Shown here one piece after another: positions 1 through 36,834 of a stretch of DNA of 36,834 nucleotides; position 1 is the stretch's first letter; each line of letters begins with the position of its first letter. A program made the translations under genes and the position numbers. This DNA is from a virus: IMG/VR virus record IMGVR_UViG_3300025890_000008, one strand, 5' to 3'. Under the pieces are notes generated by a model that ran no database searches, was not told where the DNA came from, and saw only the letters and a list, made by a program, of their open reading frames with translations.

Positions 1-99
1 TACAGTAAATATATTCCCAGATCGATCCTTGAAGCGATATTTTGTGACGCTAAATGCTTCACCCCTTGTTGAATTAATAACCTCTTCGATAACCTTAAC
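1..99. repeat. Left copy of an exact 99-bp terminal overlap with 36736..36834. It marks circular closure of the contig.
   Basis: Read directly: bases 1-99 (tacagtaaatatattccc...cgataaccttaac) recur verbatim as the last 99 bases of the window. Confidence 0.95.
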
Positions 100-141
100 T
101 TCAACAATGTCGTGCAAATTGGTGCTATTAAATGTTTTCAT
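1..141 (-). CDS. Hypothetical protein, 5' part (47 codons) of a 61-aa ORF that crosses the window junction and finishes at 36691
   Basis: ATG at 141 with GGGGA 7 nt upstream. Hand translation: MKTFNSTNLHDIVEVKVIEEVINSTRGEAFSVTKYRFKDRSGNIFTV, continuing in frame into 36735..36691 (NAFNIDQREGSHDT*). Confidence 0.45.
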   Translation of the reverse strand, partial: MKTFNSTNLHDIVEVKVIEEVINSTRGEAFSVTKYRFKDRSGNIFTV

Positions 142-153
142 TTTCCATTCCCC

Positions 154-360
154 TTATTTAACTGAATGAATTAAGCCATCTTTCATTGTGACATTTGCAA
201 AGAATTCTCTGCCCTTGCCTGTTATGTGAGGGCGATTAGCCCCTGTTAGTACGCCATCGGGCCTAAATTCCTCACCAAAAAGGCTGGTTTCGATGTAATC
301 TAATCGCTCACCTATGTGAGTTTTCAATTCTTTCTTACTTTTATAGTTAAATACTAGCAT
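154..360 (-). CDS. Hypothetical small protein (68 aa)
   Basis: ORF track. Tightly packed with the neighbouring genes, sharing 1 nt with the next gene at 360. Confidence 0.6.
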   Translation of the reverse strand: MLVFNYKSKKELKTHIGERLDYIETSLFGEEFRPDGVLTGANRPHITGKGREFFANVTMKDGLIHSVK

Positions 361-572
361 TATAAATACCCCATCTTAGTTTTGGTTTCATCATATACAG
401 CGACTCGCGCCAGGTTAGTTTTTGCGTTAATTTCTGTCGTGTAGGTCCAGCCCTCGGATTCTTCTTCTGATAGCTTGAATGCCAGGTCAATAGCTTTATC
501 GTATGGCATATAAGTGCCGTCCGGTGCTGGAGTTATCCAGCAATTGCTGTCGATTGTTACGCCATTTTTCAT
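360..572 (-). CDS. Hypothetical small protein (70 aa)
   Basis: ORF track. Same operon packing as its neighbours. Confidence 0.6.
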   Translation of the reverse strand: MKNGVTIDSNCWITPAPDGTYMPYDKAIDLAFKLSEEESEGWTYTTEINAKTNLARVAVYDETKTKMGYL

Positions 573-596
573 ACTATCCCCCCATTAATAATTGTT

Positions 597-1433
597 TTAG
601 TGAACCGCTATTATAATATCGATACCTTTAAAACGATCGCTTCCACAAGCATGGCCGACCGGCGTACAATCACCACATTTTCCGGTGCAAGTGTAAGCTT
701 TCTTTGCGTATACCTGGCGCAATGTTGCCTGATGTTCTCGCTTTGCATGGTCCTGTGTAGCTACCTTGTGACCTACTGATACCGCTATAAACTCACCGCG
801 TACATAGTCAAAAGCTTTTAGCTTGTCTTTGACGCTATCGCCATACCTTGAGCCGCTGGACAAGTTAAGCTTGTAATTGCTAGGCACAATACCCGCATAA
901 TCTAGAAACGATTGCCACGACTTGCTATATCCATACGCTAACAACCAGGGACGCGCTGTTAATGCTTCCATCCAAAAAGCTATATCAGAAACCCCTGTAA
1001 AATCCCCGTCTACGTATAGGCGAAAATCTATCGCGCCAGCTTTCGGCTTAAACTTATCTAATGCCGATAGAATATGTCGCTTGCCTGTTTTAGTTTGCAG
1101 CAAAATACTGTTTTGTACCTGGCGACAAAATGCGGCCGGATAACGCCAGGCCTTAAACGAATAGCAAAATTCCAAGCAATCGCCAGCACCAATGCAGAAA
1201 CCTTCACCTGGTAAACTACTGAATGCCAGGAATGGAAGCTTGCCGTTACCATCCCTTGCCATAATTGAGAATCTAGGATTACCATCTAACAGGAATTCCC
1301 GAAGCTTGGTTAGATCGCGCACCCAATGTGCGCCGGTTTCATTGGTTAATATGTCATCTATTACGCTACAGGCTAGCGCGTTGTCCTTGGTGGCGATCGC
1401 GTTTGCGATGCGAGTACAGTTTGCACGATTCAT
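597..1433 (-). CDS. Cys-rich protein, possibly GP88-family (function unknown)
   Basis: 278-aa ORF with two Cys clusters: C80-x5-C86-x3-C90 (GFCIGAGDCLEFCY) and C249-x3-C253-x2-C256-x6-C263 (CTGKCGDCTPVGHAC). The FRLYVDGDF and YGYSKSW segments resemble what I recall of Pfam GP88. The family assignment is tentative. Confidence 0.65.
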   Translation of the reverse strand: MNRANCTRIANAIATKDNALACSVIDDILTNETGAHWVRDLTKLREFLLDGNPRFSIMARDGNGKLPFLAFSSLPGEGFCIGAGDCLEFCYSFKAWRYPAAFCRQVQNSILLQTKTGKRHILSALDKFKPKAGAIDFRLYVDGDFTGVSDIAFWMEALTARPWLLAYGYSKSWQSFLDYAGIVPSNYKLNLSSGSRYGDSVKDKLKAFDYVRGEFIAVSVGHKVATQDHAKREHQATLRQVYAKKAYTCTGKCGDCTPVGHACGSDRFKGIDIIIAVH

Positions 1434-1436
1434 AAT

Positions 1437-1643
1437 TTATTCCCCTTGAAATTCAAAAATATTCTCGTTGATCCATTCATACGCGCAGTCTAGTGCATCT
1501 TGCGCGTTTTCGATCCCGTAGCAGGTGAAACAATCGAAGTCTACCCATTGTCCACCTACAGGCTCTTGAATGTTAAACGAGGCCTTCCCGTTCCATTCAA
1601 CACGCAGATAATCGCCGTGCATCTCTAATTCAAAATATTGCAT
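1437..1643 (-). CDS. Hypothetical small acidic protein (68 aa)
   Basis: ORF track. Its start overlaps the stop of the upstream gene (TAATG). Confidence 0.6.
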   Translation of the reverse strand: MQYFELEMHGDYLRVEWNGKASFNIQEPVGGQWVDFDCFTCYGIENAQDALDCAYEWINENIFEFQGE

Positions 1644-1798
1644 TATCTAACCTTCCATATATAACGCTTGCCATTGTGTCGAATTGTTTGACGATTGCGC
1701 CTAACATTATGTGCAGAGCCAGTAAAACTAGTTTCATCTACCGATGACAGTCTAAGCATCGGATTCAAGTTATTAAGCAGTATTTTCATAGTGAACAT
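1643..1798 (-). CDS. Hypothetical basic miniprotein (51 aa), below the ORF-track cutoff
   Basis: Hand translation: MFTMKILLNNLNPMLRLSSVDETSFTGSAHNVRRNRQTIRHNGKRYIWKVR*. AAGGAG lies 7 nt upstream of the ATG at 1798. The stop overlaps the next start (TAATG). Confidence 0.45.
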   Translation of the reverse strand: MFTMKILLNNLNPMLRLSSVDETSFTGSAHNVRRNRQTIRHNGKRYIWKVR

Positions 1799-1849
1799 TG
1801 TCTTTCTCCTTTAGTGTGATTGCTGTGCCGTCATGTAAAACAATTCATG

Positions 1850-1872
1850 AATGCCGCTCAGTGAACGGCATT
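1850..1872 (-). terminator. Hairpin downstream of the 1886..2167 gene. Possible weak intrinsic terminator or attenuator.
   Basis: aatgccg-ctcagtgaa-cggcatt forms a 7-bp stem. On the minus strand it is followed by CATGAATTGTTTTAC. Confidence 0.35.
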
Positions 1873-1885
1873 GAGTATTGCTCTA

Positions 1886-2167
1886 TTAGATTGTGTTGTG
1901 GCCTATTTTTAATGCCGCAACGACAGGATTACTGGCCGTTCGAGAAATACCCGATTCGTCACAGTGCCATTCTCCATCTTCCAGCGTGTATACTGTGAAC
2001 ATATGGCCTTCTATCTCTACAGCACATAATTTTCCTGCATCAGCTAAAGATTCATGTGCAGTAAATGTTCCCGTAAATCCATTAGATGCGCGGAATGTAT
2101 TACCTCGAATAGTTACCTTGTATTCTTCTCCGCTCCAATTTTCGGCGTTGTATTTGATTGTTTGCAT
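1886..2167 (-). CDS. Hypothetical protein (93 aa), first gene of the leftward arm
   Basis: ORF track. AAGGAG lies upstream of the ATG at 2167. Confidence 0.6.
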   Translation of the reverse strand: MQTIKYNAENWSGEEYKVTIRGNTFRASNGFTGTFTAHESLADAGKLCAVEIEGHMFTVYTLEDGEWHCDESGISRTASNPVVAALKIGHNTI

Positions 2168-2267
2168 AACTTACTCCTTGTGTTGTGATTTATTGGTTGT
2201 CGTGTAATACAATGCATTCACCGTGCCAACTTTTAAGATGCTAGGGTTTATGCTGTCTGTAGCCAAT

Positions 2268-2385
2268 GTACTGGGTATTTATACAGTGCCTGGAGTGTTA
2301 CCTTGTTACCCAAAAGTGTTACTGTGTTACCGATGAAGTGTTACTGGTAACAGATTGGTACTGGTTATTTATACAGTGCTTGAGA
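2268..2385. promoter_or_regulatory. Repeat cassette: two ~27-bp direct repeats flank six GTTAC-core boxes
   Basis: The flanking repeats are gtactgggtatttatacagtgcctggag (2268-2295) and gtactggttatttatacagtgcttgagag (2358-2385). Between them are (a/t)gtgttac boxes at 2294, 2303, 2315, 2323 and 2337, plus an inverted copy tggtaaca at 2345. On the minus strand each flanking repeat reads CACTGTATAAATA, which is -10-like. Confidence 0.6.
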
Positions 2386-2448
2386 GGGGATAGAGGTAGC
2401 TAGTGAGACATTCCTATTCGCCTATATAGATGCGATGCCTGGATTTAA

Positions 2449-2515
2449 ATACCGAGCGTTCGTTCGATAAATGGATATGATGCGAATGAATCCGTATACC
2501 GAGCGTTCGTTCGAT
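2449..2515. repeat. Perfect 20-bp direct repeat, two copies 47 bp apart, in the divergent intergenic region
   Basis: ataccgagcgttcgttcgat occurs at 2449-2468 and 2496-2515. Each copy is preceded by gatgcga, giving an imperfect ~47-bp tandem unit. A G-rich tract follows at 2521-2550. Confidence 0.8.
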
Positions 2516-2716
2516 GAAGCGGGGCTTGTTTGAGGGACGGGGGAGGCGGGCGCGTCTGACAATTATGTATAGTTGCCCCCCAAATTTGCAGCAGGTGAAA
2601 TTAAAAAAAGTCGCAATAAAACATTGCTCTGTACCCTCCAGAACATAAGCTATTAGCGCAAATAACAATTTAATGGTTTAATACGCCAAATATTAGCCAA
2701 AAAGAGTTAGAATCTT

Positions 2717-3094
2717 GTGCCTGAAGACAACATTAATAACCCCCCAGTAAAGAGAAAGCGTGGCAGACCTCGCAAGTCAGAGATAGCTGTTCCTAAGAAT
2801 AGGAAGATTGGTAGACCCAAGGGTGACCATTCGGCTATGGCTGAGATGAAGCAGCGTTTCCTGGCGAGAAGAGATACCAATGCTGTCTTGGAGTCTATCT
2901 TTCGGGCAGCTCAAGATGACGATCACAAGAATCAATCTGCTGCATGGAAATTGATTGTAGATCGCATATTACCGATTAGTTCGTTTGATAAAGATAAGCT
3001 TGGCGGTAAGCCTACGGTAAACATTACAATATCTGGCGTAACAGATACCACTATAGAACCAGATGCCATAGAGGGTGAGTTCAATGCAGATTGA
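2717..3094 (+). CDS. Putative small terminase subunit or DNA-binding protein with AT-hook-like GRP motifs
   Basis: 125-aa ORF with a GTG start. The N-terminus has KRKRGRPRKS and KIGRPKG. It lies upstream of the large terminase. The function is inferred from position and basic DNA-binding motifs only, and the ribosome-binding site is weak. Confidence 0.45.
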   Translation: MPEDNINNPPVKRKRGRPRKSEIAVPKNRKIGRPKGDHSAMAEMKQRFLARRDTNAVLESIFRAAQDDDHKNQSAAWKLIVDRILPISSFDKDKLGGKPTVNITISGVTDTTIEPDAIEGEFNAD

Positions 3095-3497
3095 AGACAT
3101 GCTAATTTTGCATGAAGGAATGAAAAGAAAACCGTATAGGGATACCCAAGGGCACTTAACCATTGGTGTAGGCAGAAACCTAGATTCTATGGGGCTTTCA
3201 GACGATGAGGTTTATTATTTGCTCAGAAATGATATTAGAAGATGCGAGAATGAACTAGCTGATACGTTTGATTGGTTTGCTGGATTAAATAAAATACGCA
3301 AAGAAGCCATGATCAATATATGTTTTAATGTCGGTATAACCTCTCTCAGGAGGTTTAGCAGAGCTTTAGCTGCTATGAGTGTAGGAGACTACTCCTTAGC
3401 GTCAACAGAGTTCCTAGACTCGCTCTGGGCATCCCAGGTGGGTAGAAGGGCAATTACGTTAACTAATATGATACGAACTGGAGAATACGATGCCTAA
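3084..3497 (+). CDS. Endolysin, T4-type lysozyme (glycoside hydrolase family 24)
   Basis: MQIEDMLILHEGMKRKPYRDTQGHLTIGVGRNL aligns by eye with T4 lysozyme [33 protein letters not shown], including the Glu/Asp/Thr catalytic positions. I chose the ATG at 3084, which has GAGGG 8 nt upstream, rather than the GTG at 3075. Confidence 0.88.
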   Translation: MQIEDMLILHEGMKRKPYRDTQGHLTIGVGRNLDSMGLSDDEVYYLLRNDIRRCENELADTFDWFAGLNKIRKEAMINICFNVGITSLRRFSRALAAMSVGDYSLASTEFLDSLWASQVGRRAITLTNMIRTGEYDA

Positions 3498-3597
3498 TGT
3501 ACGTGGAAAGAAATACCCCTACACCGCAGCAGGAATGAAGGCTGCTAAGAAAGCCAAGGCTGCGCCTAGGAAAAAGCCTGTTGGAAGGAAGCGATAG
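3490..3597 (+). CDS. Polybasic miniprotein (35 aa, 13 K/R)
   Basis: Hand translation: MPNVRGKKYPYTAAGMKAAKKAKAAPRKKPVGRKR*. GGAG lies 6 nt upstream. It overlaps the lysozyme stop. Below the ORF-track cutoff. Confidence 0.45.
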   Translation: MPNVRGKKYPYTAAGMKAAKKAKAAPRKKPVGRKR

Positions 3598-3598
3598 T

Positions 3599-3745
3599 AT
3601 GGCTACTGGTCTGTATAAGAACATAGCTAACAAAAAACGCAGGATAGCCAGAGGTAGTGGCGAAACCATGCGTAAGGTGGGCAGTAAAGGCGCACCGACA
3701 GCCAAAGCTTTTAGACAAGCTAAGAAGACCGCTAAGAAGAAATGA
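3599..3745 (+). CDS. Polybasic miniprotein (48 aa)
   Basis: Hand translation: MATGLYKNIANKKRRIARGSGETMRKVGSKGAPTAKAFRQAKKTAKKK*. AAGGAAG lies 7 nt upstream. Its stop overlaps the terminase start (ATGA). Confidence 0.5.
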   Translation: MATGLYKNIANKKRRIARGSGETMRKVGSKGAPTAKAFRQAKKTAKKK

Positions 3746-4992
3746 ACTTAGATATAAATCTCCTTGATTGGCAGAAGGAAGTTTGGAGCGATCTTACGCG
3801 TTTCAAAGTGGTTGCTGCTGGCCGTAGGACGGGAAAGTCCCGCCTTGCGGCTTATCTTTTAATAGTCAACGCGCTCAAGTCTAATTCTGGTCAAGTCTTC
3901 TATGTCGCTCCTACTCAAGGCCAGGCTAGAGATATCATGTGGAATCTCTTATTAGACATAGGCCAACCTGTAATTGAAAACTCACATGTTAATAATATGC
4001 AGGTGCGTTTAGTTAACGGGACTACTATTAGCTTGAAAGGAGCGGATCGACCTGAAACAATGCGCGGCGTAAGTCTTAAATTTCTTGTCTTGGATGAATA
4101 CGCAGACATGAAGCCCGATGTATGGGAGTTAATATTAAGACCTGCGTTAACAGACTTGAAAGGTAATGCCTTATTTATCGGGACACCAATGGGTAGAAAT
4201 CATTTCTATGAACTCTACAAACAAGCCAGCTTAGGCGAAGACCCCACTTATAAAGCATGGCATTACACAAGTTACGATAATAACTTACTCGATAAGCACG
4301 AAATAGACGCAGCCAAGAAATCTATGTCTTCGTTTGCGTTTAGACAAGAGTTTATGGCTTCTTTTGAAGCGCGTGGCTCGGAGATGTTTAAAGAAGAGTG
4401 GGTTAACTTCGATGACAAAGAGCCAGATACGGGCGATTACTACGTTGCCATTGACCTCGCGGGTTTTGAAGAGGTAGGCAAAGCCAAGTCTAAAAACAAA
4501 AAACTTGACAACACTGCTATAGCTATAGTAAAAGTAGGCGAATATGGGTGGTGGGTTAAGGATATTGTCTGCGGTAGGTGGGAATTAAACGCCACTGCGG
4601 AGAAAATATTCCAGATAGTAAGAGACTACGAACCCATCTCTGTAGGTATAGAAAAAGGCATAGCTCGACAAGCTGTTATGTCTCCCCTCACTGATCTTAT
4701 GAAGAAGTATCAGAATTTTTTTCGTGTTGAAGAATTAACTCACGGCAATAAAAAGAAAACTGATCGAGTGATGTGGGCGTTACAGGGTAGATTTGAAAAC
4801 GGAATATGCAGCCTAAACAAAGGTGAATGGAATATTCAGTTTATGGATGAGCTATTTCAATTCCCTGATCCATTAACTCACGATGATATGGTAGATGCTT
4901 TAGCCTATATAGATCAACTGGCTAAAGTCTCTTACACATACGATTTTGAATTAGATGAGTTTGAGGTCTTAGACTCAGTAGCAGGATATTAA
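3742..4992 (+). CDS. terL: Terminase large subunit
   Basis: Walker A AAGRRTGKS and Walker B FLVLDEYAD. The C-terminal nuclease-type acidic motifs are YVAIDLAG and HDDMVDALAY. The portal gene follows directly. Confidence 0.9.
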   Translation: MNLDINLLDWQKEVWSDLTRFKVVAAGRRTGKSRLAAYLLIVNALKSNSGQVFYVAPTQGQARDIMWNLLLDIGQPVIENSHVNNMQVRLVNGTTISLKGADRPETMRGVSLKFLVLDEYADMKPDVWELILRPALTDLKGNALFIGTPMGRNHFYELYKQASLGEDPTYKAWHYTSYDNNLLDKHEIDAAKKSMSSFAFRQEFMASFEARGSEMFKEEWVNFDDKEPDTGDYYVAIDLAGFEEVGKAKSKNKKLDNTAIAIVKVGEYGWWVKDIVCGRWELNATAEKIFQIVRDYEPISVGIEKGIARQAVMSPLTDLMKKYQNFFRVEELTHGNKKKTDRVMWALQGRFENGICSLNKGEWNIQFMDELFQFPDPLTHDDMVDALAYIDQLAKVSYTYDFELDEFEVLDSVAGY

Positions 4993-4993
4993 T

Positions 4994-6934
4994 ATGCTGG
5001 AATCAAACGAAGATCAGTTTGGCATAGAAGAGACTCTTGAGTCTTGGGTTATGTCTAAGTGTCAGGATTGGCGTGATCACTACGACACTAACTATGAAGA
5101 AAAGTTTGATGAATACTATAGATTATGGCGAGGTATTTATTCTTCAGAAGACCGTAATCGTAGCTCAGAGCGTTCTGAGATTATATCCCCAGCGTTACAG
5201 CAAGCTGTAGAGTCTTCAGTAGCAGAGATTGAAGAAGCCACGTTTGGTCGCGGCAGATTCTTTGATATGAAAGATGACCTGGCAGACGCTGATAATCAAG
5301 ACATAGCATATCTTCGCGAAAAGCTATTAGAAGATTTTAAAGCCAATAAAATCCGAAAGGGTGTTGCAGAGTGTTTAATTAACGCCGCAGTCTTTGGCAC
5401 AGGCATAGCAGAAATTGTTTTAGAAGAAGTAAAAGAGATGCGCCCTGCTAGTGAACCTATCATGGATGGGCAGTTACAGGCAGTAGGAGTGAACATTTCA
5501 GACCGTACTGTATGTAAATTGCGTCCTGTACTTCCTCAAAACTTTCTAATCGATCCTGTTGCAGTAGATGTAGATAGCGCATTAGGCGTAGCCATTGATG
5601 AATTTGTACCTACTCATGCTGTAGAACAGCTACAAGAGAAAGGTGTGTACAAAAATGTGCCGTTTAATTTTGCTTATCCTGATACTGATCTTGATCCTGA
5701 CCACGAACTTACCACGCAACCTACCGATAAAGCTCGTCTAACCAAGTATTACGGACTTGTCCCGCGGCACTTGTTGGAAAATGATGAAGATTTTGAAGAG
5801 GTTGAACAGCTAACAGACGCTGAAGAAGATACAGACTTCTATGTTGAGGCGATTGTTGTAATAGCTAACGGTGGTACTTTGCTGAAAGCGGAGAAGAACC
5901 CGTACATGATGCAAGACCGCCCTGTTGTGGCGTTTCCTTGGGATATCGTACCGTCTAGGTTCTGGGGTCGTGGCGTGTGTGAGAAAGGTTACAACTCACA
6001 GAAAGCATTAGACGCAGAGCTACGCGCACGAATTGATGCCTTAGCGTTAACAGTGCACCCCATGATGGCTATGGATGCAACTCGATTACCTCGCGGAGCC
6101 AAGCCAGAGGTCAGGCCAGGCAAAATTATTCTAACAAATGGTAATCCTTCTGAAGTCTTACAACCATTTAACTTTGGGCAGGTTTCACAAATTACATTTG
6201 CTCAAGCAGGTGAATTACAACGGATGGTGCAAACCGCTACTGGAGCTATAGACTCCGCAGGAATAGGCGGTTCTGTTAATGGCGAATCTACAGCGGCAGG
6301 TATTTCTATGTCACTGGGCGCAATTATTAAACGTCATAAGCGAACTCTGATTAATTTCCAAGAGTGTTTTTTAATACCATTTGTTAGCAAAGCTGCTTAC
6401 AGGTATATGCAGTTTGAGCCAGAACTCTATCCTGTTGCTGATTATAAATTTGAAGTTACTTCCTCTCTGGGCATTATAGCAAGGGAATACGAAGTTACGC
6501 AGTTAGTACAACTTCTGCAAACTATGTCTCCAGAGTCTCCGCTCTACCCTGCATTGATTCAATCAATCATAGATAATATGAATCTTAGTAACCGTGAGCA
6601 GTTAATACAAACTCTACAGCAAGCAGGGCAACCTTCACCTGAACAGCAACAAGCACAACAAGCTATGCAGCAAGCACAGATGGAGTTCCAGCAGTCACAA
6701 ACCAATGCTCTTAATGGGCAAGGTGCTGAGTCGCAAGCAAGGGCAGCTAAAATTGCAGCAGAAACTAAAGCAATCCCTGTAGAGTTAGAAACAAATCAGA
6801 TTAAAGCTATTACATCTAATCTTTCTGTAGGCACTGCGGATGACAAAGAGTTTGAGCGAAGATTAAAAATTGCTGATGCAGCTTTAAAAGAAAAACGACT
6901 TAACCTGGATGCTGCAAAAGGTTTATCACAATGA
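4994..6934 (+). CDS. Portal protein
   Basis: 646-aa ORF starting 2 nt after the terL stop. Size and position are typical of a portal, and it has a Q/A-rich C-terminal tail. Assigned by synteny. Confidence 0.75.
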   Translation: MLESNEDQFGIEETLESWVMSKCQDWRDHYDTNYEEKFDEYYRLWRGIYSSEDRNRSSERSEIISPALQQAVESSVAEIEEATFGRGRFFDMKDDLADADNQDIAYLREKLLEDFKANKIRKGVAECLINAAVFGTGIAEIVLEEVKEMRPASEPIMDGQLQAVGVNISDRTVCKLRPVLPQNFLIDPVAVDVDSALGVAIDEFVPTHAVEQLQEKGVYKNVPFNFAYPDTDLDPDHELTTQPTDKARLTKYYGLVPRHLLENDEDFEEVEQLTDAEEDTDFYVEAIVVIANGGTLLKAEKNPYMMQDRPVVAFPWDIVPSRFWGRGVCEKGYNSQKALDAELRARIDALALTVHPMMAMDATRLPRGAKPEVRPGKIILTNGNPSEVLQPFNFGQVSQITFAQAGELQRMVQTATGAIDSAGIGGSVNGESTAAGISMSLGAIIKRHKRTLINFQECFLIPFVSKAAYRYMQFEPELYPVADYKFEVTSSLGIIAREYEVTQLVQLLQTMSPESPLYPALIQSIIDNMNLSNREQLIQTLQQAGQPSPEQQQAQQAMQQAQMEFQQSQTNALNGQGAESQARAAKIAAETKAIPVELETNQIKAITSNLSVGTADDKEFERRLKIADAALKEKRLNLDAAKGLSQ

Positions 6935-7110
6935 TTACACAGCGAGAGCTAGAAGATGTAATTATTCAAGTTAACGTAGTGTTAGAACACCTAGCAGAGC
7001 GCATAGAATCTTTAGAGAAACAACATACCATTCTCTTGCATGACATAAAAAACTTTGTGCAAGAAAAGCCACAAGCCAAACCTAGAGGTAGGCCGAAGAA
7101 GAATGGATAA
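6931..7110 (+). CDS. Hypothetical coiled-coil miniprotein (59 aa) with a basic GRP tail
   Basis: Hand translation: MITQRELEDVIIQVNVVLEHLAERIESLEKQHTILLHDIKNFVQEKPQAKPRGRPKKNG*. ATGA overlap with the portal stop. One residue below the track cutoff. Confidence 0.5.
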   Translation: MITQRELEDVIIQVNVVLEHLAERIESLEKQHTILLHDIKNFVQEKPQAKPRGRPKKNG

Positions 7111-7345
7111 AGATACCGAACAATATTATGACAACCTTGCGAGTATATTTTTAATGCAAGGCTGGAAAGATTTAACCGAAGAGCTAAGTGCCAATGCTCT
7201 TCACATTAATTCCGTTGAGCATACGAAAGACAGAGATGATCTGAATTTTCGCAAAGGCCAGTTAAATATCTTGGCTTATATACTTAACTTAGAATCTACA
7301 GTAAATCGTTTACGAGAGGATAGCAGTAATGTTGGTAATTTTTGA
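7103..7345 (+). CDS. Hypothetical head-module protein (80 aa)
   Basis: The internal ATG (MDKDTEQYYDN...) is preferred over the TTG at 7055, which would overlap the preceding miniprotein over its whole extension. Confidence 0.55.
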   Translation: MDKDTEQYYDNLASIFLMQGWKDLTEELSANALHINSVEHTKDRDDLNFRKGQLNILAYILNLESTVNRLREDSSNVGNF

Positions 7346-7574
7346 TTTTCAATGTGCTAAAGGACATGTCCATGAGGCTATGCTGGATCGCGCTTTGTTA
7401 ACTGACGATTACAAACGTAACTGTCCTAAGTGTGACGGTTTAAGTAGTAAGATAATCTCACCTGTTAAGTCGATACTTGACCCCATTTCCGGTTCTTATC
7501 CGGGGGCTACTATGAAATGGGCTAAGGATAGACAGGCGAAGATTAAACACGAACGCAAGGTAGCTAACTCTTAG
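7329..7574 (+). CDS. Zinc-ribbon protein (FmdB-like CxxGH...CPxC)
   Basis: FDFQCAKGHVHE ... NCPKCDG pattern in an 81-aa ORF. Confidence 0.6.
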   Translation: MLVIFDFQCAKGHVHEAMLDRALLTDDYKRNCPKCDGLSSKIISPVKSILDPISGSYPGATMKWAKDRQAKIKHERKVANS

Positions 7575-7622
7575 TCCTTCGGGGTAGCTTAGAATTAGTC
7601 TTGTCTCCATAGGAGTTTAATA

Positions 7623-8399
7623 GTGGCACAACTTATTGACGAAGTGAAGAAAGAGGTAGATGAAGCTGTACAATCAGATGCGGTCTTAGAAGAGGTAGCC
7701 GCAGCCCCACCTGAAACCCCGCCCCAGGATGACATCCCTGATAACTATCAAGGGAAAAGTCCAGCGGAGTTGATTAAGATGCATCAAGAGGCAGAGTCTC
7801 GCATTGGTCAACAAGGGCAAGAGGTAGGACAATTAAGAAAGGTTGTAGATGATTTCATTCTTAATCAGACCAAAGTCAACGAACCGGAACAGGCTGAAGA
7901 GATAGATTTTTTCGCTGAACCTGATAAGGCTGTTGATAGCAAAATTGCAAACCATCCAACCATTAAACAGTTGGAGCAATTAGGCAATCAGATGAAACAA
8001 AGTCAGACGCTTTCTGCGTTACAGCAGAAGCATCCTGACATTAAAGAAGTTGCTATGAATTCCAACTTTCAAAAGTGGGTTGTTGGTAGCAAGATTCGTT
8101 CAGAGTTATACGAACGAGCAAACAATAATTACGACTATGATGCGGCAGATGAATTGTTTTCTAGTTGGAAATCAACTCAAGACGTTGCACAACAGGCCGT
8201 AAATGTTGAGCGCAAAGAACGTAAACAAACTTTGAACGCAGCCTCAACAGGTGGAGCTAAAGGAAGTAGTGAGGCTCCAAGTAGAAAAATTTATCGAAGA
8301 AGCGACATTATTGAACTAATGCGAACTAACCCGAAACGCTATGAATCAATGTCTGATGAGATATTTCTTGCGTATCAGGAAGGTCGCGTCAAAAGCTAA
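7623..8399 (+). CDS. Putative scaffolding protein
   Basis: Acidic, E/Q/A-rich 258-aa ORF directly upstream of the capsid gene. GTG start with AGGAG 7 nt upstream. Confidence 0.6.
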   Translation: MAQLIDEVKKEVDEAVQSDAVLEEVAAAPPETPPQDDIPDNYQGKSPAELIKMHQEAESRIGQQGQEVGQLRKVVDDFILNQTKVNEPEQAEEIDFFAEPDKAVDSKIANHPTIKQLEQLGNQMKQSQTLSALQQKHPDIKEVAMNSNFQKWVVGSKIRSELYERANNNYDYDAADELFSSWKSTQDVAQQAVNVERKERKQTLNAASTGGAKGSSEAPSRKIYRRSDIIELMRTNPKRYESMSDEIFLAYQEGRVKS

Positions 8400-8415
8400 C
8401 CTTTGAGAGATTATT

Positions 8416-9372
8416 ATGACTGATTCAACCTATCCCAATATGGGTGGAGCGGTAACTAACACTACTGCTGCCACATTTATTCCAGAAATCTGGAGTGACG
8501 AGATTCGCGCTGCTTATGAGAAGAACCTCATTCTCGCGAACCTAGTAAAGAAAATGAGCATGACAGGAAAGAAGGGTGACATCATCCACATTCCTGCTCC
8601 TATTCGCGGAGATGCTCACGTTAAAGCCTCAGCAACTGCTGTGACTATTCAGAGCAACACAGAGGGCGAAGTGCAAGTCGCGCTAGACAAGCACTACGAA
8701 TACTCACGTATCATTGAAGATATTACTGAAGTTCAGGCTTTGTCTTCGCTTCGTAACTTCTACACTTCAGATGCGGGTTATGCTCTTTCGCGTCAGGTTG
8801 ATACAGACCTGATGGATTTAGGTAAGTCTTTTGGTTCTGGCGATGGAACTCTTTGGACTAATACTGCTGCTGCATTCTTCTGTGATGCCTCAACTGGCCT
8901 TACAGCTTATGCTGATGACACTGTTACTACTGCTGACGTTTTCACTGATGCTTGTTTCCGTGATCTGATCCAGAAGCAGGACGATGCTGACGTACCTATG
9001 GATAACCGCGCGTTTGTTATCCCACCTTCATTGCGTAATGCAATCATGGGTGTTGATCGTTATGTGTCTTCTGACTTTGTTGGTGGCGAACCTGTGCAAA
9101 ATGGCAAGATCGGAAATCTTTATGGTATTGATGTGTTTATCTCTACTAACTGTCCTGTTACTGAGACTGCCGCGGATAACTCAGCAGGTGGTGAGATTCG
9201 TGCAGCAATGCTAGTTCATAAAGATACTATGATCTTAGCAGAGCAAGTTGGTGTTCGTTCACAGACTCAGTACAAGCAGGAGTTCCTCGGAACACTGTAT
9301 ACTGCTGATACTCTGTACGGTGTTAAGACTTACCGTCCTGACAGCGGTTTCATCATGGCTGTTAACGGCTAA
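8416..9372 (+). CDS. Major capsid protein
   Basis: 318-aa ORF following the scaffold gene and followed by a strong hairpin. Assigned by synteny and size. Confidence 0.75.
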   Translation: MTDSTYPNMGGAVTNTTAATFIPEIWSDEIRAAYEKNLILANLVKKMSMTGKKGDIIHIPAPIRGDAHVKASATAVTIQSNTEGEVQVALDKHYEYSRIIEDITEVQALSSLRNFYTSDAGYALSRQVDTDLMDLGKSFGSGDGTLWTNTAAAFFCDASTGLTAYADDTVTTADVFTDACFRDLIQKQDDADVPMDNRAFVIPPSLRNAIMGVDRYVSSDFVGGEPVQNGKIGNLYGIDVFISTNCPVTETAADNSAGGEIRAAMLVHKDTMILAEQVGVRSQTQYKQEFLGTLYTADTLYGVKTYRPDSGFIMAVNG

Positions 9373-9380
9373 ATGGAGAT

Positions 9381-9410
9381 GGGGGTGGGGAAACCTGCCC
9401 CCTTATCTTA
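9381..9410 (+). terminator. GC hairpin with a GAAA tetraloop after the capsid gene. Likely terminator or attenuator.
   Basis: gggggtggg-gaaa-cctgccccc forms a 9-bp stem including two G-U pairs. It is followed by ttatctta, a weak U tract. Confidence 0.55.
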
Positions 9411-9694
9411 TGCGTAAAAAAGACTCAAGATTAACCACTCTTGGATTAAGTGGGTATAATCAACCCAAAAAAACCCCTAACCATCCTACTAAAAGCCACG
9501 TTGTATTGGCTAAAGTCGGTGATCAAATCAAGACTGTCCGATTTGGGCAGCAAGGTGTTAAGGGCGCAGGGAGCAATCCCAAGACTGCCAAAGAAAAGGC
9601 AAGGAAAAAATCCTATTATGCCAGGCATAACGCTCAAGACTCTAATCCGTCTAAACTATCAGCTCGATACTGGTCGCACAAAACCAAGTGGTAA
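9410..9694 (+). CDS. Conserved-looking basic protein (94 aa)
   Basis: I used the internal ATG at 9410, just after the hairpin. KSHVVLAKVGDQIKTVRFGQQGVKG...ARKKSYYARHNAQ...SARYWSHKTKW resembles a small protein I recall from many marine phages. No family name is asserted. Confidence 0.6.
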   Translation: MRKKDSRLTTLGLSGYNQPKKTPNHPTKSHVVLAKVGDQIKTVRFGQQGVKGAGSNPKTAKEKARKKSYYARHNAQDSNPSKLSARYWSHKTKW

Positions 9695-9709
9695 CTACAG
9701 GAATTCAAC

Positions 9710-11689
9710 ATGGCAACGATAGTCACCAAGAACAGCTCAACCGCATCAGCCGTACCCACTACGAGTGACTTGGTTCAAGGCGAACTTGCGGTCAACGTCA
9801 CAGATAAGCGACTTTTTACTGAGAATGCATCTACAGCAATTGTTGAGCTAGGAACCAATCCTTCTTCACTTACAACAACTACAGCCACTGTTACAGGCAC
9901 GTTAACAGCTAACGGCACTTTTGCATCAAGCAACGCTGTGATAACAGGTGGATCAGTTAACGGTGTTATTATTGGAGCGTCTAGCCCTCTTGCGATTACA
10001 GGCTCACTAATTACAGCAAATACTGGTTTTGCAGGTGGTTTAACTGGAGATGTAACTGGCAATGTCACAGGTAATTTAACCGGAAATGTAACCGGAAATG
10101 TAACAGGAGATTTGACAGGTAATGTAACTGCAACTTCTGGCACAACTACACTAAATAATCTAGCTCTTACTGGCACTGTAGACTTTAACGCAGCCCGTCT
10201 TACTGATATAGGTACGCCTACTGCTGCAACAGACGCTGTAACAAAAGCTTATGCAGATGGCTTAATAACTGCTTTAGTTGATGGCGCACCTGCTGCTTTA
10301 GATACTCTCAACGAATTAGCCGCCGCACTAGATGATGACGCAGCTTTCCATACGACAGTTACTAACAGCATTGCTGCCAAGCTTCCTTTAGCTGGCGGTA
10401 CAATGTCAGGACAGCTATCCCTGGGCGCAAATAAAATTGTAAGTGTTGCTGATCCTACACTAGCGCAAGATGTAGCGACTAAAGCCTACGTTGATGCAGC
10501 AGACACCACAGGACTCCCACTCGCGGGTGGCACAATGTCTGGTGCTATCGCTATGGGAACTAACAAGATCACTGGCATGGGTGATCCTACAGCAGCACAG
10601 GACGCATCTACCAAAGCTTACACAGACTCAATTTTAGGCAGTGCGACCTCAGCAGCTACATCAGCAACAGCCGCAGCTACATCAGCTTCTAATGCGTCTA
10701 CTTCTGCTAGTAGTGCATCTACCTCCGCGACTAACGCAGGTAATTCAGAAACAGCAGCAGCTAGTTCAGCCGCAGCAGCAGCCACTACCTATGATAATTT
10801 TGATGACCGTTACCTTGGTTCTAAGTCATCGCCTCCAACAGTAGACAATGATGGAGATGCTTTGCTTACTGGTGCGTTGTACTGGGATACAACAGCAGAA
10901 GAAATGCGTGTATATACTGGCACTGGATGGACAGCCGCAGGCTCGGCAGTTAATGGCACTTCTAGTCGTCAAACCTACACAGCTACTGCTGCTCAAACTA
11001 CTTTTGCTATTACTTATGATGTTGGGTTTGTTGACGTATATCTTAACGGCTCAAAGCTGCTTGTTGTTACTGATTTTACCGCAACATCAGGTACAAGCAT
11101 TGTTTTAGCTACAGGAGCTACAGCAGGAGATATTGTAGACATTGTTGCTTACGGCGCATTCAATGTGGCTAACACTTACACTCAAGCTGCCGCAGATGCT
11201 AAGTTTGCCCAAGTAGCAAACAATCTGTCTGACCTTGCAAGTGCAAGCACAGCGAGAACAAACCTTGGCCTAGTCATTGGTACAGACGTAGAAGCGTATG
11301 ATGCGACTATCCTAAAGTCAGCAGCAATTGGTGTAACTGTTCAAGGCTATGACGCTAACACTACTACGTCTACCAACACGCAAACTCTTACGAACAAAAC
11401 CATCCGAGACACTGTCTACGCTCTGTCAGGCACAGCCTTTGACGCGACGAACGGCGCAGTACAGACCAAGACTCTAGCGGCTAACACGACCTTCACAGAC
11501 TCACTAAGCTCTGGTGACGCTATCGTCCTACAGCTCGAAGCAGGTGCGTCCTACACAGTAACGTGGCCTACGATGACTTGGGTGACTTCCGGTGGCAATG
11601 TCGCTCCTACGCTGACTGCTAAAGACACACTGGTGTTTTGGAAAGTCTCCTCCGTACTCTACGGTGCATACACTGGCAGCTACGTTTAG
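9710..11689 (+). CDS. Tail fibre protein
   Basis: There are 18-nt periodic TG(N/D)VTGN repeats and three copies of A-x-D-x-x-TKAY-x-D. An S/A/T-rich stretch (SATSAATSATAAATSASNASTSASSAST) and YLGSKSSPPTVDNDGDALLTGALYWD are typical of phage fibres. Confidence 0.8.
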   Translation: MATIVTKNSSTASAVPTTSDLVQGELAVNVTDKRLFTENASTAIVELGTNPSSLTTTTATVTGTLTANGTFASSNAVITGGSVNGVIIGASSPLAITGSLITANTGFAGGLTGDVTGNVTGNLTGNVTGNVTGDLTGNVTATSGTTTLNNLALTGTVDFNAARLTDIGTPTAATDAVTKAYADGLITALVDGAPAALDTLNELAAALDDDAAFHTTVTNSIAAKLPLAGGTMSGQLSLGANKIVSVADPTLAQDVATKAYVDAADTTGLPLAGGTMSGAIAMGTNKITGMGDPTAAQDASTKAYTDSILGSATSAATSATAAATSASNASTSASSASTSATNAGNSETAAASSAAAAATTYDNFDDRYLGSKSSPPTVDNDGDALLTGALYWDTTAEEMRVYTGTGWTAAGSAVNGTSSRQTYTATAAQTTFAITYDVGFVDVYLNGSKLLVVTDFTATSGTSIVLATGATAGDIVDIVAYGAFNVANTYTQAAADAKFAQVANNLSDLASASTARTNLGLVIGTDVEAYDATILKSAAIGVTVQGYDANTTTSTNTQTLTNKTIRDTVYALSGTAFDATNGAVQTKTLAANTTFTDSLSSGDAIVLQLEAGASYTVTWPTMTWVTSGGNVAPTLTAKDTLVFWKVSSVLYGAYTGSYV

Positions 11690-11698
11690 GAGTAACGC

Positions 11699-13612
11699 AT
11701 GAGCAAACTAGCGAAAGCTCTAACAGCGGCTGCGGGTAATGCAGGTGGTGACAACTTGTACGTTGAGGATGTCTTCTCGACTTATTTGTATGACGGTACT
11801 GGAGCGGCGCATACCATAACCAACGGCATTGATCTTGATGGCGAAGGTGGTCTTACTTGGATAAAGACAAGAAACACAGGCACTTCTGCTTGGCATTCTT
11901 TGTCTGATACGGAAAGAGGCGCAGGTTATATCCTTCGCTCAGATTTAACTAATGCGCAGAACTTTGATACTGCTGAGTTTACATCGTTTAACTCGGACGG
12001 ATTTACCGTAGGGAATGACACTCAAACAAACGGTTCAGGAAGAACCTACGCCTCTTTTACATTCCGGAAGGCTGAGAAGTGGTTTACTGCTTTGACTTAT
12101 ACAGGGACGGGCGTCGATCCTATGTCTGTTCCGCATAACCTTGGAGTAACTCCGGGATGCGTCATCATAAAACGCACAGATACTACAGCAGATTGGCAAG
12201 TAATGTTTCCGGGTCTAATAGCAGATGGATATGGCGGGACTGGAAGGATGCGTCTTAACACAACGGCCGCCTATGCCGCTACTGGATGGACGTCTATTGC
12301 TGATTCAACACACATAACAATACCAACAAATCTTGCAGAAATTAACGCCTCAGGCGGAACCTACGTCGCCTACCTATTCGCCTCAGACGCAGGAGGCTTT
12401 GGAGACGATGGCAGCGAGAGTATTATTAAGTGTGGTACATTCACAACAGACGGGACTCAGACAGCAGAAGTAACAGGGCTGGGGTGGGAGCCTCAGTATG
12501 TTTTGTTCAAAAACGTAAACCTCGGAAATAACTGGCAGATTCACGACTCTATGCGTGGGATGCCTTGGGGTAGTTATACATACTTGGCTGCCAATTCGTC
12601 CGGAGCCGAGGTTTCGGGCGCAGCTCCTGTAATAAGCCCAACCCCTGATGGCTTTCTAGTCAATAATGCTAACTACGACCAGTTATCTATCTACATAGCC
12701 ATACGCCGCCCAATGAAGACTCCTGAGTCTGGGACTGAGGTTTTTAGTCCTTCAACCTACGCAGGTAATGACCCGACACCAACAGTAATTACAACAGGCT
12801 TTCCAGTTGATTTGGCTTTAACTGCTTATAGAGACCTTGCAAACGCAGGCGCTTTTGGCTTTACACCGAGATTAACTGAAGCATATCTGTACTCAGCTAC
12901 CACCGCCGCAGAAGTTGCAACTGGTCTTGCTTTTGATAGCAACACATCCTTTGCGACAGATGCTAATCATTGGAATCAAAGTCCTTCCAATCTTATAGGC
13001 TACGGCTTCAAACGCGCCACAGGCTTCATGGATGTGGTGGCTTATACTGGTGACGGTGTTAGTGGTAGACAAATTCCACATAATTTAAAAGTGACACCGG
13101 AATTAGCTTTTACAAAACAAAGAAGTGGCGACGCTAATACTAATTGGTGGAATTTTTACTACCCAACTGGACAAGTTAGAACTTTTAATAACAATGCTTT
13201 TAGTAATTGGGGTATTACAGCTAGTAGTACTTGGTTTGAAGGCGACCCTTCACTTAATAATGCCTCAACAAAACCGTTTGTCGCCTACCTCTTCGCCACA
13301 CTAGACGGAGTAAGCAAAGTAGGCAGCTACACAGGCACAGGCGCAGACTTAAACGTAGACTGCGGATTCTCGGCAGGTGCTAGATTTATTCTCATCAAGC
13401 GTTCTGACTCTACTGGCGATTGGTACGTTTGGGACAGCGAGAGAGGTATTGTTGCAGGTAACGACCCATATCTCTTGCTCAACTCCACAGCCGCAGAGGT
13501 AACGTCTACGGACTACATAGACCCTCTATCTAGTGGATTTACAGTAACATCATCTGCTCCTGCTGCGCTTAACGCCAGTGGCGGCACTTACATCTTCTTA
13601 GCGATAGCATAG
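11699..13612 (+). CDS. Structural or receptor-binding protein with a four-fold internal domain repeat
   Basis: Recurring modules: FTALTYTGTGVDPMSVPHNLGVTPGCVIIKRTD, YVAYLFASDAGG...EPQYVLFKN, MDVVAYTGDGVSGRQIPHNLKVTPELAFTKQR and FVAYLFATLDGVSKVGSYTGTGADLNVDCGFSAGARFILIKRSD. Confidence 0.7.
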   Translation: MSKLAKALTAAAGNAGGDNLYVEDVFSTYLYDGTGAAHTITNGIDLDGEGGLTWIKTRNTGTSAWHSLSDTERGAGYILRSDLTNAQNFDTAEFTSFNSDGFTVGNDTQTNGSGRTYASFTFRKAEKWFTALTYTGTGVDPMSVPHNLGVTPGCVIIKRTDTTADWQVMFPGLIADGYGGTGRMRLNTTAAYAATGWTSIADSTHITIPTNLAEINASGGTYVAYLFASDAGGFGDDGSESIIKCGTFTTDGTQTAEVTGLGWEPQYVLFKNVNLGNNWQIHDSMRGMPWGSYTYLAANSSGAEVSGAAPVISPTPDGFLVNNANYDQLSIYIAIRRPMKTPESGTEVFSPSTYAGNDPTPTVITTGFPVDLALTAYRDLANAGAFGFTPRLTEAYLYSATTAAEVATGLAFDSNTSFATDANHWNQSPSNLIGYGFKRATGFMDVVAYTGDGVSGRQIPHNLKVTPELAFTKQRSGDANTNWWNFYYPTGQVRTFNNNAFSNWGITASSTWFEGDPSLNNASTKPFVAYLFATLDGVSKVGSYTGTGADLNVDCGFSAGARFILIKRSDSTGDWYVWDSERGIVAGNDPYLLLNSTAAEVTSTDYIDPLSSGFTVTSSAPAALNASGGTYIFLAIA

Positions 13613-13620
13613 GTGACATA

Positions 13621-14118
13621 ATGGAATATCGTATTCAATCAACTGGCGAAGTCAAAACTCAAGGCGAAGTCAGAAGAATGCACAGCAACACATCCCTCCC
13701 GCGAGTATGGGATGCAGACACTTGCGAGTTCTTAGGGATAGACCCTGTACTCGCAGCACCCAAGCCCGAAGCAAGCGCAGCCTATAAGCAAGTTAATCGT
13801 AACGGCGCAGTGCAAGACGCTAACAACAACTGGGTAGAGGCTTACGTTGAGACAGATATGTTTGCCGACACCACAGAAGATGGTGTTACTACTACTAAAG
13901 CAGAGCATGAGGCAGCGTATCAGGCACAACTCGATGCAACTGCGGCTGCGAGTGTACGCGCTAAGCGCGACTCTCTACTCGCTGAGACTGATTGGACAGG
14001 TATGTCTGATGTTACAATGGCGGCTGAGATGGCTACCTATAGACAGGCTTTGCGAGACATTACGGCTCACGCAAACTTTCCGAACTTACAAGACACTGAT
14101 TGGCCGGAGACTCCATAA
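13621..14118 (+). CDS. Putative tail fibre assembly protein or chaperone
   Basis: The C-terminal RDSLLAETDWTGMSDVTMAAEMATYRQALRDI is typical of phage tail-fibre assembly/chaperone domains. It lies between two fibre genes. Confidence 0.6.
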   Translation: MEYRIQSTGEVKTQGEVRRMHSNTSLPRVWDADTCEFLGIDPVLAAPKPEASAAYKQVNRNGAVQDANNNWVEAYVETDMFADTTEDGVTTTKAEHEAAYQAQLDATAAASVRAKRDSLLAETDWTGMSDVTMAAEMATYRQALRDITAHANFPNLQDTDWPETP

Positions 14119-15716
14119 TGAGCAAGTCACGAGACATAGCCGATAGCGCGGCAACGATTAACTACATTGATACTGTTAGTTCTAACGTGCAAGACCAGAT
14201 CAATAATAATGCTTTGCCGAGCCAATCGGGAAATGCCGGTAAATTCTTAACGACCGATGGTACAGATGAATCATGGGGAGATGTATCAACAAATCCAAGC
14301 ATTGACGCAGTGGCAAGCGGTACACTGGCTAATGGCGATACAATTTGTCTGAATTCGGATGGAACCGTGAGTGCTATTACTGGTTCATCTGCTATAGAAG
14401 GTGTAGGAACGCTGACTACATTTAATTCTGGTATCACTTCATATCTGGACAGTGTTTATGACAAAGCAAATGACAAATTGGTAATAGCTTACAGGGGTGC
14501 TTCACCTAATTATATTTATGCAAATGTAGCGACAATTTCAGGCTCTACAATAACCTTTGGCTCACAAGTTGCTGTATCGGGTAGCACTGGTGCGGTTGGA
14601 GTTTCATTAACTTACGATGAAAATGCTGAAAAAGTGCTTTTCATCTATTCACAATCAGCAGGATTAACAGGAAGAGTCGGCACTGTTTCGGGAACAACTT
14701 TAACATTCGGAACTGAAGCAACGCTACACAGCGGAGCTATTCGAACTGATACAGTAACGTCTGGCTATGACGTTACTGCTCAAAAGCACGCGGTGTTTTA
14801 TACACCGACTTCTAATACTTACCTTGAAGCCAGAGTTGCTACCATTAGCGGCACATCCGTATCAGCGGGAAGCGCGACAACTCTACTTTCCTCAGTATCG
14901 TACAACGCCTATTATCCGAAATGCGTTACTTATGATGACACTGCTCAAAAATTAGTCGTATTCTATATGGACTATAGTGATTCTGAAAAAGGCAAGGCAA
15001 ATGTCTGTTCTATTTCGGGAACCACAATCAGTTTTGGCACTCAAGCAGAATGGTCAAGCGGAACGGCAAGTGAATTCCAAGCGGCATATAGTCCGACTTT
15101 AAATAAGCACATGGTGGTTTGGCGAGAGTCAACCAATTCTTCTTACGGCACTTCAAGAATTGCCACGGTCAGCGGAACTACAATCACTTTTGGCGACCTT
15201 TATGTTTTTAGAAATGTTCATAGTTGGAATAATGCTATTGCTTGGGATAATACAGGTGGGAAGTTTATTATCGCTACGAGATCAAATACTTATTTAGGAG
15301 GGGATATTCTTAGCGCTACAGTAAGCGGAGGGGTTCCAACATTCTCTGATGTAATTCAATTCAGCACAACCAATGCACTTTATAACATTTTGACTTATGA
15401 CCCAGACCAAGGAAAAGTTATTGGAGTTTATAGAGATGACGATGATTCATACGGCAAATCTTATGTTTGGACTACTGGATTTTTCAGTTCAAATTTAACT
15501 TCAACAAATTTTCTTGGATTTTCTGACGCAGCATATACGAATGGGCAAACTGCAACAGTTCAAATTATAGGGGCACAGGATGACGCACAAGCAGGATTAA
15601 CAGCAGGGCTCGGCTATTACGTTAAAGCTAATGGAGATTTATCGGTCACGCCAGATAGTGTTTCTGTTTATGCGGGTTTAGCAACATCAGCCAGCAATAT
15701 TATTGTGAAAGGATAA
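14118..15716 (+). CDS. Tail fibre or receptor-binding protein with a propeller-like repeat domain
   Basis: The ATG at 14118 (TAATG overlap) is preferred over the TTG at 14100. The N-terminus is MSKSRDIADSAATINYID. A motif recurs six times at roughly 55-aa spacing: ISGSTITFG, VSGTTLTFG, ISGTSVSAG, ISGTTISFG, VSGTTITFG and VSGGVPTFS. Confidence 0.7.
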   Translation: MSKSRDIADSAATINYIDTVSSNVQDQINNNALPSQSGNAGKFLTTDGTDESWGDVSTNPSIDAVASGTLANGDTICLNSDGTVSAITGSSAIEGVGTLTTFNSGITSYLDSVYDKANDKLVIAYRGASPNYIYANVATISGSTITFGSQVAVSGSTGAVGVSLTYDENAEKVLFIYSQSAGLTGRVGTVSGTTLTFGTEATLHSGAIRTDTVTSGYDVTAQKHAVFYTPTSNTYLEARVATISGTSVSAGSATTLLSSVSYNAYYPKCVTYDDTAQKLVVFYMDYSDSEKGKANVCSISGTTISFGTQAEWSSGTASEFQAAYSPTLNKHMVVWRESTNSSYGTSRIATVSGTTITFGDLYVFRNVHSWNNAIAWDNTGGKFIIATRSNTYLGGDILSATVSGGVPTFSDVIQFSTTNALYNILTYDPDQGKVIGVYRDDDDSYGKSYVWTTGFFSSNLTSTNFLGFSDAAYTNGQTATVQIIGAQDDAQAGLTAGLGYYVKANGDLSVTPDSVSVYAGLATSASNIIVKG

Positions 15717-15718
15717 TT

Positions 15719-15967
15719 ATGCAAACTATAGTTGATTTAAACAACTGTTCGAAGTATTTATTAAAAGACGACAAAAACGTCATCTTAAATTATGAGAACA
15801 TAGAAGTCAGTCGCGCTGATAAATTACTATTTATTATTGGTGACTTAAATGAAAATAATTCCACTGTAATTGGAGGCGTGTCTGCGCCAAGCGATTGGGC
15901 GGGATGTAAGTATATTTTTGATGGCACTGATTGGGAAGTTAGCTCTGATTGGGTTGAGCCAGAGTAG
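15719..15967 (+). CDS. Hypothetical protein (82 aa)
   Basis: ORF track. AAAGGA lies upstream of the ATG. Confidence 0.55.
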   Translation: MQTIVDLNNCSKYLLKDDKNVILNYENIEVSRADKLLFIIGDLNENNSTVIGGVSAPSDWAGCKYIFDGTDWEVSSDWVEPE

Positions 15968-15972
15968 AATGT

Positions 15973-16188
15973 GTGATTCACGTTTTCGTTTTAATCATGA
16001 CTATTGGCGGTTTAGAAGTAGCTGCTGACAACTGTGGCGAGTCTATGTGCTTTCGTAGCGTTGATACTTGCAATAGCTTTGCTGCAAAACTTCGACAGAG
16101 AAGTTCGCCAAGCACGTCTATCGGTATCACTACATACTGCAAGCCGATTCTTGTAGACCCGACTCAAGACGGCATAAAGGTCTATTGA
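15973..16188 (+). CDS. Hypothetical Cys-containing protein with a hydrophobic N-terminus
   Basis: 71-aa ORF with a GTG start. MIHVFVLIMTIGGLEVAA is followed by five Cys. The start codon is uncertain. Confidence 0.4.
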   Translation: MIHVFVLIMTIGGLEVAADNCGESMCFRSVDTCNSFAAKLRQRSSPSTSIGITTYCKPILVDPTQDGIKVY

Positions 16189-16655
16189 TGGCTGCGGAGA
16201 TAATTGCAGCAGTACAGATGTGCTCTTCAGCTTACCGCTTTATGAAGACAGCGGTTAATGAAGGCAAAGAGCTTGGAGATATGACCAGAGCTTTGAGTAA
16301 GTTCTGGGATGCTCGTGAAACGGTTAGTGTGCTTGAACAAAAAGCTACTAACCCGAGCAAAATAGAAAAATTGTTCGGCGGTAAATCAGTTGAGAGCCAG
16401 GCGTTAGAGATAACGCTCCAGAAGAAAAAAGCTCAACAGTTAGAGAAAGAATTAAAAGACCTCTTTTATTGGAGCGGCAATGCTAATCTTTGGCATGACA
16501 TGCTCAAAGAGCGATCTAAAATACGCAATCTGCGAATTGCAGAGGCTAAAGCAAAAGCAGAATCAAGAGCCGCAATTATTGACATCGTATCCATAATTGG
16601 TACTTGTTCAATTATATTTATAGTTGTTATGGCGATCGCGGGGATAGTAGTTTGA
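16188..16655 (+). CDS. Tail-anchored membrane protein with a coiled coil
   Basis: ATG at 16188 (TGATG overlap). The C-terminal IIDIVSIIGTCSIIFIVVMAIAGIVV is a transmembrane segment. Confidence 0.6.
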   Translation: MAAEIIAAVQMCSSAYRFMKTAVNEGKELGDMTRALSKFWDARETVSVLEQKATNPSKIEKLFGGKSVESQALEITLQKKKAQQLEKELKDLFYWSGNANLWHDMLKERSKIRNLRIAEAKAKAESRAAIIDIVSIIGTCSIIFIVVMAIAGIVV

Positions 16656-17833
16656 ATTTAATTGATTACGCTAAAACTAATCGTCAGCGAGAAGTTTTAA
16701 AATGCTGGGAAAAACATAACAGAAATTCTGTCCGGGCTAGTGGAGATTTAGGAATTACGTCTTCTACTGTTAGGGATATCATTAACACCATTAGATCGAG
16801 AGCTTCTGCTGCAGGTTTTAGCGAAAATTGGGACGCTACACGTCACGTACCTACAGGTGAGCACGTTATTGGTCGCTCAATCTACACTGAAGATGATGAA
16901 GGCAATAAAGCGTGGCTTAAAACTAAACGCAATATATTACAAGCTGAAAGAGAACAGGCATTAAAAGCTTTTGTAGAAGAAATTAAAACAACATTGGTTC
17001 CTGTTGCTAAAAAACCAAAAGCTAAAAAGCATAATAAAGATTTATATATGCCCACGATTATTATTGGGGACGCTCACATAGGTATGAGGGCTGACGGATC
17101 AGAAACTAGAGACAGAGATTTTGATTCTAAGATTGCATCAAAAGAAATCTTAGCTGCTGTAGACAACCTAACAGATAAAATGCCTGAAGCTAAAACAGGC
17201 ATGCTAGTCCAAGTTGGTGATTTTACGCACTCTGATGGCTCTAGCCCATTTACTACAAAGGGCACGTTAGTTGATGTAGATACGCGGTTTGAAAAGATTA
17301 TGCGAACCGCAGCAAATGTAATGATACATTCTATAAACCGAATGTTAGATAAGTGTGGCACAGTTCATGTTGTTGTCGCGAGGGGTAATCATGATTCTGA
17401 TGCCGCTATTGCAGTACAACTTATTTTAGAATTTTATTATTCTAACGAGCCAAGAATTAATATTTTAAAATCAAAAGGATTCTTTCATTATTTACAGTGG
17501 GGCAAATGGTTATTTGGTATCCATCATGGTGACAAGATAAAAGCTGCAAAACTAGCTCAAATCATGCCTAGAGATATGCCAAACGCCTGGGGTAGCACTA
17601 CACATAGATTATGGTTTGTTGGTCACTTTCATCACGCAAGTGTACAGGAATTTGAGGGAGTTACAGTCCAGAAGTTTGGCACATTAGCACCACCAGATGC
17701 GTGGCATGCAGGAAAGGGTTACGGCTCAGACCATACAATGTCGATGATTGTTTTTAAGAAAAATGGCGGAAGAAATATTACTTGCACGTATGAAATCGAT
17801 AAGCAGTACAGTGAACCGGATGTAGTAATATAA
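16652..17833 (+). CDS. HTH-domain plus calcineurin-like metallophosphoesterase fusion
   Basis: The phosphoesterase motifs IIIGDAHIG, VQVGDFTHSD, ARGNHDS and VGHFHH appear in canonical order. The N-terminal REVLKCWEKHNRNSVRASGDLGITSSTVRDIINTI looks like a helix-turn-helix. The start is uncertain: no ATG precedes the domain, so I used the TTG at 16652, which overlaps the upstream stop. The TTG at 16604 is an alternative. Confidence 0.7.
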   Translation: MNLIDYAKTNRQREVLKCWEKHNRNSVRASGDLGITSSTVRDIINTIRSRASAAGFSENWDATRHVPTGEHVIGRSIYTEDDEGNKAWLKTKRNILQAEREQALKAFVEEIKTTLVPVAKKPKAKKHNKDLYMPTIIIGDAHIGMRADGSETRDRDFDSKIASKEILAAVDNLTDKMPEAKTGMLVQVGDFTHSDGSSPFTTKGTLVDVDTRFEKIMRTAANVMIHSINRMLDKCGTVHVVVARGNHDSDAAIAVQLILEFYYSNEPRINILKSKGFFHYLQWGKWLFGIHHGDKIKAAKLAQIMPRDMPNAWGSTTHRLWFVGHFHHASVQEFEGVTVQKFGTLAPPDAWHAGKGYGSDHTMSMIVFKKNGGRNITCTYEIDKQYSEPDVVI

Positions 17834-18072
17834 TGGAAAATAGAATCGATAGAATCGAAAGCAAGATAGATGATCTACAAGAAGCTGTTGTTTCTTTAGC
17901 GCGTGTAGAGGAAAGGATTACGACTATATTTAATCGTCAAACTTTGATTGAAACTAAAATTAGTACAATGGATGAAAAATTACAGAATATATCCCCATCT
18001 GTTGTGTTTGGAGAGCGGGTATTTTGGATAATCATTGTTGCGACTGCAACTGTAATAGGAAGAATGCTATGA
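17833..18072 (+). CDS. XhlA-like lysis-associated membrane protein
   Basis: N-terminal coiled coil (MENRIDRIESKIDDLQEAVVSLARVEERI) plus a C-terminal transmembrane segment (VFWIIIVATATVIG). It lies directly upstream of the holin. Confidence 0.55.
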   Translation: MENRIDRIESKIDDLQEAVVSLARVEERITTIFNRQTLIETKISTMDEKLQNISPSVVFGERVFWIIIVATATVIGRML

Positions 18073-18182
18073 AAAAAATAGGCAAGTGGGTAAGAAATCT
18101 GGTTCAAACTGCTACTGAAAAGCAAGTGGGCATAGCAGTGGTAGTTCTTGTCATTGTTCTAATAGGGCTTGGCGCAGCATGA
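18069..18182 (+). CDS. Single-pass membrane miniprotein (37 aa). Holin or antiholin-like candidate.
   Basis: Hand translation: MKKIGKWVRNLVQTATEKQVGIAVVVLVIVLIGLGAA*. ATGA overlaps at both ends. Confidence 0.45.
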   Translation: MKKIGKWVRNLVQTATEKQVGIAVVVLVIVLIGLGAA

Positions 18183-18577
18183 TTAGTGCGTTAATAGGCC
18201 CGGTTAGTGCCATACTAGATAAGGTTATTCCTGATACAAACTTAAAAGAAAAGTTGTCTCATGAAATAGCTACGATGGCTGAACGTCATACCCAAGAACA
18301 GGTTATGGCGCAGATCGAGGTTAATAAAATTGAAGCAGCTCATAATAGTATGTTTGTTGCTGGCTGGCGACCTGCTATTGGTTGGATATGCGCTTTGGGC
18401 ATGGCTGGCAACTTTTTAATTATACCGTTTGTAAACATGGCTCTTGAGTTATTTGAAACGGGTGTAGAGATACCGTTAATAGCATTGAGTGAGATGATGC
18501 CTGTTCTAATGGGCATGTTGGGTTTAGGCGCAATGAGAACCTTTGAGAAAACTAAAGGTGTTTCGAGGGAAAAATAA
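18179..18577 (+). CDS. Holin (3-TM, GTA-holin-like family)
   Basis: ALIGPVSAILDKVIPD ... FVAGWRPAIGWICALGMAGNFLIIPF ... MPVLMGMLGLGAMRTFEK matches my recollection of Pfam GTA_holin_3TM. Confidence 0.65.
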   Translation: MISALIGPVSAILDKVIPDTNLKEKLSHEIATMAERHTQEQVMAQIEVNKIEAAHNSMFVAGWRPAIGWICALGMAGNFLIIPFVNMALELFETGVEIPLIALSEMMPVLMGMLGLGAMRTFEKTKGVSREK

Positions 18578-20532
18578 TGGATAATCCATTTATTACTGGC
18601 CTTGCTGCGGCAGGAAGACAAGTACGAAACAATACTGTTGGAACCGTTGACTCTCTTTCTGGAGATGATGGCAGTTCTAGTATAGATTATACCCCTTGGG
18701 ATGAGCTTTTGGGTTTTTATGCTAAAGAAAGCACTGAAGGCTCTGAATCGGAAGTAGCCAGCATTTTAGCTGACCAGGCTAGAGGTCAGCTAGATTTATT
18801 ATATGGCTCCGAATTGCCTGAAAACGAAAAAGCAGCACTCCTCGCGGATTATTTGCAAAGGTCTGGATTTAGTGCAGACATTGTTCCGCAACTAAGTGGT
18901 GGTCAGTTTACTAAAGAAGACGTAGTTTCAACTTTAGCCAAATATGGCTACGGCTCTAGCGGTCAACAGTTACCAAGCACAGAAGAAAGAGGGGAAATTT
19001 TAGGAGGAGATTATCCATTTGCTAATCAAGCTATGGGAACTACAGAAGTTACCCAAGATACCGTTAATCAAATTCTTGCTGGAGCTATAGCAGCCCGTCA
19101 AGAAATTATGGGAGACACTGCTTTTCCTACAAGAGAACAAGAGTTAGCTGTACAAGCAGCGGTTGCTGATTTGTTTTTTAATGCTGGTATTGGAGTAGAC
19201 CAAAGCACAATTAATCCGTACAGCTTAGAGGGAGATTCTCTTGGTCGGTTTGTAGACCGGATTACAGTTGTAGATGAAACTGCTGAATCTAGTAGTTCTG
19301 CCGCTGCTGAAGCTGCTGCCGCCGATTCTTCTGCTGATTCTTCTGCCGCCGATTCTTCTGCTGATTCTTCTGCTGATTCTTCTGCTGATTCTACGGCCTT
19401 ATTAGATAACGAGCTTTTAAAAGCAGATTCTGCTCTAGGCGATAGTACACTATCAGACGATTCTTCAACAATTGATGGCGTAACAATTACAGGCGCATCT
19501 GGGCCTATAAGCACATCTGGGCCTATAGATACAAGAACTACAAGCACAACAACAGATTCTGAATCTGCGTCTTCTTATTCATGGATATATGAAAACGGTA
19601 AGTTTGTTTACGCTCCTTTTGATATTAATGGCACTAGACTTCCTGGTGGAGAAACAGTTTCTGTAGGGGATGTTAGTGGTACTGAAGGAAAAGTTTTTAC
19701 AGAAGGAGAAACTGTAAGTATTTTAGACTTGGAAGAAGGATTTAAATTAGAGCATGGAGGAGCTCCAGAAGATACAGGTGGTGTAACTACAAACACAACA
19801 GTTGACCTATCTGGATTGCTTGATATAACTGGCCCTGCTACTGGCTCTATTATTGGCCCTATTGTTACAGGCGGGGGTTTAGTGAATGATGTAATTAATA
19901 ATGTGCTTACAGATACCACAGATACTACAGATACTACAGATAATGCTGATGAATTAGACGGATTAGACGGTGCTGATGGTAATGACGGATTAGACGGATT
20001 AGACGGATTAGACGGATTAGACGGAGATGATGGATTAGATGGTGATGATGTAGATGATGTAGATGATGAATTAAATGGATTAGACGGAGCTGACGGAGCT
20101 GACGGAGCTGACGGAGCTGATGGTGCTGATGGTGCTGATGGAGCTGATGGTGATGACGGAGCTGATGGCTTAGATGGCTTAGATGGCTTAGATGGCTTAG
20201 ATGGCTTAGATGGCTTAGATGGCTTAGATGGCTTAGATGGAACAGATGGAACAGATGGAGCAGATGGCTTAGATGGAGCTGATGGAGCTGATGGAACAGA
20301 TGGATTAGATGGAGCTACAGGAGCTACAGGAGCTACAGGAGCTGCGGGAGAACAAGGAGAAAAAGGAGAAAAAGGCGAGGCTGGGAAAGATGGAATGATA
20401 GGATTGTTTAGCCGAGTCATTAATGAAACACCTATTGCAGATTCAATTTTGTTTGAGCCAAAGTTTACGAAACTAGATAACATTCCAGTTGGGATGTTCG
20501 AGCGATTTTTACAGGCCGCAGGAGGCAGGTAG
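18577..20532 (+). CDS. Acidic virion protein with Ser/Asp repeats and a long collagen-like Gly-X-Y domain
   Basis: 651-aa ORF. It has SSADSS repeats, DTT x3, then 10 plus about 36 Gly-X-Y triplets, mostly G-L/A/T-D and ending GEQGEKGEKGEAGKDG. Confidence 0.75.
   Translation: MDNPFITGLAAAGRQVRNNTVGTVDSLSGDDGSSSIDYTPWDELLGFYAKESTEGSESEVASILADQARGQLDLLYGSELPENEKAALLADYLQRSGFSADIVPQLSGGQFTKEDVVSTLAKYGYGSSGQQLPSTEERGEILGGDYPFANQAMGTTEVTQDTVNQILAGAIAARQEIMGDTAFPTREQELAVQAAVADLFFNAGIGVDQSTINPYSLEGDSLGRFVDRITVVDETAESSSSAAAEAAAADSSADSSAADSSADSSADSSADSTALLDNELLKADSALGDSTLSDDSSTIDGVTITGASGPISTSGPIDTRTTSTTTDSESASSYSWIYENGKFVYAPFDINGTRLPGGETVSVGDVSGTEGKVFTEGETVSILDLEEGFKLEHGGAPEDTGGVTTNTTVDLSGLLDITGPATGSIIGPIVTGGGLVNDVINNVLTDTTDTTDTTDNADELDGLDGADGNDGLDGLDGLDGLDGDDGLDGDDVDDVDDELNGLDGADGADGADGADGADGADGADGDDGADGLDGLDGLDGLDGLDGLDGLDGLDGTDGTDGADGLDGADGADGTDGLDGATGATGATGAAGEQGEKGEKGEAGKDGMIGLFSRVINETPIADSILFEPKFTKLDNIPVGMFERFLQAAGGR
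19324..19392 (+). repeat. 12-nt tandem repeat (gattcttctgct, about 5.5 copies) encoding (DSSA)n
   Basis: Read directly. In frame within the 18577..20532 CDS. Confidence 0.9.
19960..20409 (+). repeat. 9-nt periodic coding repeats (collagen-like). Includes 8 perfect tandem copies of ggcttagat at 20167-20238.
   Basis: Triplets counted codon by codon: 10 Gly-X-Y (19960-20049), a 9-residue VDDVDDELN break that preserves the register, then 36-37 uninterrupted Gly-X-Y (20077-20409). Confidence 0.9.
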
Positions 20533-21180
20533 ATGACATATTTAGAAGCAATTAATAACGTCCTCCGCAGATTAAGAGAAGATGAAGTAACTACTACGCA
20601 AGAAACTTCGTATTCTGGTTTGATAGGCGATCTAGTAAATGATGCAAAAAAACTAGTAGAAGACTCATGGACTTGGTCTGCATTACGCAGCACCATAGAA
20701 GTACCCACAGTAATTGGTCAAGCAGAGTATTCTCTTACTGGCTCCGGTCAAAGCGCAGTTATTAAACAAGCAATGAGCAGTAGTGGTTACGGTTTTTTGA
20801 CGCTGAATACTGTCCCATATTTTGACAACCTATACTTTAATCAAACTCCTGCTAGTGCAGTTCCTACTGATTACATTGTCAGTGGAGTAGATGATAACGA
20901 TGATCTAAAGGTAAAGGTTTATCCACAGCCTGACGCTGTGTATACATTAAGATTTGACATAGCTGCGCCACAGACCCTATTAACAGCAGATGCTACTAAG
21001 ATTAAAGTTCCGTATCATCCTGTTGTACAGATGGCTTATGCTATGGCTCTTCGCGAAAGAGGTGAGACAGGTGGTCAGTCAGCAGCAGAGCAGTTTGCCG
21101 TAGCTTCTTCTGCGTTATCAGATGCAATAGCAGTAGACGCTAACAGATACCCCTTAGAAACAACTTACATGGTGGTATAG
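20533..21180 (+). CDS. Putative tail adaptor or tail tubular protein A-like
   Basis: 215-aa ORF directly upstream of a 509-aa tail-type protein and the internal-protein genes. Assigned by synteny with podovirus late operons. Confidence 0.5.
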   Translation: MTYLEAINNVLRRLREDEVTTTQETSYSGLIGDLVNDAKKLVEDSWTWSALRSTIEVPTVIGQAEYSLTGSGQSAVIKQAMSSSGYGFLTLNTVPYFDNLYFNQTPASAVPTDYIVSGVDDNDDLKVKVYPQPDAVYTLRFDIAAPQTLLTADATKIKVPYHPVVQMAYAMALRERGETGGQSAAEQFAVASSALSDAIAVDANRYPLETTYMVV

Positions 21181-22710
21181 ATGGCTCAACAATTACAGAG
21201 CATTACAATAACAGCACCTGGCTTCGCGGGTATTAACACCCAAGACGCGCCACTAGCTCAAGAGCCTAGCTTTTCGGCTGTGGCAGATAACTGCGTGATT
21301 GATAAAGAGGGCAGGATAGCCGCAAGAAAAGGTTATAGCATGATCTCAACTAACGGAGCTTCAGTTCTAGGTAGCTCTGATGGCATTGAAGCTATGGGTG
21401 AGTTCGTAGCTAATGATGGTGATATTACATTTTTATCAGCAGGTAATAACAAAATCTTTACAGGAACAACTACTCTAGTAGATGCCACTCCTGGTTCATA
21501 TACTATTTCTGCTAACAACTGGAAGTTTGTATCGTTTAATGACCATATGTATATGTTTCAGCGTGGTCAAGAACCGCTGCTGTATTCTGACCATGCAGGT
21601 ACAGTAGAAAAGATGTCTGCCCATGCACACGCAACAGGAACACCGCCACAGGGCAATGAGTGTCTCGCAGCGTTCGGTAGGTTATGGGTAGCAGACTTTA
21701 CAAACGATAAGTCTACGATCTACTGGTCTGATCTACTCAACGGTACACACTGGACAGGAGGGTCTACGGGATCGATAGACATAACTACAGTCTGGCCTAC
21801 AGGGTACGATACAATCGTTGCCTTGGCCGCTCACAATGGTTTCTTGGTGATCTTTGGGCGCAACTCTATTGTTCTATATGATGGAGCCGAAAGCCCAGCA
21901 AGCATGACCCTCGCGGATACTATCTCTAATGTGGGCTGTGTTTCCAGAGATGCCGTAGTATCTACTGGTAAAGACTTAATATTCTTAGATGATTCTGGTG
22001 TTCGTAGCCTAGCTAGAACAATTCAAGAGAAGTCAGCACCAATTGGTGATATATCTAAGAATGTAAACAATGATATTAAATCCCTCTTTGCGGCAGAGAC
22101 AGGGAATATCAGCATGCACTACTCTCCGCGTGAGGCGTTTGTGTTGCTGAACTTTCAAGAATTAGCTGTAGTGTATTGTTTTGATACACGTTTCCCATTA
22201 CAAGATGGCAGCTACAGGGCGACTACTTGGTCGCATATTAACCCATTAATCTTTGCTAATACTGCTGCTGAAGATTTATACATTGGTAACAGTGCAGGTC
22301 TTGCTCAATACACAGGCTTTAATGATGGGACTAGCAGCTATTTATTAAGTTATTTTAGTCATCCTTTGAGCTTTGGTGACACAGCTAATTTAAAATTCTT
22401 AAAGAAGATTAATTTAACTACCTTTGATGGAGCAGAATCTACTGTTGTATTAAACTGGGCATACGACTATTCAGGCGCATACAAGAAACAAGCGTATACT
22501 TTGCCAGCCTCTAATGTGGGACAATACAATATTTCTGAATTTAATACGACAGCGGAGTATTCTTCTTCCATTTCTCTAATAAAACGAAAGAAAATTAATA
22601 CGTCAGGACAGGGTACAGTAGTAGCCGTTGGCGTAGAAACTACAGTTGATGGCAAGACAATTGCCTTGCAAGAAATTAATATTCAAGCCCTAATGGGAAG
22701 GATTGTGTAA
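21181..22710 (+). CDS. Putative tail nozzle or tail tubular protein B-like
   Basis: 509-aa ORF. Assigned by synteny only. Confidence 0.5.
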   Translation: MAQQLQSITITAPGFAGINTQDAPLAQEPSFSAVADNCVIDKEGRIAARKGYSMISTNGASVLGSSDGIEAMGEFVANDGDITFLSAGNNKIFTGTTTLVDATPGSYTISANNWKFVSFNDHMYMFQRGQEPLLYSDHAGTVEKMSAHAHATGTPPQGNECLAAFGRLWVADFTNDKSTIYWSDLLNGTHWTGGSTGSIDITTVWPTGYDTIVALAAHNGFLVIFGRNSIVLYDGAESPASMTLADTISNVGCVSRDAVVSTGKDLIFLDDSGVRSLARTIQEKSAPIGDISKNVNNDIKSLFAAETGNISMHYSPREAFVLLNFQELAVVYCFDTRFPLQDGSYRATTWSHINPLIFANTAAEDLYIGNSAGLAQYTGFNDGTSSYLLSYFSHPLSFGDTANLKFLKKINLTTFDGAESTVVLNWAYDYSGAYKKQAYTLPASNVGQYNISEFNTTAEYSSSISLIKRKKINTSGQGTVVAVGVETTVDGKTIALQEINIQALMGRIV

Positions 22711-22943
22711 TGTCTAACTACACGAAGATCACGAACTTCGCTGCCAAAGACGCTATGGTTAGCGGTAACCCCGCTAAAGTAATTAAAGGTGTTGAGGTAG
22801 GGGCTGAGTACGATGCAATTGCTGTAGCAGTAAACAGTAAATCAAACTCTGCATCTCCTACATTCACAGGAACAGTAACCGCAGCTAACCTAACGGTGAG
22901 TGGTACGTCTACGTTTGGAACTATTGATGGAGGTACTTACTAA
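22710..22943 (+). CDS. Short protein resembling a tail-fibre N-terminal module
   Basis: MSNYTKITNFAAKDAMVSGNPAKVIKGVEVGAEYDAIAVAVNSKSNSASPTFTGTVTA follows the pattern usually seen at the start of long fibre proteins, but here the ORF stops after 77 aa. Confidence 0.55.
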   Translation: MSNYTKITNFAAKDAMVSGNPAKVIKGVEVGAEYDAIAVAVNSKSNSASPTFTGTVTAANLTVSGTSTFGTIDGGTY

Positions 22944-24016
22944 TGGCCTGGTATGACGGTTTAATTGGCGGCACTACAGGAGGTTTACTCTCTGCTATAG
23001 GTAGCGCAGCAGCTCAAGAGAAAGCAATTAGAGATATTGAAAAAGCTGGTGAGCGCGATGTCAAAACAGTATATGGCGATATGCCTCCTGTTGCGGCTAG
23101 TGGCGGATTAATGGGTGAGATTAGCCGCCAATCGCAGTTCAAGCCATTCGGTGTTACTACTCCTACAGGGAGCCAAGCCTCTATAGGGGCTACTGGCGGG
23201 TTAACTGCTACGTTAAGCCCTGAAGAGCAAGCCTTGCAAAATCGATTGCTAGGGTTTAGCTCTCAAGCCTTTGGGATGCTAAGTGATCCAGCGCAAAGAG
23301 AGCAAGAGCAAACATCACTTATTAATATGCTGACTCAAGACCCTACGGCAAGAGCTGCGCGAGAGCAGGAGATTATGGATAATCTCACAGCCTTGCAAGC
23401 ACCCGAACAAGAGCGGCAACGCCTGGGATTAGAGGAGCGTTTGTATGGTCAGGGCAGAACAGGAGTTAGAACCAGCATGTTTGGGGGCACTCCTGAAGCT
23501 TTAGCATTAGAAAAAGCTATTCAAGAACAGCAAGCTGGATCAGCTTTAACAGCTATGGAACAAGCAAGAGCAGAGCAAGCTTTAACATCGCAGCAAACAT
23601 TAGCAGGACTAGGAGAGCTACGAGGTAGAATGACCTTGGCTGGTGACTTAGGGCTACAAGCTATTCCAGGTGCGTATCAAGGACAGCAACAGCTCTTGGC
23701 TAATTTGCAGCCATCATTAGAAGCTGCAAGACTAGGGTCAGCTTTACAAAGCACAGGTTTAGGATTGGGAACAGGACTAGCAGAGTCTACTTTAGAAGCA
23801 CAGCTTGGTTACTCAGCACTCGCTAATGCGCTACGTCAGCAGCAGTTCCAAGGATTGTTTGATCTGTTAAAGGGTGAGCAAACTAAAGATTCTTCTTCAG
23901 GAGGAGCTGCTACAGATCCTAACTTTAGATTTTACGATCCAAACACTTATCAAAATGCTAATCTGCAAGATATCGGCAACATTGCAAATGCAGCTTCAGG
24001 TCTTTTCGGGAGATAA
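22943..24016 (+). CDS. Putative internal virion or ejection protein (Q/A/L-rich)
   Basis: 357-aa ORF with a Gly-rich hydrophobic N-terminus. It sits downstream of the tail genes. Confidence 0.55.
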   Translation: MAWYDGLIGGTTGGLLSAIGSAAAQEKAIRDIEKAGERDVKTVYGDMPPVAASGGLMGEISRQSQFKPFGVTTPTGSQASIGATGGLTATLSPEEQALQNRLLGFSSQAFGMLSDPAQREQEQTSLINMLTQDPTARAAREQEIMDNLTALQAPEQERQRLGLEERLYGQGRTGVRTSMFGGTPEALALEKAIQEQQAGSALTAMEQARAEQALTSQQTLAGLGELRGRMTLAGDLGLQAIPGAYQGQQQLLANLQPSLEAARLGSALQSTGLGLGTGLAESTLEAQLGYSALANALRQQQFQGLFDLLKGEQTKDSSSGGAATDPNFRFYDPNTYQNANLQDIGNIANAASGLFGR

Positions 24017-24018
24017 TC

Positions 24019-25263
24019 ATGGCTATAAATATATCTACGCTGTTTGCAGACATTATTGATACTCCTGAACAACGCCAGGAGAAACTGCTACAACAAGGCA
24101 TGGCTCAAGGCCAGCTATTAGCATCAGGTCTTACAGGCCGGGCTAGAGCATTAGCTCCTCTTGCTCAAATGGCAGGTCAGTTAGGTGTGCAGCGTAACGA
24201 AGACATTCGCAGGGCAGTACAGCCTATGTTTGGGATTGATCCCAGGACTGATTCTGAAAAGATGGCAGAAAAAATAGGACAAATAGATGCATCTACACCA
24301 GAAGGTTTGTTACAAGCAGCTCAAGGTTTGCAAAATGTTGACCCTGTTAGAGCGGCAGCTTTACGTCAGGCCGCGAGTGAGATGCGTGTAGAGCTATCAG
24401 ACAAAGCAAGAACTTTTGAAAGGCAAGATGAGTCTGATGCCAGAGCAAGAAGGGCTGAAGAAAGAGCCATAAGGGCAGCAGAAAGAGAAGAAACATCTTT
24501 TGAATGGAGAACCGAAGATCAAATAAGAAATAAAAAATTATTTGATAATAGCATTATAACTTTTAATAACAATCTAAGTGATAGACTGCAAACACAAGCA
24601 GATAAAGAGCAAGAAATTAATTCTTCTAATATTCTTAAAGAAAGTCTTGCTGAACAAATGTTAGAGCGCGATCCAGAGAATCCTTATCTTAGTATATTGC
24701 AGGATGCAGATTCTTTTATTCCATTACCTGAATTGCGTTTAATTGAAAATAATTTTAAAAATGGTTTAGATATAGACATAGGCGTATATACAGTTTTTGA
24801 TGACAAAACTGGCAAAAATATGATTATGAGTTTTAACAAAAAAACTGGCGAACAGCTACAAGTAATTGGCGAAAGTGCAAGAACTGCAAGCAGAACAGAA
24901 AGAGAGGTTCCTAATCTTTCTAATGCTAGAAGAGGCGATTTAGAACAGGCAGTAAATAATGAGCCGCTATTTGAAAAATACAGAATATTTGACATGGTAG
25001 CAGGCGATAAAATAGCAGGAAGAAATGCTCTGGTTGATATGCTGCATAATTATAGTGAAAGAAATAACGAAACTTACGTTCAAAGCATTGCTAAATTAAG
25101 ACAAGAGTTTCAAAAAATAGATGACGCAGAAACCTCAGAAGAGCAAGATAAATTAAAAGAAATGTTAGGAACAATACTTTCCGCAGGATTGCTGCCATCA
25201 GAATCGTTTGTAACAGCAGAAGAAGCAGAAGAAGCAGACGCCGATGGTTGGAGTATTAAATAA
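24019..25263 (+). CDS. Putative internal virion protein
   Basis: 414-aa charged helical ORF. Assigned by synteny. Confidence 0.55.
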   Translation: MAINISTLFADIIDTPEQRQEKLLQQGMAQGQLLASGLTGRARALAPLAQMAGQLGVQRNEDIRRAVQPMFGIDPRTDSEKMAEKIGQIDASTPEGLLQAAQGLQNVDPVRAAALRQAASEMRVELSDKARTFERQDESDARARRAEERAIRAAEREETSFEWRTEDQIRNKKLFDNSIITFNNNLSDRLQTQADKEQEINSSNILKESLAEQMLERDPENPYLSILQDADSFIPLPELRLIENNFKNGLDIDIGVYTVFDDKTGKNMIMSFNKKTGEQLQVIGESARTASRTEREVPNLSNARRGDLEQAVNNEPLFEKYRIFDMVAGDKIAGRNALVDMLHNYSERNNETYVQSIAKLRQEFQKIDDAETSEEQDKLKEMLGTILSAGLLPSESFVTAEEAEEADADGWSIK

Positions 25264-28200
25264 TGGCTGAAACTCAAGTTACATCTCCCTCTGGTGAAAT
25301 AATAACTGTTACTCATCCAGAAGGTGCTACTGATGAAGAAATTATTGCTTATGCTAGAAATAATTCTGCCTCTACTGCACAGTCGCAAGCTGTTACAGAA
25401 GAAGCCGAGCAGCCATTGCAACAAACTCAAGAACAAATTGATGCATTTAATCAAGAACAGATGGATGGTTTCAGTGCGCTTGAAAAATTAAAATATGAAT
25501 TTAGCACTACAGAATCGTTTTCGGAAAATGCTGACATTGCTCTTGAAGCCTGGATGCCAATTGGCAGAATAGATTTGTTTAATACTGAGGGTAAAGGACT
25601 CTACGCATCGCCTACGGAACTGTATGGCAATGACTTTATGGATTTAAATCAAGATCAAAGAAGAGAAAGAATCCAAGAGGTACGGTATCAAAATCAAGTC
25701 AAAAACTATCCTAAGCTGACTCAACTTGCAGAAGCAGGCGCGTCCACAGGTGCGCCAGGTTTTGTAGGCGCACTATCCGCTGCGTTAGTAGACCCAACAA
25801 CCCTTTCTCCTGTTGGAAAAGGCTATAAAGCAATGGCTGCAATAGGGGGATTAATTGGAAGCAGTTATGAGGCTGTTAGAGGTTTAGCAGAAGAAGGCAA
25901 AATTAATCCGGTAACAACTACAGCTTATGGCCTTGGCGGTGCTGTATTAACTCCAGCGTTAGTTAAAGCAGGAAGAACAGCAGCCCCAATAGTATCTAAA
26001 CAAGTATCACCTGCGCTAAATAAATTAAAAACTAGAATAAATGCTAAACGCAATCCAAAAAAATTTGCTACAGCAGAAGAAACTATGGACGCTATTAATA
26101 GCAAAATGATGGAGGTTAGAGCAGAAGGAATTGTAGATGACGAAGGTTTGCTATTGGCAGCATCTAAAAGATTGGGCTTGACTGGAGATGAGGTAGAAGA
26201 AGCAGTAATTAACTCAAATACTAAAATAGATATGCCGTGGGATCAAGAAGTAAATAAAGCTGTCTTGGAAGCCAAAGCAGCATTAAATTCTGCTGGGGCA
26301 GTCAATAATGATATAAAGCGCAAACTTATCACAACCACTATTAGAAAGGTTAAACAATACAGTCCTGAGATTGCGGGTAGATTGCAAAGATTTGAAAAAA
26401 ATTCATCTATTAAATCCGCAGAAATGATGCAAAGAATCAGACCATTTCAGATAATGTTTGGAAAATTGTCGAAAGATGTTCAGGAAGAAGTTACAAAGAG
26501 ATTAAAGAATAAAGATTGGCCTGGGGCTACCAAGCTTGCAGAAGACGCAGGAATTACTTCGATTACTACTAAAGGAATAATTCCTACGGGCAAAACAGGC
26601 AAAGGATCGTTTGTTGTAAATGACGGACAAAACAAATATGTAATGACTGTTAAAGAAACAATGGAGCAAACTAAAGCAGTGTTAAATGACATGCACATGT
26701 ATGCTGACGATGCGTTTAATGATGGTTTAAAATATCTTACGGGTCATTTTCCAAGGGGTAAGATTGATCGTCAAGGACTGTTACAAGCTTTAGGTAGCAA
26801 GCAAGAACCAATGTTTAAAGCAGCTTTAAAAAAAGAGGCAGCAAGATTAGAAAAATCAGTAGATGATTTAACTGAAGCTCAAAAAGACGCAGTATTTACA
26901 AATTTATTTGAAAGACCCGTTGGAAGTTCTGCTGTTGGTGGATTTAATTCTGGGAAACAAAGAATTTTAGAAACTTTAAATGATGATCTTCTACAATTTT
27001 ATTCTGATACCGCGCCTGCCGCTTTAGAAAGGTATATAAATCAAACCATTAATCATGTAGAAAAATATAAATTCTTTAAGGGTGTTAACGCCAAAGTTGG
27101 GAATAGAGAAAAGTTTAATATTTCTAGCAGCATTGGTAAGTTAACTAGAAAACTGCAAGCAGAAGGAAACTTCACAGGTGATCCAACTGAATTAGCTGAA
27201 ATTTTGAACATGAGATTTAATGCGGGAGAAAAATCCGCACATGCTTGGTTGCAGCATTTGCGATCATTTGCCAGCAGCCTGCTTCTTGGTAATCCCTTTG
27301 CTGCTTTTATTCAGTTTGCAGATCAACTTACTAATATTTATCGATACGGGGGCGATGGTGGGAAAGCAATGCTGCAAACTATTCTTGGAAAAAATGTACA
27401 AAATGTAAACGATTTTGGTTTAGCCAATTATGTAGCTACAGATTTATCGGATGTCAAAGGTTTCAGCAAGGCAATGCAAGATACACTGTTTAAGTATAGT
27501 GGGTTTAGAGCAGTAGATCGCTTTGGAAAAAATTCATTGTTGCAAGGAGCTTGGAATAAAGCAACTAGGCTAGTAAAGTCTGAGAAAGGATTAAAGAAAT
27601 TCAAAGAAGAATGGGGCAAAACATTTGGAGATGAATTTGATAGTCTGGTAAATGATTTAAAAGCAGGAAAAGTAACCGAAAATACCAAGTTATTATTGTG
27701 GAATGAATTGTCTGGATCACAACCCATTTCTCTTAGTGACATGCCCCAAGGTTATTTAGCCGCACCAAATGGAAGAATATTTTATCAGTTAAAATCTTTT
27801 ACTTTAAAACAGATACAGCTATTAAATGACAGTGTTGTTGATGAAGCAAGGAAAGGCAATTACAAAACAGCAGGAAAGAACGCCGTAGCTTATGGTCTGA
27901 TAGTTGGAGGTGGGCAGTCTATAGTACAAGAAGCCAGGAACGCTGCCAAAGGAAGAGGATTTGAGATAGATAGAATTCCTGATCATTTTACAAATTATGC
28001 GCTATCAATGATGGGGTCTTCCAAGTATAACCTAGAACAAATTGAAGATTTAAGACTTACTGATGCCATAACTAGCATGGTATCACCAGCAATTCTTTCT
28101 GTATCAGATTTTGTAGAAGATCAAGGACGGGCAATAACCGAACTAAGCGAAGAAGGCTATGATTGGTCTGCTATTGATAAAAAGAATTTTAGAAAATTCC

Positions 28201-28289
28201 CTGGTGTCGGAGACATGTACTATAATTTCTTTGGTGGAGGAATAGAAGACTTCCTAGAGCGAGAGGAAAGAGAGCGCAATAAAGACTAA
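25263..28289 (+). CDS. Large internal virion or DNA-ejection protein
   Basis: 1008-aa ORF, the last gene of the late arm, analogous in size and position to podovirus core proteins. No catalytic motif recognised. Confidence 0.6.
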   Translation: MAETQVTSPSGEIITVTHPEGATDEEIIAYARNNSASTAQSQAVTEEAEQPLQQTQEQIDAFNQEQMDGFSALEKLKYEFSTTESFSENADIALEAWMPIGRIDLFNTEGKGLYASPTELYGNDFMDLNQDQRRERIQEVRYQNQVKNYPKLTQLAEAGASTGAPGFVGALSAALVDPTTLSPVGKGYKAMAAIGGLIGSSYEAVRGLAEEGKINPVTTTAYGLGGAVLTPALVKAGRTAAPIVSKQVSPALNKLKTRINAKRNPKKFATAEETMDAINSKMMEVRAEGIVDDEGLLLAASKRLGLTGDEVEEAVINSNTKIDMPWDQEVNKAVLEAKAALNSAGAVNNDIKRKLITTTIRKVKQYSPEIAGRLQRFEKNSSIKSAEMMQRIRPFQIMFGKLSKDVQEEVTKRLKNKDWPGATKLAEDAGITSITTKGIIPTGKTGKGSFVVNDGQNKYVMTVKETMEQTKAVLNDMHMYADDAFNDGLKYLTGHFPRGKIDRQGLLQALGSKQEPMFKAALKKEAARLEKSVDDLTEAQKDAVFTNLFERPVGSSAVGGFNSGKQRILETLNDDLLQFYSDTAPAALERYINQTINHVEKYKFFKGVNAKVGNREKFNISSSIGKLTRKLQAEGNFTGDPTELAEILNMRFNAGEKSAHAWLQHLRSFASSLLLGNPFAAFIQFADQLTNIYRYGGDGGKAMLQTILGKNVQNVNDFGLANYVATDLSDVKGFSKAMQDTLFKYSGFRAVDRFGKNSLLQGAWNKATRLVKSEKGLKKFKEEWGKTFGDEFDSLVNDLKAGKVTENTKLLLWNELSGSQPISLSDMPQGYLAAPNGRIFYQLKSFTLKQIQLLNDSVVDEARKGNYKTAGKNAVAYGLIVGGGQSIVQEARNAAKGRGFEIDRIPDHFTNYALSMMGSSKYNLEQIEDLRLTDAITSMVSPAILSVSDFVEDQGRAITELSEEGYDWSAIDKKNFRKFPGVGDMYYNFFGGGIEDFLEREERERNKD

Positions 28290-28298
28290 CCTTTGACT

Positions 28299-28520
28299 TC
28301 AATGCAATAACTCTTCGCCTTTATTTTTTTCATCCAAAAACTTTAAGAATTGTTTTTTCATAAGTTCGTTCTGAGTAATAAATTCTGTCAGGTCTTCGAG
28401 CATAAACATTATTGTGCCTATGACGTTAACATCATGCCCTTCTAATGTGTGCAGCATATCACTGAGCCACTCATCAGCTTCTTCTGGCGTAACTAGCTGC
28501 ACATGTATTTCATTATCCAT
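28299..28520 (-). CDS. Hypothetical acidic protein (73 aa), last gene of the leftward arm
   Basis: ORF track. Its stop lies only 9 bp from the stop of the convergent late arm. Confidence 0.55.
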   Translation of the reverse strand: MDNEIHVQLVTPEEADEWLSDMLHTLEGHDVNVIGTIMFMLEDLTEFITQNELMKKQFLKFLDEKNKGEELLH

Positions 28521-28978
28521 TATTCGCCCAGCCTTTTCTTGTGTGTTTTAATCAGCTCTAAAAACTCTGCTAGTAACTCTTCGTAATCTGACTTGTATCG
28601 CTTAACTGCTTGCTTCTTCTTCGCGATCATCTCTTCTACAAATTCCCTGCCGTACATATCTTCCATCCACAACGTGTACTCCTGTGCAGCAGAGCCATGT
28701 CTCATGCCCCACATATTACAACCTGCACACTGAGGGTGTATGTTCTCTATCTCTAATGCCCAGTATGATGAATTGCCCTTGGGGATAAAGTGACCGCCCT
28801 GCATCTGACTGTAGTGCTTAGTCACACCGCATGAAACACAAGCGCAGTATCCGTTATCATCAGCAGCAGAGATACGTGCAAGCTTCTGAATAGCTCGATA
28901 ACATTCCTGGCGCAACATAGCACTGGTTTTAGTTTTTGGTTTAGACTTTCGTTTGCGCCTCTTAATTCTTAGCGACAT
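28520..28978 (-). CDS. ninG: NinG/Rap-like recombination endonuclease
   Basis: Basic N-terminus, then CACVSCG...GGHFIPKG...IHPQCAGCN, as in lambda NinG-family proteins. Confidence 0.7.
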   Translation of the reverse strand: MSLRIKRRKRKSKPKTKTSAMLRQECYRAIQKLARISAADDNGYCACVSCGVTKHYSQMQGGHFIPKGNSSYWALEIENIHPQCAGCNMWGMRHGSAAQEYTLWMEDMYGREFVEEMIAKKKQAVKRYKSDYEELLAEFLELIKTHKKRLGE

Positions 28979-29220
28979 TACTTCCAGAAGCCTGGGTTTG
29001 ACTTGTTATTTTGCCAGTAGCGGAGTGTTTTTTCTGCGCGAATTTGATCTTCTTTGCTCATCTTGTCATATCGAAGCTTAATTAAACCGACACTAAATAA
29101 GAATGAAGTGATTGGATATACTTTGCGAATAGCTACCACATCATCAGGCTGCTTGTAATGATCTTTGCTTTCTTCCCAATCTTCTGGCATATAGTCCATA
29201 AAATTTATTGGCTTAACCAT
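28978..29220 (-). CDS. Hypothetical protein (80 aa)
   Basis: ORF track. Shares 1 nt with the next gene. Confidence 0.55.
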   Translation of the reverse strand: MVKPINFMDYMPEDWEESKDHYKQPDDVVAIRKVYPITSFLFSVGLIKLRYDKMSKEDQIRAEKTLRYWQNNKSNPGFWK

Positions 29221-29534
29221 TCCTGCACTTCTCCCGCCGACTCTTCTGCTTCAAAATAATTCAACATTAGTTCGGGCGCACATTCAACTTGCAAGGTTAC
29301 TGTTTGCCTTTGTACATCATACGTGAATATAGGGTTTTGACGCAATGTGGTACAGCGCATGCCATGAAACTCAAACTCAGGACGCACAGGCTCTGCAACA
29401 GCAGTTGGTTCTTCAACAGGCGTGGGCAAGAAGCGTTCGTAAGCAAAGAACACTACCAGGCTGCTAACAATGACCAGAAAAGACACAAACAACGTGATGG
29501 TTAGCAATGGGTTATCTAGATTAGTTTTCTTCAT
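29205..29534 (-). CDS. Membrane-anchored hypothetical protein
   Basis: I chose the ATG at 29534 (GGAG 9 nt upstream) over the TTG at 29549. The N-terminal transmembrane segment is LLTITLFVSFLVIVSSLVVFFAY. Confidence 0.55.
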   Translation of the reverse strand: MKKTNLDNPLLTITLFVSFLVIVSSLVVFFAYERFLPTPVEEPTAVAEPVRPEFEFHGMRCTTLRQNPIFTYDVQRQTVTLQVECAPELMLNYFEAEESAGEVQEWLSQ

Positions 29535-29736
29535 GTGAGTCATCTCCAAGAGAATACACAGAATTCATGTCCATGTTTAGCTCATCGCATATTTCTTTAA
29601 AACGCCGAACAGTCATGCCGCTTTGCGATAATGCGTGACAGTAATTAGCTGCACTGATGTCCAGAGCCTTCGCGACAGTCGTGTGTCTAATGTTAGTAAT
29701 TACATGGGCTTTTCTAATTGCCTTACCTATATGCAT
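29521..29736 (-). CDS. Small HTH DNA-binding protein
   Basis: IRHTTVAKALDISAANYCHALSQSGMTVRRFKEICDEL has an XRE/Cro-like helix-turn-helix pattern. Confidence 0.6.
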   Translation of the reverse strand: MHIGKAIRKAHVITNIRHTTVAKALDISAANYCHALSQSGMTVRRFKEICDELNMDMNSVYSLGDDSHEEN

Positions 29737-29767
29737 AACAACTCCTAAATCGTGCTTTTAAAGTAGC

Positions 29768-30175
29768 TCAACGTGAGCTTGGAAAATCCACATAAACATT
29801 ATGTTTCTCGGACATGTGCCTACTTAAAGTTAGATACACTGCGTTAACTTCCTTCGGAGAAAGATCAGATGTTTTTGTTTTGCTAAACATAATATCTTGG
29901 ATCGGAACCCATAGATGTTTTTTAGCTGACGGTTGCGTCCAAGGGATTTCTACAGATGGCTTTAAAACTGCTCTCATATCCAGCCCAGCATCACACAAAG
30001 CCTGTGCCAGCCATTCACAATATAGATGCAAGGAAGAGTTTTGCTTTTGAGTTCGTTTCCCTTCTGGCAATTTCTGTAAATTAACAATACCTCCGTTAGG
30101 GCAACCCGACAAAAAGCTACGAGATTCATTATTAACTGGAAGCAATGCCCCATTGATTAGTTTAAATTCCATCAT
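29768..30175 (-). CDS. ninB: NinB/Orf-like recombination mediator
   Basis: KRTQKQNSSLHLYCEWLAQAL (R-x-x-x-QN...H motif) and the protein size match lambda NinB-family proteins. AGGAG lies upstream of the ATG. Confidence 0.55.
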   Translation of the reverse strand: MMEFKLINGALLPVNNESRSFLSGCPNGGIVNLQKLPEGKRTQKQNSSLHLYCEWLAQALCDAGLDMRAVLKPSVEIPWTQPSAKKHLWVPIQDIMFSKTKTSDLSPKEVNAVYLTLSRHMSEKHNVYVDFPSSR

Positions 30176-30200
30176 CCGCTCCTAGCTTATCCTCGGGGTG

Positions 30201-30381
30201 GCTAGCCTAGCTCCATTAATTCCATAGGGCTTTTCGGCTCTGGCGGCGCTACATAGCCATGCTTTGCGGCATATAACAATGCGCTATCTCTAGCAGATTG
30301 CCGAATTGCCTTTACTGTCTCTAGTAGCTTTTTGTCATCAATTCCATGCTGTCTAAATAACATATCTAATTCATCTTCCAT
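30201..30381 (-). pseudogene. Frame-interrupted small ORF: 9 codons from an SD-ATG, then TAG, then 50 more open codons in the +1 frame
   Basis: GGAG lies 8 nt upstream of the ATG at 30381. The first frame reads MEDELDMVI*. The +1 frame continues RQHGIDDKKLLETVKAIRQSARDSALLYAAKHGYVAPPEPKSPMELMELG* with no start codon of its own. Without this ORF there would be a 255-bp gap in a tightly packed operon. Confidence 0.3.
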
Positions 30382-30409
30382 TCTAACTCTCCATATAATC
30401 AGTCAAGAT

Positions 30410-30425
30410 GGGGGCTTGCGCCCCC
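30410..30425 (-). terminator. GC hairpin with a GCAA tetraloop just after the SSB-like gene
   Basis: gggggc-ttgc-gccccc. On the minus strand it reads GGGGGC-GCAA-GCCCCC. No U tract follows. Confidence 0.35.
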
Positions 30426-30431
30426 GTTAAA

Positions 30432-30677
30432 TTAAAAGGGTACATCTTCTGCTGAGATTTCAGGAGATGCAGGTAAACCATTAGACTTTGCTGCATCTTT
30501 AGCCTTGACCGACAGACTCATGTAAGCTTTGCCAGCTTGCGATTCCTTTAACCATGCATTGAGATAGAACTCTTTCCCATCTACGTTAATTGTGCCGTTG
30601 TAATCGGAGTGAGTTGGCTGCTCTTTCCTTTCGTTTTTAAACAGCGCACCTCGGTTAGTGTTATCGTAATCACTCAT
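30432..30677 (-). CDS. SSB-like miniprotein with an acidic C-terminal tail ending DVPF
   Basis: 81-aa ORF. It contains GALFKNERKEQPTHSDYNGTINVDGKEFYLNAWLKESQAGKAYMSLSVK and ends ISAEDVPF. It lies between the exonuclease and NinB genes. Confidence 0.6.
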   Translation of the reverse strand: MSDYDNTNRGALFKNERKEQPTHSDYNGTINVDGKEFYLNAWLKESQAGKAYMSLSVKAKDAAKSNGLPASPEISAEDVPF

Positions 30678-30686
30678 TTAAATCTC

Positions 30687-31286
30687 CTAATCCCAAAATT
30701 TAATGATATTATCATTGATTGAATTGACCGCCCTGGACACGCACTCTTCCAGTTTGGCTATGTATTCCTCATCACGCTCAACGCGAACGATCAAAGGTTT
30801 CATGCCAGGATGATAAGAAAAGAAATCCCACCAATCACGCTCCGTTACCCATAGACAGCCCATTACTTGCTGTTTATATTTCAAGGGCAGTATGCCATCC
30901 CTCAAGTAACCTACGTGTGTTGCTCCAGCAGGACATTTTATTTCCAACCCTCCCGATTCGCCTACCAATCCGTCTGGTGAACAACCAGCAGCGATTGTTT
31001 CGTGTAGACAGAAACCGACTTCCTCAACTTCTACATCTTGCAGTACACAATACAGGTCACGCGCTTCAGGTTCTAACTCAGTACCGCGAAGCATGTGATC
31101 ATTTTGATAAAACGGAGTTTGCTCTCCAGTTAGTTCTTCTGCTACCAGTTGATTGATGTAGCTGTCAGCTTGCGTAGACCAGACACCTTTGGATGTGCAT
31201 AGCTTAGAGAACATAGACGCGCTAGGGCATCCTAATCTAGACTCAATCCAACCTGGAGTACCTTGCTCATGCTTACAAATTCTCAT
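30687..31286 (-). CDS. YqaJ-type (lambda Exo-like) recombination exonuclease
   Basis: GTPGWIESRLG...SASMFSKL, GTELEPEARDLY and SPDGLV...GGLEIKCP give a PD-(D/E)xK pattern typical of YqaJ viral recombinases. Confidence 0.75.
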   Translation of the reverse strand: MRICKHEQGTPGWIESRLGCPSASMFSKLCTSKGVWSTQADSYINQLVAEELTGEQTPFYQNDHMLRGTELEPEARDLYCVLQDVEVEEVGFCLHETIAAGCSPDGLVGESGGLEIKCPAGATHVGYLRDGILPLKYKQQVMGCLWVTERDWWDFFSYHPGMKPLIVRVERDEEYIAKLEECVSRAVNSINDNIIKFWD

Positions 31287-31675
31287 AGATCATCCTTATT
31301 GCACTTGGGGCTTTGGCATTTCATCTTGTAGAAACTTAGTAACACGCCTGAACATTTGCTGCACTCTCGCGTTCCAGTATCGTAGTCACTAGATCGAATG
31401 ACGCGACCGCCATCTCTCTTATCACCCCGATAGAAAACGTGTCCAGCTTTTTCTAGTTCGTTGGGTCGGCTAGTAATTGAGCTAGACTGAATGTGCGGGT
31501 GCGCTTGCGTCATCTCTTTGATGGTAATGCCTTCTTTGCCAGAAGAATTTATTAAATCAAATACAAACTTTCGCATTTTCCCAGTTGGTGCTGCTGTAGC
31601 TGCATCCTTAGAAGTCTGCGGATCGCTAGTCCTGGACAGCTTGTGAGGTGGCGTGTCATCGAATAGATCATCCAT
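31283..31675 (-). CDS. Winged-helix-like DNA-binding protein with a C-terminal Cys pair
   Basis: GITIKEMTQAHPHIQSSSITSRPNELEKAGHV plus CSKCSG...CQSPKC. Confidence 0.5.
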   Translation of the reverse strand: MDDLFDDTPPHKLSRTSDPQTSKDAATAAPTGKMRKFVFDLINSSGKEGITIKEMTQAHPHIQSSSITSRPNELEKAGHVFYRGDKRDGGRVIRSSDYDTGTRECSKCSGVLLSFYKMKCQSPKCNKDDL

Positions 31676-31916
31676 TTAACATCTCCCTTCTTGCTTTATT
31701 TTGCTCTTTATTTAATTTCAATCTTGCTTTGTCATACTCTTCCTGCAAGTCATAAATCCAATCGGACAACACATCCAGTTTCAAGAGTGAATTTTCATAG
31801 TTAAACTCAGGGGTGAGGCTGATACTGCCTTCGCCGCATTCATAGTTAGCCATTAAATCACCAGCTTTCATCACTGTTAGCTTTTCTTTACCAATGGGAG
31901 GGTACTGACTAGCCAT
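31668..31916 (-). CDS. Hypothetical protein (82 aa)
   Basis: The internal ATG at 31916 has AAGGGGGA upstream. The longer 132-aa version would overlap the Erf gene by 140 nt. Confidence 0.55.
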   Translation of the reverse strand: MASQYPPIGKEKLTVMKAGDLMANYECGEGSISLTPEFNYENSLLKLDVLSDWIYDLQEEYDKARLKLNKEQNKARREMLNG

Positions 31917-31926
31917 GTCTTCCCCC

Positions 31927-32496
31927 TTACGCAGATGCCATCTGTTTAATTTCAGACAGCATTTCTGGGCTGACCTTGTATTTCTTTTTAAGAGATGACA
32001 CAACCTGATTGACTGTTTTCTCTTTGCTGTCAATCTGACCTTGCATAGCACCGCGCCACTTCTCAAGCTCTATCTCTGTAAACCAAGGCTTCTCAGTTTC
32101 GGTTGAGTCTTCTTTAGTATTGTCTCGCGAGTCTGCATCCTTGCCATCATCGATAGCAAACAGACCATTGAGAGCGTACTTCCTGGCGTAACTAGAGGTA
32201 GCTCCGGTGATTTGGCTAACGTCCATGCCCTTCCTGCTGTCAGCCTCTCTCGCGTAGCCTGTAGCTTCTGCGACAAAATTATTGTCAATTGTCCTCACAA
32301 CAGCGGTGGCCTTGATGTAATATCTATCGCCGATATATTCCAAAGAATCACTAATTGTTAGATACATCTCGGCTTCTGCTAACAAAGGTTTAACAGACTC
32401 TAAAATATCTTCTGCTGACCTGTAGTTATAATTACCAAATGCATTTCTCTGGCCTTTCTTGGCTTTTAACTTCTGCTGAATATTTATTATGCTCAT
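31927..32496 (-). CDS. erf: ERF-family single-strand annealing protein
   Basis: FGNYNYRSAEDILESVKPLL...ATGYAREADSRKGMDVSQITGATSSYARKYALNGLFAIDD matches the Erf superfamily pattern. Confidence 0.75.
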   Translation of the reverse strand: MSIINIQQKLKAKKGQRNAFGNYNYRSAEDILESVKPLLAEAEMYLTISDSLEYIGDRYYIKATAVVRTIDNNFVAEATGYAREADSRKGMDVSQITGATSSYARKYALNGLFAIDDGKDADSRDNTKEDSTETEKPWFTEIELEKWRGAMQGQIDSKEKTVNQVVSSLKKKYKVSPEMLSEIKQMASA

Positions 32497-32663
32497 ACTT
32501 CTGGCTCCTGTTGTTCTATCTGCAAAGATGTTAGGTATAGATCAAACCAAGCATTTCGATAAGATTCCCAGGCTTCTGATCCAGGCTTATAGGTATTTTC
32601 CTCACTGCCATCTCGCCAATCCCATTGGGCTTTGGCTTTAGCTTGACTTAAAGAGTTATCCAT
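32493..32663 (-). CDS. Hypothetical Trp-rich miniprotein (56 aa)
   Basis: Hand translation: MDNSLSQAKAKAQWDWRDGSEENTYKPGSEAWESYRNAWFDLYLTSLQIEQQEPEV*. GAGGGG lies 6 nt upstream. TAATG and ATGA overlaps with its neighbours. Confidence 0.5.
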   Translation of the reverse strand: MDNSLSQAKAKAQWDWRDGSEENTYKPGSEAWESYRNAWFDLYLTSLQIEQQEPEV

Positions 32664-32941
32664 TATTGACCCCTCTTGAAGCTAGCGGCCTCATCAGACT
32701 CTTGTTGAGTCATTTCAAACTGCATATCTGATTGATATTCCTCATAAAATTCTTCAACCTCTAGCTGAATCGCATCGCGAATCATCGAGCCAAATGTTTC
32801 ATTTAGCTTAGATGGATTGACAGAGATTGGTGCAGAAAGCAGAGTCACAATAGAAGCCAAGCAGTCTTGCAGAGCTTCGGATTGCGAAAGAGGTACGGGT
32901 GATTCGGAGTTGTAAAGATCGATGTGTTCTTTGATGTTCAT
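32663..32941 (-). CDS. Hypothetical acidic protein (92 aa), first gene after a consensus-like promoter
   Basis: ORF track. GGGAGGA lies upstream of the ATG. Confidence 0.6.
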   Translation of the reverse strand: MNIKEHIDLYNSESPVPLSQSEALQDCLASIVTLLSAPISVNPSKLNETFGSMIRDAIQLEVEEFYEEYQSDMQFEMTQQESDEAASFKRGQ

Positions 32942-32967
32942 AGTGCATCCTCCCAGACGTTGATAAA

Positions 32968-32997
32968 ATAATAATCGCTAACAATTGTTGCTGTCAA
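32968..32997 (-). promoter_or_regulatory. Leftward sigma70-like promoter
   Basis: On the minus strand: TTGACA (32997-32992), a 17-18 nt spacer, then TTATTA or TATTAT (about 32974-32968). The 10-bp palindrome aacaattgtt (32980-32989) sits in the spacer. Confidence 0.5.
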
Positions 32998-33016
32998 CAA
33001 TAATCTTAGATATATT
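32988..33016 (+). promoter_or_regulatory. Rightward promoter for the lone plus-strand gene
   Basis: TTGCTG (32988-32993), a 17-nt spacer, then TATATT (33011-33016). AGGAG lies 6 nt before the ATG at 33049. Confidence 0.45.
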
Positions 33017-33048
33017 TATATGAATTTCTAATTAACCAGGAGAAAGTT

Positions 33049-33285
33049 ATGCCAGTAAGCACATATAAGTTAAAAATAGGTGGCAGTTACTGCCGCTGCT
33101 CTGCCTGTGGAGAGGTGTTCTCAGGCATTACAGGTTTTGACATGCATAGGGTAGGGGCATATGACGAAACGCGCTCCTGCACCCCCCTACAAGGCTCTGA
33201 GGTGACTATGTTAAGCCCAACAGGGAAGGAACAGACATTTACATTAGAGCATTCAGCTCGCGGGTCTTATTGGCGGCTCAGATAA
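33049..33285 (+). CDS. FDXHR-type putative zinc-binding protein
   Basis: CRCSACGEVFSGITGFDMHR contains the C-x-x-C...F-D-x-H-R signature. It is the only plus-strand gene inside the leftward arm. Confidence 0.6.
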   Translation: MPVSTYKLKIGGSYCRCSACGEVFSGITGFDMHRVGAYDETRSCTPLQGSEVTMLSPTGKEQTFTLEHSARGSYWRLR

Positions 33286-33288
33286 TCC

Positions 33289-33327
33289 GGACAAATTTTT
33301 ATAAAACTTGTCCTTTTATTTATTTTT
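33289..33327 (+). terminator. Rho-independent terminator
   Basis: ggacaa-(atttttataaaac)-ttgtcc hairpin followed by ttttatttattttt. Confidence 0.6.
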
Positions 33328-34273
33328 AATCAAAGTTAAACTGATAAGGATACCCCTCCCGCTCCGTTAATTGGAGTGAATTGCTGTGGAAATAGAAGTT
33401 TAAATTACCTTCCCAGGCTCCATGTCTCTGCTTCGCGATGATGATCTGGTGATCATACGACTTAGATAGATATTCCTGCTGCTTCTCATCTAGCTCCCGC
33501 ATCGTAGCTATCTCTTTAAGAGTCTCACGTTTGCGGTTAGGCTGGATAATAATCACATTGTCTGCCATGTCGGACAGAGAACCCGCGCCTCTAATACTGT
33601 ATCGCGAGGGTGCAATTGATTCATCATCATGCATAGGCTTCTTAACATGCGTCACGATGTGCAGGTGGGCTTGATTACGCTTAACTATGTACTGCATCTT
33701 GTTGATGAATTCATTCTGCTTATTGTAATCGTCATATTTCAGGGCGATCTTACTCAGCGAATCCAAAACTACATGCTCACATCCTAGCTCTTTCGTGGCG
33801 TATTGGATGAATCCGATGATTCTTTCGGGCGGTAGAGTATCCAGCGCATCGAAGATATATATCCGATCTTGAGCCCAATCCATAAACCGTTGGACAAACT
33901 CATCTGATGGTCGGCCTTGATGTGCTCCTGCTGCTTGCATTAGCATCCGGTGCAGGGTAACTGTAGGCTGCATCTCCAAGCTACAGATGCACACCTTCCT
34001 AGTCTTCGCGAGATGGAGCATGATCTGGCCTAGCACCATACTCTTCTTCGATCCGTTGTACCCAGTTACCAAGGTCATCTCGGATGGCCTATATCTGAAC
34101 AAATCGAACGCCTTCTGGAAGGGCAGGGCATCACCGTATGCAACATGATCAGTGTTATTGTATTCAATTAAATCATCACGCCAATGACCACTAGACTTTA
34201 GGTCTTGTGATTCCAGGCTGCCGAGTAGCTCCACGTATTCATCATAATCCAATCCCTCCGGTATATTAATCAT
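33326..34273 (-). CDS. DnaB-family replicative helicase-like ATPase (C-terminal RecA-like domain only)
   Basis: SLEMQPTVTLHRML (the DnaB SLEM motif), Walker B HVVLDSLSK and AKQRHG. The P-loop is non-canonical, TGYNGSKKS. Confidence 0.7.
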   Translation of the reverse strand: MINIPEGLDYDEYVELLGSLESQDLKSSGHWRDDLIEYNNTDHVAYGDALPFQKAFDLFRYRPSEMTLVTGYNGSKKSMVLGQIMLHLAKTRKVCICSLEMQPTVTLHRMLMQAAGAHQGRPSDEFVQRFMDWAQDRIYIFDALDTLPPERIIGFIQYATKELGCEHVVLDSLSKIALKYDDYNKQNEFINKMQYIVKRNQAHLHIVTHVKKPMHDDESIAPSRYSIRGAGSLSDMADNVIIIQPNRKRETLKEIATMRELDEKQQEYLSKSYDHQIIIAKQRHGAWEGNLNFYFHSNSLQLTEREGYPYQFNFD

Positions 34274-34899
34274 CTGCTCACCTCCCAGTTATCATCATCT
34301 TTCGTAGATTCACGCTTGCGCTGCTCCCACGTCCTGACCGCGGCCTTCCAATCTTTCATCTGTGCGCTGCCAACTTTCCAACCGCGAGTGGCATACCAAT
34401 CAACAAATCTATCGCCATTAATACCATTCCCTCGCGACTTACAGTATTCAGTAACTTGTTCAGGCGTTGGCGGTGTGAACCGCTTATTAGTATTCTTTTC
34501 TTTCTTATCATTCTTTATATTCTTAAGGTGTGGTGCTTTGCTGGTGCTTTGCTGGTGCTTTGTTGGTGCTTTGCTGGTAACTTCCTGATATAAATCATAG
34601 GAAGTTATTGATATTACTGTGTATTTATTGGTAGTTTGTTGGTGTATCATGCCGTCTTTTTCTAACAGTTTTAGAATTTTTCTGATTTTGTTTTCGTTGA
34701 TGCCAAGACGCTCGGAATACACCTTGCGACCAAAGATTAGCTGCCCTCTTTTGATATCAATTAGCCTTCCGTTAAACAGCCTTTTCTTGTCCTCAAAGTT
34801 AGCTCTCATTAACATTTCTAGCCACATTTTGAGTGTGTCTGCGTCCTGCCATACCCAATGTTCAAGCATAGCCCTGTCTAATTTTATCCATCCTCCCAT
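34270..34899 (-). CDS. Replisome organizer or replication initiator (DnaD-like N-terminal winged helix)
   Basis: WIKLDRAMLEHWVWQD...IKRGQLIFGRKVYSERLGINENKIRKILKLLEKDGMI. The C-terminal FTPPTPEQVTEYCKSRGNGINGDRFVDWYATRGWKVG...KDWKAAVRTWE is typical of phage replication proteins. A strong AGGAGGG ribosome-binding site precedes it. Confidence 0.7.
   Translation of the reverse strand: MGGWIKLDRAMLEHWVWQDADTLKMWLEMLMRANFEDKKRLFNGRLIDIKRGQLIFGRKVYSERLGINENKIRKILKLLEKDGMIHQQTTNKYTVISITSYDLYQEVTSKAPTKHQQSTSKAPHLKNIKNDKKEKNTNKRFTPPTPEQVTEYCKSRGNGINGDRFVDWYATRGWKVGSAQMKDWKAAVRTWEQRKRESTKDDDNWEVSR
34531..34579. repeat. Iterons: 4.5 tandem copies of an 11-bp unit (tggtgctttgc). Putative origin of replication.
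   Basis: Copies start at 34531, 34542, 34553 (one mismatch) and 34564, with a partial copy at 34575. They lie in the linker-coding part of the organizer gene. AT-rich DNA flanks them, and an 8-bp-stem inverted repeat aacttcct...aggaagtt lies at 34579-34606. Confidence 0.6.
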
Positions 34900-35297
34900 T
34901 GCTTATCCCTCCTGGCGATTAGTATTTTTGCGTTGATAATATCTTGCTTATCCTTCGCGGATAGCCTGGTTCCTGCCGCTAAAGTTTTAGGCAGTAGATC
35001 AATGATAGATTCCGCGATTGCTAAGTTATCATCAGTAGATTTCTTAAACAGCGGCTTGTAATTCTCGGTTACTGGCTGCAACACACCGAAATCCAGGCCG
35101 ACAGAATCCAGAATATCTACCGCTCCACAGCCTGCAAAGCAGTGAACTAGTACTCGATCATTTGATTCGCGGATTGAGAGAGATGCACCCTTGTCGGAGT
35201 GACTAGGGCATAGTGCCATCCAGCGTCTATGCCCGTCTCTTGTGCTAGTAGCTTTCACGCCGTCCAAGGCTGAGAGTAATAGGTCAATGTCTGCCAT
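34884..35297 (-). CDS. Stand-alone primase-type zinc-ribbon protein (no TOPRIM or catalytic domain)
   Basis: RWMALCPSHSDKGASLSIRESNDRVLVHCFAGCGAVDILDSVGL is the CHC2-like zinc-binding N-terminus of phage/plasmid primases. The ORF ends after 137 aa. Confidence 0.65.
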   Translation of the reverse strand: MADIDLLLSALDGVKATSTRDGHRRWMALCPSHSDKGASLSIRESNDRVLVHCFAGCGAVDILDSVGLDFGVLQPVTENYKPLFKKSTDDNLAIAESIIDLLPKTLAAGTRLSAKDKQDIINAKILIARRDKQWEDG

Positions 35298-35376
35298 AAA
35301 TTTCCCTTGTAAAATATCAACGGGGACAGTAACCTATCACAGATTACTGCCATCCTCCCCTTGTGCTTGTAATCAC

Positions 35377-35394
35377 GCCCCCTTTCGAGGGGGC
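35377..35394 (-). terminator. GC hairpin downstream of the methyltransferase gene
   Basis: gccccc-tttcga-gggggc. No U tract on the minus strand. Confidence 0.3.
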
Positions 35395-35406
35395 AACCTT
35401 TACCCT

Positions 35407-36264
35407 TTACATTACCGCCTTTATGATTTCCGCTGCCGCTTGCGGGACAATGGCGTTACCCGCTCCCCTGAGCAAGCCCACTCGATTGGGTATCCCATCA
35501 GCCAGAGGGAAAAGCGCGGATTCAGTTGGGATGGGACGGCACTTTCCGTCTCGGCAATAGATGGTTTGTGAGTCAGACCAGAAACCTGCTGAGTCAATGG
35601 AATCCCGGTGTCCTGCGGTCTCGGCGGCTTCGTGCCTCTCTTGGGGTCTGTTGCTGTCGGGGTTGCCCAGGGTGTCAGTTGAGCCGCTACATCCAGTGTG
35701 TCCGTTGATATCTTCCCGTTGCGAATCCTCCCGCCCTTGTATCCTCCCTTGTGGTCTCTCGTTGATGGAGTCGGCCACGAAGAATAGTCTGTCCCTTTTG
35801 TGATACGCGCCGATGCTGCCAGATGGTAGTACGACTGCCCCGCTGGCGTAACCTTCCGCTTCAAAGTCGTCTTGTAAATCATCGAGCCATCCATGTCGGA
35901 TAGCTGCTGCAACTTGTTCACCAAAGACTGCTGTAGGTTGGCACTCTCGGATGAGATTAAAGAAGACAGGCCAGAGGTGTCGCTCGTCATCTTTTCCCTT
36001 TCCTTTCCCTGCTGTTGAGAATGATTGGCAGGGAGGGCTTCCCGTCCAAACAGGTCTGTCTGAACTCCACCCCGCGAGTTGCAATGCTCTTGACCATCCG
36101 CCGATTCCTGCGAAGAAATGGCACTGGGTAAATCCGGTAAGTTCTGATGGCTCGACATCTGCAATACTCCTATTATCCACTTCACCGTCTGGAATTAATC
36201 CGTCTTTGATAAGCTGTTTTAGCCATTCGGCTGCAAATTTGTCCCACTCGTTGTAGTAATTCAT
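35407..36264 (-). CDS. DNA (cytosine-5)-methyltransferase
   Basis: Motif I HFFAGIGGW, motif IV GSPPCQSFS, motif VI FGEQV, motif VIII HKRDRLFFVA and motif X GAGNAIVPQ. The gene is visibly GC-rich relative to the rest of the genome. Confidence 0.85.
   Translation of the reverse strand: MNYYNEWDKFAAEWLKQLIKDGLIPDGEVDNRSIADVEPSELTGFTQCHFFAGIGGWSRALQLAGWSSDRPVWTGSPPCQSFSTAGKGKGKDDERHLWPVFFNLIRECQPTAVFGEQVAAAIRHGWLDDLQDDFEAEGYASGAVVLPSGSIGAYHKRDRLFFVADSINERPQGRIQGREDSQREDINGHTGCSGSTDTLGNPDSNRPQERHEAAETAGHRDSIDSAGFWSDSQTIYCRDGKCRPIPTESALFPLADGIPNRVGLLRGAGNAIVPQAAAEIIKAVM
35421..36158 (-). CDS. Candidate overlapping gene in the +1 frame of the methyltransferase gene (245 aa from the ATG at 36158; the frame is open from 36185)
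   Basis: AGGAG lies 8 nt upstream of the ATG at 36158. The frame has no stop for 254 codons. It contains WPTPSTRD and WATPTATD repeats and an LNPRFSLWLMGYPIEW motif. The long open frame is partly favoured by high local GC. Confidence 0.35.
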   Translation of the reverse strand: MSSHQNLPDLPSAISSQESADGQEHCNSRGGVQTDLFGREALPANHSQQQGKEREKMTSDTSGLSSLISSESANLQQSLVNKLQQLSDMDGSMIYKTTLKRKVTPAGQSYYHLAASARITKGTDYSSWPTPSTRDHKGGYKGGRIRNGKISTDTLDVAAQLTPWATPTATDPKRGTKPPRPQDTGIPLTQQVSGLTHKPSIAETESAVPSQLNPRFSLWLMGYPIEWACSGERVTPLSRKRQRKS

Positions 36265-36431
36265 AGAATCCTTCTACTGGCCTCTAATGGCCTCTCTGGC
36301 GATCCCTTTCCCAATTCTATTTCCAAGGCACGATTGCATGCCCGGCACAGAGCTTGGCCGTCAATAACTTCGTTAGCTGCGTCACTCACAGGAAGTGTCT
36401 TTTCACACTCGTAACACATAAACACTCGCAT
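36261..36431 (-). CDS. Zinc-ribbon miniprotein (56 aa)
   Basis: Hand translation: MRVFMCYECEKTLPVSDAANEVIDGQALCRACNRALEIELGKGSPERPLEASRRIL*, with CxxC...CxxC. ATGA overlap with the methyltransferase start. Confidence 0.5.
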   Translation of the reverse strand: MRVFMCYECEKTLPVSDAANEVIDGQALCRACNRALEIELGKGSPERPLEASRRIL

Positions 36432-36529
36432 TAGATTACCCCAAAGAACAGTGCCAACACTAACAACAGGAGGCCAGATACTACAGCGGCCGATCCTATT
36501 TCGGCCAGAACTATCTTAATTATTTTCAT
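36431..36529 (-). CDS. Single-pass membrane miniprotein (32 aa)
   Basis: Hand translation: MKIIKIVLAEIGSAAVVSGLLLLVLALFFGVI*. AAGGGGA lies 5 nt upstream. TAATG overlap with the next gene. Confidence 0.45.
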   Translation of the reverse strand: MKIIKIVLAEIGSAAVVSGLLLLVLALFFGVI

Positions 36530-36701
36530 TTGAATCCCCTTGATTTAATATTTTAAGTGCATCGCTCTGTGCCTGGGCTATCTCTGCCGGTGTGCATAGC
36601 TCTGCCAATTCATCTACCAGATTTACAGCGTCTGTCAGCCTGTTTTCTGGCGCAGTTATAGCCAGCTGTAGGGCTTTGGTAAGTGCTTGTTTATGTGTCA
36701 T
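36516..36701 (-). CDS. Hypothetical protein (61 aa)
   Basis: ORF track. GAGGGGAG lies upstream of the ATG. Confidence 0.55.
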   Translation of the reverse strand: MTHKQALTKALQLAITAPENRLTDAVNLVDELAELCTPAEIAQAQSDALKILNQGDSNENN

Positions 36702-36735
36702 GGCTCCCCTCTCTTTGGTCTATATTAAAAGCATT
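36691..36735 (-). CDS. 3' end (14 codons plus stop) of the junction-spanning ORF that starts at 141
   Basis: In-frame continuation NAFNIDQREGSHDT* once the 99-bp overlap is collapsed. Confidence 0.45.
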   Translation of the reverse strand, partial: NAFNIDQREGSHDT

Positions 36736-36834
36736 TACAGTAAATATATTCCCAGATCGATCCTTGAAGCGATATTTTGTGACGCTAAATGCTTCACCCC
36801 TTGTTGAATTAATAACCTCTTCGATAACCTTAAC
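36736..36834. repeat. Right copy of the 99-bp terminal overlap
   Basis: Identical to 1..99. An ORF reads straight through the junction, which argues for an assembly overlap rather than a physical genome end. Confidence 0.95.

Follow-up and report, generated by a model that had tools for sequence, protein, structure and literature searches.

In monomeric DNA (cytosine-5) methyltransferases, the segment between motifs VIII and X forms a small DNA-recognising domain, which comprises the variable region and motif IX. Bacillus phages SPR, phi3T, rho11s and H2 encode multispecific C5-methyltransferases, single polypeptides read in one frame, in which short target-recognising modules that can be exchanged stand in tandem between motifs VIII and IX. 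M.AquI (CYCGRG) is a two-subunit C5-methyltransferase, the large subunit of which possesses motifs I–VIII and the small one the distal variable region together with motifs IX and X (PMC3404938). Published accounts of M.EcoHK31I from E. coli HK31 (YGGCCR; Lee, Kam and Shaw 1995; PMC2836561, PMC3404938) describe a heterodimeric α/β C5-methyltransferase for which both chains are required, silent removal of the β starts abolishing methylation in vivo. According to the same accounts, α carries motifs I–VIII and X, β carries motif IX, the N-terminal part of β is partly dispensable, and the predicted target-recognition domain is assigned to α, not to β (PMC2836561, PMC3404938). In the Rz/Rz1 spanin pair of lambdoid phages, one gene lies entirely within the other, in its +1 frame (PMC11445585).

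The DNA analysed here (the window; 36,834 nt) is IMG/VR virus record IMGVR_UViG_3300025890_000008, in which the region at issue, positions 35,407–36,264, contains two open reading frames on the same strand, frame A and, in its +1 frame, frame B (Table 1). We propose, with a probability of about 0.8, that the product of this locus is an M.EcoHK31I-type heterodimer, a C5-methyltransferase whose β chain is encoded within the α gene and carries motif IX. As in M.EcoHK31I, the second reading frame lies wholly inside the gene for the large chain, a likeness of layout. The sizes are also similar, M.EcoHK31I reportedly having chains of 309 (α) and 176 (β) residues in the 1995 paper and the products here 285 (A) and 245 (B). 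Since the design has an experimentally proven precedent, it is not a new kind of enzyme.

Table 1. Features of the nested methyltransferase locus, in window coordinates.
Feature	Position	Strand	Remarks and basis
Frame A CDS, alpha-like catalytic chain	35407..36264	-	285 aa + stop; ORF list, PF00145, phrog_363, M.HhaI hhalign
A motif I, FFAGIGGW (AdoMet-binding loop)	36094..36117	-	Invariant in alignments A2 and A4; aligned to M.HhaI FAGLGG
A motif IV, PPCQSFS (catalytic Cys)	36016..36036	-	P-C-Q invariant; aligned to M.HhaI PCQAFS
A motif VIII, HKRDRLFF	35779..35802	-	Aligned to M.HhaI QKRERIYM; R157 and R159 invariant
A linker, aa 165-232	35569..35772	-	Low-complexity, indel-rich, nearly unconstrained
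A C-terminal conserved block, W..IYCRDGK.RP..FPLADG..RVG.LRG.GNAIVPQ	35410..35568	-	Includes motif X at 35440-35460
AGGAG, Shine-Dalgarno-like site for B	36167..36171	-	8 nt upstream of ATG 36158
Frame B CDS, beta-like chain, +1 frame	35421..36158	-	245 aa + stop; wholly inside A
B leader, aa 1-62	35973..36158	-	S/Q-rich, predicted disordered (pLDDT <50), weakly constrained; open in all homologues
B conserved N-domain, aa 63-125	35784..35972	-	Predicted helix then beta-hairpin; conserved across phyla
B module 1, WPTPSTRDHKGGYKGGRIRNGKISTDTLDVAAQLTP	35670..35777	-	Homologue comparison
B module 2, WATPTATDPKRGTKPPRPQDTGIPLTQQVSGL	35568..35669	-	Recurrent 'TATDP' module type; also in DvV-SI2
B motif IX-like element, LNPRFSLWLMGYPIEW, B aa 212-227	35478..35525	-	Invariant residues; M.HhaI alignment

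The +1 frame is open from a GTG at 36185 to the stop codon at 35423–35421, which lies 14 nt before that of frame A; its first ATG is at 36158–36156. From nucleotide 70 to 841 of the A gene there are no stops in the +1 frame and 15 in the +2 frame, and antisense open reading frames in the region extend to 60–109 codons. A first-pass annotation of the window had given these coordinates and the antisense range, all of which were reproduced. The A gene, with a G+C content of approximately 0.53, overlaps a small upstream ORF through an ATGA and is located in the phage replication module.

About 115 homologues, collected through frame A alone, range from 41 to 99% in amino acid identity and from 0.45 to 0.72 in G+C content. 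In two sets of full-length homologues the +1 frame lacks an internal stop in 40/40 and 78/78 sequences, and the +2 frame of the same homologues has 9–33 stops. Synonymous-codon shuffles of A produced a mean of 4.1 stops in the +1 frame, with none of 300 being free of them, and 4–7 stops overall; over synonymous and codon-order shuffles together about 4–9 stops are found, and zero never or almost never. Because the G+C content is only about 0.53, the synonymous shuffles do not reach zero and the frame is open in every one of these homologues, its opening by chance is excluded. The first-pass annotation had cautioned that a high local G+C lowers the frequency of stop codons. That caution, and the fact that gene callers choose just one of the two frames, could be cited in favour of the +1 frame being a by-product of composition or codon usage, a frameshifted pseudogene or a sequencing error. 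This reading, which keeps practically no credibility, is already refuted by the homologue, shuffle and selection results: the open frame persists between 45% and 72% G+C, isolate phage genomes included, more than 100 independent assemblies hold both frames intact, and B is under purifying selection while the internal controls are neutral.

Frame A encodes the α-like catalytic chain. It hits Pfam PF00145 (1e-17; aa 74–169) and phrog_363 over its full length (2.7e-79), and its profile aligns with M.HhaI in hhalign over motifs I–VIII only (residues 5–173; probability 97%). The catalytic motifs I, IV, VI and VIII are all located on this frame, and residues F51, G53, G55, P78, C79, Q80, E116, R157 and R159 are invariant among the homologues. 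The putative motif X was aligned to known enzymes by none of Pfam, HMMER and hhalign; its G269, N270 and A271 are invariant from the Firmicutes-phage through the proteobacterial-phage homologues. Neither Pfam nor hhalign detects a motif IX in frame A, and there is no conserved variable region between motifs VIII and X. The description of A as a complete Dcm-type enzyme with motifs I, IV, VI, VIII and X therefore stands for the motifs named and fails on completeness. AlphaFold2 modeling of A returned a pLDDT of 41, from an alignment of 69 sequences that are too alike.

Frame B appears to possess its own start. The Shine-Dalgarno-like AGGAG is formed by the A codons AGG-AGT (Arg32-Ser33), as the first-pass annotation had observed. 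AGG-AGY is present at this site in 19/19 homologues having the B ATG at gene nucleotide 106 and in 0/16 in which B starts at nucleotide 88; overall, AGG makes up 15% of the arginine codons. In the other clade the B ATG immediately follows a +1 stop, with GGAG upstream. This covariation of the AGGAG with the position of the B ATG supports dual coding with an independently initiated B, as had been suggested, and B is probably translated.

The B protein begins with a little-constrained leader of about 62 residues, reminiscent of the partly dispensable N-terminus of the β chain of M.EcoHK31I. The N-domain that follows, with the consensus GS.IYK.T.K.K.TP.G..Y..L.AS..RT, is overprinted on motifs VI–VIII of A (motif VIII overlaps RITKGTDY of B) and is a candidate for the interface with A. 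AlphaFold2 gave B a pLDDT of 52 (84-sequence alignment), the model being confident only for residues 66–117; the N-domain is its only part with pLDDT 72–84. The quality of the A and B models does not suffice for a comparison of folds. Two W-x-T-P modules come next: WPTPSTRD at residue 128 and WATPTATD at residue 164, with the spacing of 36 residues noted at first pass. Across the family the B proteins hold 1–6 such modules in shuffled combinations, the catalogue amounts to 360 modules of at least 20 types, and protein length follows module number (r = 0.91). Module 1 is patchy in its occurrence: 24–27 of its 36 residues (67–75%) are identical in N15, SEN5, ESSI2 and a Flavobacteriales MAG, inside proteins that are otherwise 25–35% identical, and 15 or fewer elsewhere. 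The shuffled modules of B recall those of the Bacillus phage enzymes, by analogy with which the enzyme here might be multispecific; to our knowledge the sequences of their modules are unrelated to those of B.

Near its C-terminus, B exhibits the pattern LNP-x5-LMG-x-P-x-x-W, in which L212, N213, P214, L220, M221, G222, P224 and W227 are invariant over 22 very diverse homologues; this motif IX-like element overlaps the conserved ESALFPLADGIPNRVG of A. This element is the only part of the B profile that hhalign aligned with M.HhaI, at M.HhaI residues 270–290 (motif IX), in a short and weak match (pairwise E 0.03–0.05). The resemblance to motif IX in B, and its absence from A, had been pointed out from the letters alone, and the profile comparisons point the same way. 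B matches phrog_1008 (9.7e-31) and 24,924 protein clusters at E ≤ 1e-3, and 1103 B homologues are already called as genes. No model in Pfam or NCBIfam matched B, and its profile found just one match among the PDB sequences, a chance one to a SusC homologue (E 0.13). The profile search proposed at first pass for the 245-residue product was, in PHROG families and protein clusters, productive.

The distribution of motifs is congruent with that of M.EcoHK31I, motifs I–VIII and a putative motif X being on the large chain and motif IX, here by the weak M.HhaI alignment, on the small one. It differs from M.EcoHK31I in that the VIII–X segment of the α-like chain is unconstrained and a conserved, modular variable region resides in B. 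With M.AquI the locus would share the natural assembly of a C5 enzyme from two polypeptides, the division falling in or near the variable region. The M.AquI arrangement itself, in which motifs IX and X are on the small subunit and the genes are in series, is not what was found: unlike that linear split, B is nested in another frame and the putative motif X is on the large chain. An artificial chimera of A (I–VIII), B (modules and IX) and A (X), like its C-terminal pieces, fared no better than A alone with Pfam, motifs IX and X going undetected.

Selection was assessed with an OLGenie-type test on phylogenetically related sequences; the confidence intervals given come from site bootstraps only. 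For B, dNN/dNS is 0.97 upstream of the frame, 0.75 [0.53–1.06] in the leader, 0.49 [0.32–0.72] over A residues 100–164 (the B N-domain), 0.46 over A residues 165–232 and 0.26 over A residues 233–262; the +2 control frame gives at least 1.2 in every region. For A, dNN/dSN is 0.05–0.19 in motifs I–VIII, 0.73 [0.57–0.93] in the linker and 0.06 in the motif X part (aa 263–280). At the overlap with the motif IX-like element selection acts on both frames (0.26 and 0.31). Purifying selection on B is thus seen precisely in the part in which A is free of constraint, and it acts on the two frames together wherever a conserved part of one overlaps that of the other; codon-position entropy agrees with this regional pattern. 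The synonymous constraint that had been proposed as a check is seen in A, where dSN drops from 1.44 to 0.17 where B is conserved. In the linker the most variable codon position is position 1 of A, which is position 3 of B; the linker is the B modules read out of frame. Overprinting, as the locus was at first described, applies to one half of each frame and not to the other half. In comparison with Rz1 (about 60 codons), whose function is unrelated, the overlap here spans 245 codons, and both frames are conserved over part of it.

If B is accepted as a real protein, it might still be no subunit at all, A alone being a working methyltransferase and B a separate overprinted protein with a DNA-binding, regulatory or anti-defence function. 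The conserved block W..C.DGK.R..FPL..G before motif X of A could serve as a minimal recognition element, and the B model is mostly of low confidence, with no family assignment in Pfam or NCBIfam. We consider this unlikely. A has no motif IX, the sole motif IX-like element being on B; the conserved part of B coincides with the position of the small domain in monomeric enzymes; the nested chain of M.EcoHK31I is needed for activity; and A and B are paired at each of the approximately 135 loci examined.

A single chain might alternatively arise by ribosomal +1 frameshifting or by mutation, leading from A (I–VIII) into B (modules and IX) and perhaps back to A (X), in which case the doubly open frames would be incidental. 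In the window, motif VIII contains AAA-AGG-G (Lys-Arg), which we take to be a plausible shift-prone context for +1 movement, and in a related contig (L075, encoding P0062) a 1-nt deletion in this A4 run creates an in-frame A–B fusion of 319 aa. That fusion is known from this single 2-kb Logan contig. AAA-AGG is limited to the clade of the window, many members having ATC-CGN there, and a fusion at this point would lose both motif X and the R-x-R of motif VIII. Nor would frameshifting call for a B frame that remains open for 130 codons upstream, keeps its own Shine-Dalgarno site and ATG and is selected over A residues 100–164, or for an A frame without stops in the linker. A programmed +1 frameshift at AAA-AGG-G was rejected, the site not being conserved in the family, and we regard the single-chain reading in general as very improbable.

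Under the heterodimer reading, one mRNA with two nested frames would yield a two-polypeptide DNA (cytosine-5) methyltransferase. Frame A would be initiated at 36264, coupled translationally to the upstream small ORF via the ATGA overlap, and frame B independently at the internal AGGAG-N8-ATG (36158). The B product would comprise a disordered leader, a small domain of a helix and a hairpin, a pair of W-x-T-P-x-x-x-D modules and the motif IX-like element, and would associate with A into an active enzyme, by analogy with α and β of M.EcoHK31I. The resulting A–B complex would be expected to methylate DNA, and the B modules may determine, or contribute to, the choice of target. The ancestral reading path most likely led from A (I–VIII) into B (variable region and IX) and back into A (X). 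In contrast to M.EcoHK31I, which belongs to a restriction-modification system, this is a phage gene, and a PHROG scan of seven neighbouring ORFs gave no match to a restriction enzyme. From this result and the location in the replication module, we surmise that the enzyme is most likely an orphan methyltransferase with a self-protective (anti-restriction) role.

The +1 nesting is found in phages K1G, fTaEco01, N15 (gene 58), BcepC6B, SEN5 (P2-like), ESSI2, phiKX2 and DvV-SI2, in Paenibacillus phage Diva, Lacticaseibacillus phage R9.1 and Rhodobacter phage RcPacific, and in MAGs of Verrucomicrobia, Flavobacteriales, Desulfarculales, Gaiellales and others. Both reading frames are universally conserved among the homologues examined, and the B start and its Shine-Dalgarno site are conserved. 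In the homologue comparison that had been suggested at first pass, the W-x-T-P and LNP..WLMG.P..W motifs are kept at the protein level in MAGs and in the phages of both Proteobacteria and Firmicutes. Against plasmids, tblastn with B recovered only the Dcm genes of N15-like phage-plasmids. A scan of genome contigs with the B alignment gave just 11 loci, few peptide patterns being usable, and this number does not allow hosts to be inferred. Frame A alone is annotated ("DNA cytosine methyltransferase") in the plasmid records and in most of the phage records that were examined; in one metagenome contig the gene caller gave only B, with A intact. In this B resembles Rz1, an embedded gene routinely missed by gene callers, and the Rz and Rz1 products act as one complex, as A and B would. 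A literature search found no informative source for "Mte8", the name of K1G ORF30, and none that describes a nested methyltransferase gene as a feature common to phages.

The nested α/β genes, instead of being peculiar to E. coli HK31, could be an ancient design that is standard in a very large clade of orphan C5-methyltransferases from phages and prophages, among them N15 gp58, the P2-like Dcm of SEN5 and ESSI2, and the enzymes of K1G, BcepC6B and the Paenibacillus and Lacticaseibacillus phages, with the unannotated β chain as a specificity subunit of shuffled W-x-T-P recognition modules; we see the odds of this wider reading as even. Were it true, the clade would have a two-subunit, potentially multispecific enzyme whose ancestral reading path changes frame twice, and few same-strand gene overlaps in prokaryotic viruses would be longer or more widely conserved. 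Long same-strand overlaps with selection on both frames are rare outside small viruses and are disallowed by annotation pipelines; in the present locus dual coding extends over 245 codons, with conservation across bacterial phyla. As neither Pfam nor NCBIfam has a model for B and the records mostly show A only, phage "Dcm" annotations by the thousand may cover half an enzyme. M.EcoHK31I has already been used in engineered, targeted methylation, and if the B modules set specificity, they would constitute a recognition cassette of natural origin that can be swapped and does not reside on the catalytic chain. The locus is also a clean natural case of constraint sharing, in which one frame is "ancestral" in one half of the gene and the second frame in the other half.

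The methyltransferase gene contains two nested reading frames: frame A, the catalytic (alpha-like) chain, and frame B, a beta-like chain of 245 aa in the +1 frame. All the features described from sequence in the first-pass annotation are present, including the coordinates, the B start codon, the AGGAG (formed by frame A codons AGG-AGT), two W-x-T-P octapeptides spaced 36 residues apart, and LNPRFSLWLMGYPIEW near the C-terminus of B.

Coordinates of the nested frames and of other features in the window
Feature	Position	Strand	Remarks
Frame A	36264..35407	-	285 aa ORF
+1 frame (B)	open from 36185 to stop 35423-35421	-	stop 14 nt before that of A
First ATG of B	36158	-	AGGAG at 36171-36167, 8 nt upstream
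Motif II-like element of A	36232-36255		aa 4-11, YNEWDKFA
Motif I of A	36094-36117		
Small ORF	36261-36431	-	56 aa; two CxxC pairs (CYEC...CRAC)
Hairpin	35377-35394	-	G+C-rich; 13 nt past the frame A stop
Antisense ORF	19608-20708	-	366 codons
Tail-fibre gene	18577-20532	+	matches collagen-like tail protein families

In the window gene, whose G+C content is only ~0.53, the +1 frame is free of stops between nt 70 and nt 841; the +2 frame has 15. Synonymous-codon shuffles within A gave a mean of 4.1 +1-frame stops for the window gene and 4-7 for eleven homologues, none of 300 shuffles being free of them, and codon-order shuffles gave 5-9. The homologues were retrieved with frame A as the sole query, so that the sample is blind to B. 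The +1 frame proved open in all 40 full-length IMG/VR loci (42-99% identity, G+C 0.45-0.60), the opening beginning at nt 55-112 and ending 14-83 nt short of the A stop; the +2 frame held 9-33 stops. A second scan, using conserved A patterns taken from a cross-phylum alignment, yielded 78 further loci (41-63% identity, G+C 0.49-0.72). Not one has an internal +1 stop, whereas their +2 frame averages 8.8 stops and is stop-free in none.

Codon-position entropy and an OLGenie-type estimator, computed for 187 pairs of sequences sharing 70-95% nucleotide identity, reveal that the gene is a mosaic of constraint.

Selection on the two frames along the gene (ranges in parentheses)
Region of A	A dNN/dSN	B dNN/dNS	Frame under constraint
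aa 1-30 (upstream of B)	0.05	0.97	A only; +1 frame neutral
aa 37-99	0.09	0.75 (0.53-1.06)	A only; B leader weakly constrained
aa 100-164	0.19	0.49 (0.32-0.72)	both
aa 165-232	0.73 (0.57-0.93)	0.46 (0.37-0.58)	essentially B only
aa 233-262	0.31	0.26 (0.11-0.44)	both
aa 263-280	0.06	0.75	A only

The +2 control frame gave at least 1.2 in each region. In the conserved parts of B, the synonymous rate of A (dSN) drops from 1.44 to 0.17, the excess synonymous constraint that the first-pass annotation had proposed to look for. Both the B leader (its N-terminal part) and the A linker (aa 165-232) stay open although their own sequence is free to vary, as one would expect only where both chains are translated at full length. 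A composition effect or a pseudogene is ruled out by the shuffles, the openness in homologues, the +2 stops and the selection on B.

Selection on B over A aa 100-164, the long open leader and the Shine-Dalgarno-ATG of B would all be left unexplained were the locus to make a single A-B fusion by frameshifting, which we regard as very improbable. Such a fusion is encoded in a 96%-identical relative (P0062; L075 361-1320), which has lost 1 nt from the A4 run of CACAAAAGGG (motif VIII) and gained a module, giving a 319-aa protein that joins the A N-terminus in frame to the B C-terminus; it may reflect natural variation or faulty assembly, and is known from one 2-kb contig. However, the family does not conserve the shift-prone AAA-AGG, and a fusion would lose the motif VIII arginines and motif X.

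Both B and its start are conserved. A search with B returned 1103 homologues, mostly 40-69% identical over 96% of its length, none with a Pfam domain. B matched phrog_1008 (9.7e-31), and its profile retrieved 24,924 clusters at E<=1e-3 from 1.84 billion representative proteins, 6,652 of them at E<=1e-30. Wherever B starts at gene nt 106 (19/19 homologues), the Arg-Ser of A is written AGG-AGY, placing AGGAG 8 nt upstream; of all the Arg codons of these genes, only 15% are AGG. The pair occurs in none of 16 homologues starting at nt 88, most of which have the ATG directly after a +1 stop, with GGAG upstream.

By tblastn, B matched 234 phage records. In every one inspected (K1G, fTaEco01, N15 gene 58, Diva, R9.1, RcPacific, BcepC6B, SEN5, ESSI2 and DvV-SI2) the methyltransferase that is annotated has B-like sequence in its +1 frame; in phiKX2 the CDS annotation covers part of the B frame itself, and the A-like frame that overlaps it at the expected offset has none. 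Eight MAG loci have the same nested arrangement. The inner ORF is annotated in some records, as "Mte8-like protein" (K1G ORF30) or "g49 internal gene" (Diva gp50). On a related 28-kb ENA contig (L074 1368-2225) the gene caller recorded B alone (245 aa) with frame A (285 aa) intact. In RefSeq entries for plasmids and phages it is mostly A alone that is annotated. The pipeline determines which half of the enzyme gets recorded.

The annotated "cytosine methylase" of Dunaliella viridis virus SI2 (L061 1419-1823) is a 134-aa remnant that passes from the N-terminal 30 residues of A into the linker and motif X block, motifs I-VIII being absent; a module 2-type W-P-T-P unit and the LNP..WLMG.P..W element are still encoded in its +1 frame. 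A deltaproteobacterial MAG (L066 976-2874) has a 633-aa frame A homologue with a Lys-rich insertion of ~280 aa and a second motif VIII copy (GAPHIRSR... and GSPHIRQR...), the B frame being open over the distal 153 codons only. In P0302 (524 aa), from the B profile search, residues 237-524 are B-like and are fused in frame to an N-terminal part of 236 aa with NPPY, a motif typical of N6-adenine methyltransferases. It has no Pfam match, and may come from an upstream adenine methyltransferase gene being read through into the B frame.

Against the monomeric enzyme M.HhaI, the A profile aligned to residues 5-173 (motifs I-VIII; 97% probability) and to nothing beyond; G-N-A is invariant at the far C-terminus of A. 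The single match of the B profile paired B 208-228 with HhaI 270-290 (RKLHPRECARVMGYPDSY, motif IX) at weak E-values of 0.03-0.05. In the M.HhaI sequence used, the C-terminal 90 residues (238-327, with motif IX) are identical to the PDB chains. Across 22 homologues of B, ranging from phages of Paenibacillus and Lacticaseibacillus to those of E. coli and to Verrucomicrobia MAGs, L-N-P, L-M-G-x-P and W do not vary. This division of motifs points to A as the counterpart of the large catalytic domain, and B is encoded exactly at the small-domain position of monomeric enzymes (variable region plus motif IX), carrying that domain's motif. AlphaFold2 models of both chains were of low confidence. The motif II-like element of A aligns to motif II of M.HhaI (YSNEWDKYA) but is found upstream of motif I, so that the two stand in the opposite order to HhaI. 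Homologues in Firmicutes phages (Diva, R9.1) start directly at motif I; proteobacterial-type enzymes seem to carry a local permutation or N-terminal extension.

The small ORF, without a PHROG match, shares an ATGA overlap with the frame A start codon, which suggests translational coupling into the methyltransferase gene. The hairpin, GCCCCCTCGAAAGGGGGC, lies between the methyltransferase and a primase-like gene and is not followed by a T-run. The antisense ORF opposite the tail-fibre gene has only a marginal PHROG match (1e-4) and is in all likelihood no gene but a stop-poor side effect of Gly-X-Y repeats.

M.EcoHK31I is a C5-methyltransferase of two chains, alpha carrying motifs I-VIII plus X and beta carrying IX; silent removal of the beta starts abolishes methylation, which beta on a second plasmid restores (PMC2836561). 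This precedent and motif IX speak against B being a separate protein unrelated to the enzyme, which we consider unlikely. In a 2012 paper, M.AquI and M.EcoHK31I are the only C5 enzymes listed as consisting of two polypeptides (PMC3404938). Compared by architecture, the window locus shows every feature of the M.EcoHK31I type. It differs in being a phage gene within a replication module (primase zinc finger, DnaD-like loader, helicase, Erf, exonuclease), in having no restriction enzyme match among seven neighbouring ORFs scanned, and in placing the conserved variable region in B, not A. By its architecture the locus is a putative new, phage-borne nested two-chain C5-methyltransferase of that type, and we infer translation of B, A-B association, activity and specificity. 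The dual-coding interpretation is upheld by the open frame, selection on both frames, the B start and the motif IX-like element.

The 120 homologues among the matches listed carry 1-6 W-x-T-P modules per B, of at least 20 types differently combined, and length tracks module number (r = 0.91). Module 1 of the window is 67-75% identical in N15, SEN5, ESSI2 and one Flavobacteriales MAG, where the rest of B is only 25-35% identical; it was found in no other homologue compared. The A linker is the out-of-frame reading of these modules (e.g., WPTPSTRD in B becomes VADSINERP in A). A literature search found no description of the nested arrangement as a general feature of phage methyltransferases. The present analysis adds that this architecture is kept in every relative examined and that its inner chain is modular and largely unannotated.
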